A model generated the notes under the pieces. It was not told the DNA's origin. It did not search any database and saw nothing but the letters and a program-made list of their open reading frames with translations. From Alphaproteobacteria bacterium (GTDB lineage: Bacteria > Pseudomonadota > Alphaproteobacteria > UBA828), in assembly GCA_965214705.1 (NCBI GenBank), contig CBDCCI010000001.1, positions 160,001 to 224,000 of the forward strand: 64,000 nucleotides of DNA, in the 5' to 3' direction. This document shows, one piece after another, positions 1 through 64,000 of the stretch (its first letter is position 1; each line of letters begins with the position of its first letter). The position numbers and the translations under genes are program-made.

Positions 1-681
1 GATCACGACGCGCTCGTCGCGGCGGCGGAGGCAGCCTTCACAGCCCTGCCGGAAGGCCCGGTGCCGGCGCCTGCGGCTGCGGTCTATAGCGGCGGCGATT
101 GCCGCATCGCGCGCGATCTGGAGCAGGCGCACCTGCTGATAGGCTTCGACGGCCTCGCCTACGACGACGACGATTTCTACGCGCTGCAGGTGATGTCGAC
201 GTTGCTCGGCGGCGGCATGTCGTCGCGGCTCTTCCAGGAGATCCGGGAGCGACGCGGCCTCGCTTATTCAGTCTTCACCTTCGCCTCCAGCTACGCGGAC
301 GGCGGCATCTTCGGCGTCTATGCCGGCGCGGGCGAGGACGAGCTTGCGGAGCTGATCCCGGTGATGTCGGACGAGCTGGTCAACGCGTGCGCCACGGTGG
401 GCGACGAGGAGGTCGCCCGCGCCCGCGCCCAGCTCAAGGCCGGGCTGCTGATGTCCCTCGAGAGCACCCAGGCGCGGGCGGAGCGGCTGGGCCGCCATAT
501 TCTACTGTTCGGCAGGCCGCTCACGGTCGCGGAGTTGATCGAGCGCGTCGATGCAGTCGACCGCGAGGCGGTACAGCGCACCGCGTGCCGCATCCTGCAG
601 GGTGGCCGGCCCACGGTCGCCGCGCTCGGCCCCATCGCAAGGCTTGAAGGTCATGACTCGATCGCCGCCCGCTTCGCCTGA
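1..681 (+). CDS. M16B family zinc peptidase (MPP-like), C-terminal part; 5' truncated by window edge
   Basis: Frame open from base 1; motifs DLEQAHLLIGF, LGGGMSSRLFQEIRERRGLAYSV and ARAQLKAGLLMSLES are typical of the M16 C-terminal domain. Confidence 0.92.
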   Translation, partial: DHDALVAAAEAAFTALPEGPVPAPAAAVYSGGDCRIARDLEQAHLLIGFDGLAYDDDDFYALQVMSTLLGGGMSSRLFQEIRERRGLAYSVFTFASSYADGGIFGVYAGAGEDELAELIPVMSDELVNACATVGDEEVARARAQLKAGLLMSLESTQARAERLGRHILLFGRPLTVAELIERVDAVDREAVQRTACRILQGGRPTVAALGPIARLEGHDSIAARFA

Positions 682-706
682 GCCGATCGGGCGGCCGCCA
701 GATGCC

Positions 707-952
707 GTGCCCGATGTTCGGCCCGGTGCGGACGAGACGCTCGACGTGCGCGGCCTGATGTGCCCGCTGCCGGTGCTCAAGGCGCGAAAGGCATTGAAGC
801 GCCTCGCCCCCGGCGCGACGCTGGAGGTGCTCGCGACCGACCCGGCGGCGGTGATCGACTTCAAGCACTTTTGCGAGACCACGCCGTTCGAGCTCCAGGG
901 CTGGCAAGAGGACGCCGGCATCTACGCGTTCAGGATCAGGGTGCCCGGCTGA
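707..952 (+). CDS. TusA/SirA family sulfur-carrier protein
   Basis: LDVRGLMCPLPVLKARKAL (CPxP motif), LEVLATDP..DFKHFC; probable GTG start at 707; its TGA overlaps the next ATG. Confidence 0.85.
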   Translation: MPDVRPGADETLDVRGLMCPLPVLKARKALKRLAPGATLEVLATDPAAVIDFKHFCETTPFELQGWQEDAGIYAFRIRVPG

Positions 953-1536
953 TGGCGTTCCTCCGCCCCGCCAACGATTCCGCGCGCGAGGCGACGGTGG
1001 AGACGCGCTCGCTCTACCTCCGACCGCCACAGATGCGGGATTGGCGGGCCTGGGCCGAGCTCCGGGCGCTCTCGCGCGAGTTCCTGAGCCCATGGGAGCC
1101 GACCTGGCCGAGCGACGCGCTGACCCGCAGCGCCTTTCGCCGGCGCATCCGCCGCCAGTTGCGCGACGGCCAGGACGATCTGGGCTACGCCTTCTTCCTG
1201 TTCCGCCGCAGGGACGACACGCTGCTCGGCGGGATGACTCTCAGCAACGTGCAGCGGGGAGCCGCGCAATCGTGCAGCGTCGGCTACTGGATCGGACGGC
1301 CCCATGCGCAGCATGGCCACATGAGCGAGGCGCTCACCGGCCTGCTCGGCCATTGCTTCGGGCCGCTCGGCCTGCACCGGGTCGAGGCCGCGTGCATGCC
1401 GAAGAACACCGCCAGCCGAAAGCTGCTGGAGAAGACCGGGTTCCGCTGCGAGGGGTACGCGCGCGCCTACCTCAAGATCGCAGGCCAGTGGCAGGATCAC
1501 CTGCTTTACGCGACGATCGCGCCGCGCAGACCGTGA
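952..1536 (+). CDS. rimJ: RimJ/RimL family GNAT N-acetyltransferase
   Basis: ATG at 952 (TGATG coupling); FLSPWEPTW, GYWIG, LHRVEAACMPKNTASRKLLEKTGF, YLKIAGQWQDH. Confidence 0.85.
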   Translation: MAFLRPANDSAREATVETRSLYLRPPQMRDWRAWAELRALSREFLSPWEPTWPSDALTRSAFRRRIRRQLRDGQDDLGYAFFLFRRRDDTLLGGMTLSNVQRGAAQSCSVGYWIGRPHAQHGHMSEALTGLLGHCFGPLGLHRVEAACMPKNTASRKLLEKTGFRCEGYARAYLKIAGQWQDHLLYATIAPRRP

Positions 1537-1555
1537 GCGTGGCGGGAAGTCTTGA

Positions 1556-2140
1556 CTAAGCTCGGCCGGCGAAGCCCGAGAGGTTGCCGGGGTCGAACCC
1601 GAGGCGGCCGACGGCACGCTCCCACTTGGCGTCCTGGGCCTCGTCGAAGACCAGCTCTTCGTCCGCCGGCACGGTGAGCCAGCCGTTCTCCTGAATCTCG
1701 CGGTCGAGCTGGCCCGGCGCCCAGCCGGCATAACCCAAAGCCAGCATGCTGAGGCGTGGGCCGCGGCCTTCGGCCATGGCCTTCAGAACATCGATGGTGG
1801 CGGTCAGCGAGAAGCCGTCATCCACTTGCATGGTGGCTTCGTGGGTGTAGTCGGTGGAGTGGAGGACGAAGCCGCGCGCGGCCTCGACCGGGCCGCCGAA
1901 ATGCACCGGGATGGGCTTGCTTTCCTGCGCGGGCTCGATTTCGAGCTGCTCGAGCAGGTCCGAGAAGCTGAGCGATTCGAGGAGCTTGTTGACGACGAGG
2001 CCCATCGCGCCGTCTTCCGAATGGGCGCACATGTAGATGACGGTGTGCGCGAAGCGCGGGTCCGCCATCGTCGGCATGGCGACCAGCAACTGCCCCTCCA
2101 GATAGGGACCCGCGCCTTGCTCGCCGCCACTGTTCATCAC
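1556..2140 (-). CDS. YqgE/AlgH (DUF179) family protein
   Basis: GQLLVAMPTMADPRF, GAMGLVVN, GGPVEAARGFVLH, LGYAGWAPGQLDREIQENGWL. Confidence 0.93.
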   Translation of the reverse strand: MMNSGGEQGAGPYLEGQLLVAMPTMADPRFAHTVIYMCAHSEDGAMGLVVNKLLESLSFSDLLEQLEIEPAQESKPIPVHFGGPVEAARGFVLHSTDYTHEATMQVDDGFSLTATIDVLKAMAEGRGPRLSMLALGYAGWAPGQLDREIQENGWLTVPADEELVFDEAQDAKWERAVGRLGFDPGNLSGFAGRA

Positions 2141-2291
2141 ACCAATCCTTGAGCCGCCGGGCTCGTCCCGATCATCGCAAAGCGGCGCGGGGGTGACAAC
2201 CGAATGTCGTGCTCGCGTTTGATGGCGCTCCGTCCTTGCGATGAGGTAGCGCCATTCCGTTGGAATGAAAGGAGCCGCCGAGAAACCCCAG

Positions 2292-2305
2292 TTGAACGAA
2301 GCCGC
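2292..2305. repeat. Left inverted repeat of the element
   Basis: TTGAACGAAGCCGC is the exact reverse complement of 4898-4911. Confidence 0.85.
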
Positions 2306-2522
2306 TACGCGGAGTTAGCGGCGTAGAGTTCATTCATTTCCGAGGCGTCGCGGGTGCCGTTTGTTCTGTGCGTTCGCTTCCCGGTTGCGTCAGTGGCGCT
2401 CCGCCCGTCGGGTGGCGGATCCCCAGCAGCCTCCCGATCACCAGTGGTTAGCATCGACCCCTGCGACGGACCGTCGCCGGATCGGTCCGGCGGCGCGCCG
2501 TCGCGATCCAGGGAGATCGATA

Positions 2523-3401
2523 ATGACCGGGACCGCGTGCGACACGAACACCGTCACCCCTCTTCGCCAGCGCATGGAGGAGCAGCTCCGCATCGCCAAT
2601 CTGGCCGCGAGCACGTCCAAGGCCTACATCTGCGAGATCAAGAACCTGGCCAGGTACTACGACGCCTCGCCGGACGAGCTCGACGCCGAGCAGGTGCGCC
2701 AGTGGTACCTGGGGCGGATCGACAAGGGGCTCAGTCCGGGCACGACCAACGTCTCCTTCGCCGCGCTGAACTTCCTCTACATCGACACACTCGGCTGGCC
2801 TGACCATGTCGCCGGCCTGCGCTCCCGCAAGAAGCCCGGCAAGCTGCCGCGCTACATGTCGGAGCAGGAGGTCGAGCACCTCATCCTTGCGACACCCGAC
2901 CTCCGCCACCGTGCTGCCATTGTCACCGGCTATGGCGGCGGGCTCCGCATCTCCGAGACCTTGGCCATCAAGGTCGGCGACATCCTGTCGGAGAAGAAGC
3001 TGCTGCACATCCCCTCCGGCAAAGGCGGCACCGAGAGAATGGCACCGTTGCCGGACATCGTCATCCACTACTTGCGCGTCTACTACAGGAACATCTGGCC
3101 GCGTCCGACGAACTGGCTCTTCTACGGCGTCTCGCTCGACAGGCCCATCGCAACGGAGACCTTGCAGGCCGCCTTCAGGAGGGCGCGCGACATTGCCGAG
3201 CTCGACCGCAGCTACACCTTCCATTGCCTGCGCCATTCGGCGGCGACCCATCTCCTCGAGCGCGGCGGCGATATCGAGGTGATCCGGGACATGCTCGGCC
3301 ATCGAAGCGCGAACACGACCCGTCACTACGCCCGCGTCACCGGCAAGATGTTCGAGGGCCTCGACCACCCGATCTCAGGCTTCGCAGCGTTGCGCAACTG
3401 A
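2523..3401 (+). CDS. Tyrosine recombinase/integrase with N-terminal SAM-like domain
   Basis: Full catalytic set: GLRISE (R), SGKGG (K), HCLRH (HxxR), LGH, TTRHY (Y); ATG at 2523 after GGGAG. Confidence 0.93.
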   Translation: MTGTACDTNTVTPLRQRMEEQLRIANLAASTSKAYICEIKNLARYYDASPDELDAEQVRQWYLGRIDKGLSPGTTNVSFAALNFLYIDTLGWPDHVAGLRSRKKPGKLPRYMSEQEVEHLILATPDLRHRAAIVTGYGGGLRISETLAIKVGDILSEKKLLHIPSGKGGTERMAPLPDIVIHYLRVYYRNIWPRPTNWLFYGVSLDRPIATETLQAAFRRARDIAELDRSYTFHCLRHSAATHLLERGGDIEVIRDMLGHRSANTTRHYARVTGKMFEGLDHPISGFAALRN

Positions 3402-3407
3402 CGGCGC

Positions 3408-4649
3408 GTGGAGGCCGAACGCGCGGGCGTGGCGGAGATCTTCCGCCGCGCCGGCGCCGCTTTCCGTGAGCGCCACAAAGGGCGCATCGACGCCGCCCGG
3501 CTCAAGGTCATGGGCGCCATCGAGGCGTGCCGCACCGCCGTGCTCGGCGGCCACATGTACGCCTGCGAGGGCTGCGGGCGCGAGCATCCGCTCTTCAACT
3601 CCTGCCGCAACCGCCACTGCCCCACCTGCCAGGGTCTCGCCGCCAACCTCTGGAGCGAGGAGCGCGCCGGGGACATCCTGCCGGTGCCCTACTTCCATGT
3701 GGTCTTCACCCTGCCCAAGGAGGTTGCCGCCATTGCCTTCTGCAACCGCAGGGTGGTGTTCGACATCCTCTTCCGGGCCGTCGCCGAGACCCTGCGCACC
3801 ATCGCCGCCGATCCCCGCCACGGCGGCATGCGCATCGGCGGCACCGCGGTCCTCCATACCTGGGATCAGAAGCTCCGCTTCCACCCGCACCTGCACGTGG
3901 TCGTGCCCAACGCGGGCTTCGACGTAGACAGTGGCGAGTGGAAGACGGGGAGCACCACCTTCCTCGCCCCCGTCAAGGTCCTCGGCAGCCTGTTCCGCCG
4001 CCTCTTCCTCAAGGAGCTCGCCCGCGCCCACGGCCGGGGGGACCTGGAGTTCCACGGCACCCTCGCCCACCTCGCCAATCCCGGCGAGTTCCACGCCACG
4101 CTTGCCGCCGCCCGGGCCAGGGACTGGGTGGTCTACGCCAAGCGGCCCTTCCGCGGGCCTGAGCAGGTCTTCCGGTACCTCTCGCACTACACGCACAGGA
4201 TCGCCATCTCCGACAGCCGCATCGTCTCCTTCGACGGCGAGACGGTCTCCTTCCGCCACCGAAAGCCCAAGGCGCCGGGGCAGAGAAAGCCGCGCTACGG
4301 CATCGCCACCGTGAGCGCCGACGAGTTCATCCGCCGCTTCCTGAGGCACGTCCTGCCGGACGGCATGCACCGCATTCGCTACTTCGGCATCCTCGCCAAC
4401 GGCTGCCGCGCCAGCACGCTGGAGAGAGCACGCCAGGCTCTCGGCGCCCTCGGCTGCGCCGCCCCCGAGGGAAGCGTGGACGGCGCTCAGGCCGAGCCCG
4501 ACGAAGAGCCCGAGATCGGCACCGCGCCCGTGGCCTGCCCCCACTGCGGCGGCGTCATGCGCCTCGTCCGCGAAATCCGCCGCCGCCATGAGCCCCGCTC
4601 GACGCGCGGCCCGCCGGCGCTGCCGCCGACCCACAGGGGGAAACCGTGA
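3408..4649 (+). CDS. IS91 family (Y2) rolling-circle transposase with Zn-binding domain
   Basis: CEGC..SCRNRHCPTCQ Zn motif, YFHVVFTLP, HUH motif HPHLH, YLSHY (YxxxY), RIRYFGILAN, C-terminal CPHCGG. Confidence 0.93.
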   Translation: MEAERAGVAEIFRRAGAAFRERHKGRIDAARLKVMGAIEACRTAVLGGHMYACEGCGREHPLFNSCRNRHCPTCQGLAANLWSEERAGDILPVPYFHVVFTLPKEVAAIAFCNRRVVFDILFRAVAETLRTIAADPRHGGMRIGGTAVLHTWDQKLRFHPHLHVVVPNAGFDVDSGEWKTGSTTFLAPVKVLGSLFRRLFLKELARAHGRGDLEFHGTLAHLANPGEFHATLAAARARDWVVYAKRPFRGPEQVFRYLSHYTHRIAISDSRIVSFDGETVSFRHRKPKAPGQRKPRYGIATVSADEFIRRFLRHVLPDGMHRIRYFGILANGCRASTLERARQALGALGCAAPEGSVDGAQAEPDEEPEIGTAPVACPHCGGVMRLVREIRRRHEPRSTRGPPALPPTHRGKP

Positions 4650-4897
4650 GACGCCCGCTCGCTTCGGCCCCGCGCAACGGCGCCAAAGCGCCGACGCACG
4701 ACCGAACCTGTCTCCGCTTGAGCCGGGCTGACAGCCCTCGGCTCACACCCCGCTCAGTCCTCGCAGCGTGCGCCCGCATGCCTGCCGAAAGACCGGCGCG
4801 AGCGTCGATTTTATGCGCAACTCTGCTGCCGGTGGATGCCGCCTGACGCTGACATCAGCGCACTTTCCACATAGCTCAACTTCGCCTCTCGTGGCCC

Positions 4898-4911
4898 GCG
4901 GCTTCGTTCAA
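4898..4911. repeat. Right inverted repeat of the element
   Basis: GCGGCTTCGTTCAA. Confidence 0.85.
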
Positions 4912-4953
4912 AAGGGTTGGGCAGGCTCTCGAGAGAGAGCCTGCCCAACCCTT
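4912..4953. repeat. Perfect 19-bp hairpin with GAGA loop
   Basis: AAGGGTTGGGCAGGCTCTC-GAGA-GAGAGCCTGCCCAACCCTT. Confidence 0.9.
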
Positions 4954-5048
4954 AACCTTTGTCGGTCACCTGTGGCCGGCAAATTCGCTTGTTGGACACT
5001 TTTGCTCAAAAGTGGCCAACAACGAGTGTTGTTGGCCATGGATGACCG

Positions 5049-6164
5049 TCAAATCTCCGCCTCGCTATCCGTGAGGCTCAGGAGGTCGGGGAACGCGAGA
5101 ACGGACGTTCGACGGCCGCTACCAGGGACTAAGACCTGAAGAACGTTGCCTTCGCACAGAGCGTCCAGAATTCGCCGCGCTGTTCTTCCGGACATGCCGG
5201 TCCCGGCCGCGAAGTCGGAAGCTCTGAATATCGGGTGCCCGAAAATCCAGTCCAACGAGTGGATCGCGTAGCGAGAACGGGTCAGTTCCGGCACGCGACG
5301 CTTCAAGTCCTCGTAAAGGGAAATGATGCCCTTTGCCTTGGTCAGGTTGTCCTCGGCCTGCAATCGCACGGCTTCCAAGAAAAATCTGCACCATCCGGTC
5401 CAATCATCGTCGCGAGAGACGGCGAGCAGACTATCGTAATAGCCGTCGCGGTGAACCTCGAAGTAAGCGCTAATGTAGAACGTCGGCTCTCGGATAAGCC
5501 CGTCTTGCCAAAGCAGCAACGGCACCAGCATCCGCCCGAGCCGCCCATTACCGTCGAGGAACGGATGCAGAGCCTCGAATTCGGCGTGCAGGATTGCGAG
5601 CTTGATCAGCCGGTCGGGGGACTCCTGATGGATGTATCGTTCCCACGCGCTCATTGCGTCTGGAAGCCTATCCGCTCCGATGGGAACAAACTTGGCCTCT
5701 TCAAGGGAGCAGCCAAGTGCTCCGATCCAGTTCGGAGTTTTCCGGTACTCGCCCGGCAACTTGCCCTCGCCGCGTACCCTGGAAAGCAGCACGGAATGCG
5801 CTTCGCGGATCACTCGTTGTGACAGCGGCAGCTTCCCCAACATCTCTTCCGCCCGTCGCATCGCGGCACGGTAGTTGAGCACCTCCCAAATATCGTCACG
5901 ACGTGCGGGCGAATCGGGCTCCTGTCCGGCCTCGAACCCGAGGACTTCACCCATCGTCGCTTGGGTACCTTCAATGCGAGAGGAGAGCACTGCCTCTCGA
6001 GTCATCAAGGGAGCCAGCAAGATACGTGGATTCGGAATGGCAGCGAGCGTTCCGTCGTAGCGCGCCACCGCGGCCGCCGCGGGACCGATGAACGGAATCA
6101 GCGCAGGCCAGTCCAGGCGTCCCTCGGGTGGGAATCGGCCCGTGTGGTAGTAGACCGGCGCCAT
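5049..6164 (-). CDS. Fic family protein (class II, N-terminal inhibitory motif, probable C-terminal HTH)
   Basis: Fic motif HPFLDGNGRLGR; inhibitory SSRIEG; start MAPVYYHTG at 6164; visibly more AT-rich than its neighbours. Confidence 0.92.
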   Translation of the reverse strand: MAPVYYHTGRFPPEGRLDWPALIPFIGPAAAAVARYDGTLAAIPNPRILLAPLMTREAVLSSRIEGTQATMGEVLGFEAGQEPDSPARRDDIWEVLNYRAAMRRAEEMLGKLPLSQRVIREAHSVLLSRVRGEGKLPGEYRKTPNWIGALGCSLEEAKFVPIGADRLPDAMSAWERYIHQESPDRLIKLAILHAEFEALHPFLDGNGRLGRMLVPLLLWQDGLIREPTFYISAYFEVHRDGYYDSLLAVSRDDDWTGWCRFFLEAVRLQAEDNLTKAKGIISLYEDLKRRVPELTRSRYAIHSLDWIFGHPIFRASDFAAGTGMSGRTARRILDALCEGNVLQVLVPGSGRRTSVLAFPDLLSLTDSEAEI

Positions 6165-6236
6165 CGATACTCTCCGAACCCGAGTCTTTCCGAGCCGACG
6201 ATAGCACGCGTTCGCCCAAGCGCACGGCAAGGAAAG

Positions 6237-6264
6237 CGCCCCGCCCGGTTGCCCGGACGGGGCG
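6237..6264 (-). terminator. Probable intrinsic terminator of the substrate-binding protein gene
   Basis: Minus strand CGCCCCGTCCGG-GCAA-CCGGGCGGGGCG followed by CTTTCC, about 100 bp past the stop at 6361. Confidence 0.45.
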
Positions 6265-6360
6265 ATGGTCTCAACGCAGAGGAGCGAGGCTAAAACGCTG
6301 GCGCCGCAGCCCCCTCCCGTCGTTACACCCGTCTAGCGGGCGCTATCGTTCCACACTCGT

Positions 6361-7578
6361 TCAGCGGGCGATGTACTCGTAACGCTTGCCGAACAGCACA
6401 TCCATGGGCACCGGCTCCGAAATGGTCCAGGAGTCGACGACCGCCGGCTGATTGTTGGTGGTCTCCACGATCAGGTACGGCGCGAAGTTCTGATGGTGGA
6501 GCTGGTCCGTGAAGGTGCGCGTGCCGACCAGCACCGGCTCCTCGCGGAAGCTCTCCAGCGCCTCGACGACGGCGTCGGAATCGAAGGTGCCGGCCTTCTC
6601 GACGGCCTTGGCCCACATCTCGAAGACCACGTAGCCAGGGAAGGCGTACTGGTTGTTCACCGGCTCGCCGAACTTGGCCTCGTACTTCTTGAGGAACTCC
6701 TGCACCGCCGGGCGCGGATCGTCGCCATAGATCGAGGCCTGCTCGGGCACGAAGTGGCCAGAGAGACCAGGCACTGAATCCTGCCAGTAGACGCCCGTCA
6801 TGGAACTGCCGCCGCCGATGGGGGCAGTGATACCTGCCGCGCGGATCTGCTTGATCGCGCTCGCCCCGCCGGGAATGTAGCTGCAGTTCTCGATGATGTC
6901 GGGCTCTTCGGGCAGCGCCCTGATGCGGTCGACTTGCGCCTGAATGCTGGGATCGTCGTTCTGGTAGACGTCGTGGCCGACGACCTCGCCGCCGAGCACC
7001 TCGCGCCACATCCAGTCGAAGCCGTAGCAGATGCCCTTGTTGTACTCGAGAATGTCGTCGAGCAGGAGGTAGGCTGTGCGCCAGCCCTTCACCTTGTAAC
7101 CCCACTCGGCGATCGTGGCACCCTGCACCGCGGCGAGGATCGAGCTCGAGAACGAGTACTTGCCGATTCCCTGGATGCCGGCGAGCACGCTCTCCGCACA
7201 CAGGAAGATCGAAATCAGGCCTGCGTTCTGCGCCTGCAGCGCGGCGGGCGCGCCGAAGTCGTAGTCGCAATCCACCGCCATGGCGATGGCGCCATCGTTG
7301 ATGACGGAGATCCCGGCCTTGGCGCCTTCTGCACGCTCGGTCTTGGCGTCGGCGAAGACCGGCCTGATCTGCTTGCCGAGGAGGCCGCCCTTGGCGTTCC
7401 AGTCGTCGATCGCGATCAACGCGGCGTTGGTCGAGGGCCCGCTATAGGCCTGCATCCAGCCCGAATACGACGCGGCGAAGCCGAAGACGACCTCGTGGTC
7501 GTCCGCCACCGCCGGCGCGGCCGATACCGCGCCCAGCGCGAGTGCGCCGGCCGCAGCGATTGATGCAAGTTTTCTCAT
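6361..7578 (-). CDS. Branched-chain amino acid-type (LivJ-like) ABC substrate-binding protein
   Basis: Signal peptide MRKLASIAAAGALALGAVSAAPAVA; IDDWNAKGGLLGKQI; AVEKAGTFDSDAVVEALE. Confidence 0.88.
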   Translation of the reverse strand: MRKLASIAAAGALALGAVSAAPAVADDHEVVFGFAASYSGWMQAYSGPSTNAALIAIDDWNAKGGLLGKQIRPVFADAKTERAEGAKAGISVINDGAIAMAVDCDYDFGAPAALQAQNAGLISIFLCAESVLAGIQGIGKYSFSSSILAAVQGATIAEWGYKVKGWRTAYLLLDDILEYNKGICYGFDWMWREVLGGEVVGHDVYQNDDPSIQAQVDRIRALPEEPDIIENCSYIPGGASAIKQIRAAGITAPIGGGSSMTGVYWQDSVPGLSGHFVPEQASIYGDDPRPAVQEFLKKYEAKFGEPVNNQYAFPGYVVFEMWAKAVEKAGTFDSDAVVEALESFREEPVLVGTRTFTDQLHHQNFAPYLIVETTNNQPAVVDSWTISEPVPMDVLFGKRYEYIAR

Positions 7579-7898
7579 CCGAAGTGACCTCCCTCTCAAT
7601 GTCTCATGGCAAGTGCCAAGCACTCGGCGGAATGCCGAGCCCCCTAAACCGACGCATTGTCAATGCGGCGTCGGCTTTTGCAAGCCCGATTGCAGGGCCG
7701 GTCACGGGCCCAATCGAACGCAGACGAAAAGGTCAAGTGAATTCCGTAGGCCCGATCGAGAACGCCATGCGAATTCCCCGTTGATTCGCGACCCGGCGTT
7801 CGGTAGCTAACGAGGGAACTGCGGCTGTGCGGGCGCCCGTGCGGCCGCATCGTCCGCGCGGCGGCGCGTGCAGTGGTTTGGGCAACGGGGGGTGGCTG

Positions 7899-8654
7899 GT
7901 GTCAGAAGACGCCGGATCCAAGGCGGAAGCGCAGAACGGCCATACGCTGGAAGCGCGCGGCGTCACTGTCCGCTTCGAAGGCCTCACCGCTGTCGACAGC
8001 GTGGACGAGACCCTGCACCAGGGCGAGATCCTCGGCCTCATCGGCCCCAACGGCGCCGGCAAGACGACGCTTGTCAACGCCATGACCGGCTTCCAGGTGC
8101 CGGCCGCTGGCGAGGTGCTGCTCGGCGGCAAGGTGATCTCCAGGCTTACGCCCCACTGGATCAGGCGACACGGCGTGGCCCGCACCTTCCAGGCCGGGCG
8201 CCTCTTCCGCGACATGCCGGTAAGCGAGAATGTCGAGGTCGCCGGCGTGAGCCTCGGCCTCTCCCGCCGCAAGGCGCATGTGCAGGCAATGGAGATTCTT
8301 GAGTGGATCGGCCTCGCCGATCAGGCTCAAGACCCGGCGGGAGTGCTGCCCTATACCGACGAGCGCCGGGTCGGCATCGCCCGCGCGCTGGCGATGAACC
8401 CCACTTTTGTCCTGCTGGACGAGCCTGCGGCCGGGATGTCCGACCTTGAATGCGACGACGTGATGCACCTTGTGCGCGAGATACCGGAGCGCTTCGGCTG
8501 CGGCGTGCTGCTGATCGAGCACAACATGCGGGTCATCATGGGAGTCTGCGAGCGAATCCACGTGCTCGACAGCGGCCGGACCATCGCGCGGGGCACGCCT
8601 GCCGAGGTGCAGAGCAACGAGGCGGTCATCGCCGCCTACCTCGGCCACGAGTGA
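7899..8654 (+). CDS. LivG-like ABC ATP-binding protein
   Basis: GPNGAGKTT, GVARTFQ, LLDEPAAG, IEHNM, VIAAYLG; GTG start at 7899 inferred. Confidence 0.9.
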   Translation: MSEDAGSKAEAQNGHTLEARGVTVRFEGLTAVDSVDETLHQGEILGLIGPNGAGKTTLVNAMTGFQVPAAGEVLLGGKVISRLTPHWIRRHGVARTFQAGRLFRDMPVSENVEVAGVSLGLSRRKAHVQAMEILEWIGLADQAQDPAGVLPYTDERRVGIARALAMNPTFVLLDEPAAGMSDLECDDVMHLVREIPERFGCGVLLIEHNMRVIMGVCERIHVLDSGRTIARGTPAEVQSNEAVIAAYLGHE

Positions 8655-9406
8655 CGCGGATGCTCCTCTCAGTCGAAGACATCTACGTGCATTATGGCCG
8701 GGTTCCGGCCGTGCGCGGCGTCTCCATCGGCGTCAGCGAGGGCGAGATCGTCTGCGTCGTCGGCCCCAACGGCGCCGGCAAGTCGACGACGCTGCTCACC
8801 ATCTCGGGCGTCCTGCGGCCATCCCAGGGCACGATCAACTTCGACGGTCAGTCCATCGTCGGCCTCACACCGGAGGCAGTGGCGCGGCACGGCATCTCCC
8901 AGGTGCCGGAAGGCCGGCACGTCTTCACCACGCTGAGCGTCGAGGAGAACCTGCGGCTCGGCACCCGGATGCGCCGCGACCGGGCCGAGATCGAGGCAGA
9001 TTTCAAGCGGGTGCTGGAGCTCTTCCCGGTTCTGGCGGAGCGGCGCAGGGGGGCTGCGGGCAAGCTCTCCGGCGGCGAACAGCAGATGCTGGTGATCGGC
9101 CGGGCGCTTCTGACCAACCCCAGAATCATGACCATCGACGAGCCCTCGCTCGGGCTCGCGCCCAACCTGGTGGACCGGGTCTACGAGGTGTTGCTTGAGC
9201 TGAGGGAATCCCGGGGGCTCACGCTGCTGATCGTCGAGCAGAGCTCGGAGCGCGCGATCAAGGCGGCAGACCGCATCTACGTGCTGCGCAGCGGCGAGAT
9301 TCAGCTGGAAGGCGACGCCGCGGACCTGCAGGACGGCGAGAAGGTGCGCCAGGCCTATTTCGGCTTCACCGAAGGCGTGGAGCACGCGGGCGAGGCGACC
9401 TTCTGA
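8651..9406 (+). CDS. LivF-like ABC ATP-binding protein
   Basis: GPNGAGKST, VPEGRHVF, LSGGEQQML, DEPSLGLAP; GTGA overlap with the upstream gene. Confidence 0.9.
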   Translation: MTRMLLSVEDIYVHYGRVPAVRGVSIGVSEGEIVCVVGPNGAGKSTTLLTISGVLRPSQGTINFDGQSIVGLTPEAVARHGISQVPEGRHVFTTLSVEENLRLGTRMRRDRAEIEADFKRVLELFPVLAERRRGAAGKLSGGEQQMLVIGRALLTNPRIMTIDEPSLGLAPNLVDRVYEVLLELRESRGLTLLIVEQSSERAIKAADRIYVLRSGEIQLEGDAADLQDGEKVRQAYFGFTEGVEHAGEATF

Positions 9407-10323
9407 TGGAAGTCGTCGTCCAGGTCATCATCTCCAGCCTGAGCCTGGGGAGCTTCTACGCCCTTGGCGCTTTGGGTATCGGGCTACTCTTCGGCGTGCT
9501 CAGGCTGATCAACTTCGCCCACGGCGACTTCATTACGGTGGGCGGGTTCTCGCTGATCGTGCCGGCGACGGCGGTGGTCGCAGTCCCGCTGATCCTCGAC
9601 TTCCACCCGGTGGCGCTGATCATCTGCGTGGTGGGCGTGGTGGTGGTTTGGGCGCTTGCCTCCTATTTCCTGCTCTTCCGGCACATTCAGACGGCGCCGC
9701 CCGCCGTGCTGATGATCGCCTCGGTGGCGCTCAGCTTCTCGATCCAGAACCTCATCATCATGATCTACAGCGGGCGGCCGAAGGCGGTTGGCCTCTGGCC
9801 TGAGCTCACCGGCGTGATCCCGCTCTCGGACAAGGTGCAGGTGCCGATCCTGCAGCTCGTGATCGTGGCGGTGACCTGGATCCTGCTCATCCTGCTTACG
9901 ATCTTCCTGAGGCGCACGCCGATCGGCGTGGAAATGCGGGCCGCGGCCGAGGACTTCAGGATGGCGCGGATGCTCGGCGTCAATGCGACCCGGGTGATCG
10001 CGCTCGCCTTCGTCATCTCGGGCGCGCTCGCCGGCATCATGGCGCTGATGTACCACACGCAGACCGGCATCCTGAGCTTCCGCGGCGGCGTCTTCCTGAT
10101 GCTCTACGCCTTCATCGCCACGGTGATCGGCGGCATGGGCAGCCTGATCGGCGCCGTGGTCGGCGGCTACGTTGTGGGGATCTTCTCGACCGTGCTGATC
10201 GCGATCCTGCCCGAGGGCATGCGGGGCTTCCGCGACGCCTTCGTGTTCGGCCTGGTGGTGGTGATTCTGCTGGCCCGACCCCAAGGGCTGGTGCCGACCA
10301 GGGCGTTCAAAGAGCGGGTGTGA
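9406..10323 (+). CDS. LivH-like ABC permease
   Basis: INFAHG, G.EMRAAAED..MARMLGVN, IGGMGS, RPQGL. Confidence 0.9.
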   Translation: MEVVVQVIISSLSLGSFYALGALGIGLLFGVLRLINFAHGDFITVGGFSLIVPATAVVAVPLILDFHPVALIICVVGVVVVWALASYFLLFRHIQTAPPAVLMIASVALSFSIQNLIIMIYSGRPKAVGLWPELTGVIPLSDKVQVPILQLVIVAVTWILLILLTIFLRRTPIGVEMRAAAEDFRMARMLGVNATRVIALAFVISGALAGIMALMYHTQTGILSFRGGVFLMLYAFIATVIGGMGSLIGAVVGGYVVGIFSTVLIAILPEGMRGFRDAFVFGLVVVILLARPQGLVPTRAFKERV

Positions 10324-11387
10324 TGATCGACGCTACCACCCCGCTCATGCAGCGCATCCGGCACTTCTGGCCGGTGGTCAATCTGTGCATCGGGCTGCTC
10401 GTCATCACGGCGATCGTGGTCGCGCTCGACGACAGGATCCTGGCGCGGACGCTGACCGAGGGCCTGATCCGCGTCGTGATCGTGGTGGCGCTCTACATGT
10501 TCATTGGCAACTCCGGGATCATGTCGTTCGGCCACATCGGCTTCATGATGATCGGCGCCTACGCCACCGGCTGGCAGACCTGCTGCCCCTACACCCGCGA
10601 GATGTTCATGCCGGGGCTGCCGGGTTATCTGTTGGACAACAGCCATCATTTCGTGCTTGCGATCTTCCTGGCGGGGCTCTTGAGCGCCTTTGTGGCCCTG
10701 ATCGCGGGCATTGCGCTGATGCGATTATCGGGAATTGCCGCATCCATCGGCACCTTCGCTTTCCTGATGATCATCTATTCGGTCTATCTGCGCTGGAGCA
10801 CCTGGACCTCGGGCGCGAGCTCGGTGATCGGACTGCCGCAGACGACCACGCCCTGGGTCGCCTATTGCTATGCGGTGGTCACGATCTTCGCGGCCTTCTT
10901 CTATTCACGCTCCAAATTCGGCCTCGCGCTAAGGGCGTCGCGAGACGATGAGGTCGCGGCGAAGGCGGCCGGAGTCAACGTCATCGGCCAGCGCCTGCTC
11001 GCCTTCGTGATCAGCGCGTTCTTCTGTGGCATGGCGGGTGGCCTCTTCGGCCACTTCCTGGGGATGCTCACGGTCGACACCTTCTTCCTGAACCTGACGC
11101 TGATCACGCTGGCGATGCTAGTGATCGGGGGCATGCAAAGCCTCTCCGGTGCCGTCGTCGGCGTCGTGGTGCTGACCGTGGTGATCGACCTGCTCAAGAA
11201 CCTGGAGAGCGGGATGTTCGGCAAGGACGGCTTCGTGCTTCCCACCAGCAGCACCTGGGTGGTGGTGGGCGTGGTGATGATGCTGATCATCATCTTCCGC
11301 CGCAGCGGAATCACCCGGAACGCCGAGCTCTACTGGCCGTTCAAGAGCGACATCACCGCCGAGGGCGCGCTCAGGCGCCAGTCCTGA
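10320..11387 (+). CDS. LivM-like ABC permease
   Basis: SGIMSFGHIGF, G.ALRASRDDEVAAKAAGVN, LVIGGMQS. Confidence 0.9.
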   Translation: MMIDATTPLMQRIRHFWPVVNLCIGLLVITAIVVALDDRILARTLTEGLIRVVIVVALYMFIGNSGIMSFGHIGFMMIGAYATGWQTCCPYTREMFMPGLPGYLLDNSHHFVLAIFLAGLLSAFVALIAGIALMRLSGIAASIGTFAFLMIIYSVYLRWSTWTSGASSVIGLPQTTTPWVAYCYAVVTIFAAFFYSRSKFGLALRASRDDEVAAKAAGVNVIGQRLLAFVISAFFCGMAGGLFGHFLGMLTVDTFFLNLTLITLAMLVIGGMQSLSGAVVGVVVLTVVIDLLKNLESGMFGKDGFVLPTSSTWVVVGVVMMLIIIFRRSGITRNAELYWPFKSDITAEGALRRQS

Positions 11388-11607
11388 CCGGCGGCGCCGG
11401 GCGCTCGCTCCGTTCGCTTGGCTACGCGCCATTCGGCGCGGCGCGCAGTTGCGCGCTCCGAGCCTCCGGCTCGGCCCCCATCATGGCAGACTCTTCGTTG
11501 GGTTGCCGCGCGGCGCGGGCGACGTGAATGGTCGGGGCAAGTCCGGGCATGAAGAGAGGAGAACGGTGCGCCCGCTCCGCTGGCTAAGGCCACGTGCGGC
11601 GTGGCGT

Positions 11608-13230
11608 TCAGGCGCCTGCCGGGGCTTCGGCGGGGAGCGGCGGCTTGCCCAGGATCATGTCGGCCGCCTTCTCGGCGATCATGATGGTGGGCGCCGCGGT
11701 GTTGCTGCTGGTGATGAGCGGCATGACCGAGGCATCGACGACCCGGAGCCCCTCCGCGCCGCGCACGCGCAGCTCCGCGTCCAGCACGGCGCGCTCGTCG
11801 CGGCCCATGCGGCAGGTGCCGACCGGGTGCCAGACGGTGGTCAGGTTGGCCCTGATCCAGGCGTCGATCGCATCATCCGACCGCGCGCGCTCGCCGGGCG
11901 CGATTTCTTGGCCGCGGTAGGGGTCGAACGGTGTCTGGGCCATGATCCGCCGCGCGAAGCGGACCGCGTCGCGCATCACCCGACGGTCGGTCTCGGCGCT
12001 GAGCGTGTTGGCGTGGATCGCCGGCGGCCGGGATGCATCGGCTGCGGCGATGCGAACCTCCCCGCGGCTCTCGGGCCGGAGCTGGTAGCAGTGGGTGAGG
12101 AAGCCGTGCCGGCCCTGCTTCTTGCGGGTCACGTCCAGGGTGAGGCCGGGGATGAAGGTGACCTGGAGATCGGGCGCGTCGAGCCCGTCGCGGCTGCGCG
12201 CGAAGCCGCCGCCCTCCAGCGCGATGGAGGTGCCGGGCCCGGTGCCGAGGAGGTAGGCACGCAGGCAGGCCATCGCCGCGCGATCGGGCCGCAGCAGGCC
12301 GTAGAGCGCAACCGGTTGCGTGCAGGCGTACTGCACGTAGACGCCGGCGTGGTCCTGCAGGTTGCGCCCGACATCGGGGCTTGCCACCACGACTTCGATG
12401 CCGACGGAGCGGAGATGCTCGGGCGCGCCCACGCCCGAGAGCTGCAGCAGCTGGGGTGAGTTGATCGTGCCGGCGCAGAGGATCACCTCCCGCCGCGCGC
12501 GAATCTCGTGCCGCTGCCCGCCCCGGCGGTAAGCGACGCCCACACAGCGCCGACCCTCGAAGAGCAGCCGCTCGACATGGGCGCGAAGCACGAGACGCAG
12601 GTTGGGCCGCTCGCGCACCGGCAGGATGAAGGCGTGGCCGGTATTCACGCGGCGCCCGCGGTCGACGCAAAAATCCTGCCGGCCCATGCCTTCCTGCACC
12701 GCGCCGTTGAAGTCGTCGTTGCGCGGCAGGCCCAGCGTATCGCAGGCCTCGAGGAAGACGTCGTAAAGCGGGTTCGTCGAGGCGGCGCGGTTGACGCGGA
12801 GCGGGCCGTCGGTGCCGTGGTAGGCGTCTTGGCGGGAGCCGTGCCCCTCGGCCCGCTTGAAGTAGGGCAGCACGCTCTCGTAGTCCCAGCCGTCGAGGCC
12901 GAGCTGGCGCCAGCCGTCGTAATCCAGGCGGTTGCCGCGCATGTACATCATGCCGTTGATGGCGGAGGTACCGCCCAGCACCTTGCCGCGCGGCCAGGGG
13001 ATGCGGCGGCCGTCGAGATGGGGCTCCGGCTCGGTCTCGTAGCTCCAGTTGATCGAGCGCATGAAGTAGACGAGCCCCGCCATCAGCGGGATGTGGATGA
13101 AGGGATGGCGCGCCTCGCCGCCGGCCTCCAGCAGGGCCACGCTGGTCTTCGGATCGGCGGTAAGCCGGTTGGCCAGCACGCAGCCGGCGGTGCCGCCGCC
13201 GATCACGACGAAATCATGCTCGTCCGCCAT
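11608..13230 (-). CDS. GMC family flavoprotein oxidoreductase (choline dehydrogenase-like)
   Basis: GGGTAG, RGKVLGGTSAINGM, SPQLLQLSGVG, NLQDH, WHPVGTCRMG, VVDASVMP. Confidence 0.92.
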   Translation of the reverse strand: MADEHDFVVIGGGTAGCVLANRLTADPKTSVALLEAGGEARHPFIHIPLMAGLVYFMRSINWSYETEPEPHLDGRRIPWPRGKVLGGTSAINGMMYMRGNRLDYDGWRQLGLDGWDYESVLPYFKRAEGHGSRQDAYHGTDGPLRVNRAASTNPLYDVFLEACDTLGLPRNDDFNGAVQEGMGRQDFCVDRGRRVNTGHAFILPVRERPNLRLVLRAHVERLLFEGRRCVGVAYRRGGQRHEIRARREVILCAGTINSPQLLQLSGVGAPEHLRSVGIEVVVASPDVGRNLQDHAGVYVQYACTQPVALYGLLRPDRAAMACLRAYLLGTGPGTSIALEGGGFARSRDGLDAPDLQVTFIPGLTLDVTRKKQGRHGFLTHCYQLRPESRGEVRIAAADASRPPAIHANTLSAETDRRVMRDAVRFARRIMAQTPFDPYRGQEIAPGERARSDDAIDAWIRANLTTVWHPVGTCRMGRDERAVLDAELRVRGAEGLRVVDASVMPLITSSNTAAPTIMIAEKAADMILGKPPLPAEAPAGA

Positions 13231-13300
13231 GCTCCCCCCTGCATCGTGACAGCAACTCCCCTAGACTGCGCCGCCCCCAATCGCCAGAACGGACCCCGCC

Positions 13301-15256
13301 ATGGCCTTCGACACCCTGTTCAGCCCGATCACCGTGGGCGCCCGCGAGCTGCGCAACCGCATCGTCCACGTCGCCACGGTCACGGGCCTCGGCAAGGACC
13401 GCGCGGTGACGGATCGCCTGATCGCCTACCACGCGGCGCGGGCGTGCGGCGGCGCCGCGATGATCGTGACCGAGCTGATGAACGTCCATCCCACCAGCAG
13501 CGGCGCGCCGATCCTGGTGAGCCTCCACGACGAGGCCAACCTGGGCGGCCTCTCGCGCTGGGCCGAGGCAGTGGAGCGCCACGGCTGCCGGCTGATCGGC
13601 CAGCTCGGCCACATCGGCCGCCAACAGCTCTGGGGCCTCGATTCCGTGCCGCGCAGCGCATCGTCGCAGCCCGAGGCGCTCTACTGGAACACCGCCCGGC
13701 CGCTCGGCGAGGACGAGATACCGGGCATCGTTGCGGGCTATGCGGAGAGCGCGGAGCGGCTGAAGCGCGCGGGCTTCAGCGGGGTCGAGCTGCATGGCGC
13801 CCACGGCTACCTGATCGCGCAGTTCCTCTCGCCCGCCTGCAACGACCGGACGGACGGCTACGGCGGTAGCTTCGAGGGCCGCACCCGCTTCATGCGCGAG
13901 GTGATGGCGGCGGTGCGCGCCGCCTGCGGCGAGGATTTCATCGTCGGCATCAAGCTGCCGGCGGACGAGCGCGTGCCGGGCGGAATCGACCCCGACGAGG
14001 CGGAGCGCATCGCCCGCGCCGCTGCCGCTGAGGGCGTGCTCGATTATCTCTCCTTCAGCCAGGGCGCGTTCGGTCCCGCGTTCGATACCCATCTACCCGA
14101 CATGCATTACCCGCCCCGGCCGTTCCTGCCGCTCCACACGCGGCTCCGCGCGGCCGGCGGCGGGCTCCCGGTGATCGGCCTCGGCCGGATCGAATCGGCC
14201 CAAGCAGCGGAGACGGCGCTTGCCGAGGGCGCCTGCGACATGGTCGGCTTCAGCCGGCTGTTGATATCGGACGCCGATTGGCCGCGCAAGACGGAGGCCG
14301 GCCGCGCCGGCGACATCCGCGCCTGCACCTTCTGCAACTACTGCTGGGGCGAGATTCACGCGGGCAAGCCCATTCGCTGCTTCCAGAATCCCGTGCTGGC
14401 GAGCGCGGACGAGGCCGGCTGGCAGCCGCCGCCGGCCCGTGAGCGCAAGCATGTCGTGGTGGTCGGCGCCGGGCTCGCCGGTCTGGAGGCCGCGTGGGTC
14501 GCGGCGGCGCGCGGCCATGCGGCCACGGTGTTCTCGGCGAGTGCCGGGCCCGGCGGCGCGTCTCGTGTCGAGGCTCTGTTGCCGGGCCGGGCGGAGGTGG
14601 CCACGACCGCCGAATTCCAGCTTCGCAAAGCCGAAGAGGCTGGCGCCGACTTCCGCGTCGGCGAGCCCGCCACCGGAGCGGCCGTGATGGCGTGCGAGCC
14701 GGATGCGGTGATCCTCGCCACCGGCTCCCGGATGCGCTGGCCGCCGGCGCTGGCCGAGGGCGCGGACGCGGTCGACCTGCGCAGCGCCGTCGCAGACCTC
14801 GCCAAGAGCGATGCCGCGCCTGCGCCGGGCACGGCGGTGCTGCTCGATATGGACCAGACGCCTGCGGTCTACGGCGCGGTGGAGCTGCTGGCGCAGCACT
14901 TCGCCCGCGTCGTCCTGCTGACTCCGGCGGCGGAGAACGCCCGCTTCGTCAACCTGATGTCGCGCATGGGCGTGGAGCGCAGGCTGGCGCTGCTCGGTAT
15001 TGACGTGCGCCGCCTCACCGAGCCGGTGGCGCGCGCGGGCGACCGGGTCACCTGCCGCCACGTCATCACCGGCGCCGAGATGGTCATCGAGGATGTCGCG
15101 TTGCTGACCTACGCGACGCCGCGCGCGGTGCGGGACGAGCTTGCCGGCGATCTGGCGGAGGCCGGGGTCCCGGTCACGCTCATCGGCGACTGCCTGCTGC
15201 CTCGGGACGCGGCCTCCGCCATCCACGACGGCCACCGCGCCGCGCTGGCGCTCTGA
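13301..15256 (+). CDS. OYE/FadH-like NADH:flavin oxidoreductase with 4Fe-4S and Rossmann domains
   Basis: LRNRIVH, ELHGAHGYL..QFLSP..NDRTDGYGGS, CTFCNYC..C cluster motif, VVGAGLAG. Confidence 0.9.
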   Translation: MAFDTLFSPITVGARELRNRIVHVATVTGLGKDRAVTDRLIAYHAARACGGAAMIVTELMNVHPTSSGAPILVSLHDEANLGGLSRWAEAVERHGCRLIGQLGHIGRQQLWGLDSVPRSASSQPEALYWNTARPLGEDEIPGIVAGYAESAERLKRAGFSGVELHGAHGYLIAQFLSPACNDRTDGYGGSFEGRTRFMREVMAAVRAACGEDFIVGIKLPADERVPGGIDPDEAERIARAAAAEGVLDYLSFSQGAFGPAFDTHLPDMHYPPRPFLPLHTRLRAAGGGLPVIGLGRIESAQAAETALAEGACDMVGFSRLLISDADWPRKTEAGRAGDIRACTFCNYCWGEIHAGKPIRCFQNPVLASADEAGWQPPPARERKHVVVVGAGLAGLEAAWVAAARGHAATVFSASAGPGGASRVEALLPGRAEVATTAEFQLRKAEEAGADFRVGEPATGAAVMACEPDAVILATGSRMRWPPALAEGADAVDLRSAVADLAKSDAAPAPGTAVLLDMDQTPAVYGAVELLAQHFARVVLLTPAAENARFVNLMSRMGVERRLALLGIDVRRLTEPVARAGDRVTCRHVITGAEMVIEDVALLTYATPRAVRDELAGDLAEAGVPVTLIGDCLLPRDAASAIHDGHRAALAL

Positions 15257-15337
15257 CCCCCTATTCTCGGCACGGGCTTCCGGGGCCGCGTGCGTCGGGT
15301 TAAGTTGTGACACGAACACGCACGTAGGAGACCTGCC

Positions 15338-17359
15338 ATGGCAGGCGAGAAGGAAGTCCTCAAGACCACCTGCCCGCGCGATTGCTACGACGCCTGCGGC
15401 ATCGTCGCGATCAAGCGCGACGGAGCGATCACCCGCGTGCTCGGCGACCCCGACCACCCGGTGAGCCGGGGCGCGCTCTGCGGCAAGTGCGCGCTCGCCT
15501 ACAACGGTGTCTTCCGCGACCCGGAGGTGCGGCTGCAGACCCCGCTCAAGCGCGCCGGCGCCAAGGGCGACGGGCGCTTCGAGCCGGTCTCGTGGGACGA
15601 GGCCATTGGAGACATTGCTGCGCGCTTTAGAGAGATCGCCGCGGGCGACGGCGCCGACAAGATCGTGCACGCGCACTACACCGGCACCTGCTCGCTCATC
15701 GCCAACACCTTCCCGATGCGCTTCCTGGGCCGCCTCGGCGCCCGCGAGGTGGAGCCCGACACCGTGTGCAACATGGCCGGCCACGTGGCGCTCGACTACG
15801 CCATCGGTACCTCGGTGATCGGCTTCGACCCGCGCACAGCGAAGGATTCGAACTGCATTGTCGTCTGGGGCGCGAACCCGTCCGCCTCCGCGCCCCATCA
15901 GCACAAGCACTGGCTCAAGGAAGCGCCGGGGACGGTGATCGTGATCGACCCGGTGCGCCACCCGACCGCCGAGCAGGCCGACATGCACCTGCAGCCCTTC
16001 CCCGGCAGCGACGCGGCGCTGGCCTTCGCCATGGTCCACGTGCTGGTGCGTGACGGGCTGATCGACCGCGCCTTCCTCGATGCCCACACGCTCGGCTGGG
16101 ACGAGCTGGAGCCCGCCATCGCGCCCTGCACGCCGGCCTGGGGCGAGGCCCGCACCGGCGTGCCGGCGGCGCAGATCGAAGAGGCGGCGCGGATCTACGG
16201 CTCAGGGCCGGCGCTGCTCTGGCTCGGCCAGGGGCTGCAACGGCAAGCGATGGGCGGCAACGTGATGCGCGCCTGCGCCCTGCTGCCGGCGGTCACCGGC
16301 AACTTCGGCAAGCCCGGCGCCGGCTTGCTCTACCTCAATGGCAGCGGCCGGAAGGGCGTGGACGGTGACTATCTGTCGGGCGCCGCGCTGAGCCAGAGCC
16401 CGCCGAGCTTCAGCCAGATGGAGCTTGCGGCGCGGCTGGAAGACCCGGCGGACATCCAGGCCTTCCTTTGCTGGAACATCAACCCGGCAGCCTCCAGCCC
16501 GGAGCAGGCGCGGTTCCGCCGCGCGCTCATGCGGGAGGATCTCTTCACCGTGGTCCTGGACATCTTCCAGACCGACACAGCCGACTATGCCGATTACGTG
16601 CTGCCGGCGGCGTCGTTCCTCGAATTCGACGACTTGGTCTCGGGCTACTTCAACCTCTCCTTCTCGGCCCAGGCGAAGCTGCAGGAACCGCTCGGCGACT
16701 CTCTCCCCAACCAGGAGATTTTTCGCCGCCTCTCCCGCGCCATGGGCTTTGCCGAGCCGGAGCTCTACGAGCCGGACGACGAGATCATCGAGCGGATCAT
16801 GGGGCAGGTGGGTATCGAGGGCTCCTTCGACGACTTCAGGAAGACCGGTACGGTGTTCCCGACGACGGAGCCGATTATCCAGTTCCCCGATCTGGCGTTT
16901 CCGACGCCGAGCGGGAAGATCGAGATCGCCTCGGCCCGCGCGGAGACCGACGGCCACCCGCGCCTGCCGCTCGCGGAGGCCGATCCGAAGCCGGAGAACG
17001 GCCGGCTGCGCCTGCTCTCGCCGGCCTCGCCCTGGCTGATGAACGATTCCTACGCCAACGACCGGCGCATCGCCGAGCGCATGGGCGAAGCGACCGTGAC
17101 GCTCCACCCCGAGGACGCGACGGCCCTTGGCCTGTCCGAAGGGCAGCAGGTGCGGCTCAGCAACGACACCGGCAGCCTGGAGCTTGCGCTCGCGGTTGCC
17201 GAGACCATCCCGCAAGGCGTCGCGCTCAGCCCCAAGGGCCGCTGGCCGCGTCAGGAGGGCGCGCGCGCCAACGTCAACGTCCTCAACCCCGGCATCAAGT
17301 CGGACATGGGCGAGAGCACCTGCGTGCACGGCGTCGAGGTCGAGATCGCCGCGGTCTGA
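15338..17359 (+). CDS. Molybdopterin (Mo/W-bis-PGD) oxidoreductase, cytoplasmic, uncharacterised subfamily
   Basis: TCPRDCYDAC..LCGK Fe-S motif, VSWDEA, WGANP, TDTADYADYVLPAA, C-terminal molybdopterin-binding domain; no Tat signal. Confidence 0.9.
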   Translation: MAGEKEVLKTTCPRDCYDACGIVAIKRDGAITRVLGDPDHPVSRGALCGKCALAYNGVFRDPEVRLQTPLKRAGAKGDGRFEPVSWDEAIGDIAARFREIAAGDGADKIVHAHYTGTCSLIANTFPMRFLGRLGAREVEPDTVCNMAGHVALDYAIGTSVIGFDPRTAKDSNCIVVWGANPSASAPHQHKHWLKEAPGTVIVIDPVRHPTAEQADMHLQPFPGSDAALAFAMVHVLVRDGLIDRAFLDAHTLGWDELEPAIAPCTPAWGEARTGVPAAQIEEAARIYGSGPALLWLGQGLQRQAMGGNVMRACALLPAVTGNFGKPGAGLLYLNGSGRKGVDGDYLSGAALSQSPPSFSQMELAARLEDPADIQAFLCWNINPAASSPEQARFRRALMREDLFTVVLDIFQTDTADYADYVLPAASFLEFDDLVSGYFNLSFSAQAKLQEPLGDSLPNQEIFRRLSRAMGFAEPELYEPDDEIIERIMGQVGIEGSFDDFRKTGTVFPTTEPIIQFPDLAFPTPSGKIEIASARAETDGHPRLPLAEADPKPENGRLRLLSPASPWLMNDSYANDRRIAERMGEATVTLHPEDATALGLSEGQQVRLSNDTGSLELALAVAETIPQGVALSPKGRWPRQEGARANVNVLNPGIKSDMGESTCVHGVEVEIAAV

Positions 17360-17464
17360 ATCCGGGATGCAACGCAACTGAACCACACCGGTGTTGCCGG
17401 CGGCGCACTTCCGTCTAAATTGTCACCAGCCCCGCAGCACCCCTCAGCCTGAGAGAGCATCGCC

Positions 17465-18280
17465 ATGTCTGGAGCCGTCCAAGCGCAGATCAACTACATC
17501 CTTCCCACGGACGAAAAGCCGGTCACTTACCTGACCAATCCGGGCAGCAAGCCGGCACAGCGCAACGCCGAGTACCAGGAGGTCGAGGTCACGATCCGCG
17601 ACGCCCGGCCGACGGCGAATGCCCTCGATCTGGAGCGCGAGGGCTTCACCTTCAACACCGAGAAAAGCGCGGTCTCGGATTTCTTCGACAGCGACGAGAT
17701 CGAAGCGGTCTACAGCCCGGAGGTCGAGCGGCTCGTGAAGCAGGCGAGCGGCGCTGCCGAGGTGCTGGTCTTCGACCACACCATCCGCGTCGCCGATGAC
17801 ACGCTGCGGACCGAACGCAAGCTGCGCGAGCCCGTGCACGTGGCGCACAACGACTACACCCCCCGCTCGGCACCGCAGCGGGTGCGCGACCTGCTTCCGG
17901 CAGACCGCGCCGAGGCGCTGCTGGAGCACCGCTTCGCCGTGGTGCAGATGTGGCGCCCGATTGCGGGCCCGGTGCAGGACATGCCGCTCGCGATCTGCGA
18001 TGCCCAGAGCATCGACGAGCGGGACTTCGTGCTGACCGATCTGGTCTACACCCACCGCGTCGGCGAGGTGATGCAGCTCAGCCACAATCCTGGCCACCGC
18101 TGGTTCTACTTCCCCGACATGGACCCGGGCGAGGCGCTGATCTTCAAGACCTATGAATCGCTCGCCGACGGCCGGGCGCGGTTCACCGCCCACACGGCCT
18201 TCGCCGATCCCAACGCGCCGGCGGACGCGCGCCCGCGCCAGAGCATCGAATCCCGCACCCTCGCCTTCTTCGCACCCTGA
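17465..18280 (+). CDS. CmcJ/NvfI family oxidoreductase (putative Fe(II)-dependent oxygenase)
   Basis: LEREGF, VFDHTIR, HNDYT (HxD), WRPI..PLAICDA, HRWFYF, FTAHTAF, RQSIESR. Confidence 0.82.
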   Translation: MSGAVQAQINYILPTDEKPVTYLTNPGSKPAQRNAEYQEVEVTIRDARPTANALDLEREGFTFNTEKSAVSDFFDSDEIEAVYSPEVERLVKQASGAAEVLVFDHTIRVADDTLRTERKLREPVHVAHNDYTPRSAPQRVRDLLPADRAEALLEHRFAVVQMWRPIAGPVQDMPLAICDAQSIDERDFVLTDLVYTHRVGEVMQLSHNPGHRWFYFPDMDPGEALIFKTYESLADGRARFTAHTAFADPNAPADARPRQSIESRTLAFFAP

Positions 18281-18316
18281 GGGCGGCACACCCGGAGGGT
18301 GGCACACCGACAAGAA

Positions 18317-19798
18317 ATGACGGAGGCGGACACCACCCTCGCCGACGGCGACAATCGGCCGATCTTCACGGTCGGCGAGCTCTCGCAGGCGCTCAAGCGC
18401 GTGGTCGAGGGCGAGTTCGCCTGGGTCAGCGTGCGGGGCGAGGTTTCGGGCTTCAAGCGCGCCGCCTCGGGCCATCTCTACTTCGCGCTCAAGGACGCGG
18501 ATGCGGTGCTCGACGCCGTCTGCTGGCGCGGCGTCGCCGGCAGGCTCGGGATCGCGCCGGAAGACGGGCTCGAGGTCGTCGCCACCGGCAAGATCAGCAC
18601 CTATCCGGGGCGCTCGCGCTATCAGATCGTGGTCGAGCGTCTGGAGCTTTCCGGTGCCGGCGCGCTACTGGCGCTGCTGGAGGCGCGCAAGAAGGCGCTC
18701 ACCGCCGAGGGCCTGTTCGACGAGGCGCGCAAGCGCGACCTGCCGTACCTGCCGGAGACGGTGGGAGTCGTGACCTCGCCCACGGGCGCCGTGATTCGCG
18801 ACATCCTGCACCGTATCGAAGACCGCTTCCCGCGCCGGGTGCTGGTCTGGCCGGTCACGGTGCAGGGTGCCGGCGCGGCAGAGGAGATCGCCGCCGCCAT
18901 CGAGGGCTTCAACCGCCTCGACGCAGGCGGGGCGGTGCCACGGCCCGACGTGTTGATCGTCGCCCGCGGCGGCGGCAGCCTGGAGGACCTCTGGGCCTTC
19001 AACGAGGAGGTCGTGGTACGCGCCGCGGCCGCGAGTGAGATCCCGCTGATCTCCGCCGTGGGTCACGAGACCGACGTGACACTGATCGACCTCGCCGCCG
19101 ACCGCCGGGCGCCGACACCCACCGCCGCCGCCGAGATGGCGGTGCCGGTGCGCGCCGACCTGCTGGAGCGCACGCAGTCTCTGGAGCATCGGCTGGGCGC
19201 ATCGCTCCGCCGGCTAATCGCCGAGCGGCGCGCGCGCATCGACGGGCTCGGGCGCGGCTTGCCGGCGGCGCGGGACCGGCTCACGACCGCGGGCCAGCGG
19301 CTCGACGACTGGTCGGAGCGGCTCGCGCGGGGGGCGCGGGGCCGGCTTGCGGCGGAGCGCCAGGCCGTGGACCGGCTCAGGCCACTCAAGCCGCGCCAAC
19401 TCCTCACGCTCAAGCGTCAGCAGCTCACCCATGCCTCCGGGCGCCTCGCGGCCGGGCACCCCGCCGCCCGCATCGAATGGGAACGCCGGGGTACGGATCA
19501 ATTGGCCGGGCGGCTGCGCCATGCCGGACGGGCGGCCTTGAGCGAGCGGGCGGCGCGGGTCGAGACCGCGGCACGCCTGCTGGAGAGCTATTCCTACCGG
19601 GGCGTGCTCGCGCGCGGCTACGCGGTGGTGCGCGATCAGCGCGAGCGTCCGCTCATCAGCGCTCAGGAGGTGAAGTCTGGCGCCGCGCTATCCCTCGAAT
19701 TCCACGATGGCCGCGCCGCCGCACGCGCCGCCGGCAAGCCCAAGCCCCGCAAGACCACGCGGGACGAAGACGACAACGGGCAGGGCTCGCTGCTCTAA
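18317..19798 (+). CDS. xseA: Exodeoxyribonuclease VII large subunit
   Basis: VRGEVSG..SGHLYF.LKD, TSPTGAVIRDI, ARGGGSLEDLWAFNEE, SAVGHETD, APTPTAAAE. Confidence 0.96.
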   Translation: MTEADTTLADGDNRPIFTVGELSQALKRVVEGEFAWVSVRGEVSGFKRAASGHLYFALKDADAVLDAVCWRGVAGRLGIAPEDGLEVVATGKISTYPGRSRYQIVVERLELSGAGALLALLEARKKALTAEGLFDEARKRDLPYLPETVGVVTSPTGAVIRDILHRIEDRFPRRVLVWPVTVQGAGAAEEIAAAIEGFNRLDAGGAVPRPDVLIVARGGGSLEDLWAFNEEVVVRAAAASEIPLISAVGHETDVTLIDLAADRRAPTPTAAAEMAVPVRADLLERTQSLEHRLGASLRRLIAERRARIDGLGRGLPAARDRLTTAGQRLDDWSERLARGARGRLAAERQAVDRLRPLKPRQLLTLKRQQLTHASGRLAAGHPAARIEWERRGTDQLAGRLRHAGRAALSERAARVETAARLLESYSYRGVLARGYAVVRDQRERPLISAQEVKSGAALSLEFHDGRAAARAAGKPKPRKTTRDEDDNGQGSLL

Positions 19799-19813
19799 GC
19801 GGGGATCGCTTCT

Positions 19814-21247
19814 CTAAGCGTCGGTGCCGCCCACGGTGATGGGGTCGACCAGCAGCGTGGGCAGGCCGACGCCGACCGGCACGCCCTGGCCATTCTTGCC
19901 GCAGGTGCCGATGCCGGTGTCGAGCGCGAAATCGTTACCGATGGCAGCGACCCGCGTCAGTACGTCGGGGCCGTTGCCGATCAGGCTCGCGCCTTTGAGC
20001 GGGGCGGTCGTCTTGCCGTCCTCGATCAGGTAGGCCTCGGCGGCCGAGAACACGAACTTGCCGGAGGTGATATCCACCTGGCCGCCGCTGAAGTTCTTGG
20101 CGTAGATGCCCTTCTTCACCCGGCCGATGATCTCTTCCGGCTCGTCGGCGCCGTCCAGCATGAAGGTGTTGGTCATGCGCGGCATGGGTGCATGCGCATA
20201 GCTCTCGCGCCGGCCGTTGCCGGTGGGCTCCATGTCCATCAGGCGGGCGTTCATGCGATCGTGCAGATAGCCGCGCAGGATGCCGTCCTCGATCAGCACG
20301 GTGCGGCCGGTGGGCGTGCCCTCGTCGTCCACGGTGAGCGAGCCGCGCCGGTCGTCGATGGTCCCGTCGTCCACTACGGTCACACCCGGCGACGCCACCC
20401 GCTCACCGAGAAGACCGGAGAACGCGCTGGTCTTCTTGCGGTTGAAGTCGCCTTCGAGGCCGTGGCCGATCGCTTCGTGCAGCAGGATGCCGGGCCAGCC
20501 GGGGCCGAGCACCACGGGCATCTCGCCGGCAGGGGTCGCGACGGACTCGAGATTGACCAGGGCTTGGCGGAGCGCTTCGTCCACCTGCGCCTGCCAGCGC
20601 TCGGGCGCGAGGAACTCGTCGTAGACCACTCTCCCGCCGACGCCATGGGAGCCGGTCTCCTGCCGCTCCCCCTCGCCGACCATGACGGCGACGTTGAGGC
20701 GCACCAGTGGGCGCACGTCGCAGGCGCGGCTGCCGTCTGCGCGGACGATCTCCACCGCCTGCCAGGAGCCGAGCAGCGACGCCATCACCTGGCGCACGCG
20801 GGGCTCCTTCGTCCGCGCGTAGGCGTCGATCTCCGCCAGCAGCGCGACCTTGTCGTCGAAGGGCGTACCGTCCAGCGGATTGTCGTCCACGTAGAGCGAG
20901 CGGTTGGTCTGCGACGGGGCCTGCGCCATGGTCCCCCCGTGGCCGTGCCGCACCGCCTTGACCGTGGCTGCCGCCCGTTTCAGCGCGTTCTCGCCGAGCT
21001 CGCCGGCGTGGGCGTAAGCGGTGGTCTCGCCGGCGACGGCGCGCAGCCCGAAGCCCTGGCTTGTGTCGAAGCTCGCGCTCTTGAGCCGGCCGTCGTCGAA
21101 GGCGAAGCTCTCGCTCTGGCGATATTCGAGGAAAAGCTCGCCGTCGTCGGCGCCCTTGAGTGCGTCCGCGACGATCCCCTCCGTGCGTGGCCGATCAAGG
21201 CCGGCGCGATTGAAGAAGATCTCGTCGGTGACGGTTTCGCGGCTCAT
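19814..21247 (-). CDS. tldD: Metalloprotease TldD
   Basis: GWPGILLHEAIGHGLEGDFNRK, TGNGRRES, PRMTNT, GTCGKNGQGVPVGVG. Confidence 0.95.
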   Translation of the reverse strand: MSRETVTDEIFFNRAGLDRPRTEGIVADALKGADDGELFLEYRQSESFAFDDGRLKSASFDTSQGFGLRAVAGETTAYAHAGELGENALKRAAATVKAVRHGHGGTMAQAPSQTNRSLYVDDNPLDGTPFDDKVALLAEIDAYARTKEPRVRQVMASLLGSWQAVEIVRADGSRACDVRPLVRLNVAVMVGEGERQETGSHGVGGRVVYDEFLAPERWQAQVDEALRQALVNLESVATPAGEMPVVLGPGWPGILLHEAIGHGLEGDFNRKKTSAFSGLLGERVASPGVTVVDDGTIDDRRGSLTVDDEGTPTGRTVLIEDGILRGYLHDRMNARLMDMEPTGNGRRESYAHAPMPRMTNTFMLDGADEPEEIIGRVKKGIYAKNFSGGQVDITSGKFVFSAAEAYLIEDGKTTAPLKGASLIGNGPDVLTRVAAIGNDFALDTGIGTCGKNGQGVPVGVGLPTLLVDPITVGGTDA

Positions 21248-21560
21248 GTCGCTCGTCCTTCGCTCGCCCTGCGCCGATACACAGGGGACATATGGGGCCG
21301 CCGGGGCGTGGCGTCCATCCCGAATACCCCAAGGATCGGCGAGAGCGCCGCTCCCCGTCAATGAGGGGCTTCAAAAACGGTGGGGTGCATGGTAGGACGC
21401 AGGCGGCTCGTGTAATGGCGGCGGCGCGCCGATGGCCGCGCCGCGCCGTTCCGCGTGAGGGGGTCCGGGCCGCCTTGCGTTCGCGCCTTCGGTGCCAAGC
21501 CACGGCACCGGAGAAGGCGGGCGATCAGGCGAAATCCGACGATCGAGTGGAGGTTGAGTA

Positions 21561-22412
21561 GTGGGGCATCTCGCGAAACTGGGCGCATCGGTCGCCGGTC
21601 TCGCCGGCGCGCTTGGCGCCGCCGGAGCGGCAGTGGCGCAGCAGCCGACCGATTGGGAGGTCGACTTTCAGACCGCCCTCTCGCCCTCCATGGAGCGCAT
21701 CGTCGATTTCAACCTCATGGTGACGATCATCATCGTCATCATCACGGCCTTCGTGTTCGGCCTGATGGCGTGGATCGTGATCCGCTACAACAAGAAGCGG
21801 AACCCGGTGCCGTCAAAGACAACCCACAACACCATGCTGGAGGTGATCTGGACCGTAGTGCCGGTCATCATCCTGCTGGTGATCGCTGTGCCCTCGTTCC
21901 GGCTCCTCTACTTCACCGACAAGGTCGCAGATGCCGACATGACGCTGAAGGCGATCGGCCACCAGTGGTACTGGTCCTACGAATATCCCGACCACGGCGA
22001 CTTCACCTTCGACGCGATTATGCTGGAGGAGGATGAGCTGGAGGAGGGGCAGCCTCGCCTGCTGGCGACCGACGAAGCGGTGGTGCTGCCGGTGGGGGCC
22101 AAGATCAGGCTGCTGACGACGGCCGACGACGTGATCCACTCCTGGGCCATCCCGGCGTTTGGGGTGAAGATGGATTCCGTGCCCGGCCGGGTCAACGAGA
22201 CCTGGTTCCAGATCAACCGCGAGGGCACCTATTACGGGCAATGCTCGGAACTCTGCGGCACGCTGCACGGCTTCATGCCGATCATGATCGAAGCAGTGTC
22301 GCAGGAAGAGTTCGACGCCTGGGTGGAATTCGCGCGAGAAGAATACGCATCGGCGAACGACAGCCCGACCGAGGTTGCCGCGCTCGACGCCAGCGCGCCC
22401 AAGGCGCGCTGA
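21561..22412 (+). CDS. coxB: Cytochrome c oxidase subunit II
   Basis: GHQWYWSYEY, DVIHSW, CuA motif GQCSELCGTLHGFM. Confidence 0.97.
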   Translation: MGHLAKLGASVAGLAGALGAAGAAVAQQPTDWEVDFQTALSPSMERIVDFNLMVTIIIVIITAFVFGLMAWIVIRYNKKRNPVPSKTTHNTMLEVIWTVVPVIILLVIAVPSFRLLYFTDKVADADMTLKAIGHQWYWSYEYPDHGDFTFDAIMLEEDELEEGQPRLLATDEAVVLPVGAKIRLLTTADDVIHSWAIPAFGVKMDSVPGRVNETWFQINREGTYYGQCSELCGTLHGFMPIMIEAVSQEEFDAWVEFAREEYASANDSPTEVAALDASAPKAR

Positions 22413-22427
22413 GGAAGGAGAGAGGCC

Positions 22428-24026
22428 ATGGCGGACCACGCCCACGCCCACGCAGCGCACGATCATATGCCGCGGGGCATCACGCGGTGGCTCTACTCCA
22501 CCAACCACAAAGACATCGGCACGATGTACATCGCCTTTGCGGTGGTGTTCGGCATCGTCGGCGCGGTGCTCTCCATCTTCATGCGGATGGAGCTGGCCGA
22601 GCCCGGCATGCAGATCTTTGCTGATTCCCACACCTTCAATGTCTTCGTGACCGGCCACGGGCTGATCATGGTGTTCTTCATGATCATGCCGGCCTTCATC
22701 GGCGGCTTCGGCAACTGGTTCGTGCCGTTGATGATCGGGGCGCCGGACATGGCGTTCCCGCGCATGAACAACATCAGTTTCTGGCTGCTGGTGCCGTCCG
22801 GCGCCCTTCTTGTGACCTCGATGTTCGTGGACGGAGGGCCCGGTCCGGGCGTTGGAGCGGGCTGGACGGTCTACGCGCCGTTATCGACCTCGGGCCACGC
22901 TGGCCCGGCCATGGACCTCGGCATCTTCGCGCTGCATCTCGCGGGCGCGTCGTCGATCCTCGGCGCCATCAATTTCATCACCACCATTCTCAACATGCGC
23001 GCGCCGGGCATGACGATGCACAAGCTACCGCTCTTCGTCTGGTCGGTGCTGGTGACCGCGTTCCTGCTGCTGCTCTCGCTGCCGGTGCTGGCGGGCGCCA
23101 TCACGATGCTGCTCACGGACCGCAACTTCGGCACCGCCTTCTTCGACGCGGCGGGCGGCGGCGACCCGATCCTGTATCAGCATCTCTTCTGGTTCTTCGG
23201 GCACCCGGAGGTCTACATCCTGATCCTGCCGGCCTTCGGCATCGTGAGCCACATCGTCTCCACCTTCTCCAACAAGCCGGTCTTCGGCTACCTCGGCATG
23301 GCCTACGCCATGGTCGCCATCGGCTTCATCGGCTTCGTGGTGTGGGCGCACCACATGTTTACGGTGGGGATGGACGTCGACACGCGCGCCTATTTCATCG
23401 GCGCAACGATGGTCATCGCGGTGCCTACGGGCATCAAGATCTTCAGCTGGATCGCCACCATGTGGGGCGGCTCGATCGAGTTCAAGACGCCCATGCTCTG
23501 GGCCTTCGGCTTCATCTTCCTGTTCACGGTGGGCGGCGTGACCGGCGTCGTGCTCGCCAATGCGGGCTTGGATAGCGCACTGCACGATACCTACTACGTG
23601 GTCGGGCACTTCCACTACGTGCTCTCGCTCGGCGCCGTGTTCATGGCCTTCGGCGCGTTCTACTACTGGATCGGCAAGATGTGCGGCCGCCAGTATCCGG
23701 AGACTCTCGGCAAGATTCACTTCTGGATCACCTTCGTCGGCGTGAACCTCACCTTCTTCCCGATGCACTTCTCAGGCGTCTCGGGCATGCCGAGGCGCAT
23801 CCCCGACTATCCGGACGCCTACGCCGGCTGGAACATGATCTCGTCGATCGGCGCCTACATCTCGACCGCAGGGTTGATCCTGTTCATCTACATCCTCATC
23901 TACACGCTCTTCTGGGGTAAGAAGTGCGCCGCCAACCCGTGGGGCGAGGGCGCGCGCACCCTCGAATGGACGGTGCCTTCGCCGGCGCCCTTCCATACCC
24001 ACGAGGAGCTGCCCCGCGTCCGCTAG
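22428..24026 (+). CDS. coxA: Cytochrome c oxidase subunit I (A1 type)
   Basis: [51 protein letters not shown]. Confidence 0.98.
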
Positions 24027-24047
24027 GCCGGAGCGGGGGCCTGCACG

Positions 24048-24965
24048 ATGAGTGAGCCGGCGGCCAGGGTGGCGGTCGCGGAAAGCGCGGCGCCGGTCGC
24101 GCTCGGCGATACGTTTGCGCTGCTGAAGCCCAGGGTGATGTCCCTCGTGGTCTTCACCGGCGCGGTCGGGCTGATCATCGCGCCCGGCACCATTCATCCG
24201 GTGATCGCGGCGGTGGCGGTGCTCTGCATCGCCATCGGTGCCGGTGGGTCTGCCGCTATCAACATGTGGTACGACCGCGACATCGACGCGGTGATGACGC
24301 GCACCCGCGAACGGCCGGTTCCCGCCGGGCGGGTAGAGCCGAGCGCTGCGCTCGGTCTCGGCATCGTGCTCTCCGTGGGCGCGACCGCGCTGATGGGGCT
24401 CGCGGTCAACTGGGTCGCGGCCGGCCTGCTCGCGTTCACTATCTTCTTCTACGTCTGCATCTACACGATGTGGCTGAAGCGGCGCACGCCGCAGAACATC
24501 GTGATCGGCGGTGCCGCCGGCGCCTTCCCGCCGATGATCGGCTGGGCGGCGGTGACCGGCGGGGTCGACCTCACGGCGGTCGCGCTGTTCGGCATCATCT
24601 TCCTCTGGACCCCGCCGCACTTCTGGGCGCTCGCGCTGGTCCGCTCGTCGGACTACGAGGCCGCCGACGTGCCGATGCTGCCGGTGGTTTCGGGCGATCG
24701 CAGCACGCGGCGCCAGATCGTGGCCTACACGCTACTCCTCGTGCCCGTGAGCCTGGCGCCGTGCGCGACCGGGGCTGCCGGCGCGGTCTACGGCATCGGC
24801 GCGCTAGTGGCGGGCGTCCTGCTTGCAGCCGGTGCCTTCCGCGTCCTCGTGGATCACAGCCCGGCCGCTGCGAAGCGGCTCTTCGGCGCGTCGATCATCT
24901 ATCTCTTCGCGCTCTTCGCGCTGCTGCTCGCGGACCACGCGTGGCCGGTTCCGGTCGTGCCATGA
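24048..24965 (+). CDS. ctaB: Protoheme IX farnesyltransferase (heme o synthase)
   Basis: LLKPRVMSLVVFT, NMWYDRDID.VM.RT..RP, LKRRTPQNIVIGG, WTPPHFWAL. Confidence 0.95.
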   Translation: MSEPAARVAVAESAAPVALGDTFALLKPRVMSLVVFTGAVGLIIAPGTIHPVIAAVAVLCIAIGAGGSAAINMWYDRDIDAVMTRTRERPVPAGRVEPSAALGLGIVLSVGATALMGLAVNWVAAGLLAFTIFFYVCIYTMWLKRRTPQNIVIGGAAGAFPPMIGWAAVTGGVDLTAVALFGIIFLWTPPHFWALALVRSSDYEAADVPMLPVVSGDRSTRRQIVAYTLLLVPVSLAPCATGAAGAVYGIGALVAGVLLAAGAFRVLVDHSPAAAKRLFGASIIYLFALFALLLADHAWPVPVVP

Positions 24966-25096
24966 AGGATGGCGTCGTGAAAGACCGGGACAGCGAGCGC
25001 CGGCGCAAGATTCGCAACTTCGCGCTCGGCGGCGCGCTGCTCGCGCTCGCGATCCTGTTCTACCTCATCACCATCGTCAGGATGGGGGGCGAGTAG
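24962..25096 (+). CDS. Small single-TM protein of the cox operon (CoxF-like)
   Basis: MKDGVVKDRDSERRRKIRNFALGGALLALAILFYLITIVRMGGE; ATGA overlap with ctaB; usual position before ctaG. Confidence 0.75.
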   Translation: MKDGVVKDRDSERRRKIRNFALGGALLALAILFYLITIVRMGGE

Positions 25097-25097
25097 G

Positions 25098-25757
25098 ATG
25101 GCAACCGACATGCCCGACGCCCCCGGCAAGCGCGCGAGCCGGCGCCGCACCGCGACCGCGCTCATCCTGGGCGGCGTGGTCTGCGGCATGGTCGGGCTCT
25201 CCTTCGGCGCGGTGCCGCTCTACCGGCTCTTCTGCCAGGTCACCGGCTTCGGCGGCACCACCCAGGTCGCCGAAGAGGCGCCTGTTACGATCGGCGACCG
25301 GTTGGTCACCGTCCGCTTCAACGCCGATACCGCACGCGATCTGCCATGGCACTTCAAGCCCGAGCAGCGCGAGATGACCGTGCGGGTGGGTGAGATGGCG
25401 ATGGCGTTCTACAACGCCGTCAACCAGTCGGACCGGTCGCTCATCGGCACCTCGACCTTCAACGTGACCCCGGTGAAGGCGGGCGCCTACTTCAACAAGA
25501 TCGAGTGCTTCTGCTTCGAGGAGCAGACGCTGGCACCGGGCGAGCGCGCCGACTTTCCGGTGTCGTTTTTCGTCGATCCCGACATCGTGGAGGATCGCAG
25601 GCTCGACGACGTGACCACGATCACACTCTCCTACACGTTCTTCGCGCGCGGAGAGGGCGTGACGGAAGCCGCGCTGGCAGACGACGACTTGGCCGGCGAC
25701 CTCAGCCCCGATGCGGCGGGCCCCAGACCAGGGAGCGAATCTAGTTATGGCGGATAG
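25098..25757 (+). CDS. ctaG: Cytochrome c oxidase copper chaperone CtaG/Cox11
   Basis: VPLYRLFCQVTGFGGT, YFNKIECFCFEEQ, TITLSYTF. Confidence 0.95.
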   Translation: MATDMPDAPGKRASRRRTATALILGGVVCGMVGLSFGAVPLYRLFCQVTGFGGTTQVAEEAPVTIGDRLVTVRFNADTARDLPWHFKPEQREMTVRVGEMAMAFYNAVNQSDRSLIGTSTFNVTPVKAGAYFNKIECFCFEEQTLAPGERADFPVSFFVDPDIVEDRRLDDVTTITLSYTFFARGEGVTEAALADDDLAGDLSPDAAGPRPGSESSYGG

Positions 25758-26550
25758 CGCACACGGGACCGCGAACCACGAATACCACATGGTGAAGCCG
25801 AGCCCGTGGCCGGTCATCGGCGCCCTGGGCGGCGGCGGGCTGGGGCTCGGCGGCGTGGTCATCTTCATGCACACCGGCCAGCTCTGGCTGATGACCATCG
25901 GCGGGATCGTGGTGCTGTTCACCATGTACTTCTGGTGGCGCGACGTGATCCGCGAGGCGCTGGTCGAGAACGAGCACACGCAGGTGGTCCAGCGGGGCCT
26001 GCGCTTCGGCATGGTGCTCTTCATCGCGTCCGAGGTGATGTTCTTCGCGGCGTTCTTCTGGGCGTTCTTCAACGCCTCGATCATGCCGCCCGACGTCATC
26101 GCCAACACGTGGCCGCCGCCAGGAGTCGAGGTCATTCCAGCGTGGCGGCTGCCCTTCGTGAACACGCTGCTGCTGCTGACCTCCGGCGCCACCGTGACCT
26201 GGGCGCATCACGCGCTCCGCCACGGCAACCAGCAGCAGCTGGTCTACGGGCTCGCGCTCACCGTGGCGCTTGGCGTCGCCTTCATCGGCGTCCAGGGATA
26301 CGAATACGCCCACGCGGCCTTCGGCTTCCGCGATGGCATCTATCCCTCCACCTTCTTCATGGCGACGGGCTTCCACGGCTTCCACGTCACCGTCGGCGCC
26401 ATCTTCCTTGCGGTCTGCCTCTATCGGGCGCTGAAAAAGCAGTTCAAGCCGGACCAGCACATCGGCCTCGAGGCCGCGGCGTGGTACTGGCACTTCGTCG
26501 ACGTGGTGTGGCTGTTCCTGTTCATCTGGGTCTACTGGTGGGGCGGTTGA
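25747..26550 (+). CDS. coxC: Cytochrome c oxidase subunit III
   Basis: HMVKPSPWP, LFIASEVMFF, TGFHGFHV, AAWYWHFVDVVWLFL. Confidence 0.97.
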   Translation: MADSAHGTANHEYHMVKPSPWPVIGALGGGGLGLGGVVIFMHTGQLWLMTIGGIVVLFTMYFWWRDVIREALVENEHTQVVQRGLRFGMVLFIASEVMFFAAFFWAFFNASIMPPDVIANTWPPPGVEVIPAWRLPFVNTLLLLTSGATVTWAHHALRHGNQQQLVYGLALTVALGVAFIGVQGYEYAHAAFGFRDGIYPSTFFMATGFHGFHVTVGAIFLAVCLYRALKKQFKPDQHIGLEAAAWYWHFVDVVWLFLFIWVYWWGG

Positions 26551-26560
26551 TCGAGACGAC

Positions 26561-26938
26561 ATGGCGGATGGGGACGGGACCTACTATCCGCCGGTCTCGG
26601 TCCTGAAGGCCGGCCTGCTCTTCCGCTGCCCGCGCTGCGGACGCGGCAAGCTGTTCAGAGGCTACCTGCGGGTCGCCGAGCGCTGCGGCGCGTGCCAGTT
26701 CGAGCTCTCGCAGCATGACAGCGCCGACGGGCCGGCCGTCTTCGTCATGTTTATCGTGGGCGGCATCGTCGTCGCGCTCGCGTTCTGGCTGGAGTTCACC
26801 CACGCGCCGCCCTACTGGCTCCATGCGGTGCTCTGGCTGCCGGCGATCATCATCTTGAGCCTCGCCCTGCTGCGGCCGGCCAAGGCGCTCCTGATCGCGC
26901 TCCAGTACAGACACAAAGCAGCCGGCTTTGGCGAGTGA
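26561..26938 (+). CDS. DUF983 family membrane protein
   Basis: RCPRCGRGKLFRGYL..C..C, ADGPA, PPYWLH, LIALQY. Confidence 0.88.
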   Translation: MADGDGTYYPPVSVLKAGLLFRCPRCGRGKLFRGYLRVAERCGACQFELSQHDSADGPAVFVMFIVGGIVVALAFWLEFTHAPPYWLHAVLWLPAIIILSLALLRPAKALLIALQYRHKAAGFGE

Positions 26939-27680
26939 TGACCGGGCCCGGCATCGGGCACCATCTGACCGCGCCCGCAGACGGGCCACCTGGTTCGCAA
27001 TTCCGGGCATCCTGATCCTGCTGGCGCTCGGTTCCTGGCAGGTGCATCGCCTGATGTGGAAGACCGATCTCAACGAGGAGCGCCGCGCCCAATTCCAGGC
27101 CGAGGCGGTGATGCTGCCCGCCGAACTCGACGATGCGGCGTCCTACGCCTATCGCCGGGTCTGGCTGGAGGGACACTTTCGCCACGAGGCGGAGATGTTC
27201 CTCGCCGCGCGCACCTTCGACCGCCGGGTGGGCTACCAGATCATCACCCCGTTCGAGCGCGCGGACGGTCCGGCGGTGCTGGTCAACCGCGGCTGGGTGC
27301 CGCTCGACAACAAGGAGCCCGAGACCCGGCTCGAGGGCCAAATCGAGGGCACGTATCGCCTCGAAGGCGTCGTCGTGCCGGGCGGGCGGGCCGGTTGGTT
27401 CACGCCCGACAACGAGCCCGAGAACAACATCTGGTTCTGGACCGATACGGAGGCGCTCGCGGCCGAGGCGGGCATACCCGCGCCATCCTATCTGGTGGAC
27501 GCAGGTCCCGCCCCCAATCCGGGCGGCCTGCCCATCGGCGGGCAGACCAAGGTCGAGCTGCGCAGTGAGCACATGCAGTACATCGTGATCTGGTACGCGC
27601 TCGCGATCGGCCTCGCCGTGATCTACGCGATCTACATGCGGCGCGGCCCCCGTGAGTACGAGGACGAGGACGCGGCTTGA
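26928..27680 (+). CDS. SURF1 family cytochrome oxidase assembly protein
   Basis: LGSWQVHRLMWK, VLVNRGWVP, HMQYIVIWYAL. Confidence 0.92.
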   Translation: MASDDRARHRAPSDRARRRATWFAIPGILILLALGSWQVHRLMWKTDLNEERRAQFQAEAVMLPAELDDAASYAYRRVWLEGHFRHEAEMFLAARTFDRRVGYQIITPFERADGPAVLVNRGWVPLDNKEPETRLEGQIEGTYRLEGVVVPGGRAGWFTPDNEPENNIWFWTDTEALAAEAGIPAPSYLVDAGPAPNPGGLPIGGQTKVELRSEHMQYIVIWYALAIGLAVIYAIYMRRGPREYEDEDAA

Positions 27681-29161
27681 GCGCCTACGCCGCGCTGGAG
27701 GCCCGCTTCCGCCGCCTCGGCCTGCTCGGCGGTGCGGCCGGGATACTGCACTGGGACTGGGCGACGATGATGCCGCCGGGCGGCGCGGAGCCGCGTGCGG
27801 CACAGCTCGCCGAGCTTGCGCTGATCCGCCACGAGCTGCTGACAGAGTCTCACGTTTGCGACCTGCTGGACGAGGCCGAGGCAGAGACGGACGCTCTGGA
27901 CGATTGGCAGCGGGCCAATCTCGCCCGCATGCGCCGGCGCTGGCGCCAGGCGGCGGCGCTGCCGGCCGATCTGGTGCAAGCGTTGAGCGAGGCGTGCTCA
28001 CACTGCGAGATGGTATGGCGTGAGGCCCGGCCGGCGAGCGACTTTCCGGCTTTTGCGGCGGCCTTCGCGCCGCTACTCGGCCTCGTTCGCGAGAAGGCGG
28101 CGGCGCTGGGCGAGACGCTCGGCTGCGCGCCCTACGACGGGCTGGTTGATTCCTACGAGCCGGGGCTGCGCTGCGCCACCATCGACCCGCTTTTCGACGA
28201 CCTCGCGGGCTTCCTCCCCGACTTCCTTGGTCAGGTGCGCGAGGCGCAGGCAGAAGCAGACGCCCCGCCGTCAGTGAGCGGCTCCTTGGACACGCAGGAG
28301 GCCCTTGCCAGGCGCTTGATGTCGGCACTCGGTTTCGACTTCGACCACGGCCGCCTCGACGTCAGCCTTCACCCCTTCTGCGGTGGCAGTGCCGGCGACA
28401 TCCGCGTCACGACGCGCTACGACGAGGCGGACGTCCTTTCCGGCCTCATGGGGGTGCTGCACGAGACCGGCCACGCGCTCTACGAGGCAGGCCTGCCGGA
28501 GGAATGGCGATACCAGCCGGTGGGCCAGGCCGGCGGCATGGCGCTGCACGAGAGCCAATCGCTGCTGGTCGAGATGCAGGCCTGCCGCAGCCGACCTTTC
28601 ATGCGCTTTCTCGCGCCGCTGCTGGTAGAGCATCTCGACGGCGGCGCTGCGGGTGCGGGTGCGGAGGCGCTCTATCGGCAGGCGATCCGCGTGGAGCCTG
28701 GCTACATCAGGGTGGACTCCGACGAAGTGACGTACCCCGCCCATATCATGCTGCGCTACCGGTTGGAGCGTGCCCTGATCGCGGACGATCTGGCCTGCGA
28801 CGAGATCCCCGGCGCCTGGGCGGAGATTCACGAAGCCCTGCTCGGGCTTAGGCCGAGGAACGATGCCGAGGGATGCCTGCAGGACATCCACTGGTCCGTG
28901 GGCGAGCTCGGCTACTTCCCGAGCTACACCATCGGAGCCCTGATGGCGGCGCAGTTCTTCGACGCCGCGGCCCGGGCCGAGCCGGAGCTGTGGCCCGCCA
29001 TCGAGCGCGGCGATTTCTCGCCCCTGTTCGGGTGGCTCAGGGCCAACGTTCACGGCCTCGCCTCCCGCTACGAGGGTCCGGTGCTGCTCGAACGCGCCAC
29101 CGGCGCGCCGCTCGACACCAGGGTCTTCAAGGCCCACCTGAAGCGGCGCTACCTCAACTGA
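27677..29161 (+). CDS. M32 family metallocarboxypeptidase
   Basis: HPFC, LHETGHALYE (HExxH), HESQS, IRVDSDEVTY, GCLQDIHW, GYFPSY. Confidence 0.95.
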   Translation: MSAYAALEARFRRLGLLGGAAGILHWDWATMMPPGGAEPRAAQLAELALIRHELLTESHVCDLLDEAEAETDALDDWQRANLARMRRRWRQAAALPADLVQALSEACSHCEMVWREARPASDFPAFAAAFAPLLGLVREKAAALGETLGCAPYDGLVDSYEPGLRCATIDPLFDDLAGFLPDFLGQVREAQAEADAPPSVSGSLDTQEALARRLMSALGFDFDHGRLDVSLHPFCGGSAGDIRVTTRYDEADVLSGLMGVLHETGHALYEAGLPEEWRYQPVGQAGGMALHESQSLLVEMQACRSRPFMRFLAPLLVEHLDGGAAGAGAEALYRQAIRVEPGYIRVDSDEVTYPAHIMLRYRLERALIADDLACDEIPGAWAEIHEALLGLRPRNDAEGCLQDIHWSVGELGYFPSYTIGALMAAQFFDAAARAEPELWPAIERGDFSPLFGWLRANVHGLASRYEGPVLLERATGAPLDTRVFKAHLKRRYLN

Positions 29162-29193
29162 ACCCCATGGACACCGGTTCTGCGCGCAAAGCG

Positions 29194-29222
29194 TTGACGC
29201 TCGTAGGCGAGCGCTCTAGTGT
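29194..29222 (+). promoter_or_regulatory. Putative sigma70 promoter of the coiled-coil/zapA operon
   Basis: TTGACG-17 bp-TAGTGT. Confidence 0.55.
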
Positions 29223-29283
29223 TTTGGCGGCGGGCGGGGGATCGTTTTTTATAGCCCGCAACAAGAACAACAGCGCATTTTTC

Positions 29284-29595
29284 ATGTCGGAGCTGAAGAA
29301 GGCGAGCGACCGGCTCGAGCAGGCCGTGGCGCGGCTGGACCAGGCGCTCGCAAATGGCGATTTAGCGACGCAGAGCGCGCACGCGCCGACGTTGGCAATC
29401 GAAATGGCCTCCGTCGAGCGCGAGCGGGATTCTCTACGCGCCGATCTCGAGTCCCTCCGGATAGAGCGGGCGCGGCTAACGCGGGCGCTCACGGAGGCCA
29501 CGGAACGCCAGGCGGCCACGCGGCAGACCAACGAAGCGGTGGCCGAGCGGCTCGACGACGCGATCGGCTCGCTCCGCGGGATCCTGGGAGTTTAG
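29284..29595 (+). CDS. Coiled-coil protein upstream of zapA (DUF4164/ZauP-like)
   Basis: MSELKKASDRLEQAVARLDQAL...VAERLDDAIGSLRGIL, heptad pattern; usual position before zapA in alphaproteobacteria. Confidence 0.72.
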   Translation: MSELKKASDRLEQAVARLDQALANGDLATQSAHAPTLAIEMASVERERDSLRADLESLRIERARLTRALTEATERQAATRQTNEAVAERLDDAIGSLRGILGV

Positions 29596-29603
29596 GCCGG
29601 GCG

Positions 29604-29957
29604 ATGGGCGAAGTTGCGGTCACCATCGGCGGGCGGCGCTACCCGGTCTCCTGCGACGACGGCCAGGAAGAACATGTCTCCAAGCTCGCGGCCTACGTCG
29701 ACAAGCGGGCGCAGGAGCTGGAGGAGACGGTGGGCCGGGTCGGCGAGGTTCGACTCCTGCTCATGGCCAGCCTGGTCGTCGCCGACGAATTGGCCGACGC
29801 CTACGACGAACTTGACCGGCTGCAATCGCAAGCGCGGATCGCCGAGCGCAGGGCCCGCGTGGATGCCGAGGCGGCGCTCGAGGCCAAGTTCGCGCCGCTT
29901 GTGGACGCGCTCGCCGAGCGGATCGAGAATATTGCCGGCCGTCTGGAGAAGGATTAG
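29604..29957 (+). CDS. zapA: Cell division protein ZapA
   Basis: V.VTIGGRRYPVSCDDGQEEH, RLLLMASLVVADEL. Confidence 0.92.
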   Translation: MGEVAVTIGGRRYPVSCDDGQEEHVSKLAAYVDKRAQELEETVGRVGEVRLLLMASLVVADELADAYDELDRLQSQARIAERRARVDAEAALEAKFAPLVDALAERIENIAGRLEKD

Positions 29958-29967
29958 ATTTCCTTTC

Positions 29968-30129
29968 GGACGGTTACTGCCGGATTAGTCGCACCGACTG
30001 TTTCCCGCGGTCAATTTTCGCTTCTCGGGAGCTGTCCCTGCTGGGGCCGCGGTCTCGGCAACACGGCGCCCACCTGGTCTCTTCGGCCTGGAGGAAGCTC
30101 TGGGTGCGACGGTTCAGGCGGGGCCGTCC
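29968..30129 (+). ncRNA. ssrS: 6S RNA
   Basis: Lies between zapA and ygfA; closing stems GGACGG/CCGTCC and GTCGCACC/GGTGCGAC; internal GGGAGCTGTCCCTG and ACGGCGCCCACCT motifs as I recall them for alphaproteobacterial 6S; ends approximate. Confidence 0.85.
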
Positions 30130-30153
30130 TTTTCCTTGTCGCGGGGGCCGGCT

Positions 30154-30753
30154 GTGTCTCAGAGCGCTGCTATCCATGACCGCAAGCAAGCGCTGCGCGA
30201 GTATGCGCTGGCGCGGCGGCGGTCCGCGCGGCGGGCGGCGGGGCCGGGCGCGGGCGTGCGGGCCGCTAACCATTACCTCGCCGCAGTTCCCACGCCTGCT
30301 GGCGCGGTGGTCTCCGGCTACTGGGCGATCCGGGACGAGATCGACGCCATGCCCCTGCTGGCGCGGCTCGTGGGCGCGGGCTTCGTCTGCTGCCTGCCCG
30401 CTGTGGTCGGCAAGGGCGAGGCGCTGCAGTTTCGCGTCTGGACGCCGGGCGCCGCGCTCTCGCGGGGGCCATTCCGCATTCCCGAACCGACGGAAGACGC
30501 CGCGCCTGCCCAGCCGACTCACTTGCTGGTGCCACTGCTCGCCTACGACCGGGACGGATACCGCCTGGGCTACGGCGGCGGCTACTACGACCGCTCGCTG
30601 CGCGCGCTACGCCAGACCCGCCCCATCATCGCCGTCGGCCTCGCCTATACCGAACAGCTCGTGCAGGGCCTGCCCCGCACCGAGCATGATGAGCCGCTGG
30701 ACTGGATTGTGACCGAGCGGGGCGCCATGCCGATCGCCCCGCGCGCGGCCTGA
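30154..30753 (+). CDS. ygfA: 5-formyltetrahydrofolate cyclo-ligase
   Basis: GYWAIRDEID, LLVPLLAYDRDGYRLGYGGGYYDR, HDEPLDWIVTE. Confidence 0.93.
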   Translation: MSQSAAIHDRKQALREYALARRRSARRAAGPGAGVRAANHYLAAVPTPAGAVVSGYWAIRDEIDAMPLLARLVGAGFVCCLPAVVGKGEALQFRVWTPGAALSRGPFRIPEPTEDAAPAQPTHLLVPLLAYDRDGYRLGYGGGYYDRSLRALRQTRPIIAVGLAYTEQLVQGLPRTEHDEPLDWIVTERGAMPIAPRAA

Positions 30754-30778
30754 TCGCGGGCGCGAGGGGATCGGGACG

Positions 30779-31591
30779 ATGCGTATCCTGTTCTGTGGCG
30801 ATGTCGTGGGCCGCCCCGGCCGCGACATCCTGACGGAACACCTGCCGGGCCTGCGTGAGGAGCTCGCCCTCGACCTGGTGATCGTGAACGGCGAGAACGC
30901 CGCCGGCGGCTTCGGCATCACTGCCGATATCTGCAAGTCACTCTATCAGGTGGGCGCCGACGTGATCACCTTGGGCAACCACGCCTGGGACCAGCGCGGG
31001 ACCGAGAGCTACATCGAGACCGACCGGCGCCTAGTCCGCGCCCGCAACTACCCGAAGGGCACGCCGGGGAGCGCCGGCGCGCTGCTGCACACGCGCGACG
31101 GCCGCTCGGTGTTCGTCTTCCAGGTGCTCACCCAGCTCTTCATGGACCCAATCGGCGAGCCTTTCGCCTGCGTCGAGGAGACGCTGCAGGAGCACCGCCT
31201 CGGGCAGTCGGTAGACGCGATCGTGCTCGACATCCACGGCGAGGCGACGGCCGAAAAGCAGGCGCTCGGGTACCTCGCCGACGGCCGGCTGTCGCTGGCA
31301 GTGGGCACCCACACTCACGTGCCGACCGCAGATCACCGCATCCTGCCCAAGGGGACGGCCTACATCTCGGACGTCGGCATGTGCGGCAGCTACGAATCCA
31401 TCATTGGGCTCGCCGTCGATGCCCCCCTCGCCCGCTTCACGCGAAAACGCCCCGGCCCCCGCGCAACGCCCGCCGATGGCGAGGCCACCCTCTGCGCCGT
31501 CCTGGTCGAGACCGACGACGACACCGGCCTCGCCCGCCATGTCGGCGTGCTGCGCCGCGGCGGCGTGCTTCACCCCTCCTCGCCTGTGTGA
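30779..31591 (+). CDS. YmdB-like (TIGR00282) metallophosphoesterase
   Basis: GDVVGRPGR, NGENAAGGFG, TLGNHAWD, HGEATAEK, GTHTHVPTAD, DVGMCG. Confidence 0.93.
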   Translation: MRILFCGDVVGRPGRDILTEHLPGLREELALDLVIVNGENAAGGFGITADICKSLYQVGADVITLGNHAWDQRGTESYIETDRRLVRARNYPKGTPGSAGALLHTRDGRSVFVFQVLTQLFMDPIGEPFACVEETLQEHRLGQSVDAIVLDIHGEATAEKQALGYLADGRLSLAVGTHTHVPTADHRILPKGTAYISDVGMCGSYESIIGLAVDAPLARFTRKRPGPRATPADGEATLCAVLVETDDDTGLARHVGVLRRGGVLHPSSPV

Positions 31592-31604
31592 GAAGAGGCG
31601 GGCG

Positions 31605-32699
31605 CTAGCCGGCGCTCGCCCTCTGCATGGGCGCAGGCTGGGCCGCGAAGTGAGGCACCACGTCGCGGGCGAAGCGCTCCCACATCTCGTGGCGGTAGGC
31701 GCGCGGCATGCCGTAGGTCACGTTCTGCAGGATGAAGTGGTCGAACCCCAGGTCGACATAGGCCTGCAGTCGTTCGCACACGGTCTCGGCCCGGCCAACG
31801 AGCTGAAGGTCGAGCCACGGCCCCAGATTGTCGGGATTGGTCAGCTTCTTGGAGGTGGCCATGAACTTGCTGAAGGCCTTGAATTCCTCTAGCTCCTTCC
31901 AGGGGTCGGCGTCGGCCTCGTAATGCTCGACCACCTTCACGAAATAGCGCGAGAGATGCTCCTTGGCGAGCGCGTCCGCCTCTTCGTCGGTGTCCGCCAG
32001 CACCGCGTGAATCAGGATCGGCCGGGAGACGTCGGTGGAGCCGCCGCGTTGGCGGGTCTCCTCGTCCCAGCGGGCGAAGTCGTTGCTGTGGAAGTGCATC
32101 GGGAAGTTCGAGACCCGAATCATGGGCAGGTCGAGGTCGGCCATGATGCCGGCGCTTTCGGGACTGCTGGTCGCGCCGTAGAGGTTGATGCGCTCCTGCA
32201 CGGACTTCGGCCTGAGCTGGATCGGCCGCTCGATGTTGAAGAACTCGCCGTCGTAGGTGAAGGTCCCGCCGGCGAGCGCCTTGCCGATGACCTCGCGGCA
32301 CTCGCGGAAGCGCGCGCGGGTCTCGGTCATGGAAACGCCGAAGGCATCGTATTCGAGGCGCGCGAGCCCGCGCCCGAAGCCGATATGCAGCGTACCCCGG
32401 CTCAGCTGGCTCAGCATGGCGATCTCGCCGGCGAGCCGGAGCGGGCTGTACCAGGGCAGCACCAGGACGCAGGTGCCGAGGTCCATGTCGGGATAGCGCC
32501 CGGCGAGATGGGACAGCATCACCAGCGGGCTCGGCGTCGGGAAGTAATCCGAGAAGTGGTGCTCGATCACCCAGAACGCGTCGTAGCCGAGCCCCGCGAC
32601 ATGGTCCGCGTCGACCAGAGCTTCGACGTACTGATCCGCATCGGACGCGCCGGGCTCGCCGACCGCCGAAATGACCGTTCCGAACTTGATCTCACTCAT
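31605..32699 (-). CDS. Luciferase-like (LLM class) flavin-dependent monooxygenase
   Basis: GYDAFWVIEHHF, PSPLVML, PLRLAGEIAML, GFGRG..EY..FG, LVG..ETV.ERL. Confidence 0.88.
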   Translation of the reverse strand: MSEIKFGTVISAVGEPGASDADQYVEALVDADHVAGLGYDAFWVIEHHFSDYFPTPSPLVMLSHLAGRYPDMDLGTCVLVLPWYSPLRLAGEIAMLSQLSRGTLHIGFGRGLARLEYDAFGVSMTETRARFRECREVIGKALAGGTFTYDGEFFNIERPIQLRPKSVQERINLYGATSSPESAGIMADLDLPMIRVSNFPMHFHSNDFARWDEETRQRGGSTDVSRPILIHAVLADTDEEADALAKEHLSRYFVKVVEHYEADADPWKELEEFKAFSKFMATSKKLTNPDNLGPWLDLQLVGRAETVCERLQAYVDLGFDHFILQNVTYGMPRAYRHEMWERFARDVVPHFAAQPAPMQRASAG

Positions 32700-32735
32700 G
32701 GCAACCCTTCCCCGCCCGCAACGTTACATGCCCCG

Positions 32736-32774
32736 ATCCTAGCCGGAAGGCGGAAATAAAACAAACGTTTGGTT
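32736..32774 (-). promoter_or_regulatory. Putative promoter of the LLM gene with an overlapping palindromic operator
   Basis: Minus strand TTGTTT-17 bp-TAGGAT; palindrome AA-A-CAAACGTTTG-G-TT at 32759-32774 covers the -35. Confidence 0.5.
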
Positions 32775-32806
32775 GGGCACTGGAGGACGGGACGGAAAGT
32801 TGGGGG

Positions 32807-34390
32807 CTAACTTCCCTCGCGCAGCTTGTAGCGCTGGATCTTGCCGGTCGCGGTCTTGGGCAACGCGTCGACGTAGCGGAGCCAACGCGGATACTTGTAG
32901 CGCGCCAGCGCCGCCTTGCAGTGGGCCACCAACGCCTCGCTCAGGCCTTCGCTCTCAGTCTGCTCCTCGGCAAGCACGACCCAGGCTTCGGGTTTGATCA
33001 GCCCGTCGTCGTCAGCGCGGCCCACGACGGCGGCTTCCAGCACCGCCGGATGGGCCATCAGGCGGGCCTCGATCTCGACAGGCGAGACCCAGATGCCGCC
33101 GACCTTGAGCATGTCGTCGGAGCGCCCGCAGCAGACGTAACAGCCGTTCGTATCGATAAGGTAGGTATCGCCGGTTCTGAGCCACTCGCCCTCGAAGGCC
33201 GCCGCCGTGCGCGCGGGCTCGCCCCAGTACTCGGCGATGAGGGACCGCCCGCGGATTAGCAGGTTGCCGGTCTCGCCCGGCGCCACGTCGCGGCCGTCAT
33301 CGTCCACGAGGCGCGCCTCATAGCCGGGCACGGGCGTCCCACTCGTTCCCGGCACCACCGCACCGGGGCGGTTGGAGATGAAGATGTGCAGGATCTCAGT
33401 CGTGCCGATCCCGTCCACGATGTCGAGCCCGGTGGCGGCTTGCCAGCGCTCGAGGATCGGCGCCGGCAGCGGTTCGCCCGCAGAGACGCAGAGACGCAGA
33501 CCGGAGAGGTCCGGCGACGCGCTCTCCAGCGCTTGCAGCTGCGCGGCGTAAAGCGTCGGCACGCCGTAGTAGATCGTCGGCCGGAATGCTTCGATGGTGG
33601 CAAACGTGGTCTCTGGCGTCGGCCGGGCACCGAGGAGCACCGCCGTGCCGCCGGTCCAGAGCGGAAACGTCATGGCGTTGCCGAGCCCGTAGGCAAAGAA
33701 CAGCTTGGCGGCGGAGAAGTGGCTATCGTCGGCCGTGATGCCGAGCGTATCCACTCCGAAATACTGGCTGGTCACCACCATGTCGCGGTGGCGGTGCACG
33801 CCGCCCTTGGGCGTGCCGGTCGAGCCCGACGTGCAGAGCCAGAAGGCCGGATCGTCGGCGGCAGTCGGCGCCGGCGGCAACGCATCCGACGCTGCCGCGA
33901 GGCGGTCCGCGAAGCTGTTGCTCTCCCCTTCCGTGGGCAGCGCGTGCGCCGGCCGGTGCGCGGCCTCGGCCAGCACTGGCTCGACCTCGCCGGCGAACTC
34001 CGGCGACCAGACCACACAGGCCGCGCGCGAATTCTCGATGACGAAACGATAGTCGGCCGCGCGCAGCAGCGTGTTGAGCGGGACCGGCACGAACCCCGCC
34101 TTGATCGCGCCCCAGAAGATGTAGAAGAACGCGGGGCAGTCCTTCACCACCATCAGCACGCGGTCGCCGCGGCCGAGCCCCAGCGCGGCGAGCGCGTTTC
34201 CCGCCCGGTTCACATTGGCGGCAAGCTCGGCATAGGTCACGTCGCCCTGCGCATCGCGGATCGCCACCTTGGCGCCGCGCCCCTCGGCGACGTGCCGGTC
34301 GATGAACGGCACCGCGACGTTGAAGACCTCTGCGAAGGTCAGCGCCGTCGGCGACTGTGTCGCATCGACCGCGACAGTGTGATCGTCCAT
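32807..34390 (-). CDS. Benzoate-CoA ligase family aryl-CoA ligase
   Basis: FWLCTSGSTGTPKG, AAKLFFAYGLGN, SAGEPLP, DGIGTTEILHIFISN, GRSDDMLKVGGIWVSP, PKTATGKIQR. Confidence 0.9.
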   Translation of the reverse strand: MDDHTVAVDATQSPTALTFAEVFNVAVPFIDRHVAEGRGAKVAIRDAQGDVTYAELAANVNRAGNALAALGLGRGDRVLMVVKDCPAFFYIFWGAIKAGFVPVPLNTLLRAADYRFVIENSRAACVVWSPEFAGEVEPVLAEAAHRPAHALPTEGESNSFADRLAAASDALPPAPTAADDPAFWLCTSGSTGTPKGGVHRHRDMVVTSQYFGVDTLGITADDSHFSAAKLFFAYGLGNAMTFPLWTGGTAVLLGARPTPETTFATIEAFRPTIYYGVPTLYAAQLQALESASPDLSGLRLCVSAGEPLPAPILERWQAATGLDIVDGIGTTEILHIFISNRPGAVVPGTSGTPVPGYEARLVDDDGRDVAPGETGNLLIRGRSLIAEYWGEPARTAAAFEGEWLRTGDTYLIDTNGCYVCCGRSDDMLKVGGIWVSPVEIEARLMAHPAVLEAAVVGRADDDGLIKPEAWVVLAEEQTESEGLSEALVAHCKAALARYKYPRWLRYVDALPKTATGKIQRYKLREGS

Positions 34391-34554
34391 GCCGGTTCCC
34401 TGCCTAGCCCGTGCCCTTCCCGGTCCTCCACCGGATTCGCCTGCGCGGAACGACGCAACCGGGGTACCCTATGCCCAAACGCCGGGGCCCGCAGTCTCGA
34501 ATTTCGGGGAGGCGCGCGTGCAAATCGAGCGGGCGCGAGGATCGTAAGGAGGCG

Positions 34555-36150
34555 ATGGTGACGTGGGACTACATCGTCGCGGGCGCGGGGACGACCGGCA
34601 GCGTCGTCGCCAACCGCCTGACGGAGGACGAGCGCAGCCGCGTGCTGGTGCTGGAGGCCGGCGGCTCGGACCGGAGCATCGCCGTCTCGATGCCCGCCGC
34701 TGGGCTCGTCCTGGCGTTGTCCAATCCACGCTACGACTGGGGCTTCAAGGCCGAGCCCGATCCGACGCGCGACGGGCGCGAGGACTATATGCCGCGCGGC
34801 AAGGTGCTGGGCGGCACCAGCGCGATCAACGGCATGTCCTACCTGCGAGGGCAACCGGAGGACTACGACGGCTGGGCCGCACTCGGCTGCGAAGGCTGGG
34901 ATTTCGAGAGCGTGCTGCCCAACTTCAAGCGCTCGGAAAACAACGAGAACGGCGCCGATGCCTATCACGGCTCGGGCGGCCCGCTCTCCGTCTCAAACAT
35001 CCGCACCCTGCACCCGCTCTCGCACGACTATCTTCAGGCCTGCGTTAACCTGGGCATCAAGCGCGTGGCCGATGTTAACACGCCGCCGCAGGCTGGGGTC
35101 GGCTTCGTGCCCGCCACCCAGCGTAGGGGGCGACGGCACAGCACCGGGCGCGCTTACCTCAGGCCAGCGATGCGGCGGCGGAACCTGCGGGTGCTGACTC
35201 ACGCCCACATCCGGCGCGTGCTGTTCGACGGCAAACGCGCGACCGGAGTGGAATACACGCGCCGGGACCGCACCGAGCGAGCGGAGGCGGCGCGCGCGGT
35301 GATCGTGTGCGCCGGCACCTATGCCTCGCCGCAGCTCCTCATGCTCTCCGGCGTGGGCCCAGCGGTGCGCTTGCGCGAGCTCGACATTCCGGTGGTTCAC
35401 GACCTGCCGGGTGTGGGCGAGAACCTGCAGGACCATCCCGGCCTTGCGCAGACCTGCTTTGCCAGCGTGCCGACCTACAACACGCTCATGGGACCCATCG
35501 GCGGACTGATCTACGGTGCGCAGTGGTTGTTCGCGGGCTCCGGCCCGGCGTCCACGCCCCACTCTCAAGTCACCGCCTTCCTGCGCCACGACATGAGCGG
35601 GGGCCGCTCCGACCTGCAATACATGTTCACGCCCGCCGGCTACGATCTGTCGGCGGACGGGCCCGTGCTCTTCGACCGGCCTGCGGTCACGGGCCTCATC
35701 AACCTGCTCAGGCCCTTCTCCCGGGGGCGGGTCGGGCTCCGCTCTGCAGACCCGCTCGTGCATTCGACAATTCAGCCCAACCTCTTCGCCGATGAACGCG
35801 ACCTCGCGCTGCTGCTCGCCGGCGCCAAGCTGCAGCGCAAACTGTTCCGGACCGAGCCGCTTGCCCGCTCCATCGCCGGCGACTACCGCCCGTCGAGCGA
35901 CGTGCAGACCGACGACGAGTGGCGGGCCTACCTGCGCGAGAACTCGCTCAGCGGATACCACCCGGTCGGCACCTGCAAGATGGGCCAGGACGATCAGGCG
36001 GTGGTCGACCACCGCCTGCGCGTGCGGGGCGTTGAGAACCTCCATGTCGCGGACGCGTCGATCATGCCGACCATCGTCAGCGGCAATCCGCTGGCGACCT
36101 GCGTCATGATCGGCGAGAAGCTGGCCGAGATGATCCGCAGCTCAGCCTGA
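34555..36150 (+). CDS. GMC family flavoprotein oxidoreductase
   Basis: GAGTTG, RGKVLGGTSAINGM, NLQDH, YHPVGTCKMG, VADASIMP; ATG at 34555 after AGGAGG. Confidence 0.92.
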   Translation: MVTWDYIVAGAGTTGSVVANRLTEDERSRVLVLEAGGSDRSIAVSMPAAGLVLALSNPRYDWGFKAEPDPTRDGREDYMPRGKVLGGTSAINGMSYLRGQPEDYDGWAALGCEGWDFESVLPNFKRSENNENGADAYHGSGGPLSVSNIRTLHPLSHDYLQACVNLGIKRVADVNTPPQAGVGFVPATQRRGRRHSTGRAYLRPAMRRRNLRVLTHAHIRRVLFDGKRATGVEYTRRDRTERAEAARAVIVCAGTYASPQLLMLSGVGPAVRLRELDIPVVHDLPGVGENLQDHPGLAQTCFASVPTYNTLMGPIGGLIYGAQWLFAGSGPASTPHSQVTAFLRHDMSGGRSDLQYMFTPAGYDLSADGPVLFDRPAVTGLINLLRPFSRGRVGLRSADPLVHSTIQPNLFADERDLALLLAGAKLQRKLFRTEPLARSIAGDYRPSSDVQTDDEWRAYLRENSLSGYHPVGTCKMGQDDQAVVDHRLRVRGVENLHVADASIMPTIVSGNPLATCVMIGEKLAEMIRSSA

Positions 36151-36975
36151 GGGCGCGGTGCGCTCCAGCCAAGCATTCGCGGCGTCCTCCATCGTCATGA
36201 AGACCGCGCCCAGCCCCTGCAATGCCTCGATCAGGCGCTCCAGCATCATCATGCGGTGGCCGCGGCCGATCACGAGCGGGTGGCAGGTGTAGGTGAGCAC
36301 GCCCCATTCCATCGTGCGGGTCATGTAGTTGAAGTCGTCCACCCAGTTCTGCAGCACGCCGCCGGCCGGCATCAGGCCCTGGATGCGGTAGCGCTGGTTC
36401 TGCACGAACTCGAAGTGCGGGTAGTCGTCCAACGTCCAGCTGATCGGCATCTCGACCAGGCTGGTCTCGGGCCCGAACTGCATGGGTTCCTCGAGCGCGA
36501 TCACGTCGCCCGTGCGCGCGAAATACGGGGTGTAGTCGTTCCCCATCATGCTGCTCTCGTAGAGGAAGCCGCGCGAAACCAGGAGATCGACCGTGTTCTC
36601 GCTCAGGTCCCAGGCCGGTGAGCGGTAGCCTCTGGGTTTCAGCCCGCAGAGCTTGACGATGGCATCGGTGCCGCGCTGGAGCCCCGCCTCCTCCTCGTCG
36701 CGCGACATGGTGACCGGCGTCATGTGGGTCCAGCCGTGATGACCGATCTCGTGCCCCGCCACCGCGACGCGAACCGACATCTCAGGATAGGTCTCGATGG
36801 TGTGGCCGGGGATGAACCAGGTCGCCCGGATGTCGTGCCGCTTGAGCAAGGCCAGGATGCGCTCCGTGCCGACCAGGCCGAACTCGCCCCGGCTGATCGG
36901 CGTTGGCGAGCGCATGCCTTGAGCGATGACGCCCGAGACGGCATCGAAGTCGAAGGTCAGGCAGGCGATGTGCAT
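36142..36975 (-). CDS. CE4 polysaccharide deacetylase-fold hydrolase (PuuE/HP0310-like)
   Basis: LTFDFDA, ATWFIPG, HEIGHHGWTH, GYRSPAW, LDDYPHF, TCHP.VIGR. Confidence 0.85.
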   Translation of the reverse strand: MHIACLTFDFDAVSGVIAQGMRSPTPISRGEFGLVGTERILALLKRHDIRATWFIPGHTIETYPEMSVRVAVAGHEIGHHGWTHMTPVTMSRDEEEAGLQRGTDAIVKLCGLKPRGYRSPAWDLSENTVDLLVSRGFLYESSMMGNDYTPYFARTGDVIALEEPMQFGPETSLVEMPISWTLDDYPHFEFVQNQRYRIQGLMPAGGVLQNWVDDFNYMTRTMEWGVLTYTCHPLVIGRGHRMMMLERLIEALQGLGAVFMTMEDAANAWLERTAPSG

Positions 36976-37189
36976 GTCCGTCACCCTTGGCAAAGTCGCG
37001 CGCCTGCGGCGCCCCGCCATCGTACATCGGTTGGGCATAACATGATCGCCGTATCGGCGCTTGTGGGTGCGAGCGCCGCGGCCTGTCGGGGCGTCGGCGG
37101 CGCCGGCGTTCTGGGGTATTCTCCGCTCTCCCGCACACGAGCCGGCCCGAAAGCCGGCGGACTTCAGGACGAACGGCGAGGAGGGAGGC

Positions 37190-37870
37190 ATGGCGGACAG
37201 GGCCGATTGGGCATTTCCGGGCGAGGCGGAAATCCTCGAGCGCGCAGCCGATCAATACGAAGCGTCCAACCCCGACTTTCCCATCGATCCGGGCAAGACG
37301 GCGCTGCTCGTGATCGATCTTCAGGAAGGATTCGTCGCCGAGGGCGCGCGCATGTGGACCCCGGAAAACCTGCGGATCCTGCCCCGCGTCAAGGCGCTGA
37401 TCGAGCGCTGCCGCACCCTCGGCATCCCCGTCATCTTCACCGAGCACGCCCACGACGCCACGGGCCGGGACAAGGGATTGATGTGGGATGTGCCGCTCAA
37501 CCGGCCGATCAGGGACGGCGCGCTCCGGATCGGCGCCGAAGACGTGCCTACCTACCACGAGATCGCGCCGGAGCCGGGCGAGAAGGTCATCCAGAAGCAC
37601 CGCTACAGCGCCTTCTTCGATACGGACCTGCACACCTATCTGCGCGGCTGCAACGTGGACACGGTGATCATCACGGGCTGCATGACCAATTACTGCTGCG
37701 GCGCGACGGCCCGGGACGCCTTCTTTCGCGACTACAAGGTCATCTTCGGCAGTGACGTGACCGCGACCGACAACCGGGAGCTGCACGAGGCGGAGCTGAA
37801 GACGCTCCGGCGTGGCTACGCGCGAGTCGTCCCGGCCGACGAGATCCTCGGCGAGATCGGCGAGTCCTGA
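37190..37870 (+). CDS. Isochorismatase-family cysteine hydrolase
   Basis: Triad motifs VIDLQEGF (D), IQKHRYSAF (K), GCMTNYCCGATARDAF (C); GGAGG RBS. Confidence 0.9.
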   Translation: MADRADWAFPGEAEILERAADQYEASNPDFPIDPGKTALLVIDLQEGFVAEGARMWTPENLRILPRVKALIERCRTLGIPVIFTEHAHDATGRDKGLMWDVPLNRPIRDGALRIGAEDVPTYHEIAPEPGEKVIQKHRYSAFFDTDLHTYLRGCNVDTVIITGCMTNYCCGATARDAFFRDYKVIFGSDVTATDNRELHEAELKTLRRGYARVVPADEILGEIGES

Positions 37871-37940
37871 GCGCTACGGTTACGAACGAGAGCACGGTGG
37901 CCTCTCGCCACCCTGTCGGCGCGGGCGGATCGAGTACGCA

Positions 37941-38816
37941 ATGATCGCCGGCTCGGCGCTCATGGGCGCAGGCGCCGCCGCGAGCTGGGGCGTCGGCGAC
38001 TTCACCGCCCGCTTCCTGGGCCGCGCGATCGGCGTGCCGCAGGGGCTGTTCGGCATGATGCTGGTCGGCAGCCTCGCAGTCGGGCTCTACATCGTGGTGA
38101 GCGGCGAGACGCTGGTCTGGGAGCTTTCGGGTCTCTGGCTCCTGGCCCTTAACGGCGTCGCCACCATGCTCGCGACGCTCATGCTGTTCGAGGCGCTGAC
38201 CCGCGGCCCGGTCTCGCTCGGCTCGCCCATGGTCTCCAGCTACCCGGCGTTCGCGGTGCCGATCACGGTTGTCTTCGGTGCCCGACCGGAGATCATCCAC
38301 TGGATCGCGATGGCAGCCACGATCGGTGGGGTCTGGCTGGTGGCGCTCGCGGTCTCGCGCGTTGACGGCGGCGACAAGCCGGAATACGCACCGGCGGTGA
38401 TACGGCGCGCCGCTCTGATGGCGCTCGGCTCGGCGATGCTCTTCGCCGTCGCCCTGCTCGCCGCCGACGAGGCGATCGAGCGCTACGGCCTCCCGCTCAC
38501 GCTGCTCTCGGGACGGATTGTCGGCGCTGTCGCGCTCGGGGTGGGCTTCCTGGTCATGCGCAGGCTGCCGCATATGCCGCTCCGCGCATGGCCGCTGATT
38601 CTCTTTATCGCGCTCGTGGATACCCTCGGCTACGTCTTCGTCTACGCCGGGCTCGCGCTGGAGAACGGGGAGTTCGCCATCGTCACGAGCTCGGCCTATT
38701 CGGTGGTGACGATCATTCTGGCGCGGATCTTCCTGCGTGAGCCGGTGGTGCCGCTCCAGTGGCTGGGCGTCGCCATCGTCATCGCCGGCATCGGCACGCT
38801 GTCCGCCACCGGCTAA
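37941..38816 (+). CDS. EamA/DMT family transporter
   Basis: About 10 hydrophobic segments; WGVGDF, GPVSLGSP, ILARIFLRE..QWLG. Confidence 0.85.
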   Translation: MIAGSALMGAGAAASWGVGDFTARFLGRAIGVPQGLFGMMLVGSLAVGLYIVVSGETLVWELSGLWLLALNGVATMLATLMLFEALTRGPVSLGSPMVSSYPAFAVPITVVFGARPEIIHWIAMAATIGGVWLVALAVSRVDGGDKPEYAPAVIRRAALMALGSAMLFAVALLAADEAIERYGLPLTLLSGRIVGAVALGVGFLVMRRLPHMPLRAWPLILFIALVDTLGYVFVYAGLALENGEFAIVTSSAYSVVTIILARIFLREPVVPLQWLGVAIVIAGIGTLSATG

Positions 38817-38827
38817 CTCAGATGACT

Positions 38828-39925
38828 TCAGATCACCCGTTCGCTCTCGGGATCGACGAGGACGGCCCGGCTCATGTCCAGGTCGAGCGGGAGCGCATCC
38901 CTTGGCTGTTCGCCGGCAGAGCCGTCGAGCCGCACGAGCATCGAGGTCTCGCCCAAGTGGAAGTTGACGAGCGTGTTGGCGCCCATGGGCTCGACGATCT
39001 CGACCGTCGTCAGGAGCCTGGCGCAGTCAGGCCGGGGCGCCTCGCCCTCGGCCCGGTACATGTGCTCGGGCCTGATGCCGAGCAGCACGTTGCGGCCGCC
39101 GTCACCGGCGTGGCGCTCGGCCCGTGCGGGCGGCAGGGCAAAGGCATTGTCTCCGGCCCTCACCGCGACCGCACCATCCACCGCCTCGATCCGTGCCGGG
39201 GTGAAGTTCATCGCCGGAGAGCCGATGAAGCCCGCGACGAAGCGGGTCTGCGGCTGCTCGTAGAGCTCCAGCGGCGGCCCTTCCTGCTCGATTTCACCCT
39301 CGCGCAGCAGCACGATCCGGTCGGCCAGCGTCATCGCCTCCACCTGATCGTGGGTGACGTAAATCATGGTGCGCTGCATCTCCTGATGCAGCCGCTTGAT
39401 CTCGGTGCGCATCTCGTCGCGCAGCTGGGCGTCGAGGTTGCTGAGCGGCTCGTCGAAGAGGTAGAGCTTCGCGTCCCGCACCAGGGCGCGGCCCATGGCG
39501 ACGCGCTGGCGCTGGCCGCCCGAAAGTTGGCGCGGCTGGCGGTCGAGCAGGTCCGCGATCCCCAGCATCGCCGCCGCCCGCTCCACCCGCGGACGAATCT
39601 CGGCACTGGGCGCGTTCCGCATCCTGAGCCCGAAGGCCACGTTCTCGAACACCGACATGTGCGGATAGAGCGCATAGTTTTGAAACACCATGGCGACGTC
39701 CCGGTCCTTGGGCCGGACGTCGTTGACCATCTCACCGTCAATCTCCACCGTGCCTTCGGTTACCTCTTCCAGACCGGCGATCATGCGCAAGAGCGTGCTC
39801 TTGCCGCAGCCGGACGGCCCGACCAGCACGGTGAACGCGCGGTCGGGAATCTCGATGTCCACCCCGCGTACGGCATGGACCTTGCCGAAACGCTTGTGCA
39901 CGCTGCGCAGCCTGACTCCGGCCAT
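38828..39925 (-). CDS. CUT1 (MalK/UgpC-like) ABC ATP-binding protein
   Basis: [52 protein letters not shown]. Confidence 0.93.
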   Translation of the reverse strand: MAGVRLRSVHKRFGKVHAVRGVDIEIPDRAFTVLVGPSGCGKSTLLRMIAGLEEVTEGTVEIDGEMVNDVRPKDRDVAMVFQNYALYPHMSVFENVAFGLRMRNAPSAEIRPRVERAAAMLGIADLLDRQPRQLSGGQRQRVAMGRALVRDAKLYLFDEPLSNLDAQLRDEMRTEIKRLHQEMQRTMIYVTHDQVEAMTLADRIVLLREGEIEQEGPPLELYEQPQTRFVAGFIGSPAMNFTPARIEAVDGAVAVRAGDNAFALPPARAERHAGDGGRNVLLGIRPEHMYRAEGEAPRPDCARLLTTVEIVEPMGANTLVNFHLGETSMLVRLDGSAGEQPRDALPLDLDMSRAVLVDPESERVI

Positions 39926-39935
39926 CGCGCTCCTC

Positions 39936-40811
39936 CTACCCCTTGACCGCGCCCATGGTGATACCGCGCACCAGGAAGCGCTGTAGCGTCGCCACCGCGA
40001 AGAACACCGGGAGCGTGCCGAGCACCGAAAGCGCCGCGATCTTCGACCAGAAGGTCGACTGCGCGCCGTAGTAGTGGGTGACCAGCACGGGGAATGTCAG
40101 CACCTCCGTGCGGGTCAGAATCAGCGCGAAGACGAACTCGTTCCAGGCGAAGATGAAGGTGAACACCGCCGTCGCGAAGATACCGGTGCGCGCCATGGGG
40201 AAGACGATCTTGCGCAGGGCCTGCCAGCGCGAGCAGCCGTCGGTCAGCGCGCTCTCCTCCACCTCGACCGGGATGTCCTCGATATAGCCGCGCATCATCC
40301 AGATCACGTAGGGCAGGTTGAACGCGATGTAGAGCAGGATCAGCCCGACGTAGCTGTCGATCCAGCCGAACCAGACGAACAGCAAGAAGATCGGGAAGAC
40401 GATGACGATCGGCGGAATCATCCGCTGGGAGATGATCCAGATCGCGAGGTTCTGTCCGCCGGTCTTGAAGCGCGCGAGGGAGTAGGCGGCCGCGGTGCCG
40501 AGGATCATCGCAGCGACGGTCGAGACGCTGGCGATGATCAGGCTGTTGTAGATGGCCCAGACGTCGCCGTCCTTGAACAGCACCCCGAAGATGCGAAAGC
40601 TGGGTTGCTCGGGGAACCAGACCGGCGGGCGGGCAAAGATATCGCCTGCCGATTTGATCGAGGTGATGAAGAGCCAGTAGACGGGGAAGAGGAAGAACAC
40701 CAGCACCACCAGCGCGATCATGAAGCGCCAGGCCATGCGCCTGCGCTCGCGGGTGAACCAACGCGGCCATTTGCCGGCAGGCTGGGGTGTGGATGTGTCG
40801 GACGCCGTCAT
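39936..40811 (-). CDS. CUT1 ABC permease (MalG-like)
   Basis: EAA loop IPVEVEESALTDGC, AWNEF. Confidence 0.9.
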   Translation of the reverse strand: MTASDTSTPQPAGKWPRWFTRERRRMAWRFMIALVVLVFFLFPVYWLFITSIKSAGDIFARPPVWFPEQPSFRIFGVLFKDGDVWAIYNSLIIASVSTVAAMILGTAAAYSLARFKTGGQNLAIWIISQRMIPPIVIVFPIFLLFVWFGWIDSYVGLILLYIAFNLPYVIWMMRGYIEDIPVEVEESALTDGCSRWQALRKIVFPMARTGIFATAVFTFIFAWNEFVFALILTRTEVLTFPVLVTHYYGAQSTFWSKIAALSVLGTLPVFFAVATLQRFLVRGITMGAVKG

Positions 40812-41722
40812 CGGGCGATCTCCACGCGCTTGAGCGCGAATATGACGATGATCGAGAGCAGGATGATCACCAGGAAGGCGATCGCGCCTGCATAGCTCGT
40901 CTCGAACTCCTTGAAGGCCCGGATGTAGGTGTAGATCGAGATCGTCTCGGTCATCGTACCGGGCCCGCCCTTGGTCATCGCCCAGATGATGTCGAAGATG
41001 CGGAAGAGATCGAGCGCGCGGATCAGGATGGCGATGATCAGCACCGGCTTGATCACCGGAAGCGTAATCTTGAAGAAGATCTTCCAGAACGAGGCGCCGT
41101 CGATCTCAGCCGCCTCGATCAGGCTGCGGTCGACGTTGGAGAGCGCGGCCAGCAGGATCAGGAACATGAACGGTGTCCACTGCCACACCTCGCAGACCAG
41201 GATCGCCGGATAGACCCATTCCGGCCGCGAGAGCCAGAGGATCGCCACCGGCTCCGACGAGAACCAGCCGATGATCTGGTTGATCGGCCCGTACTGGTTG
41301 TCGAACATCAGCCGCCAGGTAGAGCCCGCGACGATCGGCGAGATCACGGTCGGGATGATCAGGAGCGCGACGAACACCTGCTTGAGCGGCATCTTTTCCA
41401 GAAATAGCTGCGCCATCAGCAGGCCCAGTACCAGCTCGATGGGGAGCGCGATGGCCAGGATCAGGAAGGTGTGGCCCATCGACTCCCAGAGTCGCGTGTC
41501 GGAAAAGAGCGCCGCGTAATGCTTGCCGCCGGACCAGGAGGTGTCCTCGGCCAGCATGGTGATGTCCTGGAAGCTGACGATGGCGGTGTGAACCAGCGGA
41601 TAGAGGCCGATCAGCAGCAGCACGATGATCGACGGCGCGATCACCAGCCACTTGAAGTGCCGGTCGGCGAAGAGGCTCGCACGATGCGTGAAGTGCGGGT
41701 CCCGGCCCGCGGCGACCGTCAT
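40808..41722 (-). CDS. CUT1 ABC permease (MalF-like)
   Basis: WQWTPFM, EAAEIDGA, T.GGPG..TET. Confidence 0.9.
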   Translation of the reverse strand: MTVAAGRDPHFTHRASLFADRHFKWLVIAPSIIVLLLIGLYPLVHTAIVSFQDITMLAEDTSWSGGKHYAALFSDTRLWESMGHTFLILAIALPIELVLGLLMAQLFLEKMPLKQVFVALLIIPTVISPIVAGSTWRLMFDNQYGPINQIIGWFSSEPVAILWLSRPEWVYPAILVCEVWQWTPFMFLILLAALSNVDRSLIEAAEIDGASFWKIFFKITLPVIKPVLIIAILIRALDLFRIFDIIWAMTKGGPGTMTETISIYTYIRAFKEFETSYAGAIAFLVIILLSIIVIFALKRVEIAR

Positions 41723-41909
41723 GCGCGCGCTGCCGCCGACGGGCCGCCGGCGGGGTCAGCAACCGTGCCCGCCATGCCGCTCTCGTTCATGCCGGCCCGC
41801 CGTGCCTTGGTCCTTCCGCACAGCCTTGAGAGGTAACGGAAACGCCGCCGGGGCGCAATGTTCGCCGCTAGGCTAGGAGGCGCCGATCCACCATCGGCAT
41901 TGCTGGCGC

Positions 41910-42569
41910 TTGCGCGTAAGATGCGCCGCCGCGCTGGTCCTGGTGCACGACGGGGCGAATGGGCCCGAGGTCCTGATGGGCCGCCGCCCCCGCCGCAGTG
42001 TTTTCATGCCGGATCAGTACGTGTTTCCCGGCGGCGGCGTCGAGCCCTGCGACCGCTGGGTGCGCCCGGCAACGGAGCTCAAGCCGGCGGTCGCCGCGCG
42101 GCTTGCGCGCGCATGCGCACCGGCGCGTGCCCGCTCGCTGGCCGCTGCGGCCGTGCGCGAGACGTTCGAGGAGACCGGACTCGCGCTCGGGCTCCAGGCG
42201 CCGGCGGCGAACGGCCGCGTCAGGCCCGAGTGGCAGGCCTTCCACGCCACCGGAGTGGCACCCGCGCTGGACAAGCTCGATTACATCTACCGCGCGGTAA
42301 CGCCGCCGGGGCTGCCGCGCCGCTTCAATGCCCGGTTCTTCCTGGCCCGCGCCGAGGACACAGTGGGCACCCTCGGCGGCAACGGTGAGCTGCTCGACCT
42401 TGGCTGGGTGCCGGTGACCGAGGCCATGGACCTGCCGATACCCTACATCACCGCCGTCGTCCTCGAAGAGCTGGAGCACATGTACGATTCACCCCCGGGC
42501 CCCGACCGCGACCGGCCCGTGCCGGTCTGCATCCGCGTCGGCCAGGACCACATCCACGGGCACGAGTAG
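41910..42569 (+). CDS. NUDIX hydrolase
   Basis: EVLMGRR, FMPDQYVFPGG, AAVRETFEETG, TPPGLPRRFNARFF; start uncertain. Confidence 0.85.
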   Translation: MRVRCAAALVLVHDGANGPEVLMGRRPRRSVFMPDQYVFPGGGVEPCDRWVRPATELKPAVAARLARACAPARARSLAAAAVRETFEETGLALGLQAPAANGRVRPEWQAFHATGVAPALDKLDYIYRAVTPPGLPRRFNARFFLARAEDTVGTLGGNGELLDLGWVPVTEAMDLPIPYITAVVLEELEHMYDSPPGPDRDRPVPVCIRVGQDHIHGHE

Positions 42570-42712
42570 AGCGAGGCCGTCTTCGACGGACGCGCTCTAG
42601 GCCGCGACAGCGGTCCGCCGCTCCTGCGGCGCCCTCGCGGAGGCGCCGGCCGCAGGCCGGCTGCCGTGAGCGAAAAATGTGAGAGCGTTTCCGTGTGTGG
42701 TGAAGACGCTCT
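42567..42712. repeat. Cluster of short palindromic (REP-like) elements between convergent genes
   Basis: TAGAGCG..CCGTC-TTC-GACGG..CGCTCTA (42567-42599) and AGAGCGT..ACGCTCT (42682-42712). Confidence 0.45.
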
Positions 42713-42721
42713 GGCACCCAG

Positions 42722-43735
42722 CTACTCCTCCGAGACTCTGACCAGCAGCTTGCCGAAGTTGCGCCCGTCGAAGAGGCGCTGAAACGCGAGCGGCGCGTTC
42801 TCCAGCCCCTCCACGATGTCCTCCTTGAAGGCGAGCCGGCCGTCGGCCAGCCAGCGGGCGAGGCGCTTGCGCGCGTGCTCGTAGTGCGCGCCGTAGGAGA
42901 AGATGTTGAAGCCCTCCACCTCAGTCTCGGTGAAGAGGATGGGCGCGAGGTGGCTCGCGACCTTGGGCGGCTCGGTCGCGTTGTAATGGGAAATGCCGCC
43001 GCAGATCACCACGCGCGCGCCGTGGGCGAGCAGGGGATAGATCGCATCGCCGATGGGCCCGCCGACGTTCTCGAAGTAGACGTCGATGCCGTCCGGGCAG
43101 GCTTGGGCAAGGGCGCCGGGTAGGTCGTCCGTGTGGCGGTCGATGGTCTCGTCGAAGCAGAGCTCTTGCGTGAGATAACGCAGCTTCTCCGCCCCGCCGG
43201 CGATGCCGACCACCCGGCAGCCAGCGATCTTCGCCACCTGGCCCGCGACCGCGCCGACCGCGCCCGCCGCTGCCGAGATCACGACCGTATCGCCCGGCGC
43301 GGGCCGGCCGACCTTGACCAGCCCGAGATAGGCGGTGAGCCCCGTCATGCCGAGGATGCCGATGGCGGTGGAGAGTGGCCCCAATGCCGGGTCCAACTTG
43401 CGCGCGCTGGCACCTTGCGCGATGGCGTAGTCCTGCCAGCCCGTGTAGTCGTCGACGATGTCGCCCGGCACGAAGTCCGCGTGCCGGCTCTCCACCACCC
43501 GGCTGACCGCGCCGCCCACGATCACGTCGCCGAGCGGAATCGGCGGGTAGTAGCGCAAGTCCGTGCCCATCCTGAGCCGCATGTAGGGGTCGAGGGAGAG
43601 CCAGATGGTCCGAACCAGCAGCTCGCCGTCTGCCGGCTCGGGCACCGGCGCCTCGACGAGGCGAAAATCCGTCTCCTTTGGCGCCCCTTCCGGGCGGGTG
43701 GCGAGGACGATCTGGCGGTTGGCGTTGGCGATCAT
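42722..43735 (-). CDS. NADP-dependent MDR oxidoreductase (CurA/YncB/PTGR-like)
   Basis: [55 protein letters not shown]. Confidence 0.92.
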
Positions 43736-43860
43736 TGGCCGGGCTCCCTCCTGACGTGAGCCCGAGTCTATGCAAGCCCGGTGTGGCGGCAAATTCGGCT
43801 GTTTTCCGCGCGGTCCGGCGACTACTCTGGTCATGGGACGCAATAGGGAGACGACGGCCG

Positions 43861-44556
43861 ATGAACCTCAATCCGACGGAGAAGGAGCGGCTCACCATCT
43901 TCACGGCCGCCCAGCTCGCGCGCGAGCACAAGCGCCGCGGCATCAAGCTGAGCCACCCTGAGGCCCTCGCCTACATCTGCGACGAGCTCCTGATGTGCGC
44001 CCGCGAGGGCCGCTCGCTCAAGGACCTCATGGGCTACGGCGCGGAGATCCTCACGTCGGACGACGTGCTGCCCGGCGTGCCCGAGTTGGTTCCGGTGATT
44101 CACGTGGAAGCGATGTTCCCCGACGGCACCAAGCTCATCACGGTGCATCAGCCGATCCGCCCAGGTAAGGCCAAGAGCGCGCCCGGCCCTCGCGCCGGCG
44201 AGATCATCACCCCCGACGCGGAGATCGAGCTGAACGCGGGCCGGCGAACCGGCTCGGTCTCCGTCACTAACACCGGCGACCGCCCGGTGCAGATCGGCAG
44301 CCACTTCCACTTCTTCGAGGTCAACCGGGCGCTCGAGTTCGACCGGCAGGCGACCTTCGGCATGCGTCTCGACATCCCGTCCGGCACCGCCGTCCGCTTC
44401 GAGCCGGGGCAGGAGAAGCAGGTTGCGCTGGTGGAGTTCGGCGGCCGCGGCCGGGTCAGCGGCTTCAACTCCCTCACCGAGGGCATGATCGACGCGCCTG
44501 CGGTGAAGGAGCAGGCGATCGCCCGCGCCAAGGCGGGCGGCTTCCGGGGAGCGTAG
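43861..44556 (+). CDS. Urease-like fused gamma-beta subunit
   Basis: Gamma domain [28 protein letters not shown] is in frame with beta domain [33 protein letters not shown]. Confidence 0.93.
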
Positions 44557-44560
44557 GCAG

Positions 44561-46270
44561 ATGGTGAAAATCGCGCGCGAGACCTATGCCCGCTACTACG
44601 GGCCGACAAAGGGCGACAAGATCAGGCTCGGCGATACCTCGCTGATCGGCGAGATCGAGCACGACCACACCTCTTATGGCGACGAATGCTGGACCGGCGC
44701 CGGCCGCGTGATGCGTGACGGCATGTCTTACGACGCCCACACCTCCGCAGCCGACGGCGCCATCGATATGCTGGTGGAGAACGCCACCGTCATCGACCCC
44801 GTGCTCGGCCTGGTGAAGGCCGACATCGGCATCAAGGACGGCAAGATCGCGGGTGTCGGCAAGGCCGGCAACCCCAACACCCAGGACGGCGTGGACCCCG
44901 ATCTCGTCTGCGGCCCCAACACCACCTACTACCCCGCCGGCGGCCTCATCGTGACGCCGGGCGGCATCGACGTGCACGTCCACTGGATGTCGGCGGAGCA
45001 GTGCAACCACGCGCTGGCGAGCGGGCTTACCACCATGATCGGCGGCACCATGGGGCCGCTCTTCGCCATCGACTGCGGTGGCCCTTGGAACACCTACCGC
45101 ATGCATGAGGCGTCGGAGGCGTGGCCGATAAACTTCGGCTTCTTCGGCCGCGGCTCGTCCCACGATCCCGCGACCGTCGCAGAGCACCTCGACGGCGCCA
45201 TCATCGGCGTCAAGATCCACGAGGACTACGGCGCCATGCCGGCCACCATCGACGCCTGCCTGCGCGCCTCGGCCGAGCATGACTTCCCGGTCCAGATCCA
45301 CACGGACACGCTGAACGAATCGGGCTTCTACGAGGACACGATGGCGGCGATCGCAGGCCGCACCATCCACATGTATCACACGGAAGGCTCCGGCGGCGGC
45401 CATGCACCCGACATCATTCGCTGCAACGGCGAGCCCCACTGCCTGCCGTCCTCGACCAATCCGACCAACCCCTACACGGTCAACGTCTTCGACGAGCAGC
45501 TCGACATGACCATGGCCTGCCACCTGCTGCGCTTCGACCTGCCGGAGGACGTGGCCTTCGCCGAGAGCCGGGTGCGCCACGGCACCATCGCCGCCGAGGA
45601 CGTGCTGCACGATATCGGCTCGGTCTCGATGTTCGGCTCCGACAGCCAGGGCATGGGGCGGATCAACGAGGTGATCACCCGCTGCTGGCAGCTCGCCAGC
45701 AAGATGCGCGACCAGCGTGGGCGGCTACCGGAAGAGACCACCGCCGATGCGGACAACGAGCGCATCAAGCGTTACATCGCGAAGTACACCATCAACCCGG
45801 CGATCGCCTTCGGCATCGATCAGTACGTGGGCTCGCTGGAGCCGGGCAAGATGGCCGACCTCGTCACCTGGAAGCCCGCCTTCTTCGGCATGAAGCCCTT
45901 CGGCGTGATCAAGGGCGGCTTCGTCGCTTGGGGCGCGAGCGGCGATCCCTCGGGCAGCTATTTCCAGACCGAGCCGGTGATCATGCGGCCGCAGTTCGGC
46001 CATCACGGGCGGGCGCCGGCGACGCTGAGCGCCAACTTCGCCCATCGGCGCGCGCTCGACATCGACGTGCAGGGCCGGCTCGGGCTCGCCAAGCCGATCC
46101 TGCCGATCGGGAGCTTCACCAAGCTCACCAAGAAGGACATGCTGCACAACGACGCCTGCCCCGACATCCGCGTCGACTCCCAGACCTTCGAGGTCTTCGT
46201 CGACGGGACGCTCGCGGCCTGCGAGCCGATCGACACGATCACCCTCGGCCAGAACTACCTGCTGCGCTGA
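44561..46270 (+). CDS. ureC: Urease alpha-subunit homologue, divergent (substrate uncertain)
   Basis: [77 protein letters not shown]. Confidence 0.9.
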
Positions 46271-46279
46271 GCCCGTCTC

Positions 46280-47137
46280 TTGGCTGCCGCCACCATGCCG
46301 GCCGCCCGGCCCAACGAAGGGCCGCAAGCCGCGCTCCGCTTCGCCCGCGCGCCCGACGGGCGGAGCTACATCGCGCGCCAGCGTGTCGGTTATCCCTTTC
46401 ACATCACCCGGCCGTTCTATCTCGACGAGACACCGGCGGGGGCGCTGACGCTCTATCTCCAGTCGGTCTCCGGCGGCATCTATCAGGGTGAAGACCTCGT
46501 GATGACCTGCGCCGCGGGCGCCGGCAGCGCCGCCCACGTGACCACCCAGGCAGCGACCATCGTGCACCGCATGCCGGCGGCGCCGGCGCGGCAGACGGTC
46601 GCTTTGGAGGCCGCGGACGGCGCGCTGCTCGAATACCTGCCGGACCCGCTGATCATGTTTCCCGGCGCGCGGCTGACCTCTGTGCTGGAGATCGAGGCTG
46701 CGTCGGGCGCCACGGTCATCGCATCCGAGAGCTTTGCGCACCACGACCCCGGCGGCGAGGACCGCCGCTTCGAGAGCTTTGAGGCGGAGATGCGGGTCCG
46801 CGACGAAAGCGGCCGGCTGCTTGCGCTGGAGCGCTACGCCGTGGCCGGCGACCGTCTGGCGGCGGGGCGCGGCCAGATCGCGCGCTGGCCCGCGCAAGGC
46901 AGCTTCGTGGTCGCCCATCGTGGATCTGAATGCGAAGCCATTCTGGCAGCGCTCCGCTCGGCCCTAGCCCCGACGGATGCGTTTTACGGCGGCGCCTCGG
47001 CGCTCCCCAACGAAGCCGGCGTCGGCGTGCGCCTGCTCGCGCGGGACGGTGCCGCGCTGCGTCGCGGGCTGGAGGCGGCGTGGCGCGCGGTGCGGCTCGC
47101 ACTCTACGGTGCTGAACCCGCCCCCCGCCGCAAGTGA
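46280..47137 (+). CDS. ureD: Urease accessory protein UreD/UreH
   Basis: YPFHITRPFY, QSVSGGIYQGEDL, TTQAAT.VH, LEYLPDPLIMF, RK C-terminus; start 46280 (TTG) or 46295 (ATG). Confidence 0.88.
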   Translation: MAAATMPAARPNEGPQAALRFARAPDGRSYIARQRVGYPFHITRPFYLDETPAGALTLYLQSVSGGIYQGEDLVMTCAAGAGSAAHVTTQAATIVHRMPAAPARQTVALEAADGALLEYLPDPLIMFPGARLTSVLEIEAASGATVIASESFAHHDPGGEDRRFESFEAEMRVRDESGRLLALERYAVAGDRLAAGRGQIARWPAQGSFVVAHRGSECEAILAALRSALAPTDAFYGGASALPNEAGVGVRLLARDGAALRRGLEAAWRAVRLALYGAEPAPRRK

Positions 47138-47149
47138 GCCAGTACCGAC

Positions 47150-47211
47150 CTATCGCGCACTGCTGACACCGCTTCACGCAAAGTCGGCGTCGACGAATAG
47201 GCGGCGATCAT
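47150..47211 (-). pseudogene. Remnant of a vapC toxin gene (internal deletion)
   Basis: ATG ATC GCC (MIA) overlaps the antitoxin stop (ATGA) and is followed out of frame by LFVDADFA*SGVSSAR*, resembling a VapC C-terminus. Confidence 0.55.
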
Positions 47212-47465
47212 CCCGGTAAGCCATCATCGTCGTAAAGAAAATCCTGACTGCGGGCAGCGGAGGCGCCCCCGGTTCGCTTGTCCCGAGCAGCCGCTTGCAC
47301 GGCCGCAATCACCGCACGCCGAGTCTCGGCATAGGGTTTCGGTCGCACTGGCACTAACTGGACCGTTGCCTTGCCGTGACGGGTCAGCACCACCTCATCG
47401 CCCTCTTCGGCCCGGCGGATAAGTTCGGCCAATCGTACCCTCGCCTCGCTGACGGAAATTCGCAT
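47208..47465 (-). CDS. Phd/YefM family antitoxin
   Basis: MRISVSEARVRLAELIRRAEEGDEVVLTRHGK..ARSQDFLYDDDGLP. Confidence 0.9.
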   Translation of the reverse strand: MRISVSEARVRLAELIRRAEEGDEVVLTRHGKATVQLVPVRPKPYAETRRAVIAAVQAAARDKRTGGASAARSQDFLYDDDGLPG

Positions 47466-47610
47466 CGGACCAATTCCCTCAATCAGGGCCGCTCAAGCCC
47501 CGAATATGAGCCCTGACGTGGTCCAATCAAGACCGACAACTCAGATACTGTCCGGCACACAATCTCTTGAGGCCCTTGATCAAGGCGCGCGGCCTGCCAA
47601 GGTTGCAGCC

Positions 47611-48288
47611 ATGCACGTGCTGGTCGTCGAAGACGATATCGAGACCGCCCGCTACCTGCAGAAGGGCCTGACCGAGAGCGGCCACGTGGTCGAGCTCGTC
47701 CATGACGGGGCGGACGGGCTCGCGCTCGCGCTCGACCACCGCTTCGATGCGCTCGTGGTCGACCGCATGCTGCCGGGTCTGGACGGGCTTTCGTTGATCG
47801 AGACACTGCGACGCAAGGGCCGGCGCACGCCGGTGCTGATCCTGAGCGCGCTTGCCCAGGTGGACGACCGCGTGGAAGGCCTCAGGGCCGGTGGCGACGA
47901 CTATCTGACCAAGCCCTTCGCCTTCTCCGAGCTTCTGGCGCGGCTTGAAGCGCTGCTCCGGCGTGCAGGCGATGCAGCCGGTGAGACGCGTCTCAGCTTC
48001 GCGGACCTGGAGCTGGATCTGCTCGCCCGCACGGTGCGGCGTGCCGGCCGCGAGATCGCCCTGCAGCCGCGTGAGTTTAACCTGCTGGCCTACTTCATGC
48101 GCCACACGGGCCAGGTGGTGACGCGCACGATGCTGCTGGAGAACGTCTGGGGCTACCACTTCGACCCCCAGACCAACGTGATCGACGTCCACGTCAGTCG
48201 GCTGCGCGGCAAGATCGACAAGGGCTTCGAGCCGCCGCTGATCCACACTGTGCGCGGCGTCGGGTATTGCTTTCGTGACGATCGCTAG
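47611..48288 (+). CDS. OmpR-family response regulator
   Basis: VLVVEDD, VDRMLPGLDG, DDYLTKPF, TNVIDVHVSRLR.KID, HTVRGVGY. Confidence 0.94.
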   Translation: MHVLVVEDDIETARYLQKGLTESGHVVELVHDGADGLALALDHRFDALVVDRMLPGLDGLSLIETLRRKGRRTPVLILSALAQVDDRVEGLRAGGDDYLTKPFAFSELLARLEALLRRAGDAAGETRLSFADLELDLLARTVRRAGREIALQPREFNLLAYFMRHTGQVVTRTMLLENVWGYHFDPQTNVIDVHVSRLRGKIDKGFEPPLIHTVRGVGYCFRDDR

Positions 48289-49660
48289 GCTGTTCCGGAC
48301 CTCCACGTTCCGGCTCTCGCTCCTCTACGTCGTCCTCTTCGGCGCCTCGGTTCTGCTGCTGCTCGCCTTCATCTACTGGACCACTGTTCGCGTCATCGAC
48401 AGCCAGACCAGCGACACCATCGAGGCCGAGGTGCGCGGCCTCGCCGAGCAGTACCGGGCGCGGGGCATTCGCCAGCTGATCGCCGTCATCGGGGAGCGAA
48501 GCGGCCCCTATGGTGATCCGGACAGCGTCTACCTCCTCGCCGATCCCGGATTGCGCAAGCTCGCCGGCAATCTCAGCGCCTGGCCACGCGAGGCAGCCGG
48601 CGCCGAAGCCGGCTGGGTGGAGATTGCGGCGACGCGCGCGAGCGGTGAGGAGGCACACGGCAGCATCCGTGCCCGCACCTTCGTCCTGCCGGGCGGCTTT
48701 CGGCTGCTGGTCGGCCGCGATCCGCGCGGGCGGGCGGATTTTGAGGACCTGATCCTCGAATCCCTTGGCGGCGCGCTCGGGATCACGCTGGTCCTGGGGC
48801 TGCTCGGCGGCCTCGTCATGAGCCGGCGGATGCTGCGCCGGGTCGATGCCGTGCGCGAGACCGGCCAGCGCATCGTGCGCGGCGACCTCTCGCGGCGCAT
48901 GCCGGTCACAGGCGTGGGCGACGAGTTCGACCGCCTCTCGATCACGGTCAACGAAATGCTGGACGAGATCGAGACGCTGATGACCGGCTTGCGCACGGTG
49001 ACCGACAGTGTGGCGCACGACCTGCGTAGCCCGCTCACTCGGCTCAAGTCCAGGCTGGAGCTCGCGCTCCGAGAGGGGCCGGCGGACGAGCAGGGCCACC
49101 GCGCCGCCCTCGAACGCGCTATCACCGAGACTGACGGCATCCTGCGCACCTTCGCCACGCTGATGGAGATTGCCCGTGCCGAATCGGGCAAGACCGGCAT
49201 CGCGCTCGCGCCGATGGACCTCCGCGCCGTCGTCGCCGACATGGTCGAACTCTACGCCCCCCTCGCCGAGGAGAGGGGGCTCATCATCGACGCCGCGCTG
49301 GAGGAGACGGGAGAGGTCTCCGGCCACGGTCAGTTCCTCTCCCAACTCGTCGCCAATCTGCTCGACAACGCGCTGGACTATACACCCGAAGGCCGGATCG
49401 GGGTGAGCCTCGCGCGCGAAAGTGCGGGCGCAGTGCGGCTCACGGTGGAGGATTCCGGGCCGGGGATTCCGCCCGAGGAGCGGGAGCGCGTGCTGCAACG
49501 CTTCGTTCGCCTCGATACGAGCCGCACTGGGGGTGGCAGTGGCCTGGGGCTCAGCCTCGTCGCGGGAGTCACCACCCTGCACCGGGCGGAATTGGCGCTG
49601 GACGAGAGCCCGTTGGGGGGCCTCCGCGTAACCGTGACCCTTCCGCCGCCGGACGCATGA
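48275..49660 (+). CDS. HAMP-domain sensor histidine kinase
   Basis: Two TM segments, HAMP, H-box AHDLRSPL, NLLDNA, DSGPGI, FVRLD, GSGLGL. Confidence 0.94.
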   Translation: MTIARLFRTSTFRLSLLYVVLFGASVLLLLAFIYWTTVRVIDSQTSDTIEAEVRGLAEQYRARGIRQLIAVIGERSGPYGDPDSVYLLADPGLRKLAGNLSAWPREAAGAEAGWVEIAATRASGEEAHGSIRARTFVLPGGFRLLVGRDPRGRADFEDLILESLGGALGITLVLGLLGGLVMSRRMLRRVDAVRETGQRIVRGDLSRRMPVTGVGDEFDRLSITVNEMLDEIETLMTGLRTVTDSVAHDLRSPLTRLKSRLELALREGPADEQGHRAALERAITETDGILRTFATLMEIARAESGKTGIALAPMDLRAVVADMVELYAPLAEERGLIIDAALEETGEVSGHGQFLSQLVANLLDNALDYTPEGRIGVSLARESAGAVRLTVEDSGPGIPPEERERVLQRFVRLDTSRTGGGSGLGLSLVAGVTTLHRAELALDESPLGGLRVTVTLPPPDA

Positions 49661-49685
49661 AACGGCCGCCCGTACCGCCGCCCCG

Positions 49686-50048
49686 TTAAGCGCTCTGCAA
49701 CCGCTGGCGCAGCGCCTCGACGCGCCGCCTGTTCACGCCCGAGTCGGTTACGGCATAGAAGGCGCGCGAAGCGGAGCGGACGTGGATCACCCCTTCCGCC
49801 GGAGCGAGCTGGCACTCGAGATCGTCGACGAATCCGAGCCGCGTGCGGCAGGCGGCGTGCAGGTAGTCATCGGTCGCGGAAAGAATCTCGGTCCGTTCCA
49901 TCTCTTCCACCAGTTTCTTCAGCCAGGCAAAGGCCACAGCAGGATCCCCCGAGATGGCGAACGGCTCGACTCGGTGTCGCGGAGCCGCGTCCGCTCGGCT
50001 GCAGACGCAGATGGGTCGGAACGGGCAGGGTGCGAGTCGGTCTGCCAT
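49686..50048 (-). CDS. DUF1499 family protein (copy 2)
   Basis: LAPCP..P.CVCS, YLHAACRTRLGFVDDLE, IHVRSASR..DSGVNRRRVE. Confidence 0.85.
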   Translation of the reverse strand: MADRLAPCPFRPICVCSRADAAPRHRVEPFAISGDPAVAFAWLKKLVEEMERTEILSATDDYLHAACRTRLGFVDDLECQLAPAEGVIHVRSASRAFYAVTDSGVNRRRVEALRQRLQSA

Positions 50049-50065
50049 CGCCGAACGGGCTCCGC

Positions 50066-50422
50066 CTACTCGTTCATGTAGCGCCGACGCAGCCTCTCGA
50101 CCCGCCTCCTGTTCACGCCAAGGTCGTGCAGGCCCGAGCGTGAGGCTGAGCGGACGTGGATGACCCCCTCGTCGGGGGAGAGGCGAAACTCGACATCGTC
50201 GATGAAACCGCCACGGCTGCGGCAGAGCGCGTGGAGGTAGTCCGCCGTCTCGGCGACGATTTCCATGCGCGGGAGCTCCTCCAAAAGCGACCGCAGCCGG
50301 CCGATCACCGCCACCGGATCGCCCAAGAGGACGAAGGGCTCGACGCGATGAATGCGCGACGCGTCGCGTCTGCTACAGACGCAGTTCCGCCAGCGCCGGC
50401 AAGGGGCAAGCGGTTCGTTCAT
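50066..50422 (-). CDS. DUF1499 family protein (copy 1)
   Basis: Start MNEPLAPC at 50422; NCVCS, GFIDDVEF, IHVRSASRSGLHDLGVNRRRVE. Confidence 0.85.
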   Translation of the reverse strand: MNEPLAPCRRWRNCVCSRRDASRIHRVEPFVLLGDPVAVIGRLRSLLEELPRMEIVAETADYLHALCRSRGGFIDDVEFRLSPDEGVIHVRSASRSGLHDLGVNRRRVERLRRRYMNE

Positions 50423-50543
50423 CGCACCATCATGGAGAAGAGTTAATGCAGCGTCCATCGTGACGACAGCTTGCCCTGCCATAGATAACCGGCGGCCTGC
50501 CATCGGCCGCTGCGGACAAATGGCAACGGCAAGTGAGGAAACG

Positions 50544-52067
50544 ATGAGCACGCTTTCACCGCAACGCAAACGGACGGTCATCGTCGCGGCTCTGGCGGGC
50601 CTCGGCATGATTGCGCTGGCCGGCGGCGGCCTGGCCAGCTCGCTCAAGACGGCCACGGCGGTCACGCCGCCGACGCCGGTGGATCAGATGCTGGTGGCGC
50701 CCAGCCTCGCCGGCGTGGTGGAGGCGGTAAGCCCGGCGGTGGTCTCGATCGAGGTCATGCACAAGGCCCGGCCCGCGTTCACCTCCCAGCAATGGCACGG
50801 CCGCGATTTGCCCGAGCATTTCAAGCGCTTCTTCGGCGATGACTTCGCCGAACGCTTCGGCTTCACGCCGGACTTCGGGCCCGGCCCCATAAGGCCGCGG
50901 GGCGGCATCGGCTCGGGTTTCGTCGTGGACGCCGACGGCTACATCGTGACCAGCAATCACGTGATCGCGGGCGCCGAGACCGTGACCGTGATCCTCGATG
51001 ACGGCACCCGGCTCGACGCCGAAATCGTTGGCGGCGACAAGCGGACCGATCTCGCCCTGCTCAAGGTGGAGAGCGGCGAGCCGCTGCCCACCGTGAATTT
51101 TGCGGCGGACGACAGCACCCGCGTCGGCGATTGGGTGGTCGCCATCGGCAACCCCTTCGGCGTGGGCAAGACCGCCACCTTCGGCATCGTCTCCGCACGC
51201 GCCCGTGGGACCGGCATGAACCCCTACGAGGACCATCTGCAAATCGATGCGCCGATCAACAGCGGCAACTCGGGCGGCCCCACGGTCAACCTGCACGGCG
51301 AGGTCATCGGGGTGAACACCTCCATCGTCTCGCCCTCGGGCGGCAACGTGGGAATCGGCTTCGCGGTCCCCGCTGCCACGGCCACGACGGTGATCGACGA
51401 CCTCATGGCCCACGGCCGGGTCATGCGCGGCTGGCTCGGCGTCCACATCCAGCCCGTGACCGAAGACATCGCGGCGAGCCTCGGGCTGGAGGGCACCGAG
51501 GGCGCCATCGTCGCCCGCGTCCAGCCGGAAAGCCCGGCCGAGGCGGCAGGGCTTGAGCAGGGCGATGTCATCACCGCCGTGGATCAGGTACCGGTCAACG
51601 ACACGCGGACACTCTCGCAGACCATTGCCGCCATCGACGCCGGAACCCCCGCCGCGCTCACCGTCTGGCGCGACGGTCAGTTTATCGAGCTCACGGCGGC
51701 GATCGCCAACGCGGCGCCAGCGAAGGAGGCCAGCGCAGACGTGTCAGGCACGGACGAGGCCGGTCGCCTCGACACCTTTGGTCTTCGCCTGGAGAACGTC
51801 GATTCCCAGCCCGGCGACGGTACTGACATGGAAGGCGGGTCGGGAGCCGTGGTCGTTGCCGGCGTGGCGCCGGGGAGCACCGCCCATCGCAAGGGCGTTC
51901 GCCCCGGTGACACGATCGTCAGTGTCGACAAGGAGCCCGTGGGCTCGATCGCGGAGGTAGACGAGCGCATCGAGGCCGCCCAGGGTGACGGGCGCGAGGC
52001 CGTCCTCATGCTGATGAGCCGGGACGGAAGCGAGCACTTCGTCGCTTTTCCCTTTGCCACTTCCTGA
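50544..52067 (+). CDS. degP: DegP/HtrA (Do family) serine protease with two PDZ domains
   Basis: N-terminal TM/signal; GSGF, TSNHV, TDLALLK, QIDAPINSGNSGGP, RGWLGV. Confidence 0.9.
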   Translation: MSTLSPQRKRTVIVAALAGLGMIALAGGGLASSLKTATAVTPPTPVDQMLVAPSLAGVVEAVSPAVVSIEVMHKARPAFTSQQWHGRDLPEHFKRFFGDDFAERFGFTPDFGPGPIRPRGGIGSGFVVDADGYIVTSNHVIAGAETVTVILDDGTRLDAEIVGGDKRTDLALLKVESGEPLPTVNFAADDSTRVGDWVVAIGNPFGVGKTATFGIVSARARGTGMNPYEDHLQIDAPINSGNSGGPTVNLHGEVIGVNTSIVSPSGGNVGIGFAVPAATATTVIDDLMAHGRVMRGWLGVHIQPVTEDIAASLGLEGTEGAIVARVQPESPAEAAGLEQGDVITAVDQVPVNDTRTLSQTIAAIDAGTPAALTVWRDGQFIELTAAIANAAPAKEASADVSGTDEAGRLDTFGLRLENVDSQPGDGTDMEGGSGAVVVAGVAPGSTAHRKGVRPGDTIVSVDKEPVGSIAEVDERIEAAQGDGREAVLMLMSRDGSEHFVAFPFATS

Positions 52068-52102
52068 GGTTCGCTTCGTCACCTCTTGAGGTGGGGCGGG
52101 AA

Positions 52103-52134
52103 GGGCCGGCGTTCCCAGACCGGGGCGCCGGCCC
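52103..52134. terminator. GC-rich hairpin between convergent degP and asmA-like genes
   Basis: GGGCCGGCGTTCC-CAGACC-GGGGCGCCGGCCC. Confidence 0.45.
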
Positions 52135-55100
52135 CTACTCGTCGAGCGACTCCAGCAGGTCGTCGACGAAGTCCTGGAAGCCCTCGTCCGGGTCAGGCTC
52201 GGACTCCTTCACATCCCGCTCGGGCCCGGGCTCCTTCAACGGATCGTCGACGGCGTCCTGGAGGTCCGCGTCTTGGTCAGGGTCGGGCTCCCTCAACACA
52301 TCGTCGACGAAGTCCTGCAGGGTCTCGGCCCGGTAGCGCTCAGGCGCCGACGGGGGTTCGGGCACCGCCCCGTCGGAGGGAGGCGCGGGCTCCGACTCGT
52401 CGGGCGAAGGCACCGCCGCAGGCTGCTCCAGGTCTTCAGTTTCCAGCAGCACTTCTTGCTGTTCCACCTGTTCCGGGTCCACCGGCTTTTCTGCCCGACC
52501 GGCGTCAAGCGGTTCTTCTACCACCACGGAACTGGACGGTACGTCGTCCAGCGACAGTAAAGCACTTCCCGCGTCGTCCTGGTTGGGAACCTGAATCGCT
52601 TTGTCTGTCTCGTCCGCTCTCGCGCGCGCTTCCACCGGCTCCTCGACCGTTTCGGCGTTCTCCGCCTCGTCGGGATCGCCGAGCACGTTGCGGAGCAGCG
52701 TGTCCATCTCCGTGCCCGGCTCCGCCTTCGCACCCTTGCGCAGCGTGATCTTGGGCGCGTCGGGCGAGCCAGCGAGCGAGAGTAGGCCAAGCTTGACCAG
52801 ATGAACCTGCATCTCCTCGATCATATAGCGGCGTTCGGGTCGGTCGATCGGCCCTTCAAGCCGCACGCCGACCGGCGGGGCCTCGGCGTGCTCGGCGAGG
52901 TGGAACAGCGCCGTGAGGTCGAGCTGCCACGCCGGCAGGTCGGCGGTGCCGTTGATGGTACCGACGCCCCCGTCGGTGACGATCTCGAAGCCGTCGATGC
53001 GCGCCTGGCCGTTCTGAACCCGCACGATGCCATCGAGGGAGTGGATCGCCGTTTGCCCGCTCGAAAGGCTCTGCTCCGCCTGGTCGACGAAGCTCACGAT
53101 GTCATCGAGCGCATCCGCCTCGGAGAGCGCGGCGATCTGGCGGCTGATCGCGGGCACGTCCACACCCTCGACGGCGCCCTCGTCGGAGGTGATGGCGACA
53201 CGGCCGGCGAGACTCTCGACCATCTCGCGCTCCGTTTGCCCGCGCAGGGTGAAGTACCCGTCGATCGTGGCCTTGCCGGAGACCGCACGGCCGCCTGCTG
53301 TCTCCCGCAGAATGGCGCCGATGTTCGCGTCGTTGAGCTGGACCGCCGCTTGTCCGGCCGGCACCGGCGCTCCTGCGAGGCTGCCGTCGGCCCGCAGCGC
53401 GCCTCCGAAGAGCCGCCCGCCGAGCGAGCGCAGCGTCAGCGTTCCCTCGCCCGCCGCGATGTCGATATCGGCTTGCTCAATGCGGTAGGGGCCGAGAACG
53501 AGCGCCTCGGCAGCCAGCGTCAGCGTGCCGGAGAGCCGCTCGAGGAGCGCAAGGTCGATCGGCTCATCGGACCAACGATCGGAATACGGTTCTGTGACTT
53601 CGATACCGGTCCCCGCGTTGCCGTCCGCTGCCGCGACGCCGCCGCCGATCCAGGCGAGGTCGAGTGCGCCCGCGCGCAGGTCTGCGCTGAACGCCGGTGG
53701 ATTCTGGTCCAGACGGAGGAAAATATCGCCAGCCAGCGTGCTTTCGCCGATGGCGGCGTCGATGCCGGCGAGGTTGGCCACCATCCGATCCCCTGAAACC
53801 TTGCCGACGAGGCGGACAGGGCCAAGAGCGGCGCCTGCCGGCGCTTCGCCGATCACGGTCTCGACCAGAGCCTCGCCGTTGGGATGAGCGAGATCGACGT
53901 CGACGCTGTAACCAGGCGAGGTCAGCATCTCCGTGACCTTGCCGGAGGCCGTCACCGTGGCGCCGGCGACCTCGGCGCTCAGATTGACCGCAATCGAGTT
54001 GAGATTACCGCCGATCCCGCCGTCGATGGACAACGCGCCCAGCCGCTCGACAGGAGCTGGCGGCGTGAGTCCGGCAGTACGGGCAAGGGCCGCAGCATCC
54101 GATGCGCGGAGGCTGAGCGCGAGGGCGCCGGCGGGCGCGCCGAACGGATCGTCGATGGTACCCTCAAGAGTTGCCTCCGCAGTTCCAGCCGCGAGGGTGA
54201 AATCGAGCGACAGCGCATCCTCACCGCCCTTGAGAAAGCCCTGCAACGCGAACTTGCCGAACGCCTGAGTGCGAATTTCGGGGTCGATGTCGAGAAACGC
54301 GACGACGCCTTCGAGGGAGTCGGCCGTGCTCTCCACCGCGAGATCGACGGTCGGTGCCAACCAGACCGTGCGCGCGCCGCCGCTTACCGAGACGCTGGCA
54401 CCCGCAACGTCCGCCACCTGCGCCCGGCGCAGGGTGAGGTTGCCGTCGTCGTGGGTGGCGTCGAGCTCCAGACCGGCCACGCGTACGCCGTCATAGATGA
54501 GCGCATCCATCTTGAGTGCGACATCGGCGTCGATATCGGCCAGCCCCGCCCACGCGTCTTCGCTTGCGGTCTCGGGTGCGGGCCTCGCCGTCTCCTCGGA
54601 ACCGGCACCCGTCTCGCCGGCGGGGGGCAAGTAGGCATCCACGTTGACCGTGTTGACCGCGAGGGCGGCGGTGATGCGGGGACGCTCGTCCGCTGTGATG
54701 GTCGCATTGCCGGCAATCCGCGTGGTATCGATCCTGACGTCGAGGTTGGTCGTCGACAGCCGATTGCCGATGGCGGAGAGGTCGGCGCTTGCATTGAGGC
54801 GACGGAGTCGGTCCGCCGGGACATCGCCCACGTCCACAGAAAGCCAGGAGAGGATGGCGCGCAGATCGTCGGCTGCGATCTCCACCACGCCCTGCAGCCA
54901 GGGGCGGTCGCCGCCCTGCGTCAGTCGGCCGGCGAACCGGACGTCGGCACCACCGGGCAGCAGGGCCGAGGCCGGTTGGAGCGTGACGACACCGTCGTTC
55001 AGTACAAGTCTAGTCCGGGCCTGACGGATGACGCCGTCGCGCCAGGTGAGGGTGCCGATCTTGAGATCGATCGTCGCCGCCACGTCTGCGGGAATGACCT

Positions 55101-56199
55101 GTCGAACGTTATTGGAGATCGTCTGCAGCGGGACCAAAGCCGCCTCGTCGCCCGGCTGCCCTGCGTCGCCTACTTCTTCGGCGGGCAGGAAGCGATCGAG
55201 GTCGATCCGATTGAGATCGATGTCGGCGTCCAACTGCGGCACATCGCCGCCGCGCCAGGAGAGTGCGCCGGTCGCCTGGCTTTCGCCCAACCGCACCTGG
55301 AGCTCGTCTGCGGCGATCGCCTCGCCGCTCACGCTGAGGGCTCCCCTGGCATCGAATTCGGCGGCAAGCGGTGCTGCAGGCAGCGCACCAAGATCGACGG
55401 CGAGCGCGCCGAGCAAGGCGCCGAGATCGGCCGCCTCGATCCGCACGTTGCCGTCGAATGCCGGCGTCTCGCCATCGCCGCGCACGATGCCCTCCAACCG
55501 CGCGCGGCCCCGCTCGCCGCCAAAGATCGCTTCGACCGAGATCGGCATGGTGCCGTCGTCGCGCAGGGTGCTCGTCGCGAGTTGGAACGCGACCGGCCGA
55601 CCGCGCACGGCAAACGCACCGTCTCCACGGAAGGGTCCGTCCAGCGAGCGGGCGGAGAGCGTCGCGTCGATTCCCTCGATCCGCTCCGACGGCCGGCCGT
55701 CGGCGTGGTGATAGACGATCGTGCCGTTCGTGATCGTCGCGGAGTCGAGCCTGGTCAGCTCCAGCCCGGCCTCTGGTCCCCCCGCGGCACCCTCCCCTGT
55801 CGCCGGTGCCGGCACGCCCTCGAAGAGCCAGTTGGGGCTGCCATCGGGGAGACGCTGGAGCTCGATGACCGGCTCCACCATCTCAAGGCCGGTGACGGCA
55901 ATCTCGCCGCCGAGAAGCGGCCCCAGTGCAAGCCGGAGTTTGAGAGACCCGATCCGTGCCATATCGGGGTTGGCCGCGCCGGGTACGTTGGCAAGGCGCA
56001 GGTCTGTCGCTTCGATCTTGGGCGTGGGCAGGATGGAGACCTTGAGCGGTCCGTCAATCGCAAGTGTGCGACCGGTAATGGCCTCGAGGCGCTCGGTGAT
56101 CTCGGGCTTGAACCCCTCCCAATCGAGGAACGACGGCACGAGAAAGAGGGCGGCGACGGCGAGGGCCAGAAGGACGACGATGCCGTAAACGAATTTCAC
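52135..56199 (-). CDS. AsmA-like family protein (1354 aa)
   Basis: N-terminal TM, PSFLDWE.FK..I..R...TGR.L.IDG, long beta-rich body, LEGPIDRP, acidic tail. Confidence 0.87.
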   Translation of the reverse strand: MKFVYGIVVLLALAVAALFLVPSFLDWEGFKPEITERLEAITGRTLAIDGPLKVSILPTPKIEATDLRLANVPGAANPDMARIGSLKLRLALGPLLGGEIAVTGLEMVEPVIELQRLPDGSPNWLFEGVPAPATGEGAAGGPEAGLELTRLDSATITNGTIVYHHADGRPSERIEGIDATLSARSLDGPFRGDGAFAVRGRPVAFQLATSTLRDDGTMPISVEAIFGGERGRARLEGIVRGDGETPAFDGNVRIEAADLGALLGALAVDLGALPAAPLAAEFDARGALSVSGEAIAADELQVRLGESQATGALSWRGGDVPQLDADIDLNRIDLDRFLPAEEVGDAGQPGDEAALVPLQTISNNVRQVIPADVAATIDLKIGTLTWRDGVIRQARTRLVLNDGVVTLQPASALLPGGADVRFAGRLTQGGDRPWLQGVVEIAADDLRAILSWLSVDVGDVPADRLRRLNASADLSAIGNRLSTTNLDVRIDTTRIAGNATITADERPRITAALAVNTVNVDAYLPPAGETGAGSEETARPAPETASEDAWAGLADIDADVALKMDALIYDGVRVAGLELDATHDDGNLTLRRAQVADVAGASVSVSGGARTVWLAPTVDLAVESTADSLEGVVAFLDIDPEIRTQAFGKFALQGFLKGGEDALSLDFTLAAGTAEATLEGTIDDPFGAPAGALALSLRASDAAALARTAGLTPPAPVERLGALSIDGGIGGNLNSIAVNLSAEVAGATVTASGKVTEMLTSPGYSVDVDLAHPNGEALVETVIGEAPAGAALGPVRLVGKVSGDRMVANLAGIDAAIGESTLAGDIFLRLDQNPPAFSADLRAGALDLAWIGGGVAAADGNAGTGIEVTEPYSDRWSDEPIDLALLERLSGTLTLAAEALVLGPYRIEQADIDIAAGEGTLTLRSLGGRLFGGALRADGSLAGAPVPAGQAAVQLNDANIGAILRETAGGRAVSGKATIDGYFTLRGQTEREMVESLAGRVAITSDEGAVEGVDVPAISRQIAALSEADALDDIVSFVDQAEQSLSSGQTAIHSLDGIVRVQNGQARIDGFEIVTDGGVGTINGTADLPAWQLDLTALFHLAEHAEAPPVGVRLEGPIDRPERRYMIEEMQVHLVKLGLLSLAGSPDAPKITLRKGAKAEPGTEMDTLLRNVLGDPDEAENAETVEEPVEARARADETDKAIQVPNQDDAGSALLSLDDVPSSSVVVEEPLDAGRAEKPVDPEQVEQQEVLLETEDLEQPAAVPSPDESEPAPPSDGAVPEPPSAPERYRAETLQDFVDDVLREPDPDQDADLQDAVDDPLKEPGPERDVKESEPDPDEGFQDFVDDLLESLDE

Positions 56200-56383
56200 C
56201 GTTGTCCATGCCTCGGGGCGGGAAGGACGGGCACTCTGCCCGAGCGGTGCCGGCCCGGTCGACTCCGGTTAACAGCCCGATTCATTTCGTCTAGGCTTGC
56301 CTCTTGATCGGACGGGTCTGATCGGATGGGAGGCCCCGCGTTTCTTAGACCACGTTTGCCGGCGTACCGAAAGGCCTTTGGTC

Positions 56384-56605
56384 ATGGGCGATGTCGTCAA
56401 CCTGAACCAGTTCCGCAAGAAGCGCGACAGGGCGGCGAGGGCGCAACAACGCGCGGCGAACCGTGCGCGGACGGGGCGCACCAAGGCAGAGAGGCAAGCA
56501 ACGCAGGCCGAGGCAGTGCGCGGCGACGACCTGCTGGACGGCAAGCGAATCGATCATGAGGCCGACGAGTCCGAGGGCGATAGACTGGGCCCAAAGGTCG
56601 ATTGA
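56384..56605 (+). CDS. DUF4169 family protein
   Basis: MGDVVNLNQFRKKR..AANRARTGRTKAER..LDGKR. Confidence 0.85.
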   Translation: MGDVVNLNQFRKKRDRAARAQQRAANRARTGRTKAERQATQAEAVRGDDLLDGKRIDHEADESEGDRLGPKVD

Positions 56606-56643
56606 GCGACGCGTCGGGAAGCATTCAGGCGGTGCCCGGTAGA

Positions 56644-57150
56644 ATGAGGCGAGGGAGTGTCGTGTTGGCGGGGCTGATCGGGGCGGCGCTCGCGCTCGCG
56701 TCGCCCAGTGTGCACGCCGCATGCACCGATACGCCGCAGCCCGGCGTGGACTGGCGGCGCTGCCTTCTCGACAACCGGAATTTTGTCGACGTCGACCTAG
56801 CCGGAGCCACACTCCGCGACGGATTTTTTGCGCGCTCGGACCTTACGCGAGCCGACTTCAGTGCCGTTGACGGCCGGCGCGCCAAGTTCACCGGCGCCGT
56901 CCTGGTGGATACGCACTGGGCCGGCGCGCGCCTGATCGGCACCGATTTCACCAAGTCGGATCTTTCCGGCGCCTCGTTCGAAGGCGCCGATCTCCGCAAC
57001 GCCCACTTCTTCCGCGCCGACCTGCGCGGTGCCAATTTTACCGGCGCCCGGCTAGACGGTACCGATTTTCTCAAGGCGGACCTCAGCGGCGCGACTTGGA
57101 TCGACGGCAACAAGGTGTGCGCGGAGGGCTCCAGCGGCCAATGCAACTGA
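56644..57150 (+). CDS. Exported pentapeptide-repeat protein
   Basis: Signal peptide, Cys caps (ACTD..WRRC; CAEGSSGQC), A(D/N)LxG repeats. Confidence 0.88.
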   Translation: MRRGSVVLAGLIGAALALASPSVHAACTDTPQPGVDWRRCLLDNRNFVDVDLAGATLRDGFFARSDLTRADFSAVDGRRAKFTGAVLVDTHWAGARLIGTDFTKSDLSGASFEGADLRNAHFFRADLRGANFTGARLDGTDFLKADLSGATWIDGNKVCAEGSSGQCN

Positions 57151-57863
57151 CCGACGGCGCGCGCACGGCGCCCAACGGCGCCGACCTCGCTCACATCGAT
57201 ACCTGGATATTCGACCTCGACAACACCCTCTATCCGTCGAGCTCGCACCTCTTCGATCAGGTGAGCCAACGCATCGGTGACTTCATCGCCACCGCCTTCG
57301 ATGTCGATCGGGAGGAGGCCCACAGACTGCAGAAGGGCTACTTCCGCGAATACGGCACCACGCTGCGCGGCCTCATGCTCAAGCACGACATGGACCCCGC
57401 ACCCTTTCTCGACTACGTGCACGACATCGATCTCTCGCCCATTGCGCCGAGCGATACCCTGGAGGAAGCGCTGGGCCGGCTGCCCGGTCGCAAGCTGGTC
57501 TTCACCAACGCCGATGCGCCGTACGCCAAGCGGGTAATGGCGCGGCTTGGGATCGGACACCACTTCAGCGAGATCTACGACATCGAGGCCGCTGACTGGG
57601 TGCCGAAGCCGTTTCCCGAAGCCTATGATCGGCTTGCGGACGTGCTCGACGTGGAGCCGACGCGGGCCATCTTCTTCGAGGACATTCTGCGCAACCTGGC
57701 GCCCGCCGCCGCTCTCGGCATGGCCACCGTCTGGGTGCGTAACGACAGCGCCTGGGCGTCGTCCGGCAATGAGCACATCACGCCCGACTACGTGATCGAC
57801 GATCTTCCCGCCTGGCTCGCCGCGCTTCCAGCGCCGCCGGAGGCAGACGGCACCGGCGGTTGA
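57141..57863 (+). CDS. Pyrimidine 5'-nucleotidase (HAD family)
   Basis: [42 protein letters not shown]. Confidence 0.9.
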
Positions 57864-57886
57864 AGCACGAAACGAGGGAGAGGCCC

Positions 57887-58732
57887 GTGAACTTAGTAGA
57901 CCTGGAGCGCGCGGTGGAAGCCGCCTGGGAGCAGCGCGACACGCTCTCGCCCGCGAGCGGCGGTGCCGCGGCGGAGGCGGTGGAGACCGCACTCGCCCTG
58001 CTCGATGCCGGCGAGGCGCGCGTCGCCGTGAAGCAGGGCGATACCTGGGTCGTCAGCCAGTGGCTCAAGAAGGCGGTGCTGCTCTCCTTCCGGCTCAACG
58101 ACATGGCGACGATTCAAGGGGGGCCGGGCGCCGATACGTCCTGGTACGACAAGGTGCCGTCAAAGTTCGCGGGTTGGGACGAGGCGCGCTTCCAGGAGGC
58201 CGGCTTCCGCGCAGTTCCCGGCGCCATCGTGCGGCGCTCAGCCTACGTTGCGCCGGGCGTGGTGCTGATGCCCTCCTTCGTCAACATCGGCGCCTACGTG
58301 GACAGCGGCACCATGGTCGACACCTGGGCCACGGTGGGGAGCTGCGCGCAGATCGGCAAGAACTGCCACATTTCCGGGGGCGCCGGGATCGGCGGCGTGC
58401 TGGAGCCGCTCCAGGCCAACCCGGTGATCATCGAGGACGACTGCTTCGTCGGCGCGCGCAGTGAGGTGGCCGAAGGCGTCATCGTCGAACAGGGCGCGGT
58501 GCTGGCGATGGGCGTCTACGTCGGCGCATCCACGCGGGTGATCGACCGCGAGACCGGCGAGGTCCACCGTGGGCACATTCCGTCTTATTCCGTCGTCGTG
58601 CCGGGCTCGATTCCGGGCAAGGCGTTGGCGGACGGCTCGCCCGGCCCCAGCCTCTACTGCGCAGTGATCGTCAAGCGGGTGGACGCGGGCACGCGGGCCA
58701 AGACCTCGATCAACGAGCTGCTCCGCAATTGA
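57887..58732 (+). CDS. dapD: Tetrahydrodipicolinate N-succinyltransferase
   Basis: [58 protein letters not shown]. Confidence 0.97.
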
Positions 58733-59925
58733 GCGAGGCAAACACTGAGGACCTGGCGGGTGCTGAAACGCTCGCGCATCCGCTGGCGCTTGCCCGCGCG
58801 CTGATCCGCTGCGAGAGCGTCACGCCGGCTGACGGCGGCGCGCTCGATGTGCTCCAGAGCGCGCTCGAGACGCTCGGCTTTACTTGCCATCGCCTGCTCT
58901 TCGAGGAGCCGGGCACCGCGCCGGTTGACAACCTCTACGCGAGGCGGGGCGAAGACGCGCCCAACTTCTGCTTCGCGGGCCACACCGACGTGGTGCCGAC
59001 GGGTGACCGTGCGGGCTGGACCCGCGAGCCCTTCGCGGCACAAGTGGAGGACGGCGTGCTCTACGGGCGCGGCGCGAGCGACATGAAGGGGGCGATCGCG
59101 GCCTTCGTCGCCGCCGTGGCACGCTTCGGCACAAGTGGTGCCGGGGCCGGCTCCATCAGCCTTCTGATTACAGGCGACGAGGAAGGCCCGGCAATTAACG
59201 GCACGCGCAAGGTGCTGGACTGGCTCGGCGCGCAAAACGAGACCCTCGATGTCTGCCTGGTGGGCGAGCCGACCAACCCCGAAGAGGTCGGCGAGATGGT
59301 GAAGATCGGCCGGCGCGGCAGCCTCAACGGCACGCTCCGGGTCACCGGCCGCCAGGGGCACGTGGCCTATCCGGCGCTGGCGGACAACCCCCTACCCCGC
59401 CTGGTGACTTTGCTCGATGCCCTGCTCGCGCTGGAACTGGACCAGGGCACCGATCACTTCCAGCCGAGCCGGCTGGAGCTCACCTCCATCGATGTCGGCA
59501 ACGAGGCGACGAACGTCATTCCCGGCGCCGCGGCGGCGCGCTTCAACGTTCGCTTCAACGACCGCCACACCGGGGCGAGCCTTGAGCGCACCATTCGCGC
59601 GAGCCTCGATGCGACCGGCGAGCCCTACGAGTTCGCGACCGAGGTTTCGGGCGAGGCCTTCGTCACCCCGCCGGGCCCGCTCAGCACGATCATCGCCGAC
59701 TCCGTAGTCGCCGTCACCGGCATGACGCCCACCCTCAGCACCACAGGTGGCACCTCGGACGCGCGCTTCATCAAGGACCACTGCCCGGTCGCCGAGTTCG
59801 GCCTGATCGGCCGGACCATGCATCGGATCGACGAGTGCGTTCCCGTTGAGGCCATAGAACGACTCACCGAAATCTATCTGGAGGTGCTGGAGCGCTATTT
59901 CGGGGGCCCCGAGCCGCTGACTTGA
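58729..59925 (+). CDS. dapE: Succinyl-diaminopimelate desuccinylase
   Basis: [50 protein letters not shown]. Confidence 0.96.
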
Positions 59926-59950
59926 CATGACGGAAGTATGGCCATACTCT
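59922..59950 (+). promoter_or_regulatory. Sigma70 promoter and palindromic operator of the TA operon
   Basis: TTGACA (59922-27)-17 bp-TACTCT (59945-50); perfect palindrome AGTATGGCCATACT at 59935-59948. Confidence 0.7.
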
Positions 59951-59955
59951 GACTT

Positions 59956-60252
59956 ATGGCCGTAACGACGATCAAATCAACCTACTCGCTGGATGTCGAG
60001 ACAGTGCGGACGCTGGAAGCGTTGGCGCGCCGCTGGAACGTGCCGAAAACCGAGGTGCTGCGCCGTGCCATCCGCGCAGCTGCAGCGGGAGAAAGGAGCC
60101 AGCGCGCGCGCGAAAAGCTGGAAGCCCTAGGGCAATTGCAAGACTACGTGCAACGGCGCGGCATCGATGTCGAAGCATGGGCGCGGGAGGTTCGAGCCAC
60201 ACGTGACGCAGCTGGACGCAAGCGTCTATCCGTCTTCGATGATCCATCTTAA
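59956..60252 (+). CDS. Ribbon-helix-helix (CopG-like) antitoxin
   Basis: IKSTYSLDVETVRTLEALARRWNVPKTEVLRRAI; overlaps the downstream PIN gene. Confidence 0.85.
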   Translation: MAVTTIKSTYSLDVETVRTLEALARRWNVPKTEVLRRAIRAAAAGERSQRAREKLEALGQLQDYVQRRGIDVEAWAREVRATRDAAGRKRLSVFDDPS

Positions 60253-60616
60253 TACGAGCTTTCTGATCAGGTCGCTCTCATCGGGATCGCCTGAGGGGCG
60301 AGCGCTTCAAGAATGGATCGATGCCGACGAAACGCTAGCTGTGAGCGCCGTCGCCTGGACGGAGTTCTTGTGCGGCCCGTTCGAGCCCTCAGCGCTGGAA
60401 GTCGCCGCCCGCGTCATAGATCGCTATATCGACTTTACGTCCGCCCACGCAGAGGTAGCGTCACGCCTCTTCAATCTCTCGGGCCGGCGACGCAGGCTGT
60501 TCACCGACTGCATGATCGCGGCGACGGCGATCGCCGAGGGCGCACCTATCGCGACCGCCAATCAGGACGACTTTCGCCGGTTCGAGAGCGAGGGTCTGAC
60601 GTTCGCGCTCGCTTAG
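60239..60616 (+). CDS. vapC: PIN-domain VapC toxin (first catalytic Asp replaced by Asn)
   Basis: MIHLNTSFLI, SAVAWTEFLCG, DCMIAATA, ATANQDDF. Confidence 0.85.
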   Translation: MIHLNTSFLIRSLSSGSPEGRALQEWIDADETLAVSAVAWTEFLCGPFEPSALEVAARVIDRYIDFTSAHAEVASRLFNLSGRRRRLFTDCMIAATAIAEGAPIATANQDDFRRFESEGLTFALA

Positions 60617-60634
60617 GCTGTCGCGGCCCCGCGC

Positions 60635-62257
60635 TCACATCCTCACCGCGCCGGTTTCCGTCGCTTTGAGGTCGAGGGCAGCGGCGAGCAGCGCCTGGGT
60701 GTATTCGGTCTCAGGCCTCTCGAAGATCGCCTCGGTGGGCCCAGTCTCCACCACGAGGCCGTCGCGTAGCACGATCACCTCGTGGCAGAGCGCGCGGACG
60801 ACCTTCAGGTCGTGGCTGATGAAGAGATAGGCCAGGCGATGCCGGGCCTGGAGCGCGCGCAGCAGGTCGATGATCTGGGCCTGGACCGACATGTCGAGCG
60901 CGGACGTGGGCTCGTCAAGCACCACCAGGCGGGGTTTCAGCACCAGCGCGCGGGCGATGGCGATACGTTGGCGCTGGCCGCCCGAGAACTCGTGGGGGTA
61001 GCGGTCCTGCATCGCTGGCTCGAGCCCCACCTCCTCCAGCACCGCGCTGACCGGATCGCCGGCACCGTCGCCATTGGCGAGCCGATGGAGCTTCAGCCCT
61101 TCCTCGATGATCTGGCGCACGGTCATGCGCGGGCTGAGCGAGCCGAAAGGGTCCTGGAAGACAATCTGCATTCGCCGGCGCAGCGGGCGCATGCGCTTGA
61201 AGGTAAGCCCCTGGATCGGGCGGTCCTCGAAAGTGATGGGACCGTCGCTCGATATCAGCCGCAGCAACGCCAGCGCGAGTGTGGTTTTGCCGGAACCGCT
61301 CTCGCCCACGATGCCGACGGTCTGGCCCTCGCGGATCGAGAGCGTGACGCCGTCCACCGCCTTCACGTGGCCCACCGTGTGACGGATGATGCCGGCCTTG
61401 ATCGGGAAGTGGATCTTGAGGTCGTCGCAGGTGACGACCTCCTCTGCCGTGCCATCCACCGCGAGCGGCTCGCCCTTGGGCTCGGCCGCGATCAGCGCCC
61501 GCGTGTAGTCGTGGGCGGGCGTATCGAAGACGCGTTCCGTCGGCCCCTCCTCCACGATCGCGCCGTCGCGCATCACGCAGACCCAGTCCGAGATGTGCCG
61601 CACGATGGAGAGGTCGTGGGTAATCAGCAGCATCGCCATGCCGAGGCGTTGCTGCAGCTCGCCGAGCAGCTTCAGGATCTGCGCCTGCACGGTGACATCG
61701 AGGGCGGTGGTGGGCTCGTCCGCGATCAGCAGGTCGGGCTCGCAGGCGAGCGCCATGGCGATCATCACGCGCTGGCGCTGCCCGCCAGAGAGCTCGTGAG
61801 GAAACGCCTTCAGCCGCTTCGCGGTCTCGCCCAGCGCGACCATCTCCAGCAGCTCCTGCGCGCGAATCAGTGCGCGGCGCTTGGGCAGGCCCCGATGGAG
61901 CGTCAGCACCTCGGCCACCTGGCGGCCGATGGTGTGCAGCGGATTGAGCGAGGTCATCGGCTCCTGGAAGATCATCGAGACCCGGTTGCCACGGATCTGG
62001 CGGAGCCGGCGCGGGGACGCGCCGACCACCTCGGTCCCGTCGACATCAATGGTGCCGCTCGGGTGCGAGGCCACCGGATAGGGCAAGAGCTGGAGGATCG
62101 AGAGCGCGGTCACCGACTTGCCCGAGCCGCTCTCGCCCACCAGCGCCATTGTCTCGCCCCGCTCGATGTCGAAGGAGACGCCGGAGACGGCGCGTACGGT
62201 CTCGCCGGCGCTGGTGAAATCGACCGAGAGGTCACGGATGCGGGCCAGCGTGCTCAT
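60635..62257 (-). CDS. yejF: Peptide ABC transporter dual-domain ATPase
   Basis: Two GESGSGK Walker A motifs, [31 protein letters not shown]. Confidence 0.88.
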
Positions 62258-62294
62258 ACGCCCCTGCTCACCGGCCTCTTTTCGCCGCGGCCGC

Positions 62295-63323
62295 TCACCG
62301 GCCGACCAGCTTGCGCGGGTCGAAGGCATCACGCACCGCTTCCCCGATGAAGATGAGCAGGCTCAGCATGAGCGCCAGCACCACAAAGCTCACGATGCCG
62401 AGCCAGGGCGCCTGCAGGTTCGCCTTGCCCTGGCGCAGCAGCTCGCCCAGCGAAGGCTCTCCCGGCGGCAAGCCGAACCCCAAGAAGTCGAGGGAAGTGA
62501 GCGACGTGATCGAACCCACCAGGATGAAGGGCAGGAAGGTGACCGCCGAGACCATCGCGTTAGGCAGCCCGTGCCGGAAGATGATCGCGATGTTGCCGAC
62601 GCCGAGCGCGCGGGCCGCGCGGATGTAGTCGAAGTTGCGCACCCGCAGGAACTCGGCCCGCACCACGCCCACCAGCGCCATCCAGCTGAACAGCAGCAGA
62701 ATCACCAGCAGGACCCAGAAGTTGGGCTCGATGATGCTGGACAGGATGATCAGGATGAAGAGCTGCGGCAGCCCCGACCAGACCTCGATAAAGCGCTGGA
62801 AGGTGAGGTCGATCCAGCCACCGAAGAAGCCCTGCACGGCGGCAGCTGCGATGCCGATGACCGAGGCCGCTGCGGTGAGAATCAGGCCGAACAGCACCGA
62901 CAATCGGAAGCCGTAGATCACGCGGGCGAGTACGTCCCGCCCCTGGTCGTCGGTGCCGAGCCAATTGTCGGCGGATGGCGGGGCCGGCGCCGGCACCGGC
63001 AGGTCGTAGTTGATGGTCCGGTAGCTGTAGGGGATGAGCGGCCAGACCATCCACCCCTTCTCTTCGATCAACTCGGCGACGAAGGGATCGCGATAGTCGG
63101 CCTCGGTCTCGAAGTCGCCGCCGAACTCGGTCTCCGCGTATTCGAAGAAAATCGGGAAGTGGAGATCGCCGTCGTAGCTCAAGACGATGGGCTTGTCGTT
63201 GGCGATGAACTCCGCAAACAGCGTGAACAGCAGCAGCGCGAGGAAGATCCAGAACGAAATGTAGCCGCGCCGGTTGGCGCGGAAGTTATAGAACCTGCGC
63301 CGCGTGATGGGGGAGAGTGCCAC
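62295..63323 (-). CDS. yejE: Peptide ABC transporter permease
   Basis: FRANRRGYISF, ANDKP, FGGDFETEADYRDP, LGTDDQGRDVLARVIYGFR. Confidence 0.92.
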   Translation of the reverse strand: MALSPITRRRFYNFRANRRGYISFWIFLALLLFTLFAEFIANDKPIVLSYDGDLHFPIFFEYAETEFGGDFETEADYRDPFVAELIEEKGWMVWPLIPYSYRTINYDLPVPAPAPPSADNWLGTDDQGRDVLARVIYGFRLSVLFGLILTAAASVIGIAAAAVQGFFGGWIDLTFQRFIEVWSGLPQLFILIILSSIIEPNFWVLLVILLLFSWMALVGVVRAEFLRVRNFDYIRAARALGVGNIAIIFRHGLPNAMVSAVTFLPFILVGSITSLTSLDFLGFGLPPGEPSLGELLRQGKANLQAPWLGIVSFVVLALMLSLLIFIGEAVRDAFDPRKLVGR

Positions 63324-63326
63324 CGC

Positions 63327-64000
63327 TCACACCTCCCGCGTCTCGAAGTCGATGCGGGGGTCGATGATGACGTACATGAGATCGCCGATCAGGTTCACGA
63401 CGAGGCCGAGCAGCGTGAAGAAAAAGAGCGTGCCGAAGATGATCGGGTAGTCCCGCTTGAGCAGGGATTCGAAGCCCAAGAGCCCGAGCCCGTCGAGCGA
63501 GAAGATGACCTCGATCAGGAGCACGCCGGTGAACAGGATGCCGATAAAGGCGCCCGGCAGGCCGGCGATGATGATCAGCATCGCGTTGCGGAAGACGTGA
63601 CCGTAGAGCACGCGGCGCTCGGTCAAGCCCTTGGCGCGCGCGGTGATGACGTAGTGCTGGCTGATCTGATCCAGGAAGGAGTTCTTGGTCAGCATCGTGG
63701 TGGTGGCGAAGCCGCTCACCGCCATCGCCAGGATCGGCAGCGCGAGGTGCCAGAAATAGTCCTCGATCTTGCCGAGCAGCGAGAGCTCCCCAAAATCGTT
63801 GGAGACAAGTCCACGCAGCGGGAACCAATCCACGTAGCTGCCGCCGGCGAAGAGCACGATCAGCAGGATCGCGAAGATGAAGTTCGGGATTGCGTAGCCG
63901 ACGATGATGACGCCGCTGGTCCAGACGTCGAAGCGCTGGCCGTCGCGCACCGCCTTGGCGATGCCGAGCGGGATCGAGATCAAGTAAGCGAGCAGCGTGG
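63327..64000 (-). CDS. yejB: Peptide ABC transporter permease, 5' truncated by window edge
   Basis: [50 protein letters not shown]. Confidence 0.92.

Follow-up and report, generated by a model that had tools for sequence, protein, structure and literature searches.

Urease is a textbook enzyme, and the residues through which it contacts urea are treated as near-invariant. The canonical nickel ureases of Klebsiella aerogenes (UreABC) and Sporosarcina pasteurii are about 48-51% identical to the α subunit described here, and the predicted model of the latter superposes on them with TM scores of 0.96-0.97 and r.m.s.d. values of 1.5-1.6 Å. The nickel ligands, the carbamylated lysine, His219, the Asp221-His320-Arg336 triad and Cys319 are identical. 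The differences consist of a loop that is four residues shorter, the replacement of Thr168-Thr169 by Ile-Asp, of Ala363 by Gly and of His321 by Leu, the fusion of the γ and β subunits, and helper genes that lie outside a single operon. Helicobacter pylori UreA/UreB and H. mustelae UreA2B2 are two-subunit enzymes with a fused γ-β chain, as in our locus, and their α-type chain is 50% identical to ours, but they have the long loop and DSQAMGR. The fused chain studied here reaches 260 bits against the Helicobacter-type model NF010592, under the cut-off of 353, and has NF009671 as its family model instead.

Subclade B, described below, contains enzymes annotated as second ureases in Pseudomonas syringae, Bradyrhizobium, Streptomyces, Aminobacter, Hyphomicrobium and Methylophaga. 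These are 62-65% identical to our α subunit and have in common with it a short loop containing I-D-C-G-G, DSQGMGR and a fused ureAB gene. They differ by one additional loop residue (TVGIDC), by the canonical flap CHHLNP and GGGK, and in that a complete set of helper genes, AmiR and an ABC importer for amides or urea usually accompany them. Such fused clusters are already set apart from typical ureases in a 2008 tree, as described in PMC2492869. Brucella ure2, which we compare by description only, is likewise a urease cluster that exists in addition to the main one, but according to the account in PMC2492869 it has separate subunits and groups with Yersinia. The same account reports that disruption of ureC2 or ureB2 left measurable urease activity unchanged (PMC2492869), and we count this as a precedent against reading a second cluster as a urease. 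Urea and nickel transport genes are carried by ure2 according to PMC2868824.

The cassette and its active site

Positions 43861-47137 of a 64,000-nucleotide stretch of alphaproteobacterial DNA (the window) hold an intact three-gene cassette of nickel-urease type, encoded on the forward strand, in which all three genes are named by Pfam and NCBIfam profiles. The first, ureAB (43861-44556, 231 amino acids), encodes a fused γ-β subunit and is preceded by GGGAGA (43846-43851), 9 nt ahead of its ATG. It scores 335.7 bits against NF009671 ('bifunctional urease subunit gamma/beta'; cut-off 243), with Pfam Urease_gamma spanning residues 1-99 and Urease_beta residues 113-208. The α subunit gene ureC (44561-46270, 569 amino acids) scores 783.3 bits against NF009686 (cut-off 354), also matches Pfam Urease_alpha and Amidohydro_1, and belongs to what we call subclade A of a short-loop lineage. 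Since it also exceeds the cut-off of the TIGR01792 equivalog (730.9 versus 680 bits), pipelines do call this subunit a urease, as an earlier reading of the sequence alone (the sequence-only reading) had anticipated, and database sources label its close relatives 'urease subunit alpha'. The third gene, ureD (46280-47137, 285 amino acids), encodes a scaffold protein for urease maturation, of the type found in the short-loop lineage (Pfam UreD, 132.8 bits). It lies directly 3' of ureC in 25 of 25 subclade A loci, the whole cassette being conserved in the same 25, and it shares 51% identity with ureD from marine subclade A clusters and 26% with ureD from locus C.

The AlphaFold2 model of the window UreC (pLDDT 88.6, pTM 0.93) superposes on solved ureases, with which it shares 48-52% identity, to within 1.5-1.9 Å (TM 0.95-0.97), and its best 39 PDB matches are all ureases (TM 0.91-0.97). 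The pLDDT is lower (69-80) in several ten-residue blocks with active-site motifs; residues 161-170, for instance, have 76.

Residue equivalences were taken from HMMER alignments to the K. aerogenes chains. The nickel ligands His139, His141, Lys218, His247, His273 and Asp361 correspond to His134, His136, Lys217, His246, His272 and Asp360; the catalytic and substrate residues His220, Asp222 and Arg337 to His219, Asp221 and Arg336; and the flap residues Cys320 and His321 to Cys319 and His320, followed by Leu322 at the position of His321. The claim that no metal ligand has been lost and that the flap retains its Cys-His therefore stands, every one aligning to its K. aerogenes counterpart. Ligands and catalytic residues are invariant in a 32-sequence alignment that includes both canonical and short-loop enzymes. 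The roles of the flap histidine, its Asp/Arg partners and the substrate-binding histidine are those given in the review PMC7433671.

The shortened active-site loop (residues 161-176; 45041-45088, + strand) was delineated by motif comparison and by alignment to solved chains. It counts 16 residues versus 20 in the canonical GGGTGP...ATTCTPGPW and lacks four residues relative to every one of the 32 distinct solved urease α sequences, 70-71 query residues covering 74-75 chain residues in every solved chain. Its alanine is retained (Ala169, equivalent to Ala167), and Ile170-Asp171 takes the place of Thr168-Thr169. In DSQGMGR (residues 361-367; 45641-45661, + strand) the ligand Asp361 is followed by Gly364 at the position of Ala363. 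The flap tip CHLLRFDLP (residues 320-328; 45518-45544, + strand) keeps the catalytic Cys-His, and the residues that follow are specific to subclade A. The loop shortening and DSQGMGR lie exactly where the sequence-only reading had placed them, and the other motif changes that it listed, HWMSAEQ included, are likewise present. Its description of these motifs as near-invariant in true ureases holds in that no solved urease has the window substitutions, but the Ala167 position itself varies, being Gly in the solved Yersinia enterocolitica urease.

Urea is contacted at these positions through backbone carbonyls, as stated in PMC7433671, and an Ala-to-Gly change consequently retains them; the carbonyl at Gly364 is presumably kept. 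The Cβ atom of Ala363, according to the same review, touches an active-site water (PMC7433671). Guided by the conserved residues, we infer that UreAB and UreC would assemble as two-subunit ureases do. Carbamylated Lys218 would bridge two nickel ions held by His139, His141, His247, His273 and Asp361, urea would be held by His220 together with the main-chain carbonyl groups of Ala169, Gly278 and Gly364, and the flap histidine His321, fixed in place by Asp222 and Arg337, would aid the release of ammonia. A different reading takes the protein as a urease-fold nickel amidohydrolase that performs the same di-nickel hydrolysis with a rebuilt distal pocket and a changed flap tip, and prefers a substrate other than urea, such as formamide, acetamide, an N-alkyl- or hydroxy-urea or an N-carbamoyl compound. 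In favour of this reading we count that the loop shortening and Ala363Gly fall at the two carbonyls that hold the urea nitrogen, and that jack bean urease, according to a title cited in PMC7433671, acts on formamide, acetamide and N-methylurea. The carbonyl donors themselves are retained, however, and we consider it unlikely, although a serious contender.

A short-loop lineage and its subclades

Judged by its sequence, the window enzyme is a member of a widespread 'short-loop' urease lineage, defined by the loop x-[IV]-D-[CS]-G-G, DSQGMGR, Met271, Phe417, a fused γ-β partner and monophyly; the window UreC has every one of these features. The lineage comprises 184 distinct sequences in the present sample, with Asp171 in 177 and glycine at the Ala363 position in all 184 (nine canonical sequences have Ala there). 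A quick LG+G4 tree, rooted on seven canonical rows, recovers the short-loop clade (35 rows) with an SH-aLRT of 99 and subclade A (six rows) with 100. The tree and the motif tables thus bear out the proposal of a separate clade with consistent substitutions. They do not single out the window enzyme, as the short loop and Ala363Gly are common to the whole lineage.

Annotated second ureases of P. syringae, Aminobacter, Hyphomicrobium and Methylophaga fall within the lineage, whose members occur in plant pathogens, methylotrophs and sponge symbionts. When 120 genomes of the class were sampled like for like, five had the DSQGMGR pattern and 25 the canonical one. Phylum-wide, the DSQGMGR-type DNA pattern occurs in 14 of 401 genomes including that of the window, a count that is an upper bound because the loose Ser codon code lets some matches read Trp, Cys or Thr. 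Four of the 21 genomes checked for copy number (G001, G002, G007 and G008) have a short-loop enzyme as their sole UreC homologue, and three of these four are without a urea carboxylase above the cut-off. Our literature search, which covered sources outside subscription journals, found no paper in which a fused short-loop urease is assayed.

Few features are private to subclade A, namely the flap CHLLR[F/Y]DL and GAGR. It differs at 11 positions where subclade B is canonical, the His-to-Leu change at residue 322 among them. All catalytic residues are kept in its 43 sequences. Thirteen of 14 subclade A genomes also hold a second, B-like short-loop paralogue, and ten hold a third; this near-constant co-occurrence of A and B fits a divergence of function. 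The subclade's own flap tip and GAGR, together with the company of paralogues, speak for a preference for a non-urea substrate, but most of the 11 subclade A states recur in other short-loop subclades, including those in which the enzyme is the sole urease homologue.

Helper genes, neighbourhoods and selection

The host is a sponge-associated alphaproteobacterium. Its genome contains three urease loci, all of the short-loop type. The check for a canonical ure operon that had been suggested earlier gave a negative answer, none being found when all urease loci of the genome were examined. UreD and UreF are a textbook pair, and the genome has exactly one short-loop-type copy each of ureD, ureF, ureE and ureG, spread over three places: ureD in the window cassette, the sole copy of that type; ureF beside the second short-loop paralogue (C2:95318-96019); and ureE-ureG on a third contig (C3:204440-205542). 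The set for a holoenzyme is thereby complete, with γ and β subunits and the maturation proteins UreD, UreF, UreG and UreE. In the relatives G009 and G010 a second ureG also lies away from locus C. Nickel insertion would then be carried out by lineage-specific, single-copy helpers encoded at three places (UreD; UreF; UreE-UreG).

In the window and all 15 close relatives ureD is the only adjacent helper gene, and ureE, ureF or ureG is found within 8 kb in none of the 15. Use of another metal in place of nickel, for example iron as in H. mustelae UreA2B2, would explain these missing neighbours, and the fused γ-β plus α arrangement is Helicobacter-like. Yet a full short-loop-type helper set is encoded elsewhere in the genome, marine members of the subclade have ureE, ureF and ureG adjacent, and UreD is retained and conserved. 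Moreover, the long loop is present in chain 3qga of H. mustelae, which is no closer to the window enzyme than other solved ureases. The enzyme thus shows neither of the two marks of an iron urease, independence of nickel helpers and close kinship to Helicobacter UreB2, and a metal other than nickel appears highly improbable.

Short-loop relatives are usually found in complete ureE-ureF-ureAB-ureC-ureG/ureD clusters. A HupE/UreJ nickel permease is often nearby, as are Urt-type ABC importers with UrtB, UrtC, UrtD and UrtE above their equivalog cut-offs, and one subclade lies near a gene of the urea-releasing agmatinase family. The neighbourhoods of the lineage look like ordinary nickel-urease systems. 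The first genes of B-type clusters encode an AmiR/ANTAR regulator and a binding protein similar to AmiC/UrtA, whose score of about 400 bits falls short of the UrtA cut-off of 492.75. No UrtA above the cut-off is present in any of the five genomes tested, and in the genome of the window the same kind of binding protein and importer adjoins the aliphatic amidase AmiE. The regulator, the sub-cut-off binding protein and the importer beside AmiE are in line with a substrate other than urea, but an ORF and profile survey of the window neighbourhood gave no pointer to one. An isochorismatase-family gene (37061-37870) is not counted as a conserved linkage of subclade A because the window gene and those upstream of the marine loci, although they form one cluster, are only 28-32% identical.

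Nor does a riboswitch indicate another substrate: at Rfam gathering scores the window has no riboswitch or other RNA. On eight related loci only two 5_ureB_sRNA matches were obtained, which run antisense to the ureC coding sequence and are read as coding similarity instead of a real RNA. A consensus scan of 43500-47600 for promoters and terminators returned no sites, and inspection of 43739-43860 by eye showed no convincing σ54 site.

The window cassette is under strong purifying selection, with dN/dS values of 0.074 for ureC (120 pairs), 0.169 for ureAB and 0.121 for ureD. In four metatranscriptome libraries, of sponge, marine and coral origin, ureAB-ureC is covered by contigs that are 90-99% alike, and in two of these libraries ureD is covered as well. 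This is a weak hint of expression, because such libraries can contain DNA and the contigs come from relatives; uncovered bins carry no meaning. Three paralogues in one genome with dispersed helper genes might suggest a redundant, decaying or non-catalytic copy. Against this stand the intact frames, the low dN/dS of ureC, the catalytic residues and cassette kept throughout subclade A and, as weak evidence, the RNA-library contigs. This explanation is already disfavoured and hardly credible.

Function of the window enzyme and its meaning

On balance, we favour the view that the product of the cassette is a functional di-nickel urease, an isozyme from a separate short-loop lineage. Nickel dependence, shared helpers and urea as the substrate are what we infer; the window enzyme probably acts on urea as a variant in kinetics or regulation. 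The invariant ligands, the equivalog score, the superposition of the model, the ure clusters of relatives, the single set of short-loop-type helpers in the genome, the urea contacts through the backbone, the genomes with a sole short-loop homologue and the dN/dS values all argue for a urease. Against it we count the rebuilt loop beside the Ni(2)-side carbonyl, the gain of the acidic Asp171 and the loss of the Ala363 side chain, as well as the long loop of all 32 solved ureases, the sub-cut-off UrtA-like proteins and the rarity of subclade A on its own.

The sequence-only reading had proposed a remodelled pocket for a substrate other than urea. What holds of this is the separate clade, with substitutions seen in no solved urease; on the other side, the changes are lineage-wide and the neighbourhoods are those of ordinary nickel ureases. 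A non-urea substrate is therefore possible yet less likely than urea: the changes are shared by the lineage, the carbonyls are kept and the private changes are few. The broader variant, that the whole lineage and subclade A especially are nickel amidohydrolases with a physiological substrate other than urea, seems rather doubtful to us; that substrate might be a substituted urea, an N-carbamoyl compound or some other small amide, such as one formed when host-derived creatinine or hydantoin is broken down in the sponge.

A large natural lineage thus exists in which the urea-contacting loop of urease is rebuilt. Should short-loop enzymes prove to be true ureases, they would reveal the degree of change that the pocket can accept, and their affinity or inhibitor sensitivity may differ; this matters for urease inhibitors and for ureC-based surveys of nitrogen cycling in the sea and in soil. 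If instead they act on another substrate, thousands of database 'urease' entries would be misnamed and a new nickel enzyme activity would be there to find. The split and shared set of helper genes also lends itself well to testing how specific urease maturation is.

The urease cassette and its alpha subunit

Family scans place three co-directional genes in the window: ureAB (43861-44556), which encodes a fused gamma-beta urease subunit, ureC (44561-46270), which encodes an alpha subunit of 569 amino acids, and ureD (46280-47137), with spacings of 4 and 9 bases respectively. Directly past ureD lies a Phd/YefM-family antitoxin gene (47208-47465, minus strand), without space downstream for a partner toxin gene. 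In a profile scan UreC scores 730.9 bits against the NCBI equivalog cut-off of 680 for the urease alpha subunit, so that pipelines would call this gene a urease, as the sequence-only reading had expected. The motifs and coordinates given in that reading proved exact when the protein was re-read.

Residues are numbered as in the window UreC unless another species is named, and the numbering was anchored by alignment with the Klebsiella aerogenes chains. All six metal ligands are kept, as are the counterparts of K. aerogenes His219, Asp221, Cys319, His320 and Arg336. It is very unlikely that the enzyme uses another metal. The loop Gly161–Trp176 is four residues shorter than its K. aerogenes counterpart. 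K. aerogenes Ala167 is retained as Ala169, while Thr168-Thr169 become Ile-Asp, Ala363 becomes Gly364 and His321 becomes Leu322. According to the review PMC7433671, urea in Sporosarcina pasteurii urease is held at its Ni(2)-bound nitrogen by the backbone carbonyls of Ala170 and Ala366 and at its distal nitrogen by Gly280 and Ala366, the Cβ atom of Ala366 touches an active-site water and the flap is locked by Asp224–His323–Arg339 (S. pasteurii numbering).

A stretch of 70-71 window residues aligns to 74-75 residues in each of 32 distinct solved urease alpha sequences, and the short loop is thus absent from every solved urease. This set takes in K. aerogenes, K. pneumoniae, S. pasteurii, Helicobacter pylori, H. 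mustelae, Yersinia enterocolitica, Ureaplasma parvum, jack bean and pigeon pea. The altered motifs had been described as near-invariant in true ureases, with the caveat that the Yersinia enzyme has a glycine at the Ala167 position. An AlphaFold2 model of the window UreC, built from a 32-sequence alignment, has a mean pLDDT of 88.6 and a pTM of 0.93 and superposes on solved ureases with TM scores of 0.91-0.97 (r.m.s.d. 1.5-1.9 Å). The pLDDT is 69-80 in several ten-residue blocks containing active-site motifs (76 for 161-170, 73 for 271-280, 79 for 311-320 and 76 for 361-370).

A lineage of short-loop alpha subunits

Alignment of the best 120 database relatives and 77 related genomic loci gave 193 full-length sequences, which sort by motif into 43 members of subclade A (that of the window), one A-like sequence, 99 members of subclade B, 41 other short-loop sequences and nine canonical ones. 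The canonical group carries GGGTGPA.GT.ATTCTPG.W, SSDSQAMGR and MVCHHL; all others have a loop shortened by 3-4 residues together with DSQGMGR. Gly364 is present in all 184 distinct short-loop sequences and Asp171 in 177 of them, and further coherent changes relative to the canonical group are I170, G173, M226, M271, G359, L378 and F417. A quickly built maximum-likelihood tree (42 rows) sets the 35 short-loop rows apart by a branch with an SH-aLRT support of 99; they form the separate clade with consistent substitutions that the sequence-only reading had proposed looking for. Subclades A (six rows) and B (nine rows) have supports of 100 and 98, and locus C, a further urease locus of the window's own genome, forms a long basal branch of unsure placement. 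Subclade B includes Pseudomonas syringae, Aminobacter, Labrys, Hyphomicrobium, Mesorhizobium and Methylophaga. Of 120 other genomes sampled evenly over the class, 25 contain the canonical DNA pattern and five the DSQGMGR pattern, two of the latter having both; across the phylum sample, a DSQGMGR-type pattern is found in 14 of 401 genomes, the window's own included. The two substitutions stressed most at the outset thus mark, as synapomorphies, a lineage that is widespread though in the minority, and are not peculiar to the window gene.

The window subclade adds little to the proposed, lineage-wide reshaping of the pocket. Subclade A has just 11 fixed positions at which B agrees with the canonical group (47, 49, 195, 199, 209, 223, 236, 237, 322, 455 and 465). 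Two of these are near catalytic residues, Tyr223 beside Asp222 and Leu322 beside His321, and each is seen again elsewhere among the short-loop subclades. The clearest marks of A are the flap tip CHLLR[F/Y]DL and the motif ECWTGAGR, and HWMSAEQ is confined to the window's own genus-level group.

For the window and 15 close relatives (16 sequences), the median pairwise dN/dS is 0.074 for ureC (120 pairs), 0.169 for ureAB (68 pairs) and 0.121 for ureD (36 pairs, from the 11 sequences with a called ureD ORF). In tblastn searches ureD follows ureC in 25/25 subclade-A loci, one being truncated at a contig end. DNA runs containing the window stretch mostly carry sponge-metagenome labels, and contigs 90-99% alike from four metatranscriptome libraries cover the urease genes, a weak hint that the cassette is transcribed. 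That it is a dead copy is hardly credible.

Three urease loci and scattered helper genes

The window's genome (7.9 Mb in three contigs, C1-C3; completeness 98.5%, contamination 8.7%) encodes three UreC homologues. Locus A is the cassette ureAB-ureC-ureD of the window, which corresponds to C2:160001-224000. Locus B, whose UreC (C2:92891-94600) is 63% identical to that of the window, consists of ureF, fused ureAB, ureC and a gene for a cytosine-deaminase-like amidohydrolase. The flanking IS91-type transposase, phage-type integrase and PIN-domain genes (L012 1407-3695 and 10017-10496) suggest that this locus has moved. The 408-residue amidohydrolase, encoded right after ureC (L012 5620-6846, C2), recurs after B-type ureC in L091, L093 and L095, thus in four genomes, with 74-90% identity and a score below all curated cut-offs. 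Locus C (UreC at C1:3218086-3219777; L013 10078-11778, minus strand; 49% identity to the window UreC) has separate ureA, a long ureB (168-residue UreB), ureC, ureE, ureF, ureG and ureD, and adjoins a caprolactamase/hydantoinase-like gene pair and an ABC importer. Its UreC is itself odd, with DIHPH, the short loop GGGSGPKTVGIECPG, HCEGAGGGNAPD, AFIQGRAR and DSQGVGR. A canonical ure operon elsewhere in the genome, which the sequence-only reading had suggested checking for, is absent: all three alpha subunits have the shortened loop and DSQG, and a whole-genome search did not find the canonical DSQAMGR DNA pattern.

A B-like paralogue accompanies A in 13 of 14 A-bearing genomes (62-67% identity; the exception is a 2.4-Mb assembly) and a C-like one in ten (48-50%). 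As A nearly always occurs with a B-like paralogue, it counts as an extra copy; this is compatible with a role as a kinetic or regulatory isozyme and with a shifted specificity alike. Co-occurrence as an assembly artefact was rejected since all three alpha genes share one contig in G009, G010, G419 and G420.

The helper genes of the locus-A lineage are single-copy and dispersed in the window's genome. The ureD beside A is 51% identical to that of marine relatives versus 26% to that of locus C, and the ureF beside B 52% versus 28%. A ureE-ureG pair at C3:204440-205542 gives 62% and 82% versus 34% and 55%, its ureG scoring 238.4 bits against a cut-off of 204.2. A single split helper set, we infer, serves both A and B; C has its own. 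None of the window's 15 close relatives has ureE, ureF or ureG within 8 kb of the subclade-A locus; marine subclade-A members have ureE-ureF-ureAB-ureC-ureD-ureG. G009 and G010 carry a second ureG outside locus C, and their B loci retain ureF-ureAB-ureC-amidohydrolase. Caprolactamase/hydantoinase A-B-like pairs adjoin both the lone short-loop ureE-ureG (L096 10293-14080, C3) and locus C (L013 2975-7067, C1), a placement that may be coincidental or may reflect a connection with hydantoin/creatinine-type nitrogen sources.

Gene context and the probable substrate

A typical B-type cluster encodes AmiR (an ANTAR regulator), an AmiC/UrtA-like binding protein and urtBCDE, followed by ureE, ureF, ureAB, ureC, ureG, ureD, a HupE/UreJ nickel permease and an HTH-cupin regulator. 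UrtB, UrtC, UrtD and UrtE exceed their equivalog cut-offs; the binding protein remains below that of UrtA (about 400 bits versus 492.75), and no UrtA above the cut-off was found in the five genomes tested. In the window's genome a like binding protein (407 bits, again short of the UrtA cut-off) adjoins, together with UrtB-type permeases, the aliphatic amidase AmiE (683.7 bits versus 427; L097 3543-9605, C3), a set more suggestive of amide import than of proven urea import. An agmatinase-family gene lies near one other short-loop subclade, and in L066, L067 and L071, from Hyphomicrobiales and alphaproteobacterial assemblies, the B-type cluster sits between an N,N-dimethylformamidase beta-subunit-like gene and sarcosine oxidase genes. 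Rfam 5_ureB_sRNA matches lie antisense to ureC coding sequence (L030 8169-8451 and L080 8180-8452, minus strand) and are most probably due to its resemblance, as coding sequence, to the Helicobacter ureB region.

Among 21 genomes checked for UreC copy number, the short-loop enzyme is the sole homologue in four (G001, a Methylophaga; G002, a Hyphomicrobium; G007 and G008); a urea carboxylase above the cut-off is present in G001 but in none of the other three. In a tree from 2008 (PMC2492869), clusters with fused ureAB from Bradyrhizobium BTAi1, P. syringae B728a and Streptomyces lie near Brucella UreC2 and Yersinia; the same paper reports that disruption of Brucella ureC2 or ureB2 left measurable urease activity unchanged. 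Our literature search for an assay of any short-loop enzyme found no such paper.

Gene context speaks for a nickel enzyme whose substrate is urea or a small amide much like it, without choosing between the two. The earlier proposal of a reshaped pocket was a reasonable one; the reshaping is nonetheless lineage-wide, and the genomic behaviour of the lineage is that of a nickel urease. The window enzyme is probably a working urease isozyme. A shift of its main substrate away from urea appears rather unlikely. One expression experiment is worthwhile because an answer on the substrate would either confirm a large set of 'urease' annotations or call for their renaming.
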